Shown here piece after piece: positions 1 to 64,000 of a stretch of 64,000 nucleotides of DNA. The DNA is from Podarcis liolepis (lineage: Eukaryota): NCBI GenBank assembly GCA_965112155.1, contig OZ218105.1; one strand, given 5' to 3'. Positions within the stretch are counted from its first letter, which is position 1. Each line of letters opens with the position of its first letter. The position numbers and the translations under genes were made by a program. The notes under the pieces are model-generated. The model was not told the DNA's origin and ran no database searches. It saw nothing but the letters and a program-made list of their open reading frames with translations.

Positions 1-3000
1 AGGTTATGAAAGAAAGCACTGCACGTTTGCATAAATTACTAGAAGGTTATACAAAAAGTCTATATAGTGCATATATTTATTAGCATAATATCTAAATAAA
101 GTCAGTAACATGAAAGGTATGGAGCATGACTGAGACCAAGGAATTACTGTTATGGTTTCCAAATTTATTCAGTTTGAATTTGGATTAAGCTGCAATGGAG
201 AATGACCTGAACTGAGGTAATATCCACAAAACGTTGTTTAAATCACAGTTTGCGGGTTCTGAATCTTTTCTCAAGATGTACGGTACTCAACTGCTTATTC
301 CACAGAACATCTAGAACTATGCAAAATCTATATTTGGGGCCAAACAACAGATGATCTGTGAATAAGATCCATGAATCTGCCTTCAAGGAGGCAGGCTGGG
401 AATACAGTGCTTCAGTAGGAGAATTAACCTTTTCCACCATGACATTTACCCAATGAAAAATCTGGTTGGCATCCGCCCACCTCCCCCAGCTGCTATTTGG
501 AGATACGTGTCCATATACAGTTACAGATTCCATATGTACATTTCTCTCTACACATCCCAACTGGCCCAGGGAATATAGCAGTTGGAGGAATGATTTTTTT
601 CATTGGACAAATTACTGAGGGGGAAGGGAAATCTTGATATTTTATTGCAATGGTAACAAGGGGGAAATGGAAGCCTTCCCCATAGTGGTAAAGTCCCATA
701 TTGAATTCCCCTCAGCACTGCTGCCACTAAAATCCTTTAAAGATATGCACACTGTCCTCTTCGTGGGCTTCATCCCATCACATTTGGCCTTTAGTCCTCT
801 GAGTGGACATGCAGGCTTTTCCTTCGTTCTCCATAAGGAAGCGGAGGGAAAAATAAAGATGTTTTGGAGCATTAAATTGTTCTCTATTTTGGCACAGCCT
901 TCACTGTTTAAGGTCAAAAAGCATAGATTAAATATAACTCCTTCTTCTGCCTCACTTCTAAAGTAGATATTGTCAAAATAAAATAAATACTTTACACACA
1001 CATCAAGAAATAACTGCTGTGCAAAATTGCCCTCTGTTTTTATTCTTGAAAGACCTGGTTCTTGAAGCATTATATTAGCGTGAAGTCTGTGCCACAGCTC
1101 TCTTGCTGATGCATATGCAGTACCTTGAACAGAAAATTAGAGGCTTTCAGTGTTGCGCTGCCACTGTATTTCAACGAATCTTTTGTCAGTGGTGATTAAA
1201 AAAAAGAAATACATAGCATGATAAAATTGGATTCAGCTTCTTAGTGTTTACTGGAATGTACCAGCTCTATGATTTTCTACTGCACTGAGGCTTATATTCA
1301 GAAAGGGCGGATGTCAGAAAGATAGATAGGTACCTTCACGACAGGTAACGTGTAGGTTGATGGGTTTTACAAAACACCAGAGCTGTCAGCGTGACTGTTG
1401 AGCGCCTTCACTAACTTCAGATGCTTGAATAGGGGGCAAGGAGGGGCAGCACTTTCTGATAGTATTCTTTTTGACATGTCAGCTTCTAGCATCCCTTGAG
1501 TATGTTATTTCATGTTGTCAAATTGGCACCGGGTAAGGAAGTTTGGCCCGTGTCCATAAACTTCAAAGCTTTAGGGAAATATGTGGAGAATCCACATAGA
1601 TTGACAGAAGTGGTGTGGTAGGTTTTCACCTCGAAAGAACATGGTATAATGTTTTAGCGCTGTAACTATGTATTGTATCCATTGTTAAAGTCATTTACAG
1701 TAATGTGATCTTGTGCCCTTTGCAACACCCCTCCCCCCCAAAAAAAATCGCTTATACTATCATTGTTCTCCTGGTGAATGTCTTTTGCCTATGGAATACC
1801 ATTGCACAAGAGAATTCGTAAGCAGGTTGCTGGTAACTTCATTGCACAATGGATTGTACAATCTGTTGTGCAGTGAACTATTGCATTGGATTCTGGTGCC
1901 GCATTAGCATCCACTAATGCTAGAGCCCTTTCGCTAGCAAACAGAGATACAAACCTAAGCTCTGATTTAACTTGTATTTTTTGGTTGTGCCGCCAGTAAT
2001 TTGTTTGGTTTATTACTTTTCTATTAAAAAAACAACTTGTTTTAGTGATCTTAGTTATTTCTCTGTTTGGGAACTATTTAACATAACTAACTACTTCATA
2101 AAGTTGTGCAGTCCTGATATATGGGCTTTCATGTAAAAGAAAAGCTCATACTTTGATTTTTCTACAATTCCTTGTTATCGGATTTTGTATATACACCTTC
2201 ATTCACAAAGAGAATGTTACTGATATTCTCCAGCCATACATTCTGTCATATTCTCATCCGTTGCTCCCTTTCCCCACATCCTTCTTTGACTACTGGGTAT
2301 TTATTTTTTTAAAGCTACCTCATGCATATGTTGATATTGATTGCAGTTGAGGCTTATTGTTCTTGTTTTTATAATGGATGCGTTATTTCATTTCATTTCA
2401 CTTTATGTCATCTCACTGTCCATATTGTATGCTGTGTTGTACGTTGCCCTGTCCACTGATCTGTAGTTAGGATAGGGTGTAAAAACTCTCTGTAATAAAG
2501 CACTGCTTCCTTCAAAAAAATCTCAACTGTTCATATATAAACTGAAGACATCAATCTTTCAGTAGGGAGAAAACAGCATTTTCAACATCTCTTTTATGAA
2601 TGTGAAATTCAACTGAGTATTGTGAACTGCCTTGCTTCTTGAGTTAAAGATCAGAAGGCTATGGAAGAAAATTGTGGTCTAATGGAGGTAGAAATAAATA
2701 TCAATCCTTTTCAACAGCAATCTGTTTCTGGCTTGCATGTTTTCACGTCATATTAAATATAAATGAACTTTGTGTAAGAGAGAAAAAAAGGAGGAAAGGA
2801 AATAATAGCACCAAACCTAATCTTTAGGGAATGACAAAAAAGAATTTGCCCTGTGAGACTTACCACTGCGTCATTTTTCCCAGAGCAGCATCTAGTCCCC
2901 CTTTGATTGATGACACCTCAGAAACTTCCTCTGCAAACTGTTCTAGGCATTTGTTAGTGTCTGAGTGAAAATGTGCTTCCTAATGCCCATTTTGAACAGG

Positions 3001-3504
3001 CCTTCCCTTAACTTGACTCCCTGGCCTCATCTTTTGCCCTTAAATAAAATTTTAGGTGGTTGACATCTGTGATTTGAGAAATGCGTTTCAGTTAGGCATT
3101 TCTAGAGATCTGTTTCCCAAAGAGAGAATTTAATTTTTCTGTTTGCCTTTTTTTTTCATCTTTGAAGTTGAGCAATTAATCCTAAAAATTGCTTTACTGT
3201 CCCCCCTTAAGTGCTGCAGTAGATCTTACAGCCCGGAGTGGCTCAAAGTAGAAAAGGGTAGCCTAACAAGCCACATAAACTTTATGATGTGGACATATGA
3301 GATATGCTTTAGTTAGCAATGGATAAAAATTGAACAAAACTCTCTTGAGATTTTCAGGATTTCTGATTATGCCAAGTTTTCATACTAGCAATCTTCCCCC
3401 AAGAAAGAAGTCCTCAACAGAGTTTTGTTAACTTTATACTCATCGCTAACTAGAGCATCTTTCACACCCAGACACCATAAAGTTTATCTGACTTATTTGG
3501 CTCC

Positions 3505-3730
3505 ATAAGAACTGAAGGTGGCTCTGGAAGGCCAGTCTAGTCTAGCATCCTGTTCTAACAGTGACCAACCAGATGCCTATGGGAACACTGCAAACAGGAC
3601 ACAAATGCAACAGCACTCCCTCCATTTGTGATTCCCAACAACTGATATTCAGAGGCATATTCCCTCCAAAATTTGAGGTACAGCATAGCCATTGTGGCAG
3701 GTAACTACTGATATCCTTTCCCTCAATGAA
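3505..3730 (-). mobile_element. Old CR1 LINE 3' end fragment
   Basis: The motif ggccagtctagtctagcatcctgttctaacagtgaccaaccagatgcc...agccattgtggc is typical of reversed squamate CR1 3' UTRs. A related copy lies at 49395-49660. Confidence 0.6.
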
Positions 3731-5268
3731 ACCAAAAAAAAACTGTACAAAAATGTATTTATTAGAAGAAAGTGTGCATAAAACTGCAAATATTTAATGA
3801 AAATAGCCTACATAAATGTGTATATTAGGGAAAGGTCCTCAAAAAAATCAGTAGATATATCAGTATTTGAGGTGCTTGCTGCAGATAGCCCCACAGTGAC
3901 TTTCTGAAGTTCCCAGAGGCATGGGAGTAGAAACCTTCAGGCTGGATCAGGAAATACTTTGGTGTGAAATCCTGGAGAGCCACTGATAATGTAGATTGGA
4001 CTAGAGAACCAACATCCCAGGGGCTAGATTTGGTCTGCACAACTGTTTGAACCAGCCGGCCAACATCTCCTGAGTGCCGTCCCTCTTCAGCAGCAGTCCA
4101 TACATGATCACAAAAACGCTCCCATTGGGAACTCCCACTTCATGTAGTAGCAGAAAGGAAATATGGGTGGATCATTGCAAACATGATCACGAGCTCCCTG
4201 TGTTGGGAAAGGTGAACAGCAAGGTGTTGAGAGCCAACACTTCAAGGTGCCTGGATTGGTTCGAAAAGGAAAATCTCACTCTTCACTACTGCTAATCTGC
4301 TTCCTGGTCTCCTGAGAGGGGACAGATCACAGGGAGGGAAGTTCTAAGCAGCTGCTCCTGGTGATCTCTTACACCTGTTGCCCAGCTGATTCGGAAACAG
4401 ATGAGCAGTGGCAAATGGGCTTGTGTGTGTGTGCACATGCATGAGAAAGTGTGGGGTGATCCCACACACTGCCAGCTTTGTCCATTCTCATCACCATCAT
4501 GTGGAAGGCTGGCCACAAGGAAATGCAGAGAAAAGGATCTCCTATCCCTGATCTAGATGGACCAGTGGGCTGGCTTTGTATGCAGCAGTGTTCTTTGTGC
4601 CATGAGCAACCAGTCTCAGAAAATGCAGGAACCTTTGGCAGAGAGAAAGGCATGTGCAGTACAATATTTCAGGGCTTCAGTTTAATTTGTGTCAGGTTAC
4701 TAGTGGTTATTCTTAGCACTTGTGCTGAATCTTGGATTTGTGAAATAAATAAGAAAAAGGGCATCTGAAGATGTGTCACGTATTTTTTCCTGCGCTGCTG
4801 AAATTTACCCATATGTTTAGGATGAAGGAGCAGAGCAGTTGGCTGGCCTCAAGGAAGACTTGAGCCTGGAAGATTGCCTTTGTTTGTATAAATTAAAGCA
4901 CTAATAAAAGAGCTAAAGTCATTTAGGAAGGAGAAATACATTAGGTAAATAGCAGTAATCCATTAAAGAATAAGGAAAGAACAGCCATGTAGAAGAAGAA
5001 AATTGTCTTCCAGTTGTATAATTATAGCTGCATTTAACGTAGTACTGTAAATCCTGGAAGATAACCAACCAAATAGTGTTCTTTTTTTTTCTTTTCTTTT
5101 CTCACTTACAAAGATGAACTGCTTTAGTGTTGATGCTGCTTCGCAATTTAACAAACACCTGTTTTTCAAAAGCAGTGAAAAAATGCTGAAGAACCACTTG
5201 ACTTTCACTTGAGGATAGTGATGACTTCTTTGTTTTCACGTCAGACAGAGTAACAATACTAAAAGACA

Positions 5269-5270
<2 letters not shown>

Positions 5271-5308
<38 letters not shown>
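5271..5308. repeat. (GT)19 microsatellite
   Basis: Directly visible. Confidence 0.99.
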
Positions 5309-5310
<2 letters not shown>

Positions 5311-5843
5311 ACACGGTAACCTCTAATACCTGTACACATGTGTACATTGTTTTCCCAAAAACTTTGAAGAAAGAGAAAAAGAGGGAAACAACTGATGACA
5401 CTATGGCAGCTTCCCCATTAACACTGTAGTTGGCACGAGGGTTGTTTTATGAAAACATCAGGTCAACAATGGCCATTCATTCATTGGATATTAATATATT
5501 GTGGCAACTTGTAGTGTGTTCTCTTAGACCATCTTTCTCCCAGACTAATCTTCACCAACCTGGTGCCCTCCCATTGTTTTGGAGTACAATTCTCAGCCAG
5601 CATATCTTTTTCGCTCACTATCCTTATTTAGCGTTGTCTGTTTCCGTAGGTTCAATTTGGGCCTTAAGCGGAGGCATTTTGTTTAAATACCGTTCAAAAA
5701 TGTATGCATGGAAAACAGTGTATTTCTGATGCCAGTCTTGATGTACCATCCACCTTTTTAAAAAATGAAGGGGGGCATATGGCTTATTCCTAGGATTGCC
5801 ATGATTAGACACTATGTAATATAGACATGTCTATATAAAGGTT

Positions 5844-6194
5844 GGGACGCGGGTGGCACTGTGGGTTAAATCACAGAGCCTAGGACTTGCCGATCAGAAG
5901 GTCGGCAGTTTGGATCCCCGCGACGGGGTGAGCTCCCGTTGCTCGGCCCCAGCTCCTGCCCACCTAGCAATTCGAAATCACGTCAAAGTGCAAATAGATA
6001 AATAGGTACCGCTCCAGCGGGAAGGTAAACGGCGTTTTCGTGTGCTACTTTGGTTCGCCAGAAGTGGCTTATTCATGCTGGCCACACGACCCGGAAGCTG
6101 TACGCTGGCTCCCTCGGCCAATAAAGCGAGATGAGTGCCGCAACCCCAGAGTTGGCCACGACTGGACCTAATGGTCAGGGGTCCCTTTACCTTT
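5844..6194 (+). mobile_element. Full-length Sauria SINE (Squam1 type)
   Basis: tRNA-like head GGGACGCGGGTGGCACTGTGGGTTAAA, characteristic body (agataaataggtaccgct) and ACCTTT tail. Degenerate TSD TATATAAAGGTT (5832-5843) / TATATAGAGGTC (6194-6205). Confidence 0.92.
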
Positions 6195-6495
6195 ATATAG
6201 AGGTCAAAGCTTCTTAGCAGTGGCAATGCTGTTTACTGAAATGTGGGTGGTGGGCAAGGCAATGTTTGGGCTGTACAGACACAGTGGCAGAGCCAATCTG
6301 GTGCTGCCACTGGGGCACCGGTGCATCCCTGAGTTCTCCACTGCATTTAATAGGCCAGTGCTGATTAAAACACATGCTGAAATACAGAAATATATTTTAA
6401 AAATAGTTGTCCGCAGGTAAGGCTAAGTAACATTCTGTATCTTTGAAACGGTGGTGCCTTCAAATGTTATAAGAGGTACATTTGTTTGTTTCCAG

Positions 6496-6634
6496 GATCA
6501 GTGGTTTTGGCGTGTCAGAAACAACCGAGTGATGGATGGATACCCCATGCAGATTACCTACTTCTGGAGGGGGCTGCCACCAAGTATCGATGCAGTTTAT
6601 GAAAACAGTGACGGGAATTTTGTTTTCTTTAAAG
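6496..6634 (+). CDS. MMP16: MMP16 internal coding exon (hemopexin domain; equivalent to mammalian exon 7)
   Basis: Acceptor ttccag|GAT and donor AAAG|gtaaga. The 139 nt translate to [46 protein letters not shown](G), recognisable as MT3-MMP hemopexin sequence. Confidence 0.97.
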
Positions 6635-7039
6635 GTAAGAAGTGAAATTACATGAAGAGCCGAGTAAAAAATCATTTAAGAAACTTGCTAACATGTTGCA
6701 TTTGGAGAGCTATTACATGGAAATCAGGATGACCAACTACAGAAGCAATTTTTGGAATATAACTTGCTTACACTCCTAGATAAAGTGCTCTTCAAATCAG
6801 AGTTAAGACAGTAGCCGAGTCTTCCTACGAAATGCTGCCCACTGCAACTGGGGAAGCTATAGCCAAGATCTCCCCACAGATTTCTCTGTATTCATCTGGG
6901 ACCTTATCAGGAAGGTATCCCACTTGGAGAAAGGGTTTCTGAAGTTATGAGTGATATCGCTAGTAACTTTCGGGTTAGACTAGAATTCTGACACAATGGG
7001 AGTATCTTCAAAGGTTTGGAAACTAGAATTACTTCAGTA

Positions 7040-7270
7040 TATGGCTGCCAGATTACTGACCATCACTATGGTCCTATTGTGTCTGTGCTGTATCTGTAGC
7101 TCCTGGTCTGCTTCTGGACTCAATTCAAAGCAACAGTTTTTGACCATCACACCTTAGAAACAGGGCACTTGAAGGACTGCCTATCTCCATACATACCTTC
7201 CCATACTCTTAAGAAATTCAGTAGAGGGATTTCTATGTGTGTCCCCTTCCATATCTCAGGTAAGGCAGGG
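7040..7270 (+). mobile_element. Degraded L2 LINE ORF2 fragment
   Basis: Remnants of QFK..VLT and LKDCLSPYIPSHTL resemble the C-terminal L2 motif seen intact at 24093. Confidence 0.55.
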
Positions 7271-7500
7271 AGCTACCATGGAGAGAGTCTTCTTAGTTGT
7301 CAAACTACAATTTTAAAACATTCTCCTCAGAGCATCTTGCTTGGTACCCACTTGCTATCATTCTGGCAAAAATCTTTTTATTTTCCCAAACTTTTTATTC
7401 TTTTATGGGCTTTGTGCTACTTGAATTTTCCTACATTGCTGTTCATTGTTTTATAGTTATCATAGCTAAATTGTATCTCCCCTACCACCAGTGTAAGCTA

Positions 7501-7759
7501 CCGTATTTTTTGCTCTATAAGACTCACTTTTTCCCTCCTATAAAGTAAGCGGAAATGTGTGTGTGTCTTATGGAGCGAATGCAGCCTGCACAGCTATCCC
7601 AGAAGCCAGAACAGCAAGAGGGATTGCTGCTTTCCCTGCGTAGCGATCCCTCTTGCTGTTCTGGCTTCTGAGATTCAGAATATTTTTTTTCTTGTTTTCC
7701 TCCTCCAAAAACTAGGTGCGTCTTGTGGTCTGGTGTGTGCTATAGAGCAAAAAATATGG
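7501..7759. mobile_element. Non-autonomous Tc1/mariner-type DNA transposon (MITE)
   Basis: TIR CCGTATTTTTTGCTCTATA / TATAGAGCAAAAAATATGG with TA on both sides, and an internal 31-bp hairpin. Confidence 0.85.
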
Positions 7760-9319
7760 TACCCTGTTTTCAGCCTGCAATCTTATGCACCTTTACTTGT
7801 GAATAAGCTCCACTGATCATAGCGGGAATCAATTCTGGATTAATATGCATGGGACTGTGCTGCCGGTTGTGCAATTTTTGTGCTTTAAATAGCATGAACT
7901 ATAGAAAGATACACTTCTCCTCTCTAATTTTCCTTTCCCCCCTTCTAATCAGAGTTACTTATTTTAAGCATCAGTTGTTTATCTTGCTTATCATGTCACC
8001 TGTGTTATATTATAATTTATTTCCTCCCAATACAGTGACATTACAGTGTTCAGGTGGGAAATGAATTATTAATAAAGTTCCTGCTTTTATGCAAATATTA
8101 GTCATAATTAAAAATTGCATAAAGCCCAGAAAATATGGCATGTGGAATTAACTGGTTTTCAGCAGCCTGTGGCCCCCTCCCCATTTTTCGGTGTGTTTCC
8201 CCCCTTTTTTGCACCAGGCGTCAGCTGTTCCTTAAAATTAAAGGTCTTAAATATGCATCTAATTTGAGTGTAATGTGAAAATTATACTGTATGTTGAATA
8301 AATACTAGTTTATCATTGCAACCTGCTCATTGGGAGTGAAAATCCGTGTAGGATATGATTATTTATAAAGCGAGATTTGTTAAATGAGCATTTTTTACAT
8401 TAACAACAATAAGGGAATCAGATGAAAACGCTGAAATTTAACTGTGTAGTTAATAAGGATTGAAAAATATTGTAGCTCAAAAGGTTTGTGAGGAGGGTAG
8501 ATGAAACACCATCAGGGACCTTTAAAACCTGTAGTAAAGAGGTTAAGAAGAGGGTTGCTGGATCAGACCACAAGCATGATACAAACATGGCATAGTATCA
8601 TCCATCTTAATTCAAAATGGCTGCTCTGTTGTGTGCATTAAGTTTACCATACCTGCTGTGGGCATGCTGTGTATGTAGGCCTTGCAGAGCCTATTCTGTT
8701 CACACAGTGGCCAGCCAGATACATAATGGTAGCCCATAACCAGCACATGAGCACAGTAGCACTCTCCCACTTGTGTTCCCCAGAGACTGGTATTCAGAAA
8801 CACCCCGTTCCCACCCCACCATACTTACATCTTCTCCTGCACCCCAACTCCGTGGCTTTCTTTCTTTGATTCTTTCTCCCATTCCCAGCTCTGTTGTTTC
8901 TTTCTAGACCCCAATACTTCTTGCTCTGTCACCGCTTTATAGCTCTCCCCTGAAACTGCTTTCCTTTTCCCCTTTCTCTCAATAGCTTCCTCAGTGTCTT
9001 CCCCTTTGTCTGAGGTAAGTTGCAGTTGTTGCTGTTGTGGCCACAGCTAGGCATGTCAACTTCTCTTTCTGCTTCCCTTTTTTTTTTTTTTTTTTTTTTT
9101 TACCGTAGCAGCTCCTTTGGAGAAAATAATCAAAGTTTGGAGGGTGGGATACAAAATGATGGGTTTCCAGGTATAGCTATAGCTGTCTCTTTTGAGAGGT
9201 GATTGAGTTAACCAGCAATTGGCCAGGATCGAGGCCTTGTGAGGCCACCACCATTCCCTGCTGACTGTTCTCATAAATGCCATCATTCACGCACATAGTA
9301 ATCCATTGCTTAGTTGCAT

Positions 9320-9449
9320 CAGGGGCGGGGAAACTATGGCCCTTCAGATATTGCTGGACTCCAACTCCTATGAGCCTCAATCAGCATAACCAGTAATTAG
9401 GGAAGGTGGGAGTTGTGGCCCAGTATGAGACCACAGGCTTCCCACTCAC
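9320..9449. mobile_element. Degraded hAT-type palindromic MITE (ggactacaactccc family)
   Basis: Similar to the intact copies at 41649 and 60049. Confidence 0.65.
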
Positions 9450-10917
9450 ACACCAGTTTAGTAAACATAAGCAATGGAAGTGAAACCACTAGAAAGAGAG
9501 GAAATGTGAGCACTAGCAGCAAAAGTCAAACCACTAGAGAGAATGTTAATGCATCGTGAGTTTGGAGTTTTAAGCAGACATACTGTTGGCATCATTTTAC
9601 AAAGACACAAAGACATGCATTTTTATTTCAGTGCATTTATAATACTAGTAAGTTTGCATTCTGCATATATAGATTTTATATTGTTTTCTGACATTCCCAC
9701 CCACCCCCATTCCAAGCTGGGTCTGGTTCAGGCATGTGAAGAGGACAGCTCCTGCTTTCATGTAGTATGTTTCAAGGATGTCTTCACTTGACTTTCTAGA
9801 TGTTAAGAGTGTGTGGAGAATTTCTGTCTAATTGGTTTCTAGTGTTCATACTTGAAACTTCAGTGTTTTAGGGGACAGGGAAGTGCACCAATAGTGTTCA
9901 TAAGTGAGTTAGGTTGTAGCCCATGTTAGTCATACTTGGAATTAATTAATTCATTGAAATGAATAAAGATGACTGACTTAGGTACATTAATTTCAGTGAG
10001 TACTCTGAGTAGAACATAGTTGACCAACTCAATGTATCTTCATATGTATGATGAAAGCTGCATTCTTCCTGTTTGCTAAGGACCATTAGCTCAGACTTTG
10101 AATATTCTTTCACAGTGATTGATAGATGGCCTGATGAAGAAAAACCATTTACTGTAGCCCAACTCCATTTTTCTCCTATGCTCTGAAATAGAAATAATGA
10201 GTCTTGGTCACCAGTCCCATGCACACTTTTCTTGGGAGTAATCACCATTTAACTATATGTTGCTTACTCCCAAGTAAACACTGCCAATTTGTTGTCATGT
10301 TCACTGCTTTTGTAATATGGACTATTGGCATCTGTTGTAAGAGCCAGCAGACACACACGGCAGACAAAAACATTTTTAATCTTCTGAAAAGGCCCAAATC
10401 TTTTCCTCCCCATGTGTTATGTTTATATTACTGCATGCAAACCACAGAATTCAATCATGTTTTATTACCATGTAATGAAATCTCAGAGTAAGATGAGTCT
10501 GCAGAACCATTTTTCTTTTAGATTTATCTAATCATTTTACACCTCTCAAAAGCATGTTGTCCTCTAATCCTTCTCTAGAAGATTAGTTTTACTTTGAACC
10601 CTTAAGCAACTTTGAAACAACTGCCTTTATTATAATATGGCAAACATATTTTGTCCGCATTCTTTCTTAAGAAAGTCCCTTACATAACAAATTATGGGTC
10701 CTATAAAAATTACTTAGTGAAGGAAATGTCAGTTCCCATTGGCACGGCTGGTTTTTTGTGGATATACATTACATTCCTACCACCCTTCTTTCATTTGATA
10801 TAGCTAACCCACTGTCCTATATCTGTGGTAAGTTCTCCGTCACAGACTAACATGCAATGCAATACTGTTGCTGAAAATTCAGACTTGCAGGGGCAAATTT
10901 ATGAATCCAATCTTAAA

Positions 10918-11067
10918 CATTGGGATAGCTCAGTTGGCAGAGCATCGGGCTCTTAATTTCAGGCTTGTGTGTTCGAGCCCCACACTGGGGGGGAAATTGC
11001 TGCATTGCAGCGGGTTGGACTATATGACCCTCGTGGCTCCTTCCAACTCTACAATTCTATGATTCTA
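10918..11067 (+). mobile_element. tRNA-Lys(CTT)-derived SINE with CR1-type 3' tail
   Basis: The head TAGCTCAGTTGGCAGAGCATCGGGCTCTTAATTTCAGG...GTTCGAGCCCCAC matches tRNA-Lys (A and B boxes, CTT loop), but the acceptor stem is broken. The tail is ggttggactatatgaccc...ttccaactctacaattctatgattcta. Confidence 0.85.
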
Positions 11068-13636
11068 CCACATGGTCACATTTCCATGCTAGACATCCAG
11101 CATGCTAGACAGTATAGGTGACTGCCTGTGGCAGCACAGCACTTGGGGCTATTTAGGAAAATCTTCAAAGGGAAGGAGCATCATCTGACCCCCTTCCCAG
11201 AACTTTGGGACAATATGGTCCCAGGGCAAAATGAGACACAACAGAGGAGAGTCTGTTTTTCAACCTGAATCTGTCCTAACCTGAATCTGAGGAGACCAAT
11301 TTAAATGACAAAAGAACATGTGTGATAGGAACATTAAATGCTCTCCCTCCCATAATTTACTGCCTCAAAGTCCATATCCTGAGGCACTGTTCTTTCAACT
11401 AGACTCTCTTTAAGCCAATGCAAACAAAATAAATGATTATCAATGGGGATGGGAGGAGCTACTAATTTCTGTGGGAAGGCTCAATAAGAGGCCAGTATAG
11501 GCTGTGAAATCCTCATGGTTGGCTTTCTTCATGGAATATGGTGCCTTGTCTTTCCTGGGTCGCTTTTTATCCTTCTGGTTGAGCACCACTTGCTCAGGTC
11601 AGTGTCGAAACCAATTCTACCACACACAGAAAGTCTGTCTGTCTTCACCCTGTCACAGCCTTGCTGTCTGTTCAGTCTGTGATTGCATGTGACTTATATT
11701 TAGTTATTTTAATTTCATTTGGATTCTACATTTCCCTTTTGGAATTTGTTGCTCAAATTAGGCCTATGGAATCCTAAGTCGTTTTCTCTTAAGCCAAGAC
11801 CTGGCCAAAGGGCCATTTAAACTCTTGTAATGCCATGCCAAAGGGGAGAGCTTTGCCAAGCCTCTTTCACCATTGAGGCTGAAGGAGAGGATCTTCAAAA
11901 GGCTATGCCTTGCCTGTGTGGGAGAGAGCCAATGGGCAGAGTCAATGTTTCTGGCTTTTCTCAGCTGACCCCTATTTATTTTTTTAAAATCAGTTTCAGA
12001 AATTTCTCAAGAACATGAAGCTTTTAAAATATATGGTTCAAATATTGTTTCATAATACAGTGAATGGGAAATCTTAGACATTCTAGCACTTTTATTCTTT
12101 TCTTGCCCTGTGTACCAAAAGAAAAAAGAAAAAAAAGGATAATTGGCTCAAGTGGGATTCATTTCATCTATACTCCTAATAATGTACTATTTTACAGAGG
12201 AAGGTCAATGAATTAAAATTCATCTGACAACTGAGATTTGTTGTTGTTTTTAATTCACACATCAGTGATTAGAGTTGTATAATGATAAAATCTGCCTGAA
12301 GACCCCTGTTAAGACTGTATAGCCACATACATTGAATGCGTAGAAGAAGGGTGAGTTGGGACAGGCTAGCTGGCACCGGTGCCAAATAGGGGGGTAGGGA
12401 GTCAAGGCTCCTCCAAAGCTTTGCACATGCACTCCATGGGACATCTGCATGACATGTCAGCTCCCCCCTCCCCGTGGTGTGTATGAGTGACGTCAGCATG
12501 CCGTGGGGCATGCACACACACTGTGAGCATGCTGTGGGGTGTGCTGACATCATGCATGCATGGTGCGGTGACATTGCATGGCCTCAGACCCCCTCAAACA
12601 TGGGTCAGCTTTCAGAAGGCCACACAGCAGTCGCAGGTGAGGCCAGAAGGAAACCCTATCTCTTTAGTACAGTTGGTATATTCAAAATATATCTATTTTG
12701 AAATGTATCTTCCTTCTATGAAATCTTGGCTGGATTTCATTAAAGTGCTGTATGGCCATTCAAATATCGATTGAAAATAGCATTTTACTATTCCAAATGG
12801 AAGTGTAAAATATCATTTTAAGTTGATAGTTGAGTGAAAAAATGAAACGAATAGCATAAAACCCATCTTTATTTATCTATTTAGTGCTTAGATATGTACT
12901 TAATCTTCTGCATAACGGCTCAGAATGTACAGAAACTTTGCTGTTTGGTAATATAGCACGAACACCTAATTAAAATATAGCAATATTCTTTCATAGCATT
13001 CCATGGTGGTTTTCCTGTAGGATAGGTAATGAGGAAATGCCAGATATGTCTGCAAATATTTTTTAACTGGCAGGGATGCAGATTGTGAAATTCTTCCTAG
13101 TGTGACAAGAAATTTAAGCAGTGCTAAAAGCTAACTGTCAAAGGCATAGGCAGCGCTAAAACTTGTGCCAAGCCCAAATGCAGCAGTAGCAAAGTTGTTG
13201 TAAAATTCACACTGGTGCTGCCATAACTTTCAACACCACTCATCCCACTATTTGACAGCTTCATTTTGAAAGCTAAAATTTACTGGCAGGATATGGGTAA
13301 GAAGCAAGTAACACTGCCTGCATAGAAATTCAGGGATTTTATTTTATTTAAGTGAAGCAAGTGTAAGGAAAAGGCCTGCTGAAAGCAAAATGGATATGTG
13401 ATACAGATAGGATGAGCTTGAGGATCAAGTGAAGTCTTGTAGATAAATGCAAAACAGCAACAGACAATTGCAGCCCAGCTTCTCACCTGTTCTCTCTGTG
13501 CCATAGAACAGCTTAATAGGAAGGCTGGCCAGAAAGAAAAAAAACCCATGTTGCCCGCATGCATTGTTATGCAATATTTGCAACACTGTAAAAGAGTTTA
13601 ACCGAAAGATTAGCATCTGCGTCTGCTACAAAGGAG

Positions 13637-13709
13637 TAGAATAGAATCATAGAATCATAGAGTTGGAATAGACCACAAGGGCCATCGAGTCCAACCCCCT
13701 GCCAAGCAG
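13637..13709 (-). mobile_element. CR1 3' terminal fragment
   Basis: (TAGAATCA)n followed by gagttggaa..gaccacaagggccatcgagtccaaccccctg, the reverse of the CR1 (ATTCTATG)n tail. Confidence 0.85.
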
Positions 13710-16700
13710 CTCTTGAAGGCCCTTGAAATCACATGGATGGATCAATTAGCAAGACTGTTTATTCAAAGAAGACACGTAGTAGGTCTTTTAATTCTTTCAA
13801 CATATTTTCAATGCTCCTTGTGACTTTTTGGAACCAGGCTCAATGGTTCTGAGAGAGCAGATTTATTTGTCTTTTCTTTGAAAATTGAATGATTTGGCTA
13901 TGGTACCCTCCTTGTAATGTGTCGTATTGAATTATTGTTTGGGGGGGTTATGGGTTGGGTTAGTTTTTTATTGTTTTAATTGCATTGTGTTTCTATATGC
14001 TGTAACCCAACTTGGGACCTTCTTGAAGGGTGGGTAATAAAAACAAATAATAATAATAATAAATTTAGAGAAGTATTTGCTTTGGCTCAGAGATAGTAAC
14101 TTGCCTAATGATTCCTGACTGCTCTGAGATTTGAAATAAGCAACTTTCCAGTACCCTGCTAACACTTTTAATCTCTTTGCTACATGAGGTAAATATAAAT
14201 GTCAATGTTAATTTTATAGCACTTTTAACATACAGATGGAACACTTTAGAATCTCTCATACTTAACCTTTCTAAAGCCCTGAGATAAAGGGCATTGATAT
14301 TCCCATTGTACAAATTCCAAACAGAGGGTGTGATAGTGACTCATCCAATGCTGTTTGGAGAGTTCATTAGAGGACTTATCAAATATTACCCCTCCAACAT
14401 AAGGGCTGTAGGGAGCGGGGGAGAGACAGTACACACATTTGGGCTGAAATGCATGGTAGAGACAATACAAATATTATGGCCTGTCTTGTTCAGCACCCAC
14501 CTAATTAAACTAAACTGTGCTCACCACAAAGGGTGATAGATAACGTTGGAACTGATCCCCACAGGTAAATTTTTCAACTTGATAATTTTTTCAAAAAAAA
14601 ATTTGCCCGCTCCTTATCTTAAATTCCTTTTCAGTATGCACTTCTCAGATTGAAGGCTCTCGTTCTGTTTCTTTGCTGAAACTCCTGAAATGTGCAGCTC
14701 TCTGACCTCCTTCTCCTACTGAAATCCAGATGCTTTCTCATATAACTCCTTGAGCTGAAGAATCAGAAAATAAACTTTCTCTCTCAAAGAAAACCTGCAG
14801 TCATGTAAATCTTGAGTTTGTTATATACGGCGCATGCTACAAATAATGATGACAGCTGTGGCAGTATAAGCCCGTCATCTTCTGCATGCATAATACATCT
14901 CCATCAGTCTGAAACCAATAGAAATCTTGCATATAAATAATTACTGTTGCCATTGCCCAAGAGACTCAAATAACATATATCCAGATAGCTTCTAGAGTTT
15001 AAATTTGTTTAGTTCTAAATATCAGAGGAAAAGGTATCAGCTGGGTAGGATCTGATAGGCAAATATAACTCGTAGTTCCATTTGCCTATGCAATGTTAGG
15101 TTCTTTTGTAGTTATTGTTCAGGAAACCATGCCTTGCTTAAATAAATGGTCACACAGTGTGAGACAGGTCTGTGCAACTTGTATTCCATGAAGCAATAGT
15201 CTGGTGCCGTGAACCTGAAAGCCAACAGTGGCCCACAGATGGACACAAAGGGAGAGAGGGCAGTGGCACTTATTGAGGAGGCACTGGTCTCTGGGCTGGA
15301 TTCATCCTGTTCACACAGTGTTCCTGATCACAGGGATCGTATTTACATTCAGACAAACACACTCACAATCCCCCTTCAGTTCTCTCCACTCATTGTGACA
15401 TGGTTTGAGATAGAAGCAGCACGTGCATCATCATCCCTTCACTATGAATGGCAGTTTAAAAACACCTGAATGGATCCTGAATATCTTGGATGTGTTCCAT
15501 TGGGGAGGAGAGCATCAAAACAATGGTGCATATCAGTATGCCACATTCGTGTGGTAGATCAGAGCCACAGTGCTGCTCTCTGTAGCTTATCTGGATGGCA
15601 CCGGGTGGGGCAGTGAGGTTGGGGCTACCAAGACACACCGGCAGAACCTCTCTTGCCTTCCCACTGGTGTGTCTTCATAGTCCCGACCTCACCATCACTC
15701 TGCCCCACCCAACTTCCATCCAGGTAAGTTGCAGTGACCCCAACTGCTAGTGATGCATATTGAGGAGGCAATAGAATGATGTGGATCTTTTCTTGAATAA
15801 GAAGAATGTATCTGAAATGTAGGTGTAGGAGCAATCTCATGCTTGAAAGCGGATTGTTAAGCAGTTGCAAAGGAGCTGATGAAAGATTTAGTTCGCAAGT
15901 TGAGCATGGGAAGGATTGAAACCGTATCCCATTTCCTAATTAAAAATGTGACAAAAGGAGACGCTGTAAATCTCAAAGATACTGGCTGAAGAAACCAAAC
16001 TATTTCCTGATTTCCCCCCTGCATCCTCTTATTACTCTTTAAGACTTCCCTTATTTAATGCCGCTGAGGGATAACTATAAAACGAACCGCGAAACAACTC
16101 TCTGTTTTTTCCATCACAGTGACTCTAGCGCAGACCTGATCCTCAATCTTTGGGGTGAACTAAAGTTTCCTTTAACAATGTTTGTAACAAAAACAGTGCC
16201 TAAGGGCCGATATGTGTACATGAGGCAAGTCTGCCTGGATACTTTGTTAAGCACAAGAAAGGATATGGGTTCCCATTTTTGTACATGTCATTTTCTAAAA
16301 TGATTGGTGTTGAGAAATGTATCCACTTTCCCATTAGCTTCTGTGCCTAAGGGTGTCTTGCGGCACGTCTGCACTACAAATTGACAGCCTGCTTCTAAGG
16401 AACTACAGCATCAGCTGAAGTTTTTCCATTTCTGTATCCCAAGCAGCTTGCTAAACCTGGGCATTTCTTGATCTTACCACAGACAAAGCCTTTCACTCCA
16501 TGGCAGCTCATAACATGCTGCAGAATTCAAATACAGCTGGCCTCCACCTCTCATGACCTACCAAAAGCAGCCCAGTAGCCATGAATCATCAGCTCACCAC
16601 AACCCATTTTTACAGCCCTACAGCATATTAGGTCTCTTGGTGGGCCACCATTCATGGTTGATGAGCTGCATTCAGCTTGGTGAGCCACAGCACAAATTGT

Positions 16701-16946
16701 GGCAGCTTGCTCCATTTGGAATTTTTGATTCTGCAGCATATTTGGAATTCTGAGGAATGACAGCCAATGTTTGGATATTGGTTCATATGTTGATACCTCC
16801 ATTGTTTTCTGTTGTGTTCTTTTTTCTAATTAATGTCTTACATATTTCTTGGGGAAAGAGGGGGAAAGAGCCTGTTGGATGCATTTATCAACAAATGATA
16901 GTACGAGAAGCTAATGTGGATCTTTCTCCCTTCCCTCTGCTCTCAG

Positions 16947-17097
16947 GTAACAAGTTCTGGGTCTTCAAGGACACTACTCTCCAGCCAGGATATCCTCACG
17001 ATTTGATAACATTGGGCAGTGGGATTCCACCCCATGGTATTGATTCAGCAATTTGGTGGGAAGACGTTGGGAAAACCTACTTCTTCAAAGGAGATAG
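16947..17097 (+). CDS. MMP16: MMP16 internal coding exon (hemopexin; mammalian exon 8)
   Basis: Pyrimidine tract + ctcag|GT AAC and donor GATAG|gttggt. The 151 nt give (G)NKFWVFKDTTLQPGYPHDLITLGSGIPPHGIDSAIWWEDVGKTYFFKGD(R). Phase matches the previous exon. Confidence 0.97.
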
Positions 17098-20000
17098 GTT
17101 GGTATATTCATCCTGGAAGGGAATAATCAACCTGTTATTTTCATAGCATTTGTGTATGACTGGTTGTGTTCCTTTGTTTTCCAATGGCCTTGTGAAAAAT
17201 ATTACACACATGGAATTTTTAGTGTTGGGTTGACTGTTTACTATTTCAAGGCTTTATATGTACACTTCCACACAGGTTAAGACCCGTATCTTTTGTGTTT
17301 GCCCAACTATTATAAATCTTCTCTGTCAAGGGGTCTCTGAGGTTTCAGGTTCTACTGTGCACGTTCACTTGTCATTTGTTTTCATTTAGCCTGCAATTAA
17401 TTGTTTTATATACATCTTACAGGTGATGTCAAATAACTTCAGAGACCTAGGTACTGAAAGTTTTCAATGAATTTGCATATTTTTCTATCTCCCTTCACTT
17501 CTGTGCTCGTACTTTTGAAATCCTAGCACAAAAGAATTTAGGGTCACAACACTGAAAACAAAGTGTTACAATTTCAGTATGAGTTTGGCGACAGAAATGG
17601 AGGATGAAGGAAGACCTACAATCTGCTTCGTACTCTCAGAGCAGTTTAGCTTTATGCATTATGTTATTGTGTGAAGCAAGTGTTGTGCATGGACTGCTTC
17701 TAAAATGAACTGTGACTTTTGTTAATGCATTGTTTTAATCCTCAGTGCTCTTGGTAGTTAAGCAGGGTTTATCTCAACATGGCAAACAAGCACTGATAGA
17801 GGAAGGAGATTTAGCTCTACCTTGCTCCAGTTCCGTGCTGCTCTGTCTCCCCAACTTCCTGCTGCCTTATTTTGGATCAAGATGAAGCTGTGGCAAAGAT
17901 TGGTCCTAGTGTTTTGTCCTTCTGCAGAAAGATTAGCAGAGAGCAGAACGTCTAGTACAGAGGCATGAATCAATTCCCCCTTGGACCCTAAAGGCGATGG
18001 GAAGTCATGCTGTGACTTCTGTCTGTCTTAAGGGGACCTTGGCACCACCAAAATATTTTTCTGCCTAGCTCATGTTTTCTACTTTGATAGTATCTCAATG
18101 ATTTCAACCTTTTGCAAGGGAGATATGTATGGAGCTACCTTAACACTGAGGTGTCCTTGCTTATTTGGAAGCTCTGTGTGAGATTTGGAGCTCCTGAATG
18201 TGTAGCACTGACCAAAGTGCAACTCCTGTTGCCTAGATGCTTATAGAAACCACAGGAGAAAGGACTTTTCCTCATTTCCTTCATGGTCAGGTCACAGCTG
18301 TGCAGCTGTAAATAGTTATGGGCCTTCCTCTGATATTCAAATCCACTTGGAAACACTTGAATGTATAGAAGCTCTCAGTATATTGAATAACATTGTGTAT
18401 ATATGCAATTCAGGGAATGAACCCTGTGTGTGTAACTAGATTTCCTGGTGTTTTTTCATATATATATTTTCAGCATAAAATACAATAAAAACAGATTAAT
18501 CTAAATGAAAATGAAAAAAGAAAATAACATAAAAGGGAAAAAAGAGAAAGAGGAGAAGAAAGAAAAAATACAAAGCGGTCTAGCAGAGGTAGAACTTGAC
18601 GCTTGTTTCACACAAAAGGGTATGGACCTTCCCAGCAGTCACCTGTAGCTTCCCTTCCTTCTCCCAGCCTCCCACCTTGGGAGATCTCCCCTTCCCTGTC
18701 TCTCATACAGGATCTTTTGCCTTCCATCAATCATCTTCCTGTGCATTTCTCAAAAGATAAAACGCAGGCAAAAGTAGAGTGGATAGAAGGAAAATGTGAA
18801 AGAGAAAACACAAGAAATAAAGAAATAAGAAATAAAGATTAAAAAAAATAAAAAGAAAGAGAGACAGAGAAGAATATAGCACCAAAAATTTTACTGGGCA
18901 CCATAGGTAGTAGGAGCCATAGAGTGTGAGAGACTCTCAGTTGCATCCCTGCAAGCATGCATGCTGTTTAAATCTTTCCCCCAACTGTGCTGCTAATTTT
19001 GTTTGCCTTTCTGAGCTATATAAGTCTATATTATGAAGACTGCCACAATCATTTTTATAAATGGAGCCTTCTTTTCTGTGTACCAGCCTTGGGAGAAGAA
19101 GTAGGCAACATCTTGATGCCTGAAAAGTATGTTTAATTTCAAGCATATTGCAATCAGCATCTACTGTGAACAAAACCTGTCCTATAGTTTGTCTCCTGCA
19201 GATAGGGAGATTTGTTATTTTTTAAAGTTTATTCCAGGGCAACAGTTTTCAACCTGCAGGTTCTTGGGACCAAGACAATGGTTGGCATCCTATTTCTGCA
19301 TTTGTGACTTACACTTTCTGTAAGTTTTATTCGATTGAGGTTTTGTATAGTAGGTTTATTTCCAAAGGCAGCTATGCTAAGTCAAGGTCTTCCTAAAATA
19401 CTATTAGCTTGAGCAATATACTTTTAAAAAAAGCAACCTAGAGGGAACTATCAAAGGAAACTTCTGCTGATGGAGAGGCTGCTACTTAGAACTGTAACAA
19501 GCATAATGAACCTCAGCAGGACATAAATGCAATACTGTATGTAAGAAGAAGATCGAAGAACATGAGCCATGCCAAGATAATTGAGCTATTACAGGATATT
19601 GACCACCAGTGGGAATAAGCCCATATCCCACTAAGCTTCACAGTACATATTGTTTATATCACCTTCTTCCCTCCCCTCCCCTTCTTAATGTAATGTTAGA
19701 GTTGAATCCTCCTGCTGGTTTTAATTGCATGAATAAGCCTATTACGGTTTTCTTTCTGAATTAGGACAACCCACTGTTGCTTCTTTAGTAGCAATGAGGT
19801 TGTCAGGCATGAAAGAGACAGGCAAGAGGTGATGCCAAAGTCAAAGAAGCAAAATGGCCTCCCTGCTAAGACCGTGAAAATATGCTGTAGTCCTCTTAGG
19901 AGAAAAATGTGCCTGGAAAACCACAAGGAGAATGTACACATGAATGAGGAAGTCCCAAGGAAGTGATATAAATAGAAAAGTACACAACCATGCTGGATAA

Positions 20001-20431
20001 ATCTATACTGATTTTTCTACTGAGTACAATCTTGAATTAATCCCATGAAGTAGGGTTTGTCCAGCAGATCTCAGTTAAATTTGCTATAGCTGTGCAAGAG
20101 ACAGTGCCAGAGGACTTTATCTATACTTTGCTTGAATGCCTGTTGGCTTTGTTTTTGTTTTTGTTTTAAAAAAAACAGTTGGCTCTCTTCCCCTTATTAC
20201 CCTGTTTCTGAACTCACTTGCAGCTTTGTAATTGGAGGCCATGGTGATCAAACCCATTTTATCTTTGAATTTTGCCACTAGTGAACCTCTTTTTCTGTCC
20301 ATGGAAAGATGGACTTCATTTGTTCAGTGATTTTAATCTATGTGCAGGCAGATTCTGTGCACCCTTCCTCTAAAAAAAAATAAAAACCTGAGAATTAAGC
20401 TCTGTGTTGATTTGGTTTATACATTTATTTA

Positions 20432-20434
<3 letters not shown>

Positions 20435-20474
<40 letters not shown>

Positions 20475-23110
20475 TATTCAGTTTGTATACTACCCTCCAT
20501 CGGTACATCTCAGGATGGCTGACAATGTAAACATACAAGATAAAAACAGAAATTATATAATAAAAGCAAGAGCAAAACAAAAACAATAAATACCCTCCCC
20601 CATATAATATAATTTTGGGGCATTTATATAGTGCTTAAATCGAATAGTACACAATCAAGATTAAAGCTATAAAAACAGAATTCAGTTAAAATACCTACTG
20701 GACTCTTCTTTATTCTTTGGCAATCAGCCGTAGCTGAGTAAGATTGTCTTCCATAAACACTGTTTTAACAGTGAGTCCGTAAGTGACTGTGGAGGCCAGT
20801 TCTGGATCCCCATGTTGTTCCACAGTGAGGACATAGGTTTCTGGGTGGGAGTAGATCAAGGTGAGGGTTTGCCAAACGTGCCTTCCTCTTAGCATGTTTC
20901 TCCCTTTCGTCCTGAGTTCGAGCATCTTCAAAGCCCATGACGCCTTTGGTAAAGGCTATTTTCCAACTGGACCGCTCACAGACCAGTATTTCCCAGTTGT
21001 CAGTGTTTATACTACTTTTTTTTAGATTTGCCTTGGGAGAGTATTTAAACCCCTTTTGTTGACCACCAGCATTATGCTTTCCATTTTTTAAGTTCAGAAT
21101 AGAGTAGCTGTTTCGGAGGATGATAATCAGGCATCCGTACAACATGACCAGTCCAACGAAGTTGATGTTGAAGAATCATTGCTTCAACACTGGTGATCTT
21201 TGCTTTTTCCAGTAAACTGGCATTAGTTCGCCTGTCTTCCCAAGTGATATGCAATTTTTTTCAGAGACACCTTGGTGGAATCTTTCGAGGAGTTAGATGA
21301 CATTTATAAGTGGTCCATGTTTCACAAGTGTAAACAAGCATTTTTGTTTCCCTGCGAATGTCCCAGTCCTCAAACACTCTTCACTTCAATCAGGAGAAAG
21401 CTGCACTCGCAGAGCTCAGGCAATGCTGGATTTCAGCATCAATGTCAGCCCTTGTGGAAAGATAGCTACCCAGGTAGAAGTGAACAACATTTTCCAATGT
21501 TACAATGTTAAGTTGGATTTGTGGCGCTGCAGAGGGGTTGTTTTGTGCTTGTTGGTGCAGCACTTTGTTTTTTTTGGATGTTGAGTGATAGGCCAAGCTT
21601 TTCGTAAGCTTCTGTGAAGATATTTAGGATGGTCTGGAGGTCATCCTCTGAGTATGTACACACTATGTTGTCATCAGCATATTGAAGCTCGATGATGGAA
21701 GTTATAATAACCTTACTCTTTGCTTTCAACCTACTCAAGTTAAAGAACTTTCACATCGGGTTGATATATGATTTCTACCCTGGTGGGGAGTTTTCCTTCA
21801 ACAGTGTGTAGGAACATGACAATGAAAATAATAAATTGAGTTGGGGAGATAACACAACCCCGTTTAACATCTGATCCCACTGTGAATGGTTCACTTTGAG
21901 AGCCATTGTTATCTGCAATTGTTGCCGTCATATTATCGTGGAGGAGCCGGAGGATGTTCACAAATTTATCTGGGCACCCAATTTCAGAAGGACAGTCCAC
22001 AGGGCATTACTATTTACAGTGTTGAAGGCCTTAGGTCAATAAACACCATATACAGGGGTTGGTTTTGCTCTCTGCATTTTTCTTGAAGCTGTTGAGTGGT
22101 GAAAATCATGTCCACTGTCCCCCTAGAAGGTCGAAAACCATTTTGGGATTCAGGAAGTGTAGCCTCAGATATAGTTAGAAGACAGTTTGCTAAGATCCTT
22201 GCAAGAATTTTGCTGGCCTCCGCTAATAAAGAGATGCCTCAGTAGTTTCCACAGTCCATTCTATCACCTTTTTTAAAAAAAGGTTGATAATTTTGGCATC
22301 CGTAAAATCTGCTGGGATCTGTTTTCTCTCCCAGATTTTTTTCAATGAGCTTGTGAAGTTGTTGTGTAAGTTCAATTCCGCCCACTTTGAAGACATCGGA
22401 AGGCATCCCATCAGGTCTGCTGGCTTTGTTGTTTTTCATTTGGTTAATAGCTGTACACAACTCTCCCAGATTTGGAGATACTGAAAGCTCATCTCTAATT
22501 TGTTTTTGTGGAATTTTTGAGAGGACCTCAGCAGCTGTGGCTATGGAGATGCTGGTAATGTTCTTTCCAGTGCAATGCAATAGTTTCTTTTTTTTTTAAA
22601 GTGTGGTACCGTCTGTTGAGTGTAGGGGGCATATGCCATTATTTATTGGTCCATAGGTGATCATTGTGACTTTAAAGAAACTCTGTGCATCATGAGTGTC
22701 GGCTAAGTGCTGAATCTCTTGAGCTTTTTTTAATCCACCAGGTGTTCTTTAGTTCTCTAGATCTTCTTTGAACCTTAGCATTGGCATAGGTTTTTTTTCT
22801 TAGTGGCACAGTTTCTATCTCTTTGCCAGATCTGAAATGCCTTCATTTTCTTCTCAATAATGTGTTCAATCTCACTATCATTCTCATATCACCAGTCCTG
22901 GTGTTTGAAATACTTACTGGAATAAAGTCTTCAGCAGGGACTAGAAGTTTGAATGGGAGGGGGCTTGGCTGACCTCAACTGGAAAGGAGTTCCATAAAAT
23001 TGGGCTCACAGTATGGAGCACACAGCTCCTGGAGAAAATGAGCCGTGCATCTGACCACTAACAGTCACTCCCCCAAAGATCTCAGTTATTGGTCAGATTG
23101 CCATTAAGTA
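20435..23110 (-). mobile_element. Old L2 3' fragment interrupted by the RTE insertion (L2 parts ~20435-20690 and ~22922-23110)
   Basis: (TTA)n tail with tttgtatactaccct...tcaggatggctgaca on the left. L2-type ggaaaggagttccataaaattggg on the right. Confidence 0.55.
20703..22907 (-). mobile_element. 5'-truncated, frameshifted RTE-clade LINE (reverse transcriptase and C-terminal C2H2-like region)
   Basis: Minus-strand fragments MKNNKASRPDG, KKGDRMDCGNY, ELQYADD, QLRWTGHVVRM..PKQLLYSEL and CPHCG...GLHSHLRTH. TSD AAATACCTACTGGA (20689-20702) / AAATACTTACTGGA (22908-22921). Confidence 0.93.
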
Positions 23111-24092
23111 AATCAAATTTACTTCTGAATTAGCATGTCTCAGACTGTTTTGTTAAACCTCTGATGAACTGAGAACTTAAGATAGCCTCCATGTCTGAAT
23201 CATGTGAAGAATATAGTCTATAGTTACCAGGGGGGTGGGTCCACACTGCTGACCAGTTCCCCAGCATCAGAGATGCTCCTGCTCCTGCTAGGACATCTGC
23301 TGTGAAGAAATCTATGGATGAGCTCACTTACAGGCTTCTTTAGAACAGAGATCTAGGGGTCTAGGGTCGAGCGATGTGGCAAACATTCCCCAGTAATGTT
23401 ATGATGTGATTGATACCTGAGGAAGACTAATGAATGTAGGATCAAATGGACATTTTCAATGAAAATTATACAAACTGCTTTCTTATTTTGAAACACTCCC
23501 CCCTCCGGTGTGTGTCTCTCTTCATTCATATGTAATTTCTGACACATAGTTGTGACCGAAAGTGAATTTTTATTGACTGTGAAAATACTGCAGAAAGACC
23601 ACTCATCTCTTTTCTCACCTATCATAAAACATGAAGAAAAAAGAGTTTTATTCATGCTTTAGGGAATGGATAGAAGCCTTTTTTCTAATAACTAAAATGA
23701 CTTCGTCTCAAAACATCGCACATGATTTTAAGCTTAATCTTGAAAACAAAAAGCCTTTGGCAGATCAGCAACAAAATATATTTGGCATGCACAGTGAACT
23801 TCTGCTGGGAGGAAGCCTCTAGAATAAAGATTTATTTTTTAGAAATATTATGGGGAAAACCCAGCAATTTCTATAAGATACGCTGCTCAATTCAATGCAC
23901 ATGGAAGAGCACCCAATTGTTTTCTGAAAGGCTGACTGTCATGCAGGTGGAGGTGGAAGTGCAGCTGCATGTTTAAAGCCAGATTTTTTAAAAAGCATGA
24001 TAAGCAGGATTGAAAGAACCCTGAACTGATACGGCAGAAGTTTTGGCTTAGCCCTTCCTTCATGACCAGCCCTTTGTGTGGCCTACAAAGTT

Positions 24093-24421
24093 GTATACCT
24101 GAAGGAGCGTCTCCACCCCCATCGTTCAGCCCGGACACTGAGATCCAGCGCCGAGGGCCTTCTGGCGGTTCCCTCATTGCGAGAAGTGAGGCTACAGGGA
24201 ACCAGACAGAGGGCCTTCTCGGTAGTGGCGCCCACCCTGTGGAACGCCCTCCCAACAGGTGTCAAAGAGATAAATAATTACCTGACATTCAGAAGACATC
24301 TTAAGGCAGCCCTGTCCAGGGAAGTTTTTAATATGTAATGCTGTGCTGTTTTTAACACTGATTGGGAGCCGCCCAGAGTGGCTGGGGAAACTCAGCCAGA
24401 TGGGCGGGGTATAAATAATAA

Positions 24422-24452
<31 letters not shown>
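24093..24452 (+). mobile_element. Young L2 LINE 3' end with (ATT)n tail
   Basis: VYLKERLHPHRSARTLRSS...RAFSVVAPTLWNALP...FRRHLKAAL, then a 3' UTR stem-loop and microsatellite tail. Confidence 0.9.
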
Positions 24453-24454
<2 letters not shown>

Positions 24455-24574
24455 CCACTTTGCTTTGGCTGGGACAACACTGGGGCTGCCTCTGCCTTTT
24501 GGTGCTGAGCACTGCTCACAGCACATTGCAAGAACATGGTTAGGCAATCACAAGCAGCCCACAGAATAAGCAAA

Positions 24575-24684
24575 ATCTGGTACCCACCCAACCAACAAGA
24601 CTCCATCTTCTCAGGATTCAGACTCACTTTATTGCCCCTTGTGCAGTCTAACATTGCACTCAGATACCCCTCTGGGTCTTTCAC
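24575..24684 (-). mobile_element. Degraded L2 RT fragment
   Basis: YLSAMLDCTRGNKVSLNPEKME resembles the L2 motif CL.AV..WM..NKLKLNP.KTE. Confidence 0.55.
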
Positions 24685-25406
24685 AGCTTTTTCTGATTCA
24701 AATGTAAAACTTCACATCTTAAGCATATTGACAACACCTTGCCTTAAAATAGTATTGAAGTGTAATCTTGTGCACATTACTAGAAGTAAGGTTCACTGTG
24801 TTATGTGGGGCTTACTCCTGTGTAAATATGCATAGGATTACAGCCTTAGTGATTCTGAATTTGTGCACTGCTGCTGCTGCTGTTGTTGTTTTGTTTTACT
24901 GCAAATATTTCTCTGTACCCAGATTTAGCATGTACAGAATTCAGCATATTGAATTATTTAATGCATATTGCATGATTGGGTAACAAAAGACTCCTGTAAA
25001 GCATTCATAAGAGAAGAGTTAAGATTGCTGTGGGAACCTTAACTCAGAGTTTAATGGCTTGTGTGTGATTAAAACTTCAACTGAAACATTATTATGGATC
25101 TTTGCATATAATGTTCCTCCTTGTGCGGCTTTGTAGAACCCCTAGGCATCAGAGTTGTTCTGATTATGCAGAAGGCGCTTGTTGATTTGGTTTTCAAACT
25201 AGGCAAATCTTTTTATCTACTGTGCCCTTACTAGAAACAGCTGTCCAATCAGCAAGCAGATAAAACTCCTTTGTTACCTGGGAATGTACCTAAAGCAGGA
25301 AGGATGTTGTTGCCCTGATTTCATCATTTCACTCAGTGTTTCTTCTCTGACATTGAAAATAGGCATTCATAAATGCATATTCTAATCTTGTAGCTTTGTT
25401 TATTAG

Positions 25407-25522
25407 GTACTGGAGGTACAGTGAAGATATGAGAACTATGGATCCTGGTTATCCCAAACCAATCACAATATGGAAAGGTATCCCAGAATCACCTCAGGGA
25501 GCCTTTGTCCACAAAGAAAATG
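25407..25522 (+). CDS. MMP16: MMP16 internal coding exon (hemopexin; mammalian exon 9), absent from the ORF track
   Basis: Acceptor tattag|G TAC TGG and donor AAT G|gtatgt. The 116 nt give (R)YWRYSEDMRTMDPGYPKPITIWKGIPESPQGAFVHKEN(G). Phases match both neighbouring exons. Confidence 0.97.
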
Positions 25523-27141
25523 GTATGTAGCTTCTTGTGCATGTTATTGTTCTTTAATAAAATAATCTTCCTGATCTGCAGACCATCTTTTGAGTACCTC
25601 ACTTTTTCGAGCGGTGCCTCGCTACCTGAATTTACACTGCTTTGTAACCCCATGTCAGCACACCTATAAATAGATGCTTTTGGATTTCTGATTTTTTTTC
25701 ATATTCTACTTGTTCTCAGATTGTTTCCATATTAATCTTTGAATCCAGTGATTGGGAATCCCATCTTCTTTCTTCAGACTCATAGGTCAAGATGGTGGAA
25801 CAGGGGAAGTGTAAATATACATTTCTCCCCATGTCATTCACTCACTGAAAATTTGCCACCCAGAGCTGCTATTTGCTGCAGATTACAATAATATAGTGTC
25901 ATTTCCAAATCAATCCAGAATGGGATTTTCTTGTTAGAGTTTGCCCATCTCTTGTGTATGCTGTTTCTCTATCACTTTGAGCCTTATTCTCCAAACACTG
26001 GTTCACCGCTTCTGGATTTAGTCTGAGTATAATTTGCTTGCGTTGTGCAAATTTTTTCCCCATTGGCTTTATCCAGGTGAATCTACTTTTGTGCTGTGGA
26101 GCACACAATTGCAAAGTGTTATCACAAGTTCGTTGCTATTTGATGCAAAATAAAGAAGAACAAGGGATGAAGCAGTGGTTTTGAACCTAAGTTTACATCA
26201 GTACTAAATTATTTATTGCAAAGGTATACTAAACTATATTGCACATTTATGTAACCACTATAACTCCTGGACTAAGACGAAGCACCATAGACTTTTCTTG
26301 ATGCTGAAAGTTGCCATTATGTGCATATTAATTACTGCCCTCAACAATTTGATGATGTGGTCTTGAGAGTGAAATAAAGATATGGGATTGCAACCAGTTT
26401 CACTTGCTACGTACCTCTAGCTCTGCATATGTGATTGATTTAACAGAGATTGGGGGTTTTTTTGTCCCTTCCTTCTTCCCTCAGGACGTGTCTCCCCTGT
26501 AAAAGATTATGAGACATTTCCCCCTAGTTTAGAATCTTTATTCCTTCCTTTGGCTCAAATATCTAATTTCTGCAGGCAACATTTTCTTCTCGGGAATACT
26601 CTTAATCACTTCCTTGCTTTAAGTCTGTTTCATCCATCAATAGAAAATCTTTCCTGAGCTGAGCATTTTGGGTGGGTGAGGGTGGAAGTTTCTTTTTTTG
26701 CAGCAGGAAACTAGTTTGTGCAACTAATTTATTGCCATAAAAACTAGTTTTATTTGTGTGTGCATATATATATACACATACATACACACACACACACACA
26801 CACACTCAAATGTCTCTATAAAGACTTGTGTTAAAGTATATATAGTATCTGATGCACTAGGTAAAATTGGGTATGCATTTCAAATAAATTGGGCTCCAGT
26901 GTAAATACAGAGTGGTAAATGTGTCAAGGCATCTTCAGTCACTTCTATAAGGTGTGTGAGAGGTTGGGGAGAGCATTCCCAGATTCACAGCAGTGAATGG
27001 TGTTGTTGTTGCACACAAATATGCTCTATGTGTGGATCAGAGCTGATAAGAGTAATCTCATGCTGTATTAGCTGGCTTCCTTAAATGTATTACATTTAAC
27101 CAATAAACATGCAAGTAGGAGTTGTGAACATATCACAAGTA

Positions 27142-27370
27142 TAGTGGTACCTTGGTTTTCAAATGTAATCCATTCCAGAAGACCATTTGACTTCCAAAAC
27201 GTTCGAAAACTGAAGCATGCATTTCTGACCAGAAAACTCAATATGGAAGCCATGTGGCACATTTGGTTTCCGAAAAGCGTTCAAAAACCGAAGCAGTTAC
27301 TTCTGGGTTTTCAATGTTCAAAAGCCAAAACGTTTGACTTCCGAGATGTCTGAAAACCAAGGTACCACTG
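27142..27370. mobile_element. Tigger/pogo-like MITE
   Basis: TIR (T/C)AGTGGTACCTTGGTTTTC / GAAAACCAAGGTACCACTG with TA TSD. Confidence 0.88.
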
Positions 27371-27440
27371 TATTTTCAGTGCATCATACTGATGTGCAAA
27401 TAAAGCCTTTGTTGCACCTTCTAATCACTATAATATAAGG

Positions 27441-28600
27441 TAGGGTTGCCACCTGTCCTTAGAAAATGTGACCGTCCCTGTTTTGGACAAAAGTGTCCCC
27501 TGCCCTGTGTGGACTTCAAACAGGACATTTTCCCCCCAATATTTGAGTTCATCCTCCTCAGAATATTCAGGGAGAGGGTGGGTCCGGTGGAGAGTGAGAG
27601 AGAGGGTTTAGGAAGACAGGGAAGAGGGTAGATCCCATTCATTGGTTTGCGTCACCTACCCATCTCCCTTCTCCTCGCCCCCTGTCAGTATACCTGAAGG
27701 AGCATCTCCATCCCATCATTCAACCCGGACACTGAGGTCCAGCTTCAAGGGACTTCTGGCGGTTCTGTCACTGTGGGAAGTGAGGTTACAGGGAACCAGG
27801 AAGAGGGCCTCCTCAGTAGTGGTGCCTGCCCTGTGGAACGCCTTCCCATCAGATGTCAAGGAAATAAACAACTATCTGACTTTTAAAAGACATCTGAAGG
27901 CAACCCTGTTTAGGGAAGTTTTTAATGTTCGATGTTTCATCATGTTTTTAATATTCTCTTGGGAGCCACCCAGAGTGGCTAGGGAAACCCAGCCAGATGG
28001 ACAGGGTCTAAATAATGAATCATCATCATCATCATCATCATCATCAATGTCCTCACCACTACTATATCTACTGTATTATCCCCACCAACCCCAGGAGCAC
28101 CCCTCCCTTCCTTAACACTGTTGGGCATGAGAGAGAGACAGCTGGCCCAAAATGCCGGCTGCATAACTGTCGGAGCAGCTGATGAGGAACGCGGCCTGGC
28201 GTAAGCGACAATAGAGGGAAGAGGAAAGAAGTAGTGTCCTTCACCCATTCCTTCCTTCCCTCTCGCTGCTGCCCCTCTTCAGTCCCACCACGTGGCCCCC
28301 TCTACCACCCTGCCCTGACCTTTCCTCCTCCCTTCTCCTCCGTGCTCTTCTGCTGCCAGCATGGATGAGAGGCTGGAGCTGCAACTCAAGTTGCCATGGG
28401 AGCTGGCCATCTATCCCCGGCCCCTGGCTGTCTATGTGAGTTGAGTGAAAGAGTGGGGCCAAGTGGCTGAGGCAGGTGGGAAGCCAAATGTGAGGAACCC
28501 CCCTCCACCAAGGGGGGGCAGGATTTGGTGTCATGAGAGTGTTGTGCCTCCCAACTACCAATCTGTCCTGTATTTTGCCTGACCAAAGGTAGCAGCCCTA
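27441..28600. mobile_element. Non-autonomous hAT-type element hosting a nested L2 fragment
   Basis: TIR TAGGGTTGCCACC / GGTAGCAGCCCTA. Flanks aatataagg and aatatagg form a near 8-bp TSD. Confidence 0.7.
27686..28046 (+). mobile_element. L2 LINE 3' end with (TCA)n tail, same family as 24093-24452
   Basis: Direct high similarity to the 24093 copy (TRTLRSS...VVPALWNAFP...FKRHLKATLF). Confidence 0.9.
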
Positions 28601-31600
28601 AATATAGGACTAAGTAGGTGGAACTGAAATAACTACATATTCTTCTATAATACACCCTTGCCTTTTCCCTCTCCTTCAACCTATGCCTTATCTATGTTGA
28701 ATGATAGACTGTAAGCCTCTTAGGACAGGGACTTCTCCACTCATACTTTGCACAGTGATAAGAGAAAAACAACAACACCAGAAATAATAGGGGGGTTATG
28801 TTGTTGTCCCCTGTGATAGAATGAGAGTGGAGTTTCACTGCTTTCCAGCCAGAGGGCTACAAAACTAGCCCAGAGATTCCAGCCTTTGCTTTCAGGATGC
28901 AATAATTTCCATTTTATTCATGTGTAAATAGCTGTGCAGTACAGGGGGGGGGGGGAATGGACCTCCATATTTTCAGTGAAGGTCAGTAAATTTTCTGTAA
29001 AGGGCATCTGTGTGTCTGAAAACATACAGTAAATGAATGCCTGAAAACCTGAACCAATTGCACTTCACAGCAGAGTGTTTCTGAGGCATTTTGAGATGAG
29101 TGGGTTCTCTTGAAATGTTTCAGCAAAATCACGGTCAATTCACTGAGGAGACATGGGGATTCATTCTTTTTCTGTAGTGTGTGAAGTGGCCCTGAGGTCA
29201 CACTGAACTTCATTGGTTTTCAGTTACTAAAATAACAGGAAAGATACCTGAGACCTAGGCAGACAATACAATTAAGGAGTGAGCCGTTTTTGCCTTTGTG
29301 TTGTGTTGTTGTTAATGTCGTTTCTTGGAGGCTAAATGTAAGAAATCCTCTGGGCTCTCGGAGAAGGAAAACTAAGTATTGAAAGTTGCCTGGTGATGCC
29401 TGCAAGGAACAGTGCTGTGAATTGTCCCCCAAAGTCAAGATCCCTGCATGGTGCAATTGGTGATTGCATCAACAAACAATGAAACAAGCAAATGAGAAAC
29501 CCCACAACCTACTTTCAGAGAACTCTGATGAATTTTTGCCTGAAACCATTTCTCTTCTACTCTTCAGATAAAGATTTGACTTGAAATTGTACCAGATAGC
29601 TTCAGGGGAGAAAGTTCAGAGGAACTGATTCCAATTAAACAACATCTTTCATTAATATAGCGCTAATCCTTTTAGCTTCCTAGTTCGTTTTGGGGGAGGG
29701 GAGAAACATTTGTGTTGCTTGATTAAAAACAACAGAAACAGAGATATATGTCTCCTATTCTTACATCTACTTTTGAAAGCTTCTTGATAGTAAGAAATAT
29801 CTTCAACAGGGCTCAGTTTGAGAAAAAAAGATGTGTAAGCTTTTGAGTTACGCAGAAAGCTTTAGAAGAAAGTTTTATACATGTTGGCAGGACTTGGGGC
29901 AGAGTTATGCATTACAATTAGGTAAGGGGAGCTGCCATCAAAAATGACATTTCTCCCTATTTCAAGTTCTCTCCTCTTTCACTATAACATGCATTATATT
30001 TTACAACATCACCAAGTTATGTATTTTCCAACCCAAGCAGCAACAGAGTGAGCAAATTATGCTGATTTTCAGTAGTACACTTGATGTAAACATATTATTT
30101 TGTTAAATGCCAAAAAGAGGTACTCCGGTTGTTTGCATATAAATTGCCAACCATGTGGATGACTCTTATGGGAGCAGGAGACCTTTAGATGGCTGAGAGT
30201 AATGGGGTAGAAGGAGATATCACAGGAATACACTGGTTCATGATGGTTGAGAGAAGGCCAGGAAGGGACTGGGTGTTTGTGGTGGACATGGGAGGAAACA
30301 GAAAGTCACACAGACTTTGACGAGGAATGTGTTTGAACAACAAACAAGGTAAATGATTTTGCGGTAGAGTTTGGACAGAGTTGAGAAAAGGTGTGACAAT
30401 GGAAATGCAGAGAATATTGCAGTAGGTCAGTGTAAGGGATGATTGGATGTGTATTAGAGATTTTGCTGAGGAGACAGAAAGGTAGGGCTGTGCTTTTGCA
30501 ACGTCGTATCAGGAGAAGCAACACAACTCGCTGATGGACAGAATATAAGAAACAAAGAAGGTGGGGGCAACAGGATATATGTTGTCAATTAATATGGAAA
30601 TAATATTTAAGGAGAAAGTTTTGGGAAGAAAGATAATTTCCATTGTGCTACTGTTTTCCAGTAATGGACAAATTTATGAGATAATAAACCCTGCAACAGT
30701 CCCAAGTACCCCATGTAATATCTTATGCACTAGAATTTCTGAAGGACAATTAAAATAAATAACAGCAATAGCACAAGATTTTTATATTATTCCATCATGA
30801 AACTAACAAAAAATGGTGATGGGTGAAAGCGTTTGGGTCTATTTTGAATAGAAAATGAGATGCTCTAAAGAGGTTTTTCCTCTCCGCAGTGCAATTTCAA
30901 AAACCCATTTTTGTGCAAGCAGTTGAAACTAGCATCGAACCTAAACTTTCCAATTAGTACTATTTGCATCACAAATGAAGCCCATTCTTTTTCTTTTCTT
31001 TTCTGGGGACCTATAATACTGCAGAATGCAAACTGTGACATAGTAAAGATAGAGAAAGCTCCAGCTATTTGTGCACAGTTTTTAAACAGTAGGAGGAAGT
31101 TCACCCATTGTGAAAGTTTGTTTCAGACTGGATCGGTGCCACTTTTCATCTGGGCCAGTCAAATGCTTTGGATTATTTGGCAGGAAAGCAGCATTTCTGC
31201 AATTAGGCACCATTTTTAATTATCCTGGATTGCACTTGAATGATCAAATTCTAGCTCCCTGCAGAAAATCTGAAGCTGTGCACACCTGCTTTCCATTGGC
31301 AGAGTTAATACAGCATTTCCTCTCAAAGACATAGAAGTAACAGGGAACAGAATCAGCCCAGACAGTCGAGAGGGAGGAGCAATGTAGGTGGGTCTAGCAC
31401 AGTGCTGTAATTTGCTATAATTGACCAATGTTCCCAAGCTGGGTAGGGGCTCTTTGAGCAAACAGGACTCAGGGTGAGCATAATTTATGATCCTATTTAA
31501 ATGTCAATTTTAAATAAGGATCTTAAATCCTTCCACTGGTCTAAATGCATCCGTCTTGGTTGTTTCATAAAGTTAGGGAAGATAGGCATTTAGGACATGA

Positions 31601-31712
31601 CATACGCTAAATTATGCTTCAATCTGCCCCACAGCTTTGTTGGGTTATTCATATACAGTTTCCTGTGCATAACAAAGGATTGCTTTGATACGTTGGCTTC
31701 TCATCAGATGTA

Positions 31713-32418
31713 CCGTATTTTTCGCCCCATAGGACGCACTTTTCCCCCTCCAAAAATGAAGGGGAAATGTGTGTGCGTCCTATGGGGCGAATGCAGGCTT
31801 TCGCTGAAGCCTGGAGAGCGAGAGGCATCGGTGCGCACAGACCCCTCTTGCTCTCCAGGCTTCAGGAAGCTATCCGCAAGCCTTGCAAGTCCGGCGGGAG
31901 TTCCCGCGGGCTCACAAGAAGAGTTTGGATTTGATATCCCGCCTTTCATTCCCTTTAAGGAGTCTCAAAGCGGCTAACATTCTCCTTTCCCTTCCTCCCC
32001 CACAACAAACACTCTGTGAGGTGAGTGAGGCTGAGAGACTTCACAGAAGTGTGACTAGCCCAAGGTCACCCAGCAGCTGCATGTGGAGGAGCGGAGACGC
32101 AAACCCGGTTCCCCAGATTACGAGACTACCGCTCTTAACCACTACACCACACTGGCTGCAGCCCTGGCGAGTGTCCGCAAGCCTTGCGCGCCCGGCAGGA
32201 GGTCCCGCCGAGCGCGCGAGGCTTGGGGCAGCAGCCTGTCGCCCGAAGCACGGGGAGCCCTCCGGAGGGTGCCCTGTGCTTTGGGCAGGTGTGCACAAGG
32301 CTTGGGGCGGCAGCCGCGGTGGGGGGGGGAATATTTTTTTTTTATTCATTTCCCCCCCCCAAAAAAAAAACGAGGTGCATCCTATGGGCCGGTGCGCCTT
32401 ATAGGACGAAGAATACGG
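31713..32418. mobile_element. CpG-rich non-autonomous Tc1/mariner-type element related to 7501-7759, with a nested SINE
   Basis: TIR CCGTATTTTTCGCCCCATAGGACGCAC / GTGCGCCTTATAGGACGAAGAATACGG, TA/CA flanks and several internal hairpins. Confidence 0.85.
31916..32157 (-). mobile_element. MIR/Ther1-derived CORE SINE (Squam3-like), full length
   Basis: The reverse strand reads AGCCAGTGTGGTGTAGTGGTTAAGAGC...GGGTGACCTTGGGCTAGTCAC, followed by an L2-like tail. Confidence 0.85.
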
Positions 32419-32752
32419 CAATTTTTTCAACATAAAGACATGTCTTTGTTGAAAACCAATATGCCCTATAAAGTTGTTGGAAAAAGAATGTTCTGTGAGG
32501 GAAGGGCTATTCCGATTATCTTTTTTCTTTTTCTAGCATTTCACACAACCAAAGCTGAAAAGCATGTTTGATGACAAGTATGGGGTTTCTAAAGCTCTTT
32601 TCTATCATCCTTTCTATTTATCCACTAATCAGATGTTGTTGGGAGTTAATGTTCAGCCATGAGGTTTTTAAGTACTTGTCAGGTACAAGTTTTAAAATGC
32701 TGGGTGTAGCAAAGATATATTTTTTATTTCACAATATTGGCAGAATCCTGTA

Positions 32753-32986
32753 CTGTTAAACCTCAGTTCCCAAATGCCCCCATTATCTTACGTTCCGACT
32801 CCCGAACGCCAAAAACCCTGAAGTAAGGTTTTCAAACATTTTTCGGAAGCTGAACGTCCAACACAGCTTCCGCTTGAGAGCAAGAAGCTCTTGCAGCCAA
32901 TTGGAAGCCACGCCTCAGTTGTCAGATGTTTTGGAATCCAAACAGGCTTCTGGAACGGATTACGTTAGACAACCGAGGTTTGACTG
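32753..32986. mobile_element. Tigger/pogo-like MITE
   Basis: Degenerate TIR CTGTTAAACCTCAGTT / AACCGAGGTTTGACTG. Internal similarity to the 27142 element in the opposite orientation. Confidence 0.7.
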
Positions 32987-33226
32987 TGCAGAATGGTGCA
33001 ATGAAGATATAGGAGTTTTGAAGCAATTGTAGCTGCAAATAAGGTATGGAGTAGCGAGGTCCTATTGGGTAGATATTGGCAATGGCTGGATACATTTTAT
33101 TAATTTCCAAATGTCAGTTTTAATCCTGCTTGTTAACTCCAAAGTTTCAGCAGCTCCTTGTCTTTTGTTGACTTTGGACGCGATGAAATTACAACTCATT
33201 GAAACATTCACACTTTTCTTCCTCAG

Positions 33227-33467
33227 GCTTCACATATTTCTACAAAGGCAAGGAATACTGGAAATTCAACAACCAGATGCTCAAAGTAGAACCTGGATAT
33301 CCCAGATCCATCCTAAAGGATTTTATGGGTTGTGATGGACCAGCAGACCGGGACAAAGACCGACACAGCCCTCAGGATGACGTAGACATTGTCATCAAAC
33401 TGGACAACACAGCCAGCACTGTGAAAGCCATAGCCATTGTCATTCCCTGCATCCTGGCCCTGTGCCT
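33227..33467 (+). CDS. MMP16: MMP16 terminal coding exon, visible part (end of hemopexin domain, stalk, start of TM helix); continues into the N gap, stop predicted ~33559-33561
   Basis: Acceptor cctcag|GC TTC. Translates to (G)FTYFYKGKEYWKFNNQMLKVEPGYPRSILKDFMGCDGPADRDKDRHSPQDDVDIVIKLDNTASTVKAIAIVIPCILALC. The stop position is inferred from the recalled vertebrate C-terminus (...LYCKRSMQEWV). Confidence 0.95.
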
Positions 33468-33621
33468 NNNNNNNNNNNNNNNNNNNNNNNNNNNNNNNNN
33501 NNNNNNNNNNNNNNNNNNNNNNNNNNNNNNNNNNNNNNNNNNNNNNNNNNNNNNNNNNNNNNNNNNNNNNNNNNNNNNNNNNNNNNNNNNNNNNNNNNNN
33601 NNNNNNNNNNNNNNNNNNNNN
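33468..33621. other. 154-nt run of N (assembly gap or masked segment)
   Basis: Directly visible. It covers the expected MMP16 TM/cytoplasmic tail, stop codon and first ~60 nt of 3' UTR. Confidence 1.
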
Positions 33622-36600
33622 ACTTGAGATCAACAGAAGAGCTGTTATGCAGTTTCCTATCTAGGAGCAGGCATCTGTCCAGCCCCTCGACCAGGGCTGA
33701 TCTTTAAAACCCAGGGGGCTACCTGCACCCTGCACAGGAAGTAAGAGTTCACTCCAGTGGGAAGCTTCCATCGTACACAGTATCTGCCGTTCCTCCAGTT
33801 CTTTTGTCTTTCTTTGTCATTCGGTTCTAGCCTTTTTCCTCTCTGCACGCTCAGTACACCCAATGCAAAACTATCGGGATTTTTCCATAAAGAAGAGGAA
33901 ATGTTACATCAAAAATATAGGAAAACAAGAAGCGTCTCCAGTGTCTCTCTTGGGGTTTTTTCTGTCCCCTTTGAAGCCTGCTCCCCTTTGAAAGAGTTTT
34001 GCGTGAGGTTTAAAAAAAAAACAATAATAAAAATGTAATCATTTTTTTTTTAAAAAAAGAGAAAAGATAGAGCAACTATAACACAACAATCACAATGGAA
34101 CTTTCAGGAAGTGTGAAGACCCAAAACAGCTTTGTCTCCAAAGAGGATTGCTTTCTGTCAGCTACGGATATAGTCCTATACTCCTACTCATAATTTTTGT
34201 TAAGTGGGAGACCAGGATGACACACAGGAATTCAGACTGTTTGGACAGCCATTTTCCAACAAATAAGGGGCCAAAATATCTGCAATATAGTAACAGCCTT
34301 AATGATACATTCATTTTGTGTTTTATACAGCTGTTCTGAGCTATGTCCTCAATGTTTTAACACATTTATATTCATTACTATATTCAGATAGTATCTTTTT
34401 TATTGATTGGTTTAGATTTTGTTGGTTTCCTGCCTCCTCCTCTTCTTTTTCTTTCTTCCTCCCCCCCCCCCCCCGAGCTGTACCAGGCCAGCAGCCCCAG
34501 GCCTCCCACAGGTCTGTCAAGAACACTTAATGTTGAAACCATAGCAGAATGCAGCAAGCCTGTGAAGTAGATTGCAGTGAACTAAAGTGACACTTAATGT
34601 TACAGAGAAACATAATGCTAGTATTAGGTTTGTGTAATCTGTGACCCTTTGAGAACTATAGGTTTTCAGAGTTTCAAGGGCTGTGAACATTGGCAGTCTG
34701 GAAATTATAGGAATGCACAGCTTTAAAAGATTCTGGATTCTAAAGCTTATTTCCTGTGATTTACGAGTTCCTTTGTAGGTGGTCCATAAACCATATCAGT
34801 TCTGCAAATCCTCTCCTTCCTTCCCTCTTAGCATCACTGACTTCTGTCTCTCTCTCTCCTCCTTCTAGTGGCTTTATGCACTCTAGTTTCTATATGACAC
34901 TATATAGTACCATAACAAAACATGGCAGCTGAGACCAGCATGCCAGAAGTCATCAGGATTGGCAGGTACACAGGGCAGGTTGGTAGGTCTGTAAGTGGAT
35001 TAGATACCACACAATTAGAATAACCTAAAATAAGAAAGCGTTTTAAAAAAAATGATTTGCTCACTCTGTTGATGGTGATATAACAGAAGCAAACAATATT
35101 AGATAATTATTATTTTAAAACAATACATTGCAGCAGACAGAATACAAGTGGCTGCAAGTATAGCTGGTCTTTGGTTTCTCAAGATGTGTTATGCTAAGCC
35201 ATTGCAGGAGTCCTCCCACATCTCTGTTGCTTCTTTTATCCAGTCTTCATTGCTCCATGCAATGGTAGCCCCCAGTAACAAGGACCTGACATCCATTTAT
35301 GCTATTGATAGTGTATGTCCTAAGTATTTTGTTTTCATTGCCACCACACACCAACAAACATGGCAATGTTTGCAATGTGTGACACCAATGTGTTGCCATG
35401 CAGATTCCCTTTCATTTTGCTACAGGGCTTTTACATGGGTATGGGCAGTGTAACAGCGAACCACAGTGGCCGAGACTGAAAAGCTGGAAGCGAGTAAGTC
35501 TCGAGACAGACAGCTGCAGTTTTTAGCAAGATGAAGGAAGTATGATAGAGGCAACATTGTCTATGGGATGTATCTCTGTTCATTGCTTTTGCAGTCCCTG
35601 TAGTAGTGCTGCAAAACCCATTGATTAGAAATGACAGCAGGGAAAAAAGAAATCACTTTCGACATCCCAAGAAACAATGCTGCTGTCATATCACCTTCAA
35701 CTCTCATAAAAGCTTTTGTCTTTCTCCAGTCTGAGAGCAACAGGAACATGGGATTGATGATGGAACCAGGTGGAACTCTCTTGTCCAACAACTAGCGTAG
35801 CGCTTGAGTTTGTGTTCTGCTTAACTCTTGCGTTTTTAAACTGTATTGCAGGATTATTCTGTTTGCCTTGCATCATATAGATATGCAGGTGCAGATAACA
35901 GTTCCAATGGAAACCAGAGAGCAAGGACTCTGTCGTTTCATGGTGCTGCCTCTCCCATTGCAAAGTGTTGCCAATCGGGCGTTTGCCTTAGTTCCCAAAG
36001 GGTCACAAGTCCTCTGGCATTTAGCTGTGCATTAAATCACTGACAGAACCAAGGGAGCACCAAAGCATTGTGTCATCATGTGTAATATTTGTGCTAACAG
36101 CAGTATTGTCGTTTTCATGTGACCTGCAGGGCAGGTTATGTATCAATATTTTTTCCTAGAGAAAAGTCAGCAACTGACAGACCTCTTTTTATTGATTTTA
36201 GGAACTGCTTCTTGCAGTGACAGGCTTTTTACAGTCACTAGGCTGTGAACTTATTAAAGGTGTTCAGAAAGGATGCACCCCACATGTCAGATACCTGGCT
36301 TTTTATGAAAGCTGGGATTCCAGGGGAGTAGCTTTTGAAACAATGAACAGCTTGCCTTGAACTTTATTGATCTGTTGATTGTCATTACTGAGTTAAACAT
36401 AGTCTTCTGTGGAAAAGAAAAGAAAAAAAACCTTTGCTGTCTGAATTTCCTTACAGTGTACTGTTTGATGTCTTTGCTCTTTGACCTTTAACTTGCAAAC
36501 CGGCACAAACTCAGTGGGAAATCTGGTGTGGCTGATCTAATTTGGATTGGGACTAGGCTTTTACAACAAAGAGAGTCCTATCTATACATTGTCCAAACAT

Positions 36601-38994
36601 TCACTTATTTTAGAGAAGGGAAATGGCTGTAATACATGGAGGAGCCCCCATCCCCAAGACTGGTGGAAACCAACAGGTAGCACCTGGCAGCGTTCTTGCT
36701 CAGCTCCCATGTATTTCACTGGGCAGTTGGTACAGGAAAATTTCCTTATGGAATGTGCCCAGTATTTGTAGCAGATAGTACCTAGATGGAACAGTTGCTA
36801 TGTATACATGCACACTCTAAAAATGAACTGCAGTGGAAATGAATTTCTGTTTAATTTTGGTTCAATTTTCTGTATAAAACCAGTCCTTTCTGCAAATGAC
36901 TCATTATAGATGATGACATTCTAAAACACACTAAAATACTTGAAAATGGCCGCCATTGGCTTTTACGTCAAAGTTTTTTATACTAGACTCAAGACCGTTT
37001 GTTAGTGATTTCCTAATCCACCTTACTGAATCATTTTTTAGAGAGTGTAAGTACACATTATTTTTTGGTAACAAATAGCTCGACTGCCTTGAATTTATAT
37101 TTATATTGAGCATAGCATGAAGATTAGTATGCCTTTTTATTCAATTGAACATGATTTGGGGTTTTGCTTTGTTTTGAATTGAGGGTCTGTTTTATAATCA
37201 TGTGAGGCATCCTATACAGCATTGCAAGGTATTGTTTTTCTCCGAGCATATATAGAAGTGTGGCTGGATAACAAAAATAAGGAGAAATGGGTTGCTTTGT
37301 AGCACATATGCAATGCCAATAGCATTTTGGAGAGTCTTAGAGGTGCTGTTTGCAGTATCCTAAAGGCTGAGCCACTATGCAACCATTGCATTTCACCAGT
37401 ATATCCATTTTAGTTGTTGGTACAGGAGTACCTTGGCTGACCACATCTGCAAACACAGAGCAATCTGTGAAGTCCTATACTCCACCTCACTTTATAAACA
37501 TACCTATTAACTGGCAAAACCATGAAGTGGTTCCTATTTTGCCTCCGACAGAAATCTAGAAATCATGGTCTGTTACAGGCAAAAAAAAGAACCTGTCCCT
37601 TTGTCCTGGTGTTGACCCTGGGATAACTGAAGCTAAGATGAGCTTAATTCAGATGTTTTAGTTTTGCTGTTGTTTTACTGTAGGCAATAGATTTTTATGT
37701 TACTGTAGCCCTGTCCAGTCATTCAAAGAATGTGTGAGGGCATAAAGTGTGTAGAAGGGCTGTGGGCCAACTTCTCCCCCAATATCTCCACCTGTCTCAT
37801 CCCTGCAGTCTAAAGGAGGGGGCGGGTTAGGTGCATTTGGCTGGACAAGATTAGAAGCCTTGCCATGATCAGGAGCCCTGCCTACATTACCAGGTTCCTG
37901 ATTCCAGGAGGCATCTGAGCACCTTTAGCTAAACACACTTAGAAGACCTTCTAGATCTTCCCTCTCATTCCTGGGAAGGCCAGGAATGGAGCCAGCAGGG
38001 ACTTTGGGATAGGAACAGAGCACACAACCGTGCATTCTCTACACACTTCCTCCTCACATTTGTTCTTTAAATACTTGGAAGGGCTTGGAAGAGTCCAAAA
38101 TATGGTGAGTGTTGGTATTCCCATGTAAACACTGGAGATCCTAAACAATTGTTGTGGCTGTCTTAAAAACTCAAGATTCTCTAGTGACTGTTGACAGCTG
38201 CCTGAATGTGATCGGCAGCTCTCACTTATATGTGTCTGAAAAGTGGAAGGACATTCACGGAATCGGTGCATGAATATCAATGTTCACTACATTTTGGATA
38301 TTCACTGTAGCCTATACGTTACATGAGTATGGTGCTTCAATTTATTTCTGTTCCCTCATTCACTTGAACATTTTGCTCTACTTTCAAAATCGATCTCATG
38401 GCAGCATAGAATTTCAGTACAGTGATTTCCTGGAAAGCAATGAAGAAGCTGAGCATGTTGCTGGTTGCTCTTTTTATAAGGTAATACAAATGTTTATATT
38501 TGGAGGATTTAACGTACAGTAATTATGCAGGAAGGTAAGTGTGATAATGTGCTGTGCTTGATATAAGGTACATCATGGTTATGTGAATGCTTAATAAGTT
38601 GATATATTTAAAAGTGCATTATATATTATATACAGAGAGAAGGTGAATTGAAAAAAAGTTTGGGCATGATTTTGCCATGCAGGTCAACGTTGTATTAGCT
38701 TTTCTATTACAAATTTCTATTTTATGAAGCAATCATTTGATAGTTTCCCCCAGGATCTTGTACCCTATGTGTTCAAGCTAATTTTAGAAATTTGTGTGTC
38801 TTCACTTAAAAAGTTCAAAAATAAGAATGTGAATTTACCAGTTTAGACGTTGAATTCCAACAAGATTATTTTTTTTAAGTCACAATGCGGGGGGGAAACT
38901 GATAATTGATTAGCATTTTGTCTGAAGTCCATCCAACCCTTTTCAAAGGCTGCTTTCTCGCTCATCTATTGGTGAGAACCTTAACATGATCTCT

Positions 38995-39092
38995 AATTTT
39001 AGCATGAAAAAACAGCATTGAATTTTGAATAAATGGGTCTGCCCAATTTTAGCATGAAAAAACAGCATTGAATTTTGAATAAGTGGCATCTG
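38995..39092. repeat. 50-bp tandem duplication
   Basis: AATTTTAGCATGAAAAAACAGCATTGAATTTTGAATAA starts at both 38995 and 39045. Confidence 0.95.
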
Positions 39093-39111
39093 TTTTAAAT
39101 AAAAACCAGAA

Positions 39112-39200
39112 AGAGTCCTGTGGCTCCTCAAAAGCAAACAAATTTGTTGTAGCAAGAGCATTCTGTAGGCAAGAGCCTACTTCATCAGATGCATGAAGTG
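39112..39200 (-). mobile_element. Old Penelope-like terminal repeat fragment with a decayed hammerhead core
   Basis: The reverse strand reads GCAT-CTGATGA-A-GTAGGC-TCTT-GCCTAC-AGAAT-GCTC-TTGC...TTTGTTTGCTTTTGAGGAGCCACAGGACTC, the same layout as the 46160 and 48628 elements. Confidence 0.7.
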
Positions 39201-39925
39201 GACAGTGAAAGCATGAGATTCATATCTATAATACATGGGATCAGTGGAGAGAAGCTGTTTTTAATAAGGCATCTGTAGTCATATTGTCACAGTCCACAAT
39301 GTGGATCAGTGCAACGCAAAAATATAGATGTCATCCATCTATTGCAGTTTATCATTATGGTGTGTTGTGTAAATGGATAAATAGCACAATATTATTTGCC
39401 ATAAACCAGGGGAAAAAATCTTTCGGGGGGGGGGATGAAATTTAAGTAAATACTTTTGTAGGTGATTACTTGGTATGCTGAATTGGAAGGAATATGATCT
39501 TGCTCCAAAGGAGCCCTTTCTAAGTCTCCCTGACTTAAACATAATATGCATTTTATTTAATTCTTGGTGATGTTTTTGAAGCAGGATATGGTTTTAAGAA
39601 GCATAAAAATGCAGCTAAACATAGAACAAAAGTGTATGAAAACACTAAACAATGCAATTAAGTTTAGTAATGAGATTCTCTTGTCTAACTTGGTTACTGA
39701 GATGATTAACAGACCACTCACAATGGTGTTGTCTCACTCACCTACATGTGATCTGTGAACCTATGTAATATATATTTCTCCTCTTATCTATTCAATCCAT
39801 GAACATTATTGTGCAGCCCATTTCCATACTTCTTTATTGTACATGCTTATTTAGAAATCTCATTTCAATTATTCAATGCAGCTTACTCCCAAGTAAATGT
39901 ACAGAGGAGTAAGACCTTAGTAACA

Positions 39926-40011
39926 TCAAGCCCAATGTTAGGCAAAAGTTTCCTGCATTGCAGGGCATTGGAAATATTGATTCTCATGGTCCCGCTACAA
40001 TTCTATTATTC
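39926..40011 (+). mobile_element. Degraded 3' part of the tRNA-Lys/CR1-tail SINE
   Basis: tcaagcccaatgttaggcaaaagtttcctgcattgcaggg...tacaattctattattc aligns by eye with 10973-11067. Confidence 0.65.
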
Positions 40012-41648
40012 AATATCTGATTGGGGAAGCATATCCCTGCAACTGTTCCACTGGTGACCATTTTAATGTCCTGCATTTGGACGCTGGCCCTGCTAGTTCA
40101 TGTTGAGCTGTGTGATCATTATATAATGAATACCTCTGCTTGTTTCCTGGTGCCACCATGCTGATCTTAATAAAATGCCAGCTTCAATATCTAACAAAGC
40201 ACAGGATCCTATTCTGGCTTGTTGGTAAGATCTCAGAAAATGGAAACCCTCGAGTGAGGTCTAAGTACTCATCATCTTGCAGATAGATGCTTGAACTGCA
40301 TATATTGGAAGAAAAAAATGAGGTTGCCTGTTTATTTGAAAGGTTTGCTTGTAGCCTCCAATGTGTAACAGGTGCCTGTGGCTTTAGAAGATAACACAGC
40401 TGGCCAAACAATGCAGATTCTATAATCTGCTGCCCTCTTGTAAAACAAGTTGATATACAGGTCAGCCAAACAGTAAGTGCAGCCAGAATAACAAGATGGG
40501 ACTGATTGCCACCCAGCATTGCCCGATATAGCAAGACAAATCTCTCTTACAAGACATGCCACTCCTGTTTGCCTTGTTTGTTTGTTTGTTTGTTTGTTTA
40601 GTTCTGGGGAAATAAAGAGGTTGGGGGGTGTATTCAACAAGAAGGGGGAGACATCTACTTTTTCTTTTCTTTTCAACCCTTAGGCCTTATGTTTCTTACA
40701 TGTCATATTGCACAGATGAAGGACTAGTGGACCCATGGCCAGCAGCATGTCGTATAAATAAAGTGCCGATTAGTTAGGTATTAACACGGAGGCCGAAAAT
40801 GAGAGCAAAACTGATAAGGTTCATGTTCCCATTTATGCAACCTTAAGGCAGGGACGTTAGAAGTGTGTGCAGTATTCCTACCCTTAAAACAGTTGTTGAA
40901 AGTGCCTCAGTTAAGAACAACACAGTGCAGGCCTAAAAAAAAAAAATCTCTGTTGTCAAGGAGAAGCCTGTATCCATGCCACTTTCTCCAACCTGGTCCC
41001 TCCAAATGTTTTGGATTATATTTTCCATCAGCCCAAGCAAGCACAACCATGCAGGCTCAGAATGATGGGGGTTGCAGTTCAAAACATCTCAAGGGCACCA
41101 GTTTGGCAATGGCTTCATTAATACATAATCTTTGGACTGTGCCAGTATGCATATAAGCTATTGCTACAAAATGATCATGTGCAAGCCAGGAAGCCAGGGT
41201 GACGGCAGTGTCGTTATCATTTGAAATAACCCCATACGTGACTTTATTGTGGCAATTCTACCAACTACTGAACATACAAAGGAAATGGACCCGCTTCTCA
41301 GTAAGGCTCGTTGATTGTCATGGCAACCAATTACATGTATGCCACTAGGTTTCGAGTAACTGTATTCACGTGTCCCGTTTGTAAAGCCTGTGGTCATGCT
41401 ATTTTATTGCTGACATGGCCATGATTTCATTAATGAACCACATAACACACACCATCCTAATGTGTAAAGGGTGCCTGAAATAAATGAATAGCCAACTAAA
41501 AGCATAATGGCTCAAGGAAGTGCTTGTGAAGCAGTCCAACACAGTCGTGATGGAAGAGGGCCTGTCTCCATAATGAAACTATGGTCAGGAGGTTTGCAAA
41601 ACGGATTCACATCTGTTTTAAGAGCTGCTGAGGAGGCTTTTCTTAAAG

Positions 41649-41768
41649 CTGTGTTCTTCAACCTTGGTTCCCCAGATGTTGTTCAACTGAAACCCTCACT
41701 ATAGCTAATGGTCAGGGGTGGTGGGACCTGCAATCCAAGATTTGGAGATCCAGGGTTGAAGAAAACTG
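41649..41768. mobile_element. hAT-type palindromic MITE
   Basis: TIR CTGTGTTCTTCAACCTTGG / CCAGGGTTGAAGAAAACTG with a perfect 8-bp TSD TCTTAAAG. Confidence 0.85.
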
Positions 41769-44700
41769 TCTTAAAGTACCTTCTACATGTGTCTTGTCAA
41801 TGTGGAGCAGATGCTTATCTGTTACGACATCTCACAGAAGTATAGTTGGTGCTGGTTCTGTTATTCTCTTGGCACCTGGTCAAAACTTACATGTTGGGCC
41901 TGGTGTTTTAGCTGTTTAGTCCTATTGTGTTTTACTTCCTCTTACAAAGCTGTTTAGATTGTGTTTTATGCTTTTTATCTATGGCAGTATGGCCATTATT
42001 GGTCATATTTTATACACTGCCCTGATACCTGATTGTTGTTTTTTGGGAGGAGGGAGAGGTAAAGATCTTTTAGTAAATAAACAAATGTGCCATTGTTATA
42101 GTGCCAGACCAAGTAATTATCCCGCTTGAAGCTGATCACCAAATGGCAACCTATTCACTAACCCTTCTAGGGCCAACACGTTAAAAATTCTGTACCATTT
42201 CGAACATCAATTCCTGTTCTCATCTATCCTCTAAGTCCTGATGTTTGAAACAGCCTGTTCCACCATGCTGTATGGCAGGGCCAGTCTTGTGTTGTTGACA
42301 AGGCATGGCAAGAAGATAAAGCGGCTTTCACAGGAACCCTGGCACTTTAATCTTCATAGAAAAGTGCCGCTGCTGTCCACCAATAGCACCTCAAGTGCTT
42401 TCTCTAAAAAGCTAAATAGGACTGAGAAGGCAACTTTGGCAGAAAAGTGTCCCAAGCTTTCTAAGTTCTTATAGTCTCATGAAAGTTATCAAATAAAAAG
42501 AAACATTTCCATGCTAAAATATTTATGTGGTTTTAATATAAGGATATGGAAAACATCACACTCAAGTAATTTTTTTGTAAGCCGCTTTGAAGTAGTTAAA
42601 AAAACCCAAAAACCATCAGCAGTATATAATTTTTAATGAAATAAATAAATAAATTCCCGAGATGTGGACATGCTCTTCATTATACTTGTTTGCTATGTGA
42701 AACAGCGAGCTTTCAGCAGGGCAAAATGAACAATGTCAATCCAACTGTATTGTATAGGCTTTGGAAAGTCATCCAGTGGACCAATCTATAAACCAGTTAA
42801 AATATACTGGGATATGATAATTAAGTCAACAGGGCTGAATCAACTGCAAACAAAGGCCTCCGTTCATTCATAAAATGGGCATTTTGCTTTTCTTCGAGCA
42901 GCTTTTTTGGCCACCTAATAAAGATATTCAACCCACCCCAAATCAAATTCTTCTTTTGTGTGTGTATCTGCTTTGTCAGCTGCTGCTGCGCAGCTTTGGT
43001 ATACTCTCACTATTTGACTGGCATCTTTGTGCTTTCCATTTAGATTGGATTAACACATGCATTATATGCTTTAACATCGAGCCCCCCCCCCCACATGGTG
43101 AGACATGTCTTTGACTTTTAATTTCATTCAACCACTGACTTGCACCCCAACAAGAGAAAAATAAATCGCACAACCAGAAACCATTCCCTTCAATTAGAGT
43201 GTTTAAAGACAGCAGCTTGGTGATTTTCCCCTGCCCCCAAAGTGATGTAAAAGGCAGTCAAATTGGCTTGGTGTTATTTTATGTGGGCCAGTGCTGGGAT
43301 GACAACATTACATAGGCTTGGGTTTCAACAAAATTAGCATTAATTTGCACAGGTGCCTTTCAGTTTTATTATTAAAAATGCTTGTTGTTGAGCCTTTCTT
43401 TTGCTGTCCAAATGTTTGCTGCTTTGTAGAATTCCCTGTGGACAGTGTTTGTGTGCCTCCATCGCACAGCTCTGATCACCCATCGTAATCACTTCGGCCT
43501 AATAAGAACTGAGTCTAGGATGCCCCTGTTTCTTTCCCCGCAGATAAGAGTCCTGAGATGGTGAGATAATCTCTCTGTGCCCTCTGTTAGTTTATCCTTA
43601 TAGCTGCCAGCCTCTGCAGCTAAATAATTCCTCTCCAGAGCCCGTACTGTTTATTTGAGCCCTGGAAGTTTTGTAGATTTGCAGGAAGAGCTGCAGATCT
43701 TTAGATATTGGCAGTTTATTCTGTGGAATATGTGTTCAGGAGCTATTTACAGGTGACCTATTTATTTCTTGTCATGGCTGAAGCATGATGGTAGCTTTTT
43801 TGTCATTTACATGACATGGCAGTTCAAGATTTCAGGGGATATGGGCATATTTTAGTATATGATTCAGAAAAGTGTTGTTGTTACCCATTCTCCTAAATTA
43901 AATGCTGGTTTACTGCCGGTCTGTTTGCTTACAATAAAAATTTAGTTGTTTCCACAGCATTATTCATATTTATTCAATGTCACTTGCCTTTTGCTGGAAA
44001 TGATCTAGGAAACGATTTATATTCTGACCCTTGGCTGCCTTCCTGTATTTCAGCATCCGCTGTTCCCAGTGCATGATGAGAAACCAATTTTTCTCCCACA
44101 TCTGACCCTTTATATTTCTGCAACTGGTCTTTAGACAGATGTATGCTTGATTTCCTCCACCTCTATAGACCTAATCAAATCGTACAAGCAAATGTGTGCA
44201 CCAAAAGACCAATGGCAATTTAAATGAAGTAAAATCCACATTGCGAGGGGAAGAATTGGAGCAACAGCAACAAAAAAAAAAAAAATAATGAGAAGGGATA
44301 ATCCCTTCCATACTGTTTCTCCATTCTATAGTATGCCCCTAAATTGCTTTTCTCTGCAGAGTTCCAAATGTGTGTTTGACTTCCCAAATTGGGAGTCTAC
44401 AGGGAGATAAGAATCAGCAGGCAGGGGATTCCCAATTGGTTTTGTGCTCCAGCAGATAACCTCCAAAGTGGACTTTCTCTCCTATTAAAATAAATAGCCC
44501 CCAAGATTTTGTTACACATGTTGTCAGAAAATATTTAGTCAGGGTATTAGGCACAATATGCTATCTAGAGACTTGAAGACTAATGAGAATTTTCTTTGTA
44601 ACTCCAGTAAGATGTGGATTACATGCCCTGAGGAATTTAGCACATAGGGTTGTGCATGCTATGATTAAAATGTGTTAGCACAGGGGAGCAGAAGTGTGTT

Positions 44701-45928
44701 CTGATATGTTCTGCTTATTATAAAATCAGCGTATTAACTTCCCCTTTTTTGGTTAAAAATCCTTTTCTTGACTCTGCACATACAAGGTCTACTCTTAAAT
44801 TAAACCACATCTGGTTTTGAGTTACATACCTTTAACCAGATAACACATGAAAATGTCTTTTAGGTAGTCCTAAAAACAAGCCAGAATGGAAACTGCCTAT
44901 CATGCCTAAATACTTTATCAGAACCAACTCCTTTATACAGGCAGTTGTTCTTATGGTGGTCACACTGTATGAGATCCATCAAAACAGCAAGCTCTATACA
45001 CCTGTGTTAAGGTATTCAGTCTTATTTTTCCCCGCTTGTGCACATACATATTCTGTGCCAGAGTTTGGTTCACAGTGCTGCATGTAAGCAAAGAGACAGT
45101 GACAGCATTTTCCTATTTTCAGAGAGCTGATTTCTTTTACATTACTTTAATTTTATGTTACTGTACGACTCCCACAACATTCTTTGCATTAATAATATTT
45201 TTTAATAAATACCATTTTTTTTCTCTTTCAAGTAGTTTCTGTGGACAAACACAAAGCTTGTTTGTGTGCAAAACCAAGGCTGACTAAATGGTGCTAAAGT
45301 GTATATTGACTGTCAGATATAATCAGGCAAAAATTTGTGGTGCTTAGACAGATTTTTTTTCATTGTTTCTTTATTTTCTTGATCAATGCATTTAACAGTG
45401 TTTTATTATACACACATTCTTTTATTAGTAAATGAAGGCCTCATAGTGCACTATTAAATAAAAAAAATGGGTTAACTAATCTATGTACCAGCTCACCAAG
45501 CTATTATCGTTTAACTCCTTATAATATTGCATAATTAAAGGTCAAGGGGTCATGATATTAATCTCATTGCTGTTCACTCATTACATGACTGAACATTTTT
45601 GAACAAAATACTTATGTTTACAATAGTATAATAACCCTTTGACTGCTGCGGCAACCTTTAACCACGAAATTAAAACGTCACATGCTAGAATTGTCTTTTT
45701 GGTTCTTGTCCTGGCAATCAAAGAGTTAAGGGCTGTGCAGTGATTTGTTTTCTATTTATTAATTTCTATTTATTTTTTTGTTTTCATTTGAGGAGGGGGG
45801 TCCGGGGTGGGGCAGTTCTCGTCTGCTGTAAGTGTCTTAACCAAGGGAAGGGTTAAAAATTGCTTTTTTTATACTATCTTATGTACTTACCATCATTTCA
45901 TTGTGTTGTAATTAAAAAAAAACCTGTC

Positions 45929-45934
45929 AATAAA
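45929..45934 (+). promoter_or_regulatory. Candidate distal polyadenylation signal of MMP16
   Basis: AATAAA with upstream UGUA motifs (atgtac, ttgtaa) and downstream GU/U-rich ctgtcgtggtttcattt. Repeat density rises immediately afterwards. Confidence 0.6.
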
Positions 45935-46247
45935 TAAGAAAGCAGAAGCAGCGTTTCTTAAATCTGTCGTGGTTTCATTTAGATTGTTGTCTGATTTGAA
46001 CAGCGGGAAGTGAGCACCTTCTGCCATTTATCTGCTTCATACTTATGGCATATGGCGGAGGGGATACATATGGGCTGTGTGGAGGAACCTGCTCACTGGA
46101 GGTCATGGCTCTGCTGAGAAAAGGCATGAAACGTATCAAACACTATTTGTCTCAAAATTACAGATGGGTAGCCGTGCTGGTCTGCCATAGTCCAAATAAA
46201 AAAATTCCTTCCTGTAGCACCTTAAAGACCAACTAAGTTAGTTCTTG

Positions 46248-46285
46248 GTATAAGCTTTCGTGTGCATGCACACTTCTTCAGATAC
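46248..46285 (-). ncRNA. Minimal type I hammerhead ribozyme motif, mirror copy on the opposite strand
   Basis: Exact reverse complement of 46314-46351. Confidence 0.8.
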
Positions 46286-46313
46286 ACAGTGTACAGATAC
46301 ACAGATACTCAGT

Positions 46314-46351
46314 GTATCTGAAGAAGTGTGCATGCACACGAAAGCTTATAC
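46314..46351 (+). ncRNA. Minimal type I hammerhead ribozyme motif (CUU site)
   Basis: GTAT-CTGAAGA-A-GTGTG-CATG-CACAC-GAAA-GC-TT^ATAC gives stem I, the CUGANGA core, stem II, GAAA and a palindromic AAGCTT stem III. Confidence 0.8.
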
Positions 46352-46479
46352 CAAGAACTAACTTAGTTGGTCTTTAAGGTGCTACAGGAAGGAATTTTTT
46401 TATTTTGTCTCAAAATTGTTCTTCAGCCAACCTGGTGCCCTTCAGATGTTTTGGACTACAACTCCCACAATGACCACAC

Positions 46480-47305
46480 AGCCCCCTGGACCCTATGTGG
46501 CACCATTAGCACAGGCTTGGCTTCACCATCCCCAGGTGGGGTGCCTGGAGGCCTCCGCCTACCTCAGCCAGTTGCCCAATCCTGTCTGGGGAGGCGTTGC
46601 CAAGTTGATCAGGCCAGGTAGGGGAAGGGACCACCCTGCCCACACAATAAGGGGAGGACCTTACCTGGGAATCGTCAGTAGGCTCCAGAGCTTCTCCAAC
46701 CCTACCCACCCTCAGTTAAGACTTCTTTTGCAGGTTAACCTTTTCTCCACAGGTACGCGGGCACTGCTACGTCAAGGTCACTGTTGAAGGGCCGGAAAGG
46801 AATTCTCCTGCATTGGCAGGTTTGCCTTTCCTGTAGCAAATGTCACAACTTTGGCGGTATTAGGCCTTGGGCAGAATCCTTTAGTCTATCTTCCCTAAAT
46901 GGGGGTGGGCGTGTAGCGGTGACCCACATCCCCCTTCTCTTTGCGGCGGCGATGCCAGAGTTCCCCGTTAAAGGGGTTGTTTGAGGGGAGGCTTTGGCCG
47001 TACGCCTAGAGGTCATCATTGCTCTCCCCTGCAACGGTGGCGTAATGGGGGCGGGCTCTCTCTGCTTGAACATATGTTCTCCAGAGCTAGCCCATCCTCC
47101 TCACACACTGGATAACCCTGATGTTCCCCAGATCCATGGTGGGGGACTGGGAGGGATAAACGCCCAATGCCTGAGCCAAGGTCTACCCACATCTGAAACA
47201 TAATAAAGTTGTGACCAATTTTAATCCCATAGCACGTTGTCTTGAGTTGTTATTCCAAATGGGGGGACCGCCCAGGGTTTGGGGGACTCCACCTGACCAC
47301 ACAAA
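46480..47305 (+). mobile_element. GC-rich retroelement terminal-repeat-like fragment (possibly DIRS/Ngaro or solo LTR)
   Basis: Abrupt GC/CpG-rich block that ends with AATAAAGTTGTGACC...TGTCTTGAGTTGTTATT and truncates a hAT MITE half at 46425-46475. No coding motif is recognised, so the class is tentative. Confidence 0.45.
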
Positions 47306-48627
47306 CAGCCGGCTGGGCCTGAAAGGAGTTAAAGTCCTAAACGAAGTTGTTGAAGGCTGTTCCACAGCATGGGACAGTAAATGCATTGCACTCAACACAG
47401 GTATATGGGAAGACACCCCCCCCCCATTGCCTCGCTATAAGCTAAAGTTGCCATGAAAATGTTAGGGGCCACCAGCAGAGCCTGTAAAAAAACATCTTCC
47501 TACATGCTGTTGGCTGCTTAGATTAGGAGGTTTAGTTAGGCAAACACATGGCATGCACAGCTTCTTTCCCCCCATGGCTCAGGGGAATAATTGAGCTGGA
47601 CCAATGGAGTCCCTGGAGCCTTGAAAATTGCCAGCTGTGAGTGCTAGCCTTGCTGTGTTAGAGCTGAGATTTGTATTGAGGACAACAAACAGAAGGGTTT
47701 AAACCAATTTATTGTAACACAAGCAACATTACTAGTTCGTTTAGAGCTCTTTAGGCAGAAATGAGGTTTTTCCTCATAGAGTTATTTAAATAAAAAAAAC
47801 CTAATTGTAATTGATGAGGGAGTCTCGAATTGAACTCAGTTGAGTTTGCTTTTCAGGTAGTTGGAGGACTGAACTACATAGATGGCCTTCTGACTTTTCA
47901 AATGCTATTGGTGGGAGGCTAGAGATGTGCTAAAGTTTCAGTGAAACACAAAGAGAGAGAAATCACTTCTGCCACTCCAGCTCCACTTCCTGAATGGTGC
48001 CCCCATGCGTATAAACTGGAAGTCAGAAGAAAATAACTACCTGAAGGATCAAATTATGAATAGCATATTTGCATGACTTCATGGATGCCCTTTGTTTATC
48101 TTTATAGAGCACTTCCAATTCACATAAGAGTTACAGGACAATTTTTACAGGAAGTGTAGAAGGAGATAAACTGAATGAAGGAAACGTATGACATGACTAG
48201 TGCCCAAATGTGTGGTCAGTGGTTAGCTTCTCTGTGAATGTAAATCGGTGTCGACCTCTGGCCTGTGAATCTATTTTTGATAGTGCATGTCTGCCCTTTT
48301 ACTCAACTTTGAGTAAAACACAAACACAAACTATGCACTCTTCAACTCTTTGCATGATATTTGGAATTTGGGACACTGGCCTCAAGCTACTACTGACACA
48401 ATTGGCCTAAGGCTCTCTTGAACTGCTAGACAGAAAGGCAACTTTCCCAAAATAGCCTCCTTGAGAAAGGGTATTAGAAAGGCTGTGTGTGTGTGTGTGT
48501 AAAATGTGTTTTATTTGACATAGATGTTTCAGTTTATCTTTTGCTTTCCTCAATATTTTCCTAATTTTAGGTGCTAGCACAGGAAAAACCTTATCCCACA
48601 TCTCATCAATGCCTACACTTAGAGCAG

Positions 48628-48829
48628 TTACAGGTAGGTAGCCGTGTTGGTCTGCCATAGTCAAAATAAAAAAATTCCTTCCAGTAGCACCTTAAAGACC
48701 AACTAAGTTAGTTCTTGGTATGAGCTTTCGTGTGCATGGTATCTGAAGAAGTGTGCATGCACACGAAAGCTCATACCAAGAACTAACTTAGTTGGTCTTT
48801 AAGGTGCTACTGGAAGGAATTTTTTTATT
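48628..48829. mobile_element. Second fold-back Penelope-like mini-element of the same family
   Basis: Perfect 75-bp arms (48664-48738 / 48756-48830), the same one-sided tail and a 14-bp TSD TACACTTAGAGCAG (48614-48627 / 48830-48843). Confidence 0.9.
48737..48778 (+). ncRNA. Minimal type I hammerhead ribozyme motif (CUC site, 6-bp stem I)
   Basis: TGGTAT-CTGAAGA-A-GTGTG-CATG-CACAC-GAAA-GC-TC^ATACCA. Predicted cleavage is after C48772. Confidence 0.82.
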
Positions 48830-48914
48830 TACACTTAGAGCAGGATAACTTGGAAACAAATTATTAAAATAATTATGGACAAGTGTTGAAGACCCTTTTA
48901 TAGCTTAGACATTA

Positions 48915-49250
48915 CCTCTTGAAGGCACAGCATGGATAATTTCATATACTCTTACTATGCAAATGCAAATACTGTAGCCATAGGGGAGTTGTTCCAGCGA
49001 CTTGATAATTTGGGTTGTCCTTTTCTGAAACTTTTCTACAACAATCTTTTTGATGCCGGAAAACCAGAACTGCACACAGTATTCCGACTCTGAATGCACT
49101 GTAGATTTTATAATGGCCTTACAATATCAGCAATTTTATTTTCAATCCCTTTCCTAATGATCCCTTACATGTGATGTAACCTTTTCACAGCTGTCACACA
49201 CTTCATTGGCATCTTCATCAAGCTATTCACTATGACTCCAAGCTCTCATT
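48915..49250 (-). mobile_element. Degraded CR1 ORF2 fragment
   Basis: EYCVQFWFSGIKKIVVEKFQKRTTQIIKSLEQLPY matches the CR1 motif LEYCVQFWSP...LEKVQKRATKMIKGLE.LPY. Confidence 0.85.
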
Positions 49251-49394
49251 TATGGCTTTCTTGATTTGTGAAGAGCAGGCTAATATGGTCATCGGCATTG
49301 CTTCTTCCAGACATCTCTCTCTCTACTGTTTAATCAACCCAGAGAGCCCTGGCGATAAGTTATTTGTTTTCTGTGCATAAAGGACAGCTTAAAA

Positions 49395-49660
49395 CACAAG
49401 AAAAGCTGTGCGGAAAGGTCCATCTAGTCTAGCATCCTATTCTAACAGTGGCCATCCAGGGGCTTCCAAGGAGCTGACAGAATATGAAAACAACAGTCTT
49501 AACCCACTGAATCTCTCACACACGGTTACTCATACTGGCTGTGAACCCAGAGGTTCTACAGTCATCTTGCCTAATAGCCTGTCTTCCATGAATCCCCTTT
49601 CTGCATCACATATCCTGGCAGCAAATGACAGCCTTTAATTAAGTACTGTGGGAAGGAAAT
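49395..49660 (-). mobile_element. Old CR1 3' end fragment
   Basis: aaaggtccatctagtctagcatcctattctaacagtggcca; related to 3505-3730. Confidence 0.6.
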
Positions 49661-50819
49661 CCATGTTAGCCGTGCATCCGAATTATCCAACTCTGTTGCA
49701 TCACCTGGATATATATCTTGAATCTTGATGAGGATGGGAATAAAAAGGTCATGATTATAGCAGGGTTTGGGGCCCAAGAGGACAATAAGCTTGCTTAAAA
49801 ATACGCAGAGAGCTGTTTAAAGCAATGGTTTGATGAGTTCAAAACTTAGAATTCACAGAAATCTGTACTTGAAGCAAAATGTAAGCATTACACCATAATG
49901 AACAAATTATTCACAAAGAATTTTTCATCTGACTCCAGTGAGGAAACAATTGCACATTTGATGATTTCAGCAAAGGAAAGATCTGGGATTGGAAGGACCA
50001 GTTTTTAAGTACTTTGGCAAGTCTTAAGTATTACACCTTGTTTAAATAGGCTTCATTAAGGAATGCTGATTGCCCTCAAATGTAAACATGCACACCAGTA
50101 GGGCCTAGGTGCACCAGTTCCACAATGCTGACGGTAGAAAAATCTGGTAAGTCAATAGCTACTGGATACTGAAGATCAAATTCAACTCACTGTTATGAGA
50201 ACATTGTAAATGAGGACTGTAAAAGCAAAAATGAAAAACTGGAACCTTCTTAATACCTTGTATGTCCATCAGGAGAAAAGAGAAACTTGAGGAGTAGGTG
50301 GAACTGCACATTCCAGTAAAGGGCTTGTCTCAGGAATGTGCTGTTTCAAGTCCTCCTCCCAGAGCTTTACATACTATGTAGAGGAAGTGACTCAAGCCCC
50401 TCTCCCCACAAACTAAACCTTCCTTTGATCGAAGTGGCAGCTCCAGCATCATTGAAGTGTCTTACTTAAAAAGCTGTTTCTAAACATTCAGTCGTATGTG
50501 AAACAAAAGGACAAATACTAGCATTCAAAATTTAAACTACTGTACTGAAATTATGGCAAATGCGATGGAATAATAGGAATGCACATAATTCTGTAGCCAT
50601 CTTGAATGTGCAACCTGTGAAAAGTTATGTCTTCTAAAGTAAGATAGACTGCACTCTAAACAATCATTATCTAATTCTGTTAAGTATCACTGTGAACAAA
50701 AGGCTGACTTCACACTTTACACAGCATAACCACTTAATTACATATCCCAGGAGGCTCTGGTTAACTATGATAATAAGATTTCAGCTTACTATCTGGCTCA
50801 CTACCAACTCCTACTGCTT

Positions 50820-50930
50820 AGTCAGTGCAGTGTACTGGGTGAGAATGTTGGACTAGGACTTGAGACACCAAGGTTCATATCCCCACTCAGCCATGAAACT
50901 CACTAGGTGACCTTGGGTGAGAATATCTCA
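50820..50930 (+). mobile_element. Degraded MIR/Squam3-type SINE 5' part
   Basis: agtcagtgcagtgtactgggtgagaatgttggactaggact...ggttcatatcccc...ggtgaccttggg contains A box, B box and CORE remnants. Confidence 0.7.
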
Positions 50931-52005
50931 CTATTCTGATTCAGGGCATTGGATACTTATTTAAGTAGTCTGAACACAGCAGGGTGTACCCATAAGAACA
51001 TGAGAAGTGTTTTTAACATTCCATATGCAGAGAAGGTGATATCTGGCCACCCTTCCTGATGTTATTCTAAAAGTGAATTGGAAACGAGATTTCCTTACAG
51101 CTTTGGCTGCTGACCTTTCAAAGAGACTCCGTAATGAATTTAATAACACTGGAGACTATGACTAGCATGAAATAAGTTGTGGTAACCAATGGATACTTTC
51201 ACACTTAGAAACAAAGATATCCTATATTAGCATATGGCATAAGGATCATTTGAGAGCAGTGGTCTGTAGTTATTAAAGACCTTTGCAAGCTGATTTCTGA
51301 TTTTTGGAAGAAGAAGGCAAGGCAGCAGGTTTTGAGTAGCATCATTTTATCCCTGGGTTGGGAGAAGGAAATAATTGATGATAACAATAAAATTAATAAA
51401 TGGAAAGCAATCAACCCCTCTGGTCTGTTCTTGAGCAAAAAAAGCTGAAGAGTTTGTTCTGATGCTTTATATTTGCGCCAGTACTTGGAATGAAAGCAAG
51501 AGAATTTGTCTTTGTCAGCCAGCTACATATTATACAGAATAAAGCAGCAATAAAACAAGATCAAAATAAAATGTCTGTCCAAGGAAATAGCTGAAAATAT
51601 CTAGCATTCATTTCTAGTTTTCCCTCCTGTTGGCAGAAGGAATTCACTAAAAGAAATAGTTGTCACTTGTTTTGAAGCCTAGAATGAGAAATAATGAACA
51701 CACTTATTGCAAGAGAAGCCATGTGCTGGTTTCTTAGATGTCTCCATTATAATACAGAAAAGTCCAACTGTTCCGATTATCAAAACATGCCTCCTTCCAT
51801 TTAAACGCCTTAATTGTGAACTGGAGCTGTCAGAACTCTTTCCATAATAGTTAAAAAGTGTCACTGGGGAAACAAGAAAGGAAAAGAGGATTGGGGTGAA
51901 TGTGTTTGAACGAATGACTAGTCACCGAAGGAGGAGACTACATCCTCAGAAAGTGTTTGCTTGCTTGCTTGCTTGTTTGATTGTTTTGCAGAGATAAACA
52001 CATAT

Positions 52006-52149
52006 TCAGAAAGTTTTACTGACTTGGAGCTCCAGAGAGTTTACTTCCCATGAACCATTCTAAATTGGCATATTGGTGGACTAATGGATTAATGGTCCAC
52101 AGGAACTAATCTTAAATCCCTAGAGCTCCAAGTCAGTAAAGCTTTTTGA
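52006..52149. repeat. Inverted-repeat (MITE-like) element
   Basis: TCAGAAAGTTTTACTGACTTGGAGCTC (52006-52032) pairs with GAGCTCCAAGTCAGTAAAGCTTTTTGA (52123-52149) at 25 of 27 positions. Confidence 0.8.
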
Positions 52150-53654
52150 GGATGTGCTGAAACCCACCTGTATTTAATAAATCTTCACTGACTACAGAAA
52201 GCTGCAAATCTGGGGCTTATTTGGGCATGCATCTCAGTCGTATATATGTTGACTTGTAATAAAGTTCTGCTGCGTTTGATGCCGCTTGCTCCTAAGTAAG
52301 TGTACAGAGCACTGCAGCCTAAGGCTCTGTAGAAATGTATATTTTTTTACAGTGATTCCCTCTTTACTGGCACATTGGCTCAAGTTCTAATCTCTTTTGG
52401 TGGCTAGATAATCAGATAAATGTAATGAAGGAGAGGAAGAACATTGCTGCAGGTGGGAGAGCCTTGCTTCTGGCGAAAAATAACAATCTGCTTTCTCATT
52501 TAAAAGGATTTTCAAACCTACTTTGAAGTTTCAACTCAGTACTACTTTGGCGGATTCTGACATTACATTTTGTCATGACAGAAAGCATTACCTCAAGATG
52601 TAAGATCTACAAGGATACTGGGGGAAGGATCACAAATAGGAAACTAAATTCTTGCCTGCACATGAATTTAAGTACCTACATTGTCAAGATATGGCTACAC
52701 AGCAGCAATCAGGTAGTTCTTGAATGGATGCAGTAACAAATGCTGCAATGGGCCTTCCAGCTACCAAAGCACCTTCATTAATTAAAGCTGCCTTGAAATC
52801 AAAAACTCTCTGACCACTGCATACATATGCATTTTAAGGGGACGTGTTTAACCTGGCTCCTACTTCGACTGGAGACTACTCTGTTTGCAGACATCTCCAT
52901 TAATATTTTCTAGAATGCTGAAACTTGAGTGTAATGTTTTTGCACCAAATAAAAACGCAGAACAAGGATCTCCTTTTAGCATGGATGCTACTGAAAGCTG
53001 TTTCAGTTCTTCCATCAACACTGGAAGTGGCCAACACATTCAGTCAATATGTATGTTAAAAAAAAGATTCACTATCCCTCCCCTTTCCTATGAGTGCTGG
53101 CAGCAAGAGAGTCTAACGAATCTATTGTCAGTAAACATAGTTTATTTCAGATCATGGAATGTGAACTGAAAAGTCATTCATGCATGTGAATGCACTACTG
53201 TTCAAGGAAGTGTTTCTTCCCATCTTGCATTCCAAAGCATGATTCATGAACTGACGCTTCTGTTAATCAAATAAAGTGTGCTACTAGCTCTGATTCTCTC
53301 TCACCCAACTTTCTGCCATAATTTCATAACAGTTAGTTTTGCTACCATAGAAATATTCATAAGATAACATGAAGATTTCCTTTTCTTCTTACTAGCTTGT
53401 TTGACTGACTCTGTAGTTCAAGGGTAGACATATTCCGGTCTGCCAAGGGCCACATTTCCTACAGGGTAATCTGTTGGGGGGCATATGCTGGCAGTAGGCA
53501 GGATCAAAGCCAAAAGGGGAGGATTTTTTATTATATTAAGAAGTATAAAAAGTATAAAGAAATAAATATCAAATCCATGGAGAGGTCCAACAGAATATAC
53601 TGGGGTATACTTCCTTGATCCACCACAATTGACCTTGCCTATTGTTATCTCCAA

Positions 53655-54030
53655 GGGACGCAGGTGGTGTTGTGGTCTAAACCTCTGAGCCGAGGGCTTG
53701 CCAATTGGAAGGTTGGTGGTTTGAATCCCCGCGACAGGGTGAGCTCTCATTACTCAGTCCCAGCGCCTGCCAACCTAGCAGTTTGGAAGCACGTCAAAGT
53801 GCAAGTAGATAAATAGGTACCGCTCTGGCAGAAAGGTAAATGGTGTATCCGTGCGTTACTCTGGTTTCGCCAGAAGCAGCTTAGTCATGCTGGCCACATG
53901 ACCCGGAAAAACTGTCTGCGGACAAACGTTGGCTGCCTCAGCCAGTAGAGTGAGATGAGCATCACAACCCCAGAGTCGTCTGTGACTGGACTTAACTGTC
54001 AGGGGTCCTTTACCTTTACCTTTTACCTTT
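53655..54030 (+). mobile_element. Full-length Sauria SINE
   Basis: Same family as 5844. (ACCTTT)n tail and TSD tt(a/g)tctccaa. Confidence 0.92.
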
Positions 54031-54944
54031 GTCTCCAAATTCGAAAGGCATGTGAATAATTGGATGAACCTGCTTAAGAAAAACATTCAAAGAATTTTCA
54101 GAAGAGGACATTTCAGTAAAACTAGTAAAATCTCTTTGCACATTCCCAATTTTGAAAGACAGCTATTGAGACTCCCAAAAGTGCAGCAGCATTGAGGTCT
54201 ATAATGGCTGCCATCCCTCTTGTGCATTACATTAGAGAGAGGAACCATGTGGAATATGATATTGTTGGACTTGAATGCCATCTCTCATCAGCCCCAGTCC
54301 ACATGGCTCATGGCCAAGGATGATGGGAGTTGTAGTTGTACAACAGAAGGCCACAGGTTCCCAACCCTGCATTGCAAGTTGGGCCCAAAATATTGAACAA
54401 CTCCTGTTTGGATTCATGTCAGCCTAAGTAAAGGGTTGAAAAGAAACCATTCTCTTTGCTGTTGCTGTTGTCTGGACAAGCCATGATGTTCTACAGCTTT
54501 GAAATGTTTATTCATCTTGGCACTCATTTAAACACAAATTGTCTATTGGACATCAACTAAAATTGCTGCCTTTGACAGTATTTTAGGAACATTTATGCTG
54601 AATATACATGGCAATTAAAAATGGGGGGGGGGGAGATGTTTCCAATGAACTGCATCAGTTAAGAAAATCATGGCTCTGGATATATTCTCCTTTCCATCAC
54701 ACATGCTGGGCTCATAGAATGTTCCATGTGACTGTCTAATCCAAACCTCAAAACACTCCACTGGTGAAAGCCCCATTTATTAGCTCTTACAGTATTTGCT
54801 TGTGTGTGAGAGAGAACATCCTTGCACGTGCACCATTTTGCCATTGCCATTTCTTTTGGTTTGTTGCTTTCCTTTCCTTCAGTTTCAGACTTCAGAAGCT
54901 GAGGTAGGGGATCTGAGATAATTTGAAATAAAGAGGAAGGGAAC

Positions 54945-55082
54945 CAGTGAGGTTTTTTCCCCAGAAGGCACTCAAGGGTACGCAGTACCGACACCACTTT
55001 TTTGTTGTTAAAAAGTGTGGCACTAACTGTAACAGCTTCATGGTGAGTACTGGCACCTCTTTCTCTAGAAAAAAAAGCACCG
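54945..55082. mobile_element. hAT-type MITE
   Basis: Termini CAGTGAGGTTTTTT / AAAAAAAGCACCG with an 8-bp TSD AAGGGAAC / AAGGAAAC. Confidence 0.7.
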
Positions 55083-55217
55083 AAGGAAACACACAAGTGG
55101 ATTCGTGAACAGGTCATATTAACTGACTCTTTCAAATTGTACTGCCAAACATACTAGAATGTAAATGGGCTTGTAGGCACTTCCAGTGCATGAAAGCCAG
55201 AGAACAAGATCTGGACA

Positions 55218-55410
55218 GCTGTGGGGTTGCGCACTCATCTCGCCCTATAAGCCGAGGGAGCCGGCGTACAGCTTCCGGGTGACGGGTCATGTGGCCAGCA
55301 TGACTAAGCCACTTCTGGCGAACCAGAGCAACGCACGAAAATGCCATTTACCTTCCCGCCTATTTATCTACTTGCATTTTTACATGCTTTCAAGCTGCTA
55401 GGTGGGCAGG
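55218..55410 (-). mobile_element. Internal Sauria SINE fragment
   Basis: Reverse complement of the body of 5844-6194. Confidence 0.88.
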
Positions 55411-58103
55411 ACTACATTTCATAGAGGGGCATAAATATGGTTTGCATTTTTATCACCAAGCAAAGACTTTGACATTCATACATGTATTTGGATGGCAATT
55501 TATAATATAAATGATACCAGACATTTCATTTCGAACTTCAATATTTTTTCTACAGAATTCAATGAAACTCTTGACAAGGCTGTAACATGTGCTATTTCAG
55601 AGATTTTTTCCCCCTATTACTTGCAGCCTGAAATTTTGCACATTTACTCAGAGGTAAGCCCTACAGAGTTCAGTAGGCCTTATGCTCAGGTAAATGTGTA
55701 TAGGATTGCACCCACCCTTAGACTAAAAGCACCTCAGTTTACAGTAGGTCAGTGGGGGGTGGGGAATAATTCCAAATAAATACCTCTCATCTGAGCAGTT
55801 GTCTATTATTGCTAGTCGATTTGGTGACGAGATCCGAAAAACTAGTATTCAAGGTTTATCACTGTTACTTTTCAGTGGGTAGACATCTTGATCAGTAGAT
55901 GTCTCCAGTCTGATGTCTTCCAGATGTTTTGGAGTACCACACACCTGTCTACACACTTTGCTTCATATCTCAAATTCTACAAGGATTAAAGACTTGCTTT
56001 CTTAGATGAGGAGGAACCCATGGAATGACCCTTATTCCTCTCTCAGAGCTACACAGGGCCAACAAATCCCTCTTTCTGGGAACACCATAAGTGTTATAGT
56101 TCTGAGGGGAATAGGAATCCACTAACAACTCTCAACACCCTCAACAAACCACAGGTGCCAGGATTCTTTATGGTGACTGTGTAAAATGGTACAATACTGC
56201 TTTAAATGTATAGTGCAGATGGGGACAGATTCTGATACCATTATCTTCAGAAGTTATGGTCTTTGTCACTCTGAGTACTTAGAGACGGAAGAACCCCAAA
56301 CGGTCAGTTGGAACAAAATTCCAGCTTTTCTTTTTGGTTTGCACATATGATCCAGATTCTTTGTTGACTACACACTAAGTAAGTATGTTGCGAGGGGGGT
56401 GTATCTCTGTTTTGTTTTTCCTCCAGAAGTTCCTATGGCCTCTATTGTAATCAATTTGAACGCAGGATTCCATCAAGTCATATGTAGTTCAGTTATTGAT
56501 TCCTTCTAACAGGTGCAGAAAATAACCTTCAGATGCATGAAAATCAATTTGCACTAACCTTTCCTAAAATTGTGTTGCAAACCCTTCATTTCCAGAGAAT
56601 TCATATATGTATTCCAAGTCCATCTTCCTAAATATCTCCTCAAATTGATTTGTTTATCCATTGCAGTGGCAGCAGCTGGTAGAACTTGGAAGCAGCAACT
56701 GTAATTAAGGGACAAGGCAGAGAGAGAGAAAGAAAAAACTTTGAAGGGAAAAATGACCCCATCCTTTCTTCAGCTGCTTATTATGAGAACATTTATGATA
56801 TTTATACCCTGGCACGTGGGCCTAGTGCAACATAGTTTCTGTCAAACAGAATATCTGCTTTGTCTTATTATCTCAGATTTTGTTCCTAGGCTAGTGTTAA
56901 TCAAAACTTAATTTGAAAGTTAAAGGAAATGTTACTTTAATTCATTTCTTAGGTGCTTGGAAAAGCCTGTACACTGCTTTACATCTACCATCAATTTGTG
57001 TAAGTTTCCTAAAAGAAAAGGGGGAAAAGAGCAATTTTGTAATGGAGCCTAAACCATTTTTCACAAGTGGAATAGTAATTATTGTGGTGTGTTAGCAATT
57101 TTTTAATCTTTCATTGTTTTATCTTTTTGTCAACCGCTTCAAGCTTCTTTCTTTTTTTACAATCAAGCGGTGTATAAGTTTTATGAAATAAATAAATATT
57201 GATCCTAAACTTGATTGTACTGCCACAACCAGCAAAAAACAAACCCAAACAACCTGGCTTTTGCTGTCAAAGAATGGCACGTATTGTCATTGGAAAGATA
57301 CAGCAGGTGAACATTCAACATAAATAGCTAAGCCAACTTCAGAACCATTCTGCTGCGAATCACGAACATAGAAGCAGGAAATACCTGCCATTAGTCCCAG
57401 TCTGTTGAGCCACTGAATGGCTACTGCATCCTAAATCATAGGAAGTACCTCCCCATCCCAGCCCCGAATGAGATGTGTTAGTAAATCTCTGTGTGCATAA
57501 CTTTTGCTCTACCAGGATGCTCAAGGTATGAACTCACAATAATTGCAGATTAATGACAGAATGTTGGCCCCTTGCATGATGCCCCTGCTCTTCTTGCCAA
57601 GATTAGGATGAGGCATTAGCTGACACAGCACAAACTATTAACAGCAGCTGATACAGCACCAGTATGGGTACAGCTCATGGTCTCTTTCATCCCACCCTCC
57701 TTTATTTCCTTGTCATTTTGGGACTGTAGCATAGCTGTGTATTGAGCATTGTTAATGACCTCAAGCAAAGTCCTCTCCCTCTAGAACCTCCGCAATACAG
57801 TTTCTGGAATTCTATATTTTGGATAACATTGCTCCACAATTCAAATCCCTGGTTCTTTAGGAAATCTAATACAATCTGTAATGCAAACAAGTGGCAGGGA
57901 GCAAAATTTGGATGAAAGGTCACCCTCTGCCAGCTTTTGAGTGCTTTTGCAAAGAGTACTGGGCTACATAGAGCTGTAGTAATGGCCTGTCTATCTGGAA
58001 TTGGTAATGCATTTAAGGCTGCAGTTCTGTATATACTTAGGCTGCAGTTCTATCCACACTTACCATGAATTCAATAGAACTTACTTCTGACTAGACATGG
58101 TTA

Positions 58104-58339
58104 AAGGTAAAGGGACCCCTGACCATTAGGTCCAGTTGTGACTGACTCTGGGGTTGTGGCACTCATCTCGCTTTATTGGCTGAAGGAGCCGGCATTTGTC
58201 CACAGACAGCTTCCGGGTCATGTGGCCAGCATGACAAAGCCACTTCTGATTGACCAGAGCAGCGCACGGAAACGCCGTTTACCTTCCCACTGGAGCGGTA
58301 CCTATTTATCTACTTGCACTTTGACGTGCTTTCGAACTG
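58104..58339 (-). mobile_element. 5'-truncated Sauria SINE
   Basis: Reverse ACCTTT tail and body with a perfect 13-bp TSD CTAGACATGGTTA (58091-58103 / 58340-58352). Confidence 0.92.
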
Positions 58340-59010
58340 CTAGACATGGTTAGGATTGCCCTGTTACCCAGGAGCAAGCCTGATTAAACATAGTAGAACA
58401 TACATTTGAATAAACATGTGTAGAACTGTGTGGTCAATATCTATAGATGTTTTAATTCTCTTATAGTTTAATTACTTTTAAACTATAACATTTCAGACAT
58501 TGTTAGCTTTCTGTGTTTTATCTGTGCTGTTTTAATTTGTGCAAGCTACCTTGAGTCACGGTCTAGGGAAGAGATGGGATATAATAAACATAATCATCAT
58601 AATCCTACCCCAGGGAATACTTTACAGACTTTGGGAAATGTCTCACCGCTGTAAGTGGGGCAGGGAAGAACTGGGTGCTGCTTTTGGTAGGGAGCTATTG
58701 CCCAGTACCAGTGAAGAGAAAGCAGCCATCACCAGTAACATCATTTGGACTCGTTCCTCCAGTTTTCTATGATATTGAGGATAGAGGTCAGTGGGACTCC
58801 AGGTAAGTGTGTATAAGATTGTAGTTTAAACTCCCTGTGTCTCTAACTTCCCCAAAGCCAATACATTTCCTCACAAGGTACCTTTATGCAGCATGATCAT
58901 TATATACAGATTGCATATGCAGCTCTTAAATTATTATGACTAGAATGAAATATTTTGCATTTTGACCTAGCCATTTTTATTTTCAATATCTTAATAAATT
59001 GTGCTTTCAA

Positions 59011-59135
59011 ACAGCATGATGCTGATAATGCCAAGGTCGCAGGTTTGATCCCCAAATGGGACAGCTACTTATCCCTGCATTGCAGGGGATTAGACTAGAT
59101 GATTCTCAAGGTCCTTTCCAACTATTCTATGATTC
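59011..59135 (+). mobile_element. tRNA-Ile-derived SINE (5' eroded) with CR1-type tail
   Basis: agcatgatgctgataatgccaaggtcgcaggtttgatcccc resembles the tRNA-Ile anticodon and T arms. The tail is ctgcattgcagggg..gactagatga..ttccaact attctatgattc. Confidence 0.78.
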
Positions 59136-60048
59136 ACTGTGAAAAGAACTGCATAAAAAAGTCAGCATGAAAATATGAGTGAAAGCCCCAGGAAAGGCAC
59201 TTGCAACCCAAAGTATTGTTTTAGCTGTAGGTGAATCATTGGCAGGAGCAACTGCTGACTTAGCAATTTGGATTAAACAGTTTGCTTTCCATTCTTGCTA
59301 ACTGCAAGAACATATATATATACTAGGTCTTTTTACGGGATGCAGACGTAATTATAGCACTTGCTAAACTTGCTGAGAATTGCATTTCCTAGGGTGCGTT
59401 TATGTATATTTTTGCTTGTCTCTGGGTATAATATTTACTTTGGATCTCTTCAAAAGGCAGTTTCACTCATCTGGCTGTGCACAGCTTTGGGAAAATGCTT
59501 GTGTAGAGAATCACTTCCTCTCTCAAGCGTTATACTTTGAATTGCATTTGAGAATTGATTTTCAAGTTCCAACTTTGATCAAATGACTCCTGAGAGATCA
59601 GCAGGACTCATCTTCTCCGATTTCTTCATTTGTTCCACTGACACAATAATCATCAAGTGGCCTCTGTAGATCAGCACACCGCCTATGGAATGGATGATGT
59701 CAGGGACCGAGCAGAACAGAGAACCTGCTACTTCCCTTGCAAGATTTGATCCTTGAACAAATGGCCTCAAGGCCTATTGTTTTTCTTTGATGGTGATGAG
59801 GTAGACAAAGCAAAAGCTACCCTTGGCAGCATACTATTTGAGCATCTTGTACTGAGGCAGGAAGATGGGATGTCGATGCTCAAATATCCTATGCAGCTTC
59901 TTAGTCCAAATGTGCTCTGAGCTTTTCTTGCATGAAGTAGTGGAATAGGATTCCTTGGCAAATGAAAGACTGATGTGGCTAATGCCTCCCCCAAGACACA
60001 CCCACTCAAAGCTTCACAAGTCACTGTTTGCCTAATGATAGCTTAATA

Positions 60049-60186
60049 CAGCGGTTCTCAACCTGTGGGTCCCCAGATGTTGTTGGACTACAACTCCCAT
60101 CATCCCTGAGCTCTGACCTTGCTAGCTACGTGTGAAGGGAGTTGTAGTTCAACAACATCTGGGGACCCACAGGTTGAGAATGGCTG
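60049..60186. mobile_element. hAT-type palindromic MITE
   Basis: Long TIRs TTCTCAACCTGTGGGTCCCCAGATGTTGTTG... with a perfect 8-bp TSD GCTTAATA. Confidence 0.92.
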
Positions 60187-60333
60187 GCTTAATAAATCCT
60201 GGATGTTAGACAGCTTAGTTTCTCCTGTTTTGGGTGGTAGCTTTTAGAGTTCTACAATTTTAGATCCCCCCCCTTTAGTTGGTGTCAGCTCTGGGCCATA
60301 GACTGGGACCCAAGCTAGAAAGGATGTTAAATC

Positions 60334-60821
60334 CGAGACCAGGGAGAAGAATCGGTGGAAGAAGACTGGAAAAAGTTTAAAGACTATTTACAGAAATACT
60401 GTAAAATTAATGAATGTTAGAAAAATGTTGGAATGAAGTTATATGGCTTTAGTAGAAAGGTTATAAGGAATTAAGTATGGATAGATTAATCGAGTATTAA
60501 AGGGAAAAATAAGGTTAGAATGTGTTAAGATAATTATAGGATAGAAAACAGAGGAAGATGGAAAGGAATTGCTGAAACAATTAACAGAAGTGGAACACAA
60601 AAAGGGAGGTGTGAGGAGGTCGTGGAAATAAGTGAATGAAAGATAAGATATTGAAATTGTATTGTGTTTTAAATGGTTTTTGTTTTGTTTTGTTAGTTGT
60701 TTGTGTTAGTGTTTTGTAGTGTTTTTTGTATTGTAATGTATTGTTGTATTGTTTTTTTTCTTTTTTCTGTAGTGTTGTGTTTAAATTGTTGAAAAATTAA
60801 TAAATATTATTTTTTAAAAAA
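60334..60821 (+). mobile_element. 5'-truncated L1-type LINE (ORF2 C-terminus and 3' UTR)
   Basis: RDQGEESVEEDWKKFKDYLQKYCKINEC*, a T/G-rich UTR, AATAAA and an A-rich end. 18-bp TSD TAGAAAGGATGTTAAATC (60316-60333 / 60822-60839). Confidence 0.85.
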
Positions 60822-61309
60822 TAGAAAGGATGTTAAATCTGAGATTGCATTTAACATGTCTGTTTCTTCCTCTTTGGAAAAATGCTTGTGGGTGGCTCAG
60901 AAATGGGACCATGGTAGGTAGGTTGGGAGTTTATTTTTTAACTGCAGTTATACAGCCACTTCATATGGGGAATTAAACCAAGAGGCACACAAAATAACAA
61001 TAACACATTTAAAATACAGTATGCAACAGTGAAACTATAACTGATTAACAAAAAAATTAAAGCGCAAGTTAGAAAGTGGCGTAACTCCTCCATCTGCTGA
61101 CATGCCACTTAGCACCTTCTGGACAAATCTTGACACTGCCTGGCTGGAACAAAGGCTTTAAGGTAGACTTCGCCAACTAGCTGGGGCTGATGGGAGTTGT
61201 AGTTCAAAACATCTGGAGGGCACCAGGCTAGAGAAGGCCCAAACTGCACGGTAGGTGGGGTGTGTGACTGCTTCTATATTTTCTTCTAGAATCACCATGA
61301 ATATGTGTA

Positions 61310-61547
61310 CAGTGGTACCTCAGGTTAAGTAATTTGTTCCGGAGGTCCGTACTTAACCTGAAACTGTTCTTAACCTGAAGCACCACTTTAGCTAATGGGG
61401 CCTCCTGCTGCCGCCGCGCCACCGGAGCATGATTTCTGTTCTCATCCTGAAGCAAAGTTCTTAAGCCGAGGTATTATTTCTGGGTTAGCGGAGTCTGTAG
61501 CCTGAAGCGTATGTAGCCTGAAGCATATGTAACCTGAGGTACCACTG
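61310..61547. mobile_element. Tigger/pogo-like MITE
   Basis: TIR CAGTGGTACCTCAGGTTA / TAACCTGAGGTACCACTG with TA TSD. Confidence 0.92.
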
Positions 61548-62509
61548 TACTTACAATGTGCTTGATGTTTCCCCGCCTCAGCTGTACATTGTCTGCCACA
61601 CTGAGACTCTGTGTTGGATTCTATTTATGTCTTATATCTCTGACCTTTCCTTCTTCTGAATTATTCCAAGAATGGGTTACAAGCATTGTTATATCCCATG
61701 GTATCATATGTTACTTGGGCGCATTAGGCTACAGCAGGGTCTCAGCAAATAAGCCAGGTTCAAGTGATTTTTACATGATTTTTTTTACATGACTGATTCA
61801 AATTCATAGGTGCAGCAAGAAGGAACTGCAGAACTTTTGTCCTTCAAATGTTAGGTCTCTCACGCCATCCAACTTCAGTTTTCACAGCAATTGATATAAC
61901 TGTTTGAAGACTATGCATAATTGATCTAGGATAATAGGTAGCTTATCTGTATAAACATTGTTTAATGTTCTGGCCAATGAAAGTGCTCCTTTTGAAAACC
62001 AGCCTAAGAGAGAAAATGAAGCCAGTAGTAGAATTACATTAAGATTTCAAAATAGAAAACCCGCAGTCTCATTATGTAGTGTATCAGCTTAACAGATGAA
62101 ATTGGGTAAAGTCTGACTACGTAGGCAAAAAAAAAAAGTTATCATTAATGAACAAAAGGGTTGTGATAGTTAAAAAATAAAGCTAATCCTAGGTAATTTG
62201 TGAGATTTAAATTTCAAAATAGCCCAGAAACCACTTTTCAGAGATTACTATCAAAGAGGGTTCGGAAATTCAGGAATAACACTATGATTTTAAGAAGACA
62301 TGGAAGAAAAGATGATGCCCATCAGCTGTCACAATCAGCAATGAGGTCACCATCCTCTTCTGACCCCTGGCACTGATGCAGCACAGGGATGGTAGCTGGC
62401 TTCTCTCTCCTCTTCTGCCCCACCCCGAGTCCTAGAGTTATGTCGCTTTGGGACCTTAGTGGCCTTGGCCACTTTCAATCTTTTTGATGTCTGCAGAGCT
62501 GCCAAAAAC

Positions 62510-63095
62510 GGCACAGTATGGAATGGTTTGGTCCTCCATCTGGATGCAAAATGCCATCCAATGGTATATACCAAAATCTGCTCTTTGCTTCCAGGAACCA
62601 TAATGCCAATTTGGGTGATGATATCCAAAGTGGCATCCAAAGTGTACTTTAGAATGGTCTCACCAAGATGGGTGATGATATCACCAGGGGATTCCTATCT
62701 AGTGCAACTTGGAATGGTTTGCTCCACCATCTGGACTCAAAATCAAATGTAGACAAAAACCTGTTTCTCATTCTTGGGAACCATCACACCAAATTGGGAA
62801 TCAGTATCTTCAGAGGCATGTGAAGCAGCTCAGTTTGGAGATGTTCAGTCCACCACCTGAATTCAAAATGGCATGCGATAGTATCCAAACATAGAACAAA
62901 ACCTGTTCTTTGCTCCATGGAACCACCATGCCAAATTGGGTGACAATATCTTCAGAGGCATCCAAATGGGAGCAGTTTGGAACCGTCATGTCTAACTGGG
63001 CAAAATCATGCCAAATTGGGCAACAATACTTTAAGAGGAATCCAATTTGGCACAGTTTGGAATGATTTCGCCTGCCATCTGGATTCAAATGTTCC
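62510..63095. repeat. Degenerate modular tandem repeat
   Basis: Recurring modules GGAACCAYCATGCCAAATTGGG...ATATC...GAGGCATCCAA and CCAYCTGGATTCAAAAT. Confidence 0.75.
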
Positions 63096-64000
63096 ATAAG
63101 AAGTAATGCAGGTAGCTGTTTTGGAATTACCTGATTGCACTACTTCTTATTAAGCCATTTGGCAGAATATCCATCAACCTGCTCTTAAATTCTAACTGTT
63201 CTGCAACAAATCCCTAATCTCCTTAGCACCATTACAAAACATGTCAGGCTGTAGACCTGAGTTATGTCCATTTAACAGTAAATCTGAACCTTCTTTCCAC
63301 ATATCATTGAAAACACTGGTTCATACTTTAAATGGCTTACTCTGGTAAATAACGTGTGTGTGTGTGTGTTGTCAAGCTTTGAAGTGATCCAACAGTTGCT
63401 AATAAAGGTTTCCAGTTGTTGAAATATCAACAATAAAATTCAAATCTCAGAAGTTGTTGGTTAAGTTAGTTGCTCCGTTGGAAGTCTCCACAAGTCGTGC
63501 CACACAGGAATGTTGTCAGAGTAGCAATGCATAAGAGTCCACCTCAAATAAGCCCTAGGGCAAAGTGAGCTATCATTCAATCCAATTGTCTTAGCTCACT
63601 CAGGGAGAAAATAACTCGGGAACCATTCAAGCAAAACTTAATCTATCGCTGCCACCTTATCAATTGCACTGGAGATGTCTGCTGCTCCATCTAAGAAAAT
63701 CTAACTTGTACGTGTTCATTGCCTAAGAGAAACAACTGTCTAACCTTACCTTCTATTAGGAAAACTTTCTCATTTGTTTCTTGATGGCTTGGAAGGTCTA
63801 ATGTCTGGTTTTTATTACAAAGGATTTGGGCTAGTTCTTTTATATTTTTTCTTCATGTCAAAGGGATATATACATTGACTCATTTGGGCATGGCATGAAT
63901 CCTTTGACCAGTAGAAAACAGGCAAAAAAGAGGAAGCAATATATTTCTAGGCCACTACGAGAAAGATTTCATAAGTAGGTTTTAAAAAATCAAAACACCA

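What the first reader, a model, noticed from the sequence alone, without database searches (positions are those of the whole stretch)
46160..48843. Hammerhead ribozyme motifs in two young fold-back Penelope-like mini-elements
Seen: the core CTGAAGA...GAAA...CUH occurs at 46314-46351 (+), 46248-46285 (-) and 48737-48778 (+). Each has stem I (GTAT/ATAC or TGGTAT/ATACCA), an extra A after A9, a fully palindromic stem II (GTGTGCATGCACAC) and a loop-less palindromic stem III (AGCT). Established: Penelope-like retroelements carry minimal type I hammerheads, and those with such a short stem III are thought to cleave as dimers. Inference: these ~200-250 bp non-coding elements with 14-bp TSDs belong to a recently active, ribozyme-bearing lizard PLE family, or are a non-autonomous derivative of one. 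The general class is known, but this family and architecture may be undescribed.
Basis: partly seen in the sequence, partly recalled or inferred. Interest (0 to 1): 0.82.

Follow-up and report, generated by a model that had tools for sequence, protein, structure and literature searches.

The report
Dead-on-arrival fold-back Penelope retroelement insertions
Two tiny hairpin-shaped insertions in a lizard genome are young stubs left by a Penelope-like jumping gene; each carries that gene's small hammerhead ribozyme motif as a passenger, which is the known insertion signature of this transposon class and not a new kind of element.

Summary
E1 (46160-46403) and E2 (48628-48829) are inverted-repeat insertions with perfect 14-bp target-site duplications.

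The motifs have the published traits of Penelope-like-element (PLE) minimal hammerheads:
- an extra base after A9
- a G10.1-C11.1 pair
- a palindromic, loop-less helix III
- a short helix I

Rfam's hammerhead models miss them.

E2 is young. Single-copy contigs from three related organisms show the empty site with one copy of the duplicated 14-mer. The family runs to thousands of copies or more and its RNA is present.

The architecture is not new. Two head-to-head 5'-truncated 3' ends, with a 34-36-nt "tail" at one end only, is the described PLE insertion signature.

In these copies the ribozyme is probably inert. Each strand carries one sense motif beside its perfect antisense, the whole transcript folds into a hairpin (-141 to -178 kcal/mol), and no RNA reads start or end at the predicted cut sites.

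I could not test the link to an RT/GIY-YIG ORF.

The scan has already noted many such fold-backs in this genome, and follow-up s1-846418 reached the same verdict. Known kind, low interest.

The parts
46146..46159 (.). E1 target-site duplication, left copy (TTTGTCTCAAAATT)
   Evidence: family D7, 14/14 identical to 46404-46417
46160..46193 (-). E1 'tail': a 34-nt extension present only on the minus-sense arm. It holds an ATG in a GACTATGG context that stays open to the tail's end.
   Evidence: the arms diverge after ...TTTTTTTATTT and the left arm continues for 34 nt. The length matches the 30-40-bp PLE tail.
46194..46288 (-). E1 left arm: the PLE 3' end, from the hammerhead to the inner reverse-transcription start site, sense on the minus strand
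   Evidence: 100% identical to the right arm
46248..46285 (-). Minimal type I hammerhead motif, minus strand; predicted cut between 46252 and 46251
46289..46309 (.). E1 inversion centre: filler that repeats CAGATACACAG, the antisense of the arm's 5' end
   Evidence: direct reading
46310..46403 (+). E1 right arm, sense on the plus strand, without a tail (the end is ambiguous by up to 2 T, to 46405)
   Evidence: Family members diverge 5' of 46309 (table 7).
46314..46351 (+). Minimal type I hammerhead motif, plus strand; predicted cut after 46347 (H17 = U)
   Evidence: Helices I and II form in the isolated 47-mer.
46404..46417 (.). E1 target-site duplication, right copy
   Evidence: D7
48614..48627 (.). 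E2 target-site duplication, left copy (TACACTTAGAGCAG)
   Evidence: D8. It is present only once in the empty-site contigs of three related organisms (table 5: joint 48613->48830, 14 letters fitting either side).
48628..48663 (-). E2 tail, 36 nt, on the minus-sense arm only
48664..48738 (-). E2 left arm, 5'-truncated in the middle of helix II, so it has no complete hammerhead
48739..48829 (+). E2 right arm, sense on the plus strand, without a tail
   Evidence: Family members diverge 5' of 48739 (table 7).
48737..48778 (+). Minimal type I hammerhead motif; predicted cut after 48772 (H17 = C). The 6-bp helix I borrows 2 nt from the junction.
48830..48843 (.). E2 target-site duplication, right copy
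   Evidence: D8; table 5

Best explanation
E1 and E2 are two independent, dead-on-arrival insertions made by the reverse transcriptase/GIY-YIG endonuclease machinery of a Penelope-like element (PLE) that is very abundant in this lizard lineage.

Each insertion consists of two head-to-head copies of only the last ~95 nt of the element's pseudo-LTR. That stretch runs from the 5' edge of the hammerhead to the reverse-transcription start. One arm carries the PLE-specific 34-36-nt 'tail'. Each insertion is flanked by a 14-bp target-site duplication.

Favoured mechanism (inferred, roughly even odds against the self-priming variant listed under rivals):
1. The endonuclease nicks both target strands 14 bp apart.
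2. Each 3'-OH primes cDNA synthesis on pLTR RNA at one of two adjacent internal start sites: ...UUUAUUU, or 34-36 nt further downstream.
3. Both cDNAs run only to about the 5' edge of the hammerhead and are joined head to head.

The hammerheads are the element's ordinary minimal, dimer-dependent, probably protein-assisted ribozyme, carried along as passengers. In these copies they are most likely inert.
For: Shown:
- Perfect 14-bp duplications flank both elements.
- E2 is absent, with a single copy of the 14-mer, in single-copy-depth contigs of three related organisms (table 5, joint 48613->48830; table 8).
- The two arms are 100% identical within each copy, while the copies differ from each other at 2 arm positions.
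- The tail is 34 nt (E1) or 36 nt (E2) and sits on one arm only.
- The hammerhead descriptor hits only these three sites, with 0 in 200 shuffles.
- Depth over the arms is 10^3-10^4 times single-copy depth in three organisms, and RNA reads cover the arms (table 2).
- Other family copies have fold-back junctions at many different positions (table 5).
- Longer copies continue 5' of the hammerhead with one conserved sequence (table 7: 158 RNA reads, agreement 0.96).

From the literature:
- The PLE insertion signature is an inverted 5'-truncated copy, a 30-40-bp tail at one end, and a TSD (PMC8557442; PMC3846280).
- Minimal-hammerhead traits are given in PMC4209133.
- The Anolis Poseidon protein cuts and extends both target strands. 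It starts reverse transcription at two internal sites whose spacing defines the tail, about 85-92 nt past the hammerhead cut (PMC11167929). Here the distance is 58 nt without the tail and 92-94 nt with it.

Reasons to think the ribozyme is inert here:
- Whole-element RNA folds into a near-perfect hairpin of -177.6/-170.9 kcal/mol (E1) and -140.7/-132.5 kcal/mol (E2).
- There is only one sense motif per strand.
- No pile-up of read starts or ends occurs at 46347/8, 48772/3 or 46251/2 (table 6).
Against: - No RT/GIY-YIG ORF of this family could be reached. There is none in the window, and the scans of public collections and papers were blank.
- The published Anolis Poseidon_Ac consensus is a different sequence family.
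- The target sites are not notably AT-rich (0.61-0.63 against a window average of 0.59). Only one of the four inferred nicks follows ATT.
- E1's absence from relatives could not be assessed because its flanks are repetitive.
- The RNA-seq run comes from a related organism and is ordinary fragment sequencing, so missing cleavage ends are weak evidence.
- The depth ratios are not true copy numbers, as the tool itself warns.
Confidence: 0.8

Rival explanations
1. Same identity (a PLE-made stub), but a different origin for the fold-back. A single cDNA primed at the tail site reaches the hammerhead region, self-primes or switches template onto itself, and copies itself back. The palindromic helix II and the template's 5' end would favour this. 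The hairpin strand is then made double-stranded. This is a variant of the mechanism, not of the identity.
For: - The arms are 100% identical within each copy, although the copies differ from each other.
- Arkhipova et al. 2013 infer self-priming from palindromes at PLE inversion junctions (PMC3846280).
- E2's junction lies inside the helix II palindrome.
- E1's centre repeats the arm's terminal 11 nt.
- Unverified scan notes report other copies folded exactly at helix II.
Against: - It does not explain why the copied-back arm stops in both elements at the same ...TTTTTTTATTT, 34-36 nt short of its template's end. Two discrete reverse-transcription start sites used on both target strands are what was measured in vitro for the Anolis PLE.
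- At E2's junction, the 3' end of the longer cDNA has no base pairing with the point where copying would restart (direct reading).
Confidence: 0.3
2. The ~200-250-bp fold-back is itself a non-autonomous, SINE-like or retrozyme-like element. It would be transcribed, processed by its hammerheads and re-inserted by PLE enzymes as a unit.
For: - Depth over the arms is very high.
- Both elements have the same outer termini.
- Unverified scan notes list many fold-backs of 200-260 bp in this genome.
- PLE-derived non-autonomous retrozymes are proposed for vertebrates (bioRxiv 10.64898/2026.07.22.740005).
Against: - The inversion junction differs between E1, E2 and other family copies (table 5), so the unit is not copied as such.
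- The TATA-bearing sequence found 5' of the hammerhead in longer copies is missing from both elements (table 7), so they carry no evident promoter.
- There is no tandem arrangement.
- No circular or back-joined RNA reads were seen (table 5: X23 shows zero in every joint listed; 269 further joints were not shown).
- A transcript of the unit would be a perfect hairpin that masks the ribozyme and the reverse-transcription start region.
Confidence: 0.1
3. A miniature inverted-repeat DNA transposon (MITE), or an exapted hairpin-RNA/microRNA gene that resembles a hammerhead only by chance.
For: - The element is an inverted repeat flanked by direct repeats.
- Rfam microRNA-precursor models give sub-threshold hits to the hairpin (best 70 bits against a gathering score of 101).
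Against: - The termini are not inverted repeats. One end is the 34-36-nt tail (ACAG.../TTACAGG...) and the other is ...TTTATT.
- A 14-bp duplication is atypical for cut-and-paste transposons (established knowledge).
- The full hammerhead descriptor, with four independent PLE-specific traits, is met three times against 0 in 200 shuffles.
- The microRNA hits fall far below gathering scores and match any long hairpin.
- E2 is absent from related organisms, so it is not a conserved gene.
Confidence: 0.03

Closest known systems
Minimal hammerhead ribozymes of Penelope-like elements (Cervera & De la Pena 2014, PMC4209133; dimer cleavage shown by Lunse, Weinberg & Breaker, RNA Biol 2017, cited via PMC6765202)
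   Same: - Type I topology and the CUGANGA...GAAA core.
- An unpaired base between A9 and G10.1, and a G10.1-C11.1 pair.
- A loop-less palindromic helix III (A-GC-U) that can only form between two molecules.
- A short helix I (4 bp) and a helix II longer than the canonical 4 bp.
- Occurrence as solitary or opposite-strand pairs in truncated copies.
   Different: - This is a different sequence family from any I could compare, including Poseidon_Ac.
- Helix II is 5 bp with a self-complementary CAUG loop, not the 6-8 bp described.
- Catalysis was not tested here.
Canonical PLE insertion structure: pLTR, inverted 5'-truncated copy and one-sided 30-40-bp tail (Evgen'ev & Arkhipova 2005; Arkhipova et al. 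2013, PMC3846280; Craig et al. 2021, PMC8557442)
   Same: - Head-to-head inverted arms.
- A tail of 34-36 nt at one end only.
- A target-site duplication.
- A palindrome at or near the inversion junction.
- Strong 5' truncation.
   Different: This is an extreme miniature. Both arms stop at the hammerhead, so no ORF and no promoter region is included. The TSD is 14 bp, against 8-10 bp in the rotifer examples.
Poseidon_Ac (PAc) of Anolis carolinensis and its in vitro mechanism (Frangieh et al. 2024, PMC11167929)
   Same: - Lizard host.
- A hammerhead just upstream of, or overlapping, the ORF start.
- Two reverse-transcription start sites separated by the tail.
- The outer start lies ~90 nt past the hammerhead cut.
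- The uncleaved RNA is the template.
- No RNA-seq ends at the ribozyme cut site.
   Different: - No sequence similarity in the hammerhead or the tail region.
- In PAc the ORF starts at helix II. Here the ATG inside helix II is followed by a stop after 9 codons, and the only open ATG lies in the tail.
- AT-rich/ATT target preference is not evident here.
Metazoan non-LTR retrozymes (Cervera & De la Pena 2020, PMC7229834; Li, Clavereau & Pollet 2026 preprint)
   Same: Small, non-coding, hammerhead-bearing, probably mobilised by PLE enzymes, and abundant.
   Different: Retrozymes are head-to-tail tandem repeats of 150-450 bp with canonical type I hammerheads, and they are expressed as circular RNAs. 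Here the copies are inverted, not tandem, the hammerhead is the minimal PLE type, and no circular joints were seen.

Membership tests
PLE minimal hammerhead (min-HHR) | Conserved catalytic core C3-U4-G5-A6-N7-G8-A9 ... G12-A13-A14, A15.1-U16.1, H17 not G | tested here: met
   CUGAAGA ... GAAA-GC-U-U/C at all three sites
PLE minimal hammerhead (min-HHR) | Unpaired nucleotide between A9 and G10.1, and a G10.1-C11.1 pair | tested here: met
   The extra A is at 46325 / 48750. G46326 pairs with C46339. The trait is listed in PMC4209133.
PLE minimal hammerhead (min-HHR) | No helix III hairpin; positions 15.2-16.2 palindromic, so that helix III forms only in a dimer | tested here: met
   AGCU with no loop. 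The AGCU/AGCU duplex is -2.5 kcal/mol.
PLE minimal hammerhead (min-HHR) | Short helix I (4-5 bp) and a long helix II (6-8 bp) | tested here: inconclusive
   Helix I is 4 bp (6 bp in E2 only through junction bases). Helix II is 5 bp plus a CAUG loop, shorter than the described 6-8 bp.
PLE minimal hammerhead (min-HHR) | Mg2+-dependent site-specific self-cleavage as a dimer | not testable with these tools
   The only indirect test: no RNA-seq read starts or ends pile up at the predicted cut sites (table 6). The same negative result was reported for PAc.
Rfam Hammerhead families (e.g. RF00163 Hammerhead_1) | Score at or above the family's gathering threshold | tested here: not met
   No hammerhead hit at gathering scores or at E<=10. 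This is expected, because these models require a helix III hairpin.
Penelope-like element insertion | Inverted 5'-truncated copy joined head to head | tested here: met
   Arms are 105 nt (E1) and 80 nt (E2) by the repeat finder, and 100% identical over the shared element sequence
Penelope-like element insertion | 30-40-bp 'tail' extension at one end only | tested here: met
   34 nt (46160-46193) and 36 nt (48628-48663), absent from the right arms. Definition.
Penelope-like element insertion | Target-site duplication created on insertion | tested here: met
   14-bp perfect duplications. For E2, the empty site with one copy is present in three related organisms.
Penelope-like element insertion | Family members encode a telomerase-like RT with a GIY-YIG endonuclease | not testable with these tools
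   There is no such ORF in the window, no lizard genome is searchable here, and the public scans were blank. The only lead is unverified scan note s1-846063 (GIY-YIG frame, then a TATA box, then a hammerhead).
Metazoan non-LTR retrozyme | Head-to-tail tandem repeats that give circular RNAs | tested here: not met
   No tandem copies. No back-joined RNA reads (table 5: X23 shows zero in every joint listed; 269 further joints were not shown).
MITE / cut-and-paste DNA transposon | Terminal inverted repeats reaching both ends, and a short TSD of fixed, superfamily-typical length | tested here: not met
   The left terminus is the unpaired 34-36-nt tail and the termini are not complementary. The TSD is 14 bp.

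The most novel reading that the evidence does not exclude
The arms may not be randomly truncated. They may be run-off cDNAs of a very short pLTR-initiated RNA.

- Longer family copies carry TATATA about 30 nt upstream of a TCAGT initiator-like sequence. This predicts a transcription start at ~46311, which is where three of the four arms begin (46310, ~46288 on the other strand, 48739).
- Reverse transcription starts internally, only ~95 or ~130 nt downstream of that point. Any active pLTR promoter would therefore mainly produce ~100-nt cDNAs.
- With both target strands primed, once from each of the two start sites, this would yield the promoter-less ~200-260-bp hairpins seen all over this genome.

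If so, each young fold-back is an in vivo footprint of the double-strand priming and dual start sites so far shown only in vitro. The thousands of perfect hairpins could also be a built-in source of double-stranded RNA against the element.
Probability: 0.35. Interest if true: 0.5.

Novelty: new member of a known kind. Interest (0 to 1): 0.25.

Why it matters
Very little is new. The finding confirms that a hammerhead-bearing Penelope-like family has been active very recently in this lizard lineage, since E2 post-dates the split from relatives that differ by 0.5-1.5%. It also shows that the family's usual product is a tiny, promoter-less hairpin stub.

Its practical value is threefold:
1. These stubs should be annotated as PLE fragments, not as ribozyme genes, microRNA precursors or MITEs.
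2. Clean young copies with verified empty sites are natural test cases for the PLE integration mechanism proposed from in vitro work: two reverse-transcription start sites and priming on both strands.
3. Standard Rfam models miss this hammerhead class altogether.

Tried and rejected
- **Rfam.** The whole window at gathering scores and the region at E<=10 gave no hammerhead hit. The only hits were sub-threshold microRNA-precursor matches, which any long hairpin produces, so I rejected them.
- **More copies or a longer parent in the window.** blastn with word size 7 found only E1 and E2. The upstream consensus seen in reads is absent from the window.
- **Public collections.** I scanned for the hammerhead 28-mer in viral contigs and metagenome contigs, and for the tail 22-mer in metagenome contigs. 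All were blank. These collections hold little or no lizard DNA, so the blanks say nothing.
- **Full-text paper search** for the hammerhead and tail sequences: blank.
- **PLE ORF in the window.** There are seven ORFs of at least 130 aa. None has RT or GIY-YIG domains, and one is a host metalloproteinase exon.
- **Poseidon_Ac consensus** from the 2024 paper's supplement: a different family by eye. I did not align it, because that would have meant typing a long sequence into a tool.
- **Structure of the region between the hammerhead and the tail.** Its folding energy is no better than that of shuffled sequences (z = -0.63 and +0.63), so I claim no structured reverse-transcription start element.
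- **Isolated hammerhead monomers.** Helices I and II form in the minimum-energy fold, but the energy is unremarkable for E1 (z = -0.45). E2's z of -2.18 is due to its accidental 6-bp helix I.
- **Cofolding two monomers.** The result is dominated by an intermolecular 14-bp helix II duplex. A nested-structure program cannot evaluate the double-hammerhead fold, so I draw no conclusion from it.
- **Papers not held.** Lunse et al. 2017 (PMC5785218) and Pyatkov et al. 2004 (PMC522041) are not in the library. I cite them only through reviews.
- **Earlier scan findings searched by sequence:** blank.
- **E1 presence or absence in relatives.** Not resolved, because its flanks are repetitive and no bridging contig was listed.
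Full report
**1. What is in the sequence**

Reading 45900-49100 and running the repeat finder shows two short inverted-repeat elements.

| | E1 | E2 |
|---|---|---|
| Span | 46160-46403 (the end is ambiguous by up to 2 T) | 48628-48829 |
| Flanking duplication | TTTGTCTCAAAATT, 46146-59 and 46404-17 | TACACTTAGAGCAG, 48614-27 and 48830-43 |
| Match between the two copies | 14/14 | 14/14 |

The window holds no other copy (blastn, word size 7).

The 29-mer CTGAAGAAGTGTGCATGCACACGAAAGCT occurs three times, at 46318-46 (+), 46253-81 (-) and 48743-71 (+). None is expected by chance.

I wrote a structural descriptor for a minimal type I hammerhead. It requires CUGANGA, an optional bulge, helix II of at least 4 bp, GAAA, a self-complementary helix III, U16.1, H17, and helix I of at least 4 bp.

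Rfam's hammerhead models report nothing, even at E<=10. This is expected, because they require a helix III hairpin. The only Rfam hits are sub-threshold microRNA-precursor matches to the long hairpin, and these are generic.

**2. Anatomy**

I aligned the four arms in the ribozyme-sense orientation.

- Within each element the two arms are 100% identical, from helix II to ...TTTTTTTATTT.
- The two elements differ from each other at H17 (U in E1, C in E2; both are allowed) and at one A/T position.
- The left arm, which is sense on the minus strand, continues beyond ...TTTATTT for 34 nt in E1 (46160-46193) and 36 nt in E2 (48628-48663) before the duplication starts. The right arm does not. The termini are therefore not inverted repeats.
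- This one-sided extension contains an ATG in a GACTATGG context that stays open to its end.
- The 5' ends of the arms lie at 46310 (E1 right), about 46288 (E1 left), 48739 (E2 right) and 48738 (E2 left, in the middle of helix II).
- E1's centre (46289-46309) repeats the 11 nt at the end of the left arm.
- E2 therefore has only one complete hammerhead. Two of the six helix I pairs in that hammerhead are junction bases.

**3. Evidence from other genomes and from RNA**

The run search returned low-coverage DNA data from several coded, closely related organisms, plus RNA raw reads from one of them. I laid three DNA contig sets (organisms B, C and E) and one RNA run on 46100-48900.

- *(a) E2's empty site.* One contig per organism, at single-copy depth, joins 48613 directly to 48830. 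Fourteen letters fit either side of the joint, and 71 nt match beyond it. This is the empty site with a single copy of the TSD. E2 is a real insertion and is younger than the split from relatives that differ by about 0.5-1.5% in the unique spacer (table 8).
- *(b) E1.* Its flanks are repetitive and no bridging contig was listed, so its age is open.
- *(c) Abundance.* Summed depth over the arms is 10^3-10^4 times the single-copy depth in all three organisms. The tool warns that this is not a copy number, but the family is clearly very abundant.
- *(d) Variable junctions.* Many other joints link left-arm and right-arm positions at different points (46284->46318, 46284->46331, 48686->48755, 48692->48751, 48723->48755 and others). 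Fold-backs with different junctions therefore recur across the family. These joints have sides of only 18-25 nt, so they are moderately reliable.
- *(e) Longer copies.* 158 RNA reads (agreement 0.96), 135 RNA reads, and 61 DNA contigs of organism C continue 5' of 46309/48739 with one shared sequence: ACTATATAGAAGGATCTGGCAACTTCTGTT(TCAGT). Longer family members therefore exist and are transcribed, and E1 and E2 are truncated relative to them.
- *(f) RNA coverage.* RNA depth is 75-190 over the arms and zero over the unique spacer. 98% of the laid reads run on into unlike sequence, so they come from other loci.
- *(g) Cleavage ends.* No pile-up of read starts or ends occurs at the predicted cleavage sites. 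The single 'begin' peak, at 46171, lies where E1 departs from the family consensus and is probably an alignment clip.

**4. What it is**

The hammerhead has the four traits that Cervera & De la Pena list as emerging, beyond their search descriptor, in PLE minimal hammerheads (PMC4209133):

- a nucleotide between A9 and G10.1
- a G10.1-C11.1 pair
- palindromic 15.2-16.2 positions
- a short helix I with an enlarged helix II

The same paper already notes minimal hammerheads 100-700 bp apart on opposite strands, and attributes most solitary motifs to truncated PLEs.

The insertion architecture also matches published descriptions. [quoted passage not shown] Craig et al. 2021 describe this (PMC8557442). 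Arkhipova et al. 2013 report a 31-bp tail, 8-10-bp TSDs and palindromes at inversion junctions (PMC3846280).

Frangieh et al. 2024 studied the Anolis Poseidon element in vitro (PMC11167929). They report that:

- the protein cuts and extends both target strands
- reverse transcription starts at two adjacent internal RNA sites, and the interval between them is the tail
- the outer site lies about 85-92 nt past the hammerhead cut
- uncleaved RNA is the template
- RNA-seq shows no ends at the ribozyme cut

In E1 and E2 the distance from the cut to the arm's end is 58 nt without the tail and 92-94 nt with it. The arms include the whole ribozyme upstream of the cut, so the template was uncleaved.

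The Poseidon_Ac consensus itself is a different sequence family.

I conclude that E1 and E2 are dead-on-arrival PLE insertion stubs (confidence about 0.8). They are not a separate kind of element.

**5. How it most likely formed and works**

*Shown:* the insertion, the TSD, identical arms, the one-sided tail and the variable junctions.

*Inferred and favoured:*
1. Staggered nicks 14 bp apart.
2. cDNA primed from both 3'-OH ends, one at each of the two start sites.
3. Both cDNAs ending near the ribozyme's 5' edge and being joined there.

The main alternative mechanism is self-priming or template switching by a single cDNA, as proposed by Arkhipova et al. 2013. It explains the identical arms directly. 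It does not explain why the returning strand stops at the same ...TTTATTT in both elements.

Both arms could also be identical because both cDNAs copy one RNA, or two units of a single tandem transcript.

The ribozyme in these particular copies is probably inert, for four reasons:
- each transcript strand has one sense motif, whereas catalysis needs two
- the motif's perfect antisense lies within ~30 nt
- the full-element RNA folds into a near-perfect hairpin of -133 to -178 kcal/mol, depending on element and strand, against -8 to -12.5 kcal/mol for the isolated ribozyme fold
- no cleavage ends are seen

**6. A more speculative reading**

The shared upstream sequence of longer copies places TATATA about 30 nt before TCAGT, an initiator-like motif. 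This predicts a transcription start at about 46311, where three of the four arms begin. E1's centre also re-copies the terminal 11 nt, as a reverse transcriptase might at the end of a template.

If this is right, the arms are full-length cDNAs of a ~95/130-nt pLTR leader RNA. That would explain why unverified scan notes list many 200-260-bp fold-backs whose junction maps onto the ribozyme.

Two points count against it. The other family junctions scatter over about 20 nt inside the ribozyme. Most RNA reads crossing 46309 continue upstream. I give this reading about 0.35.

**7. Rivals rejected**

- *A self-replicating non-autonomous mini-element or retrozyme.* The junctions vary, the copies carry no promoter, there are no tandems and no circular joints were seen.
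- *A MITE.* The termini are not inverted, and the TSD is 14 bp.
- *A hairpin-RNA gene.* E2 is absent from close relatives, and the Rfam hits are sub-threshold.

**8. Limits**

- No lizard genome, Repbase or Dfam could be searched here. The ORF link, the family name and the conservation of core over flanks remain untested.
- Both metagenome scans, one viral-contig scan and a full-text sequence search were blank. These blanks are uninformative.
- The masked N run at 33468-33621 was left alone.

**9. Verdict**

Earlier follow-ups in this scan reached the same conclusion on other copies in this genome (s1-846418 and s1-846408).

Class: new member of a known kind. Interest: 0.25.

Noticed in passing
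window 33199-33624 (+): An ORF with Pfam Hemopexin and DUF3377 hits. It looks like the C-terminal exon of a membrane-type matrix metalloproteinase gene. It runs into the N run 33468-33621, which I left untouched.
   Followed up: partly
window 46426-46467: A ~40-bp piece of an extremely abundant repeat (contains GGACTACAACTCCCA). Hundreds of contigs and RNA reads break on both sides of it. It is probably a fragment of a lizard SINE that E1 inserted beside.
   Followed up: no
window 46476-47321: A mid-repetitive block at roughly 500-1500 times single-copy depth in three related organisms. I did not look for coding similarity beyond listing its ORFs.
   Followed up: no
window 46160-46193 and 48628-48663 (minus strand): The PLE tail carries an ATG with A at -3 and G at +4 that stays open to the tail's end (MADQHGY...). 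By analogy with other PLEs, whose pLTR plus tail include the first codons, this could be the parent element's ORF start. By contrast, the ATG inside helix II is closed after 9 codons.
   Followed up: partly
window 48826 (table 7): 147 RNA reads of the related organism leave the right arm at 48826 and continue with one fairly consistent sequence (agreement 0.7). This suggests one highly expressed locus, or a subfamily with a different 3' continuation.
   Followed up: no
window 48484-48500: A (GT)n microsatellite. The reads tool skipped 48475-48514 as a repeat.
   Followed up: no
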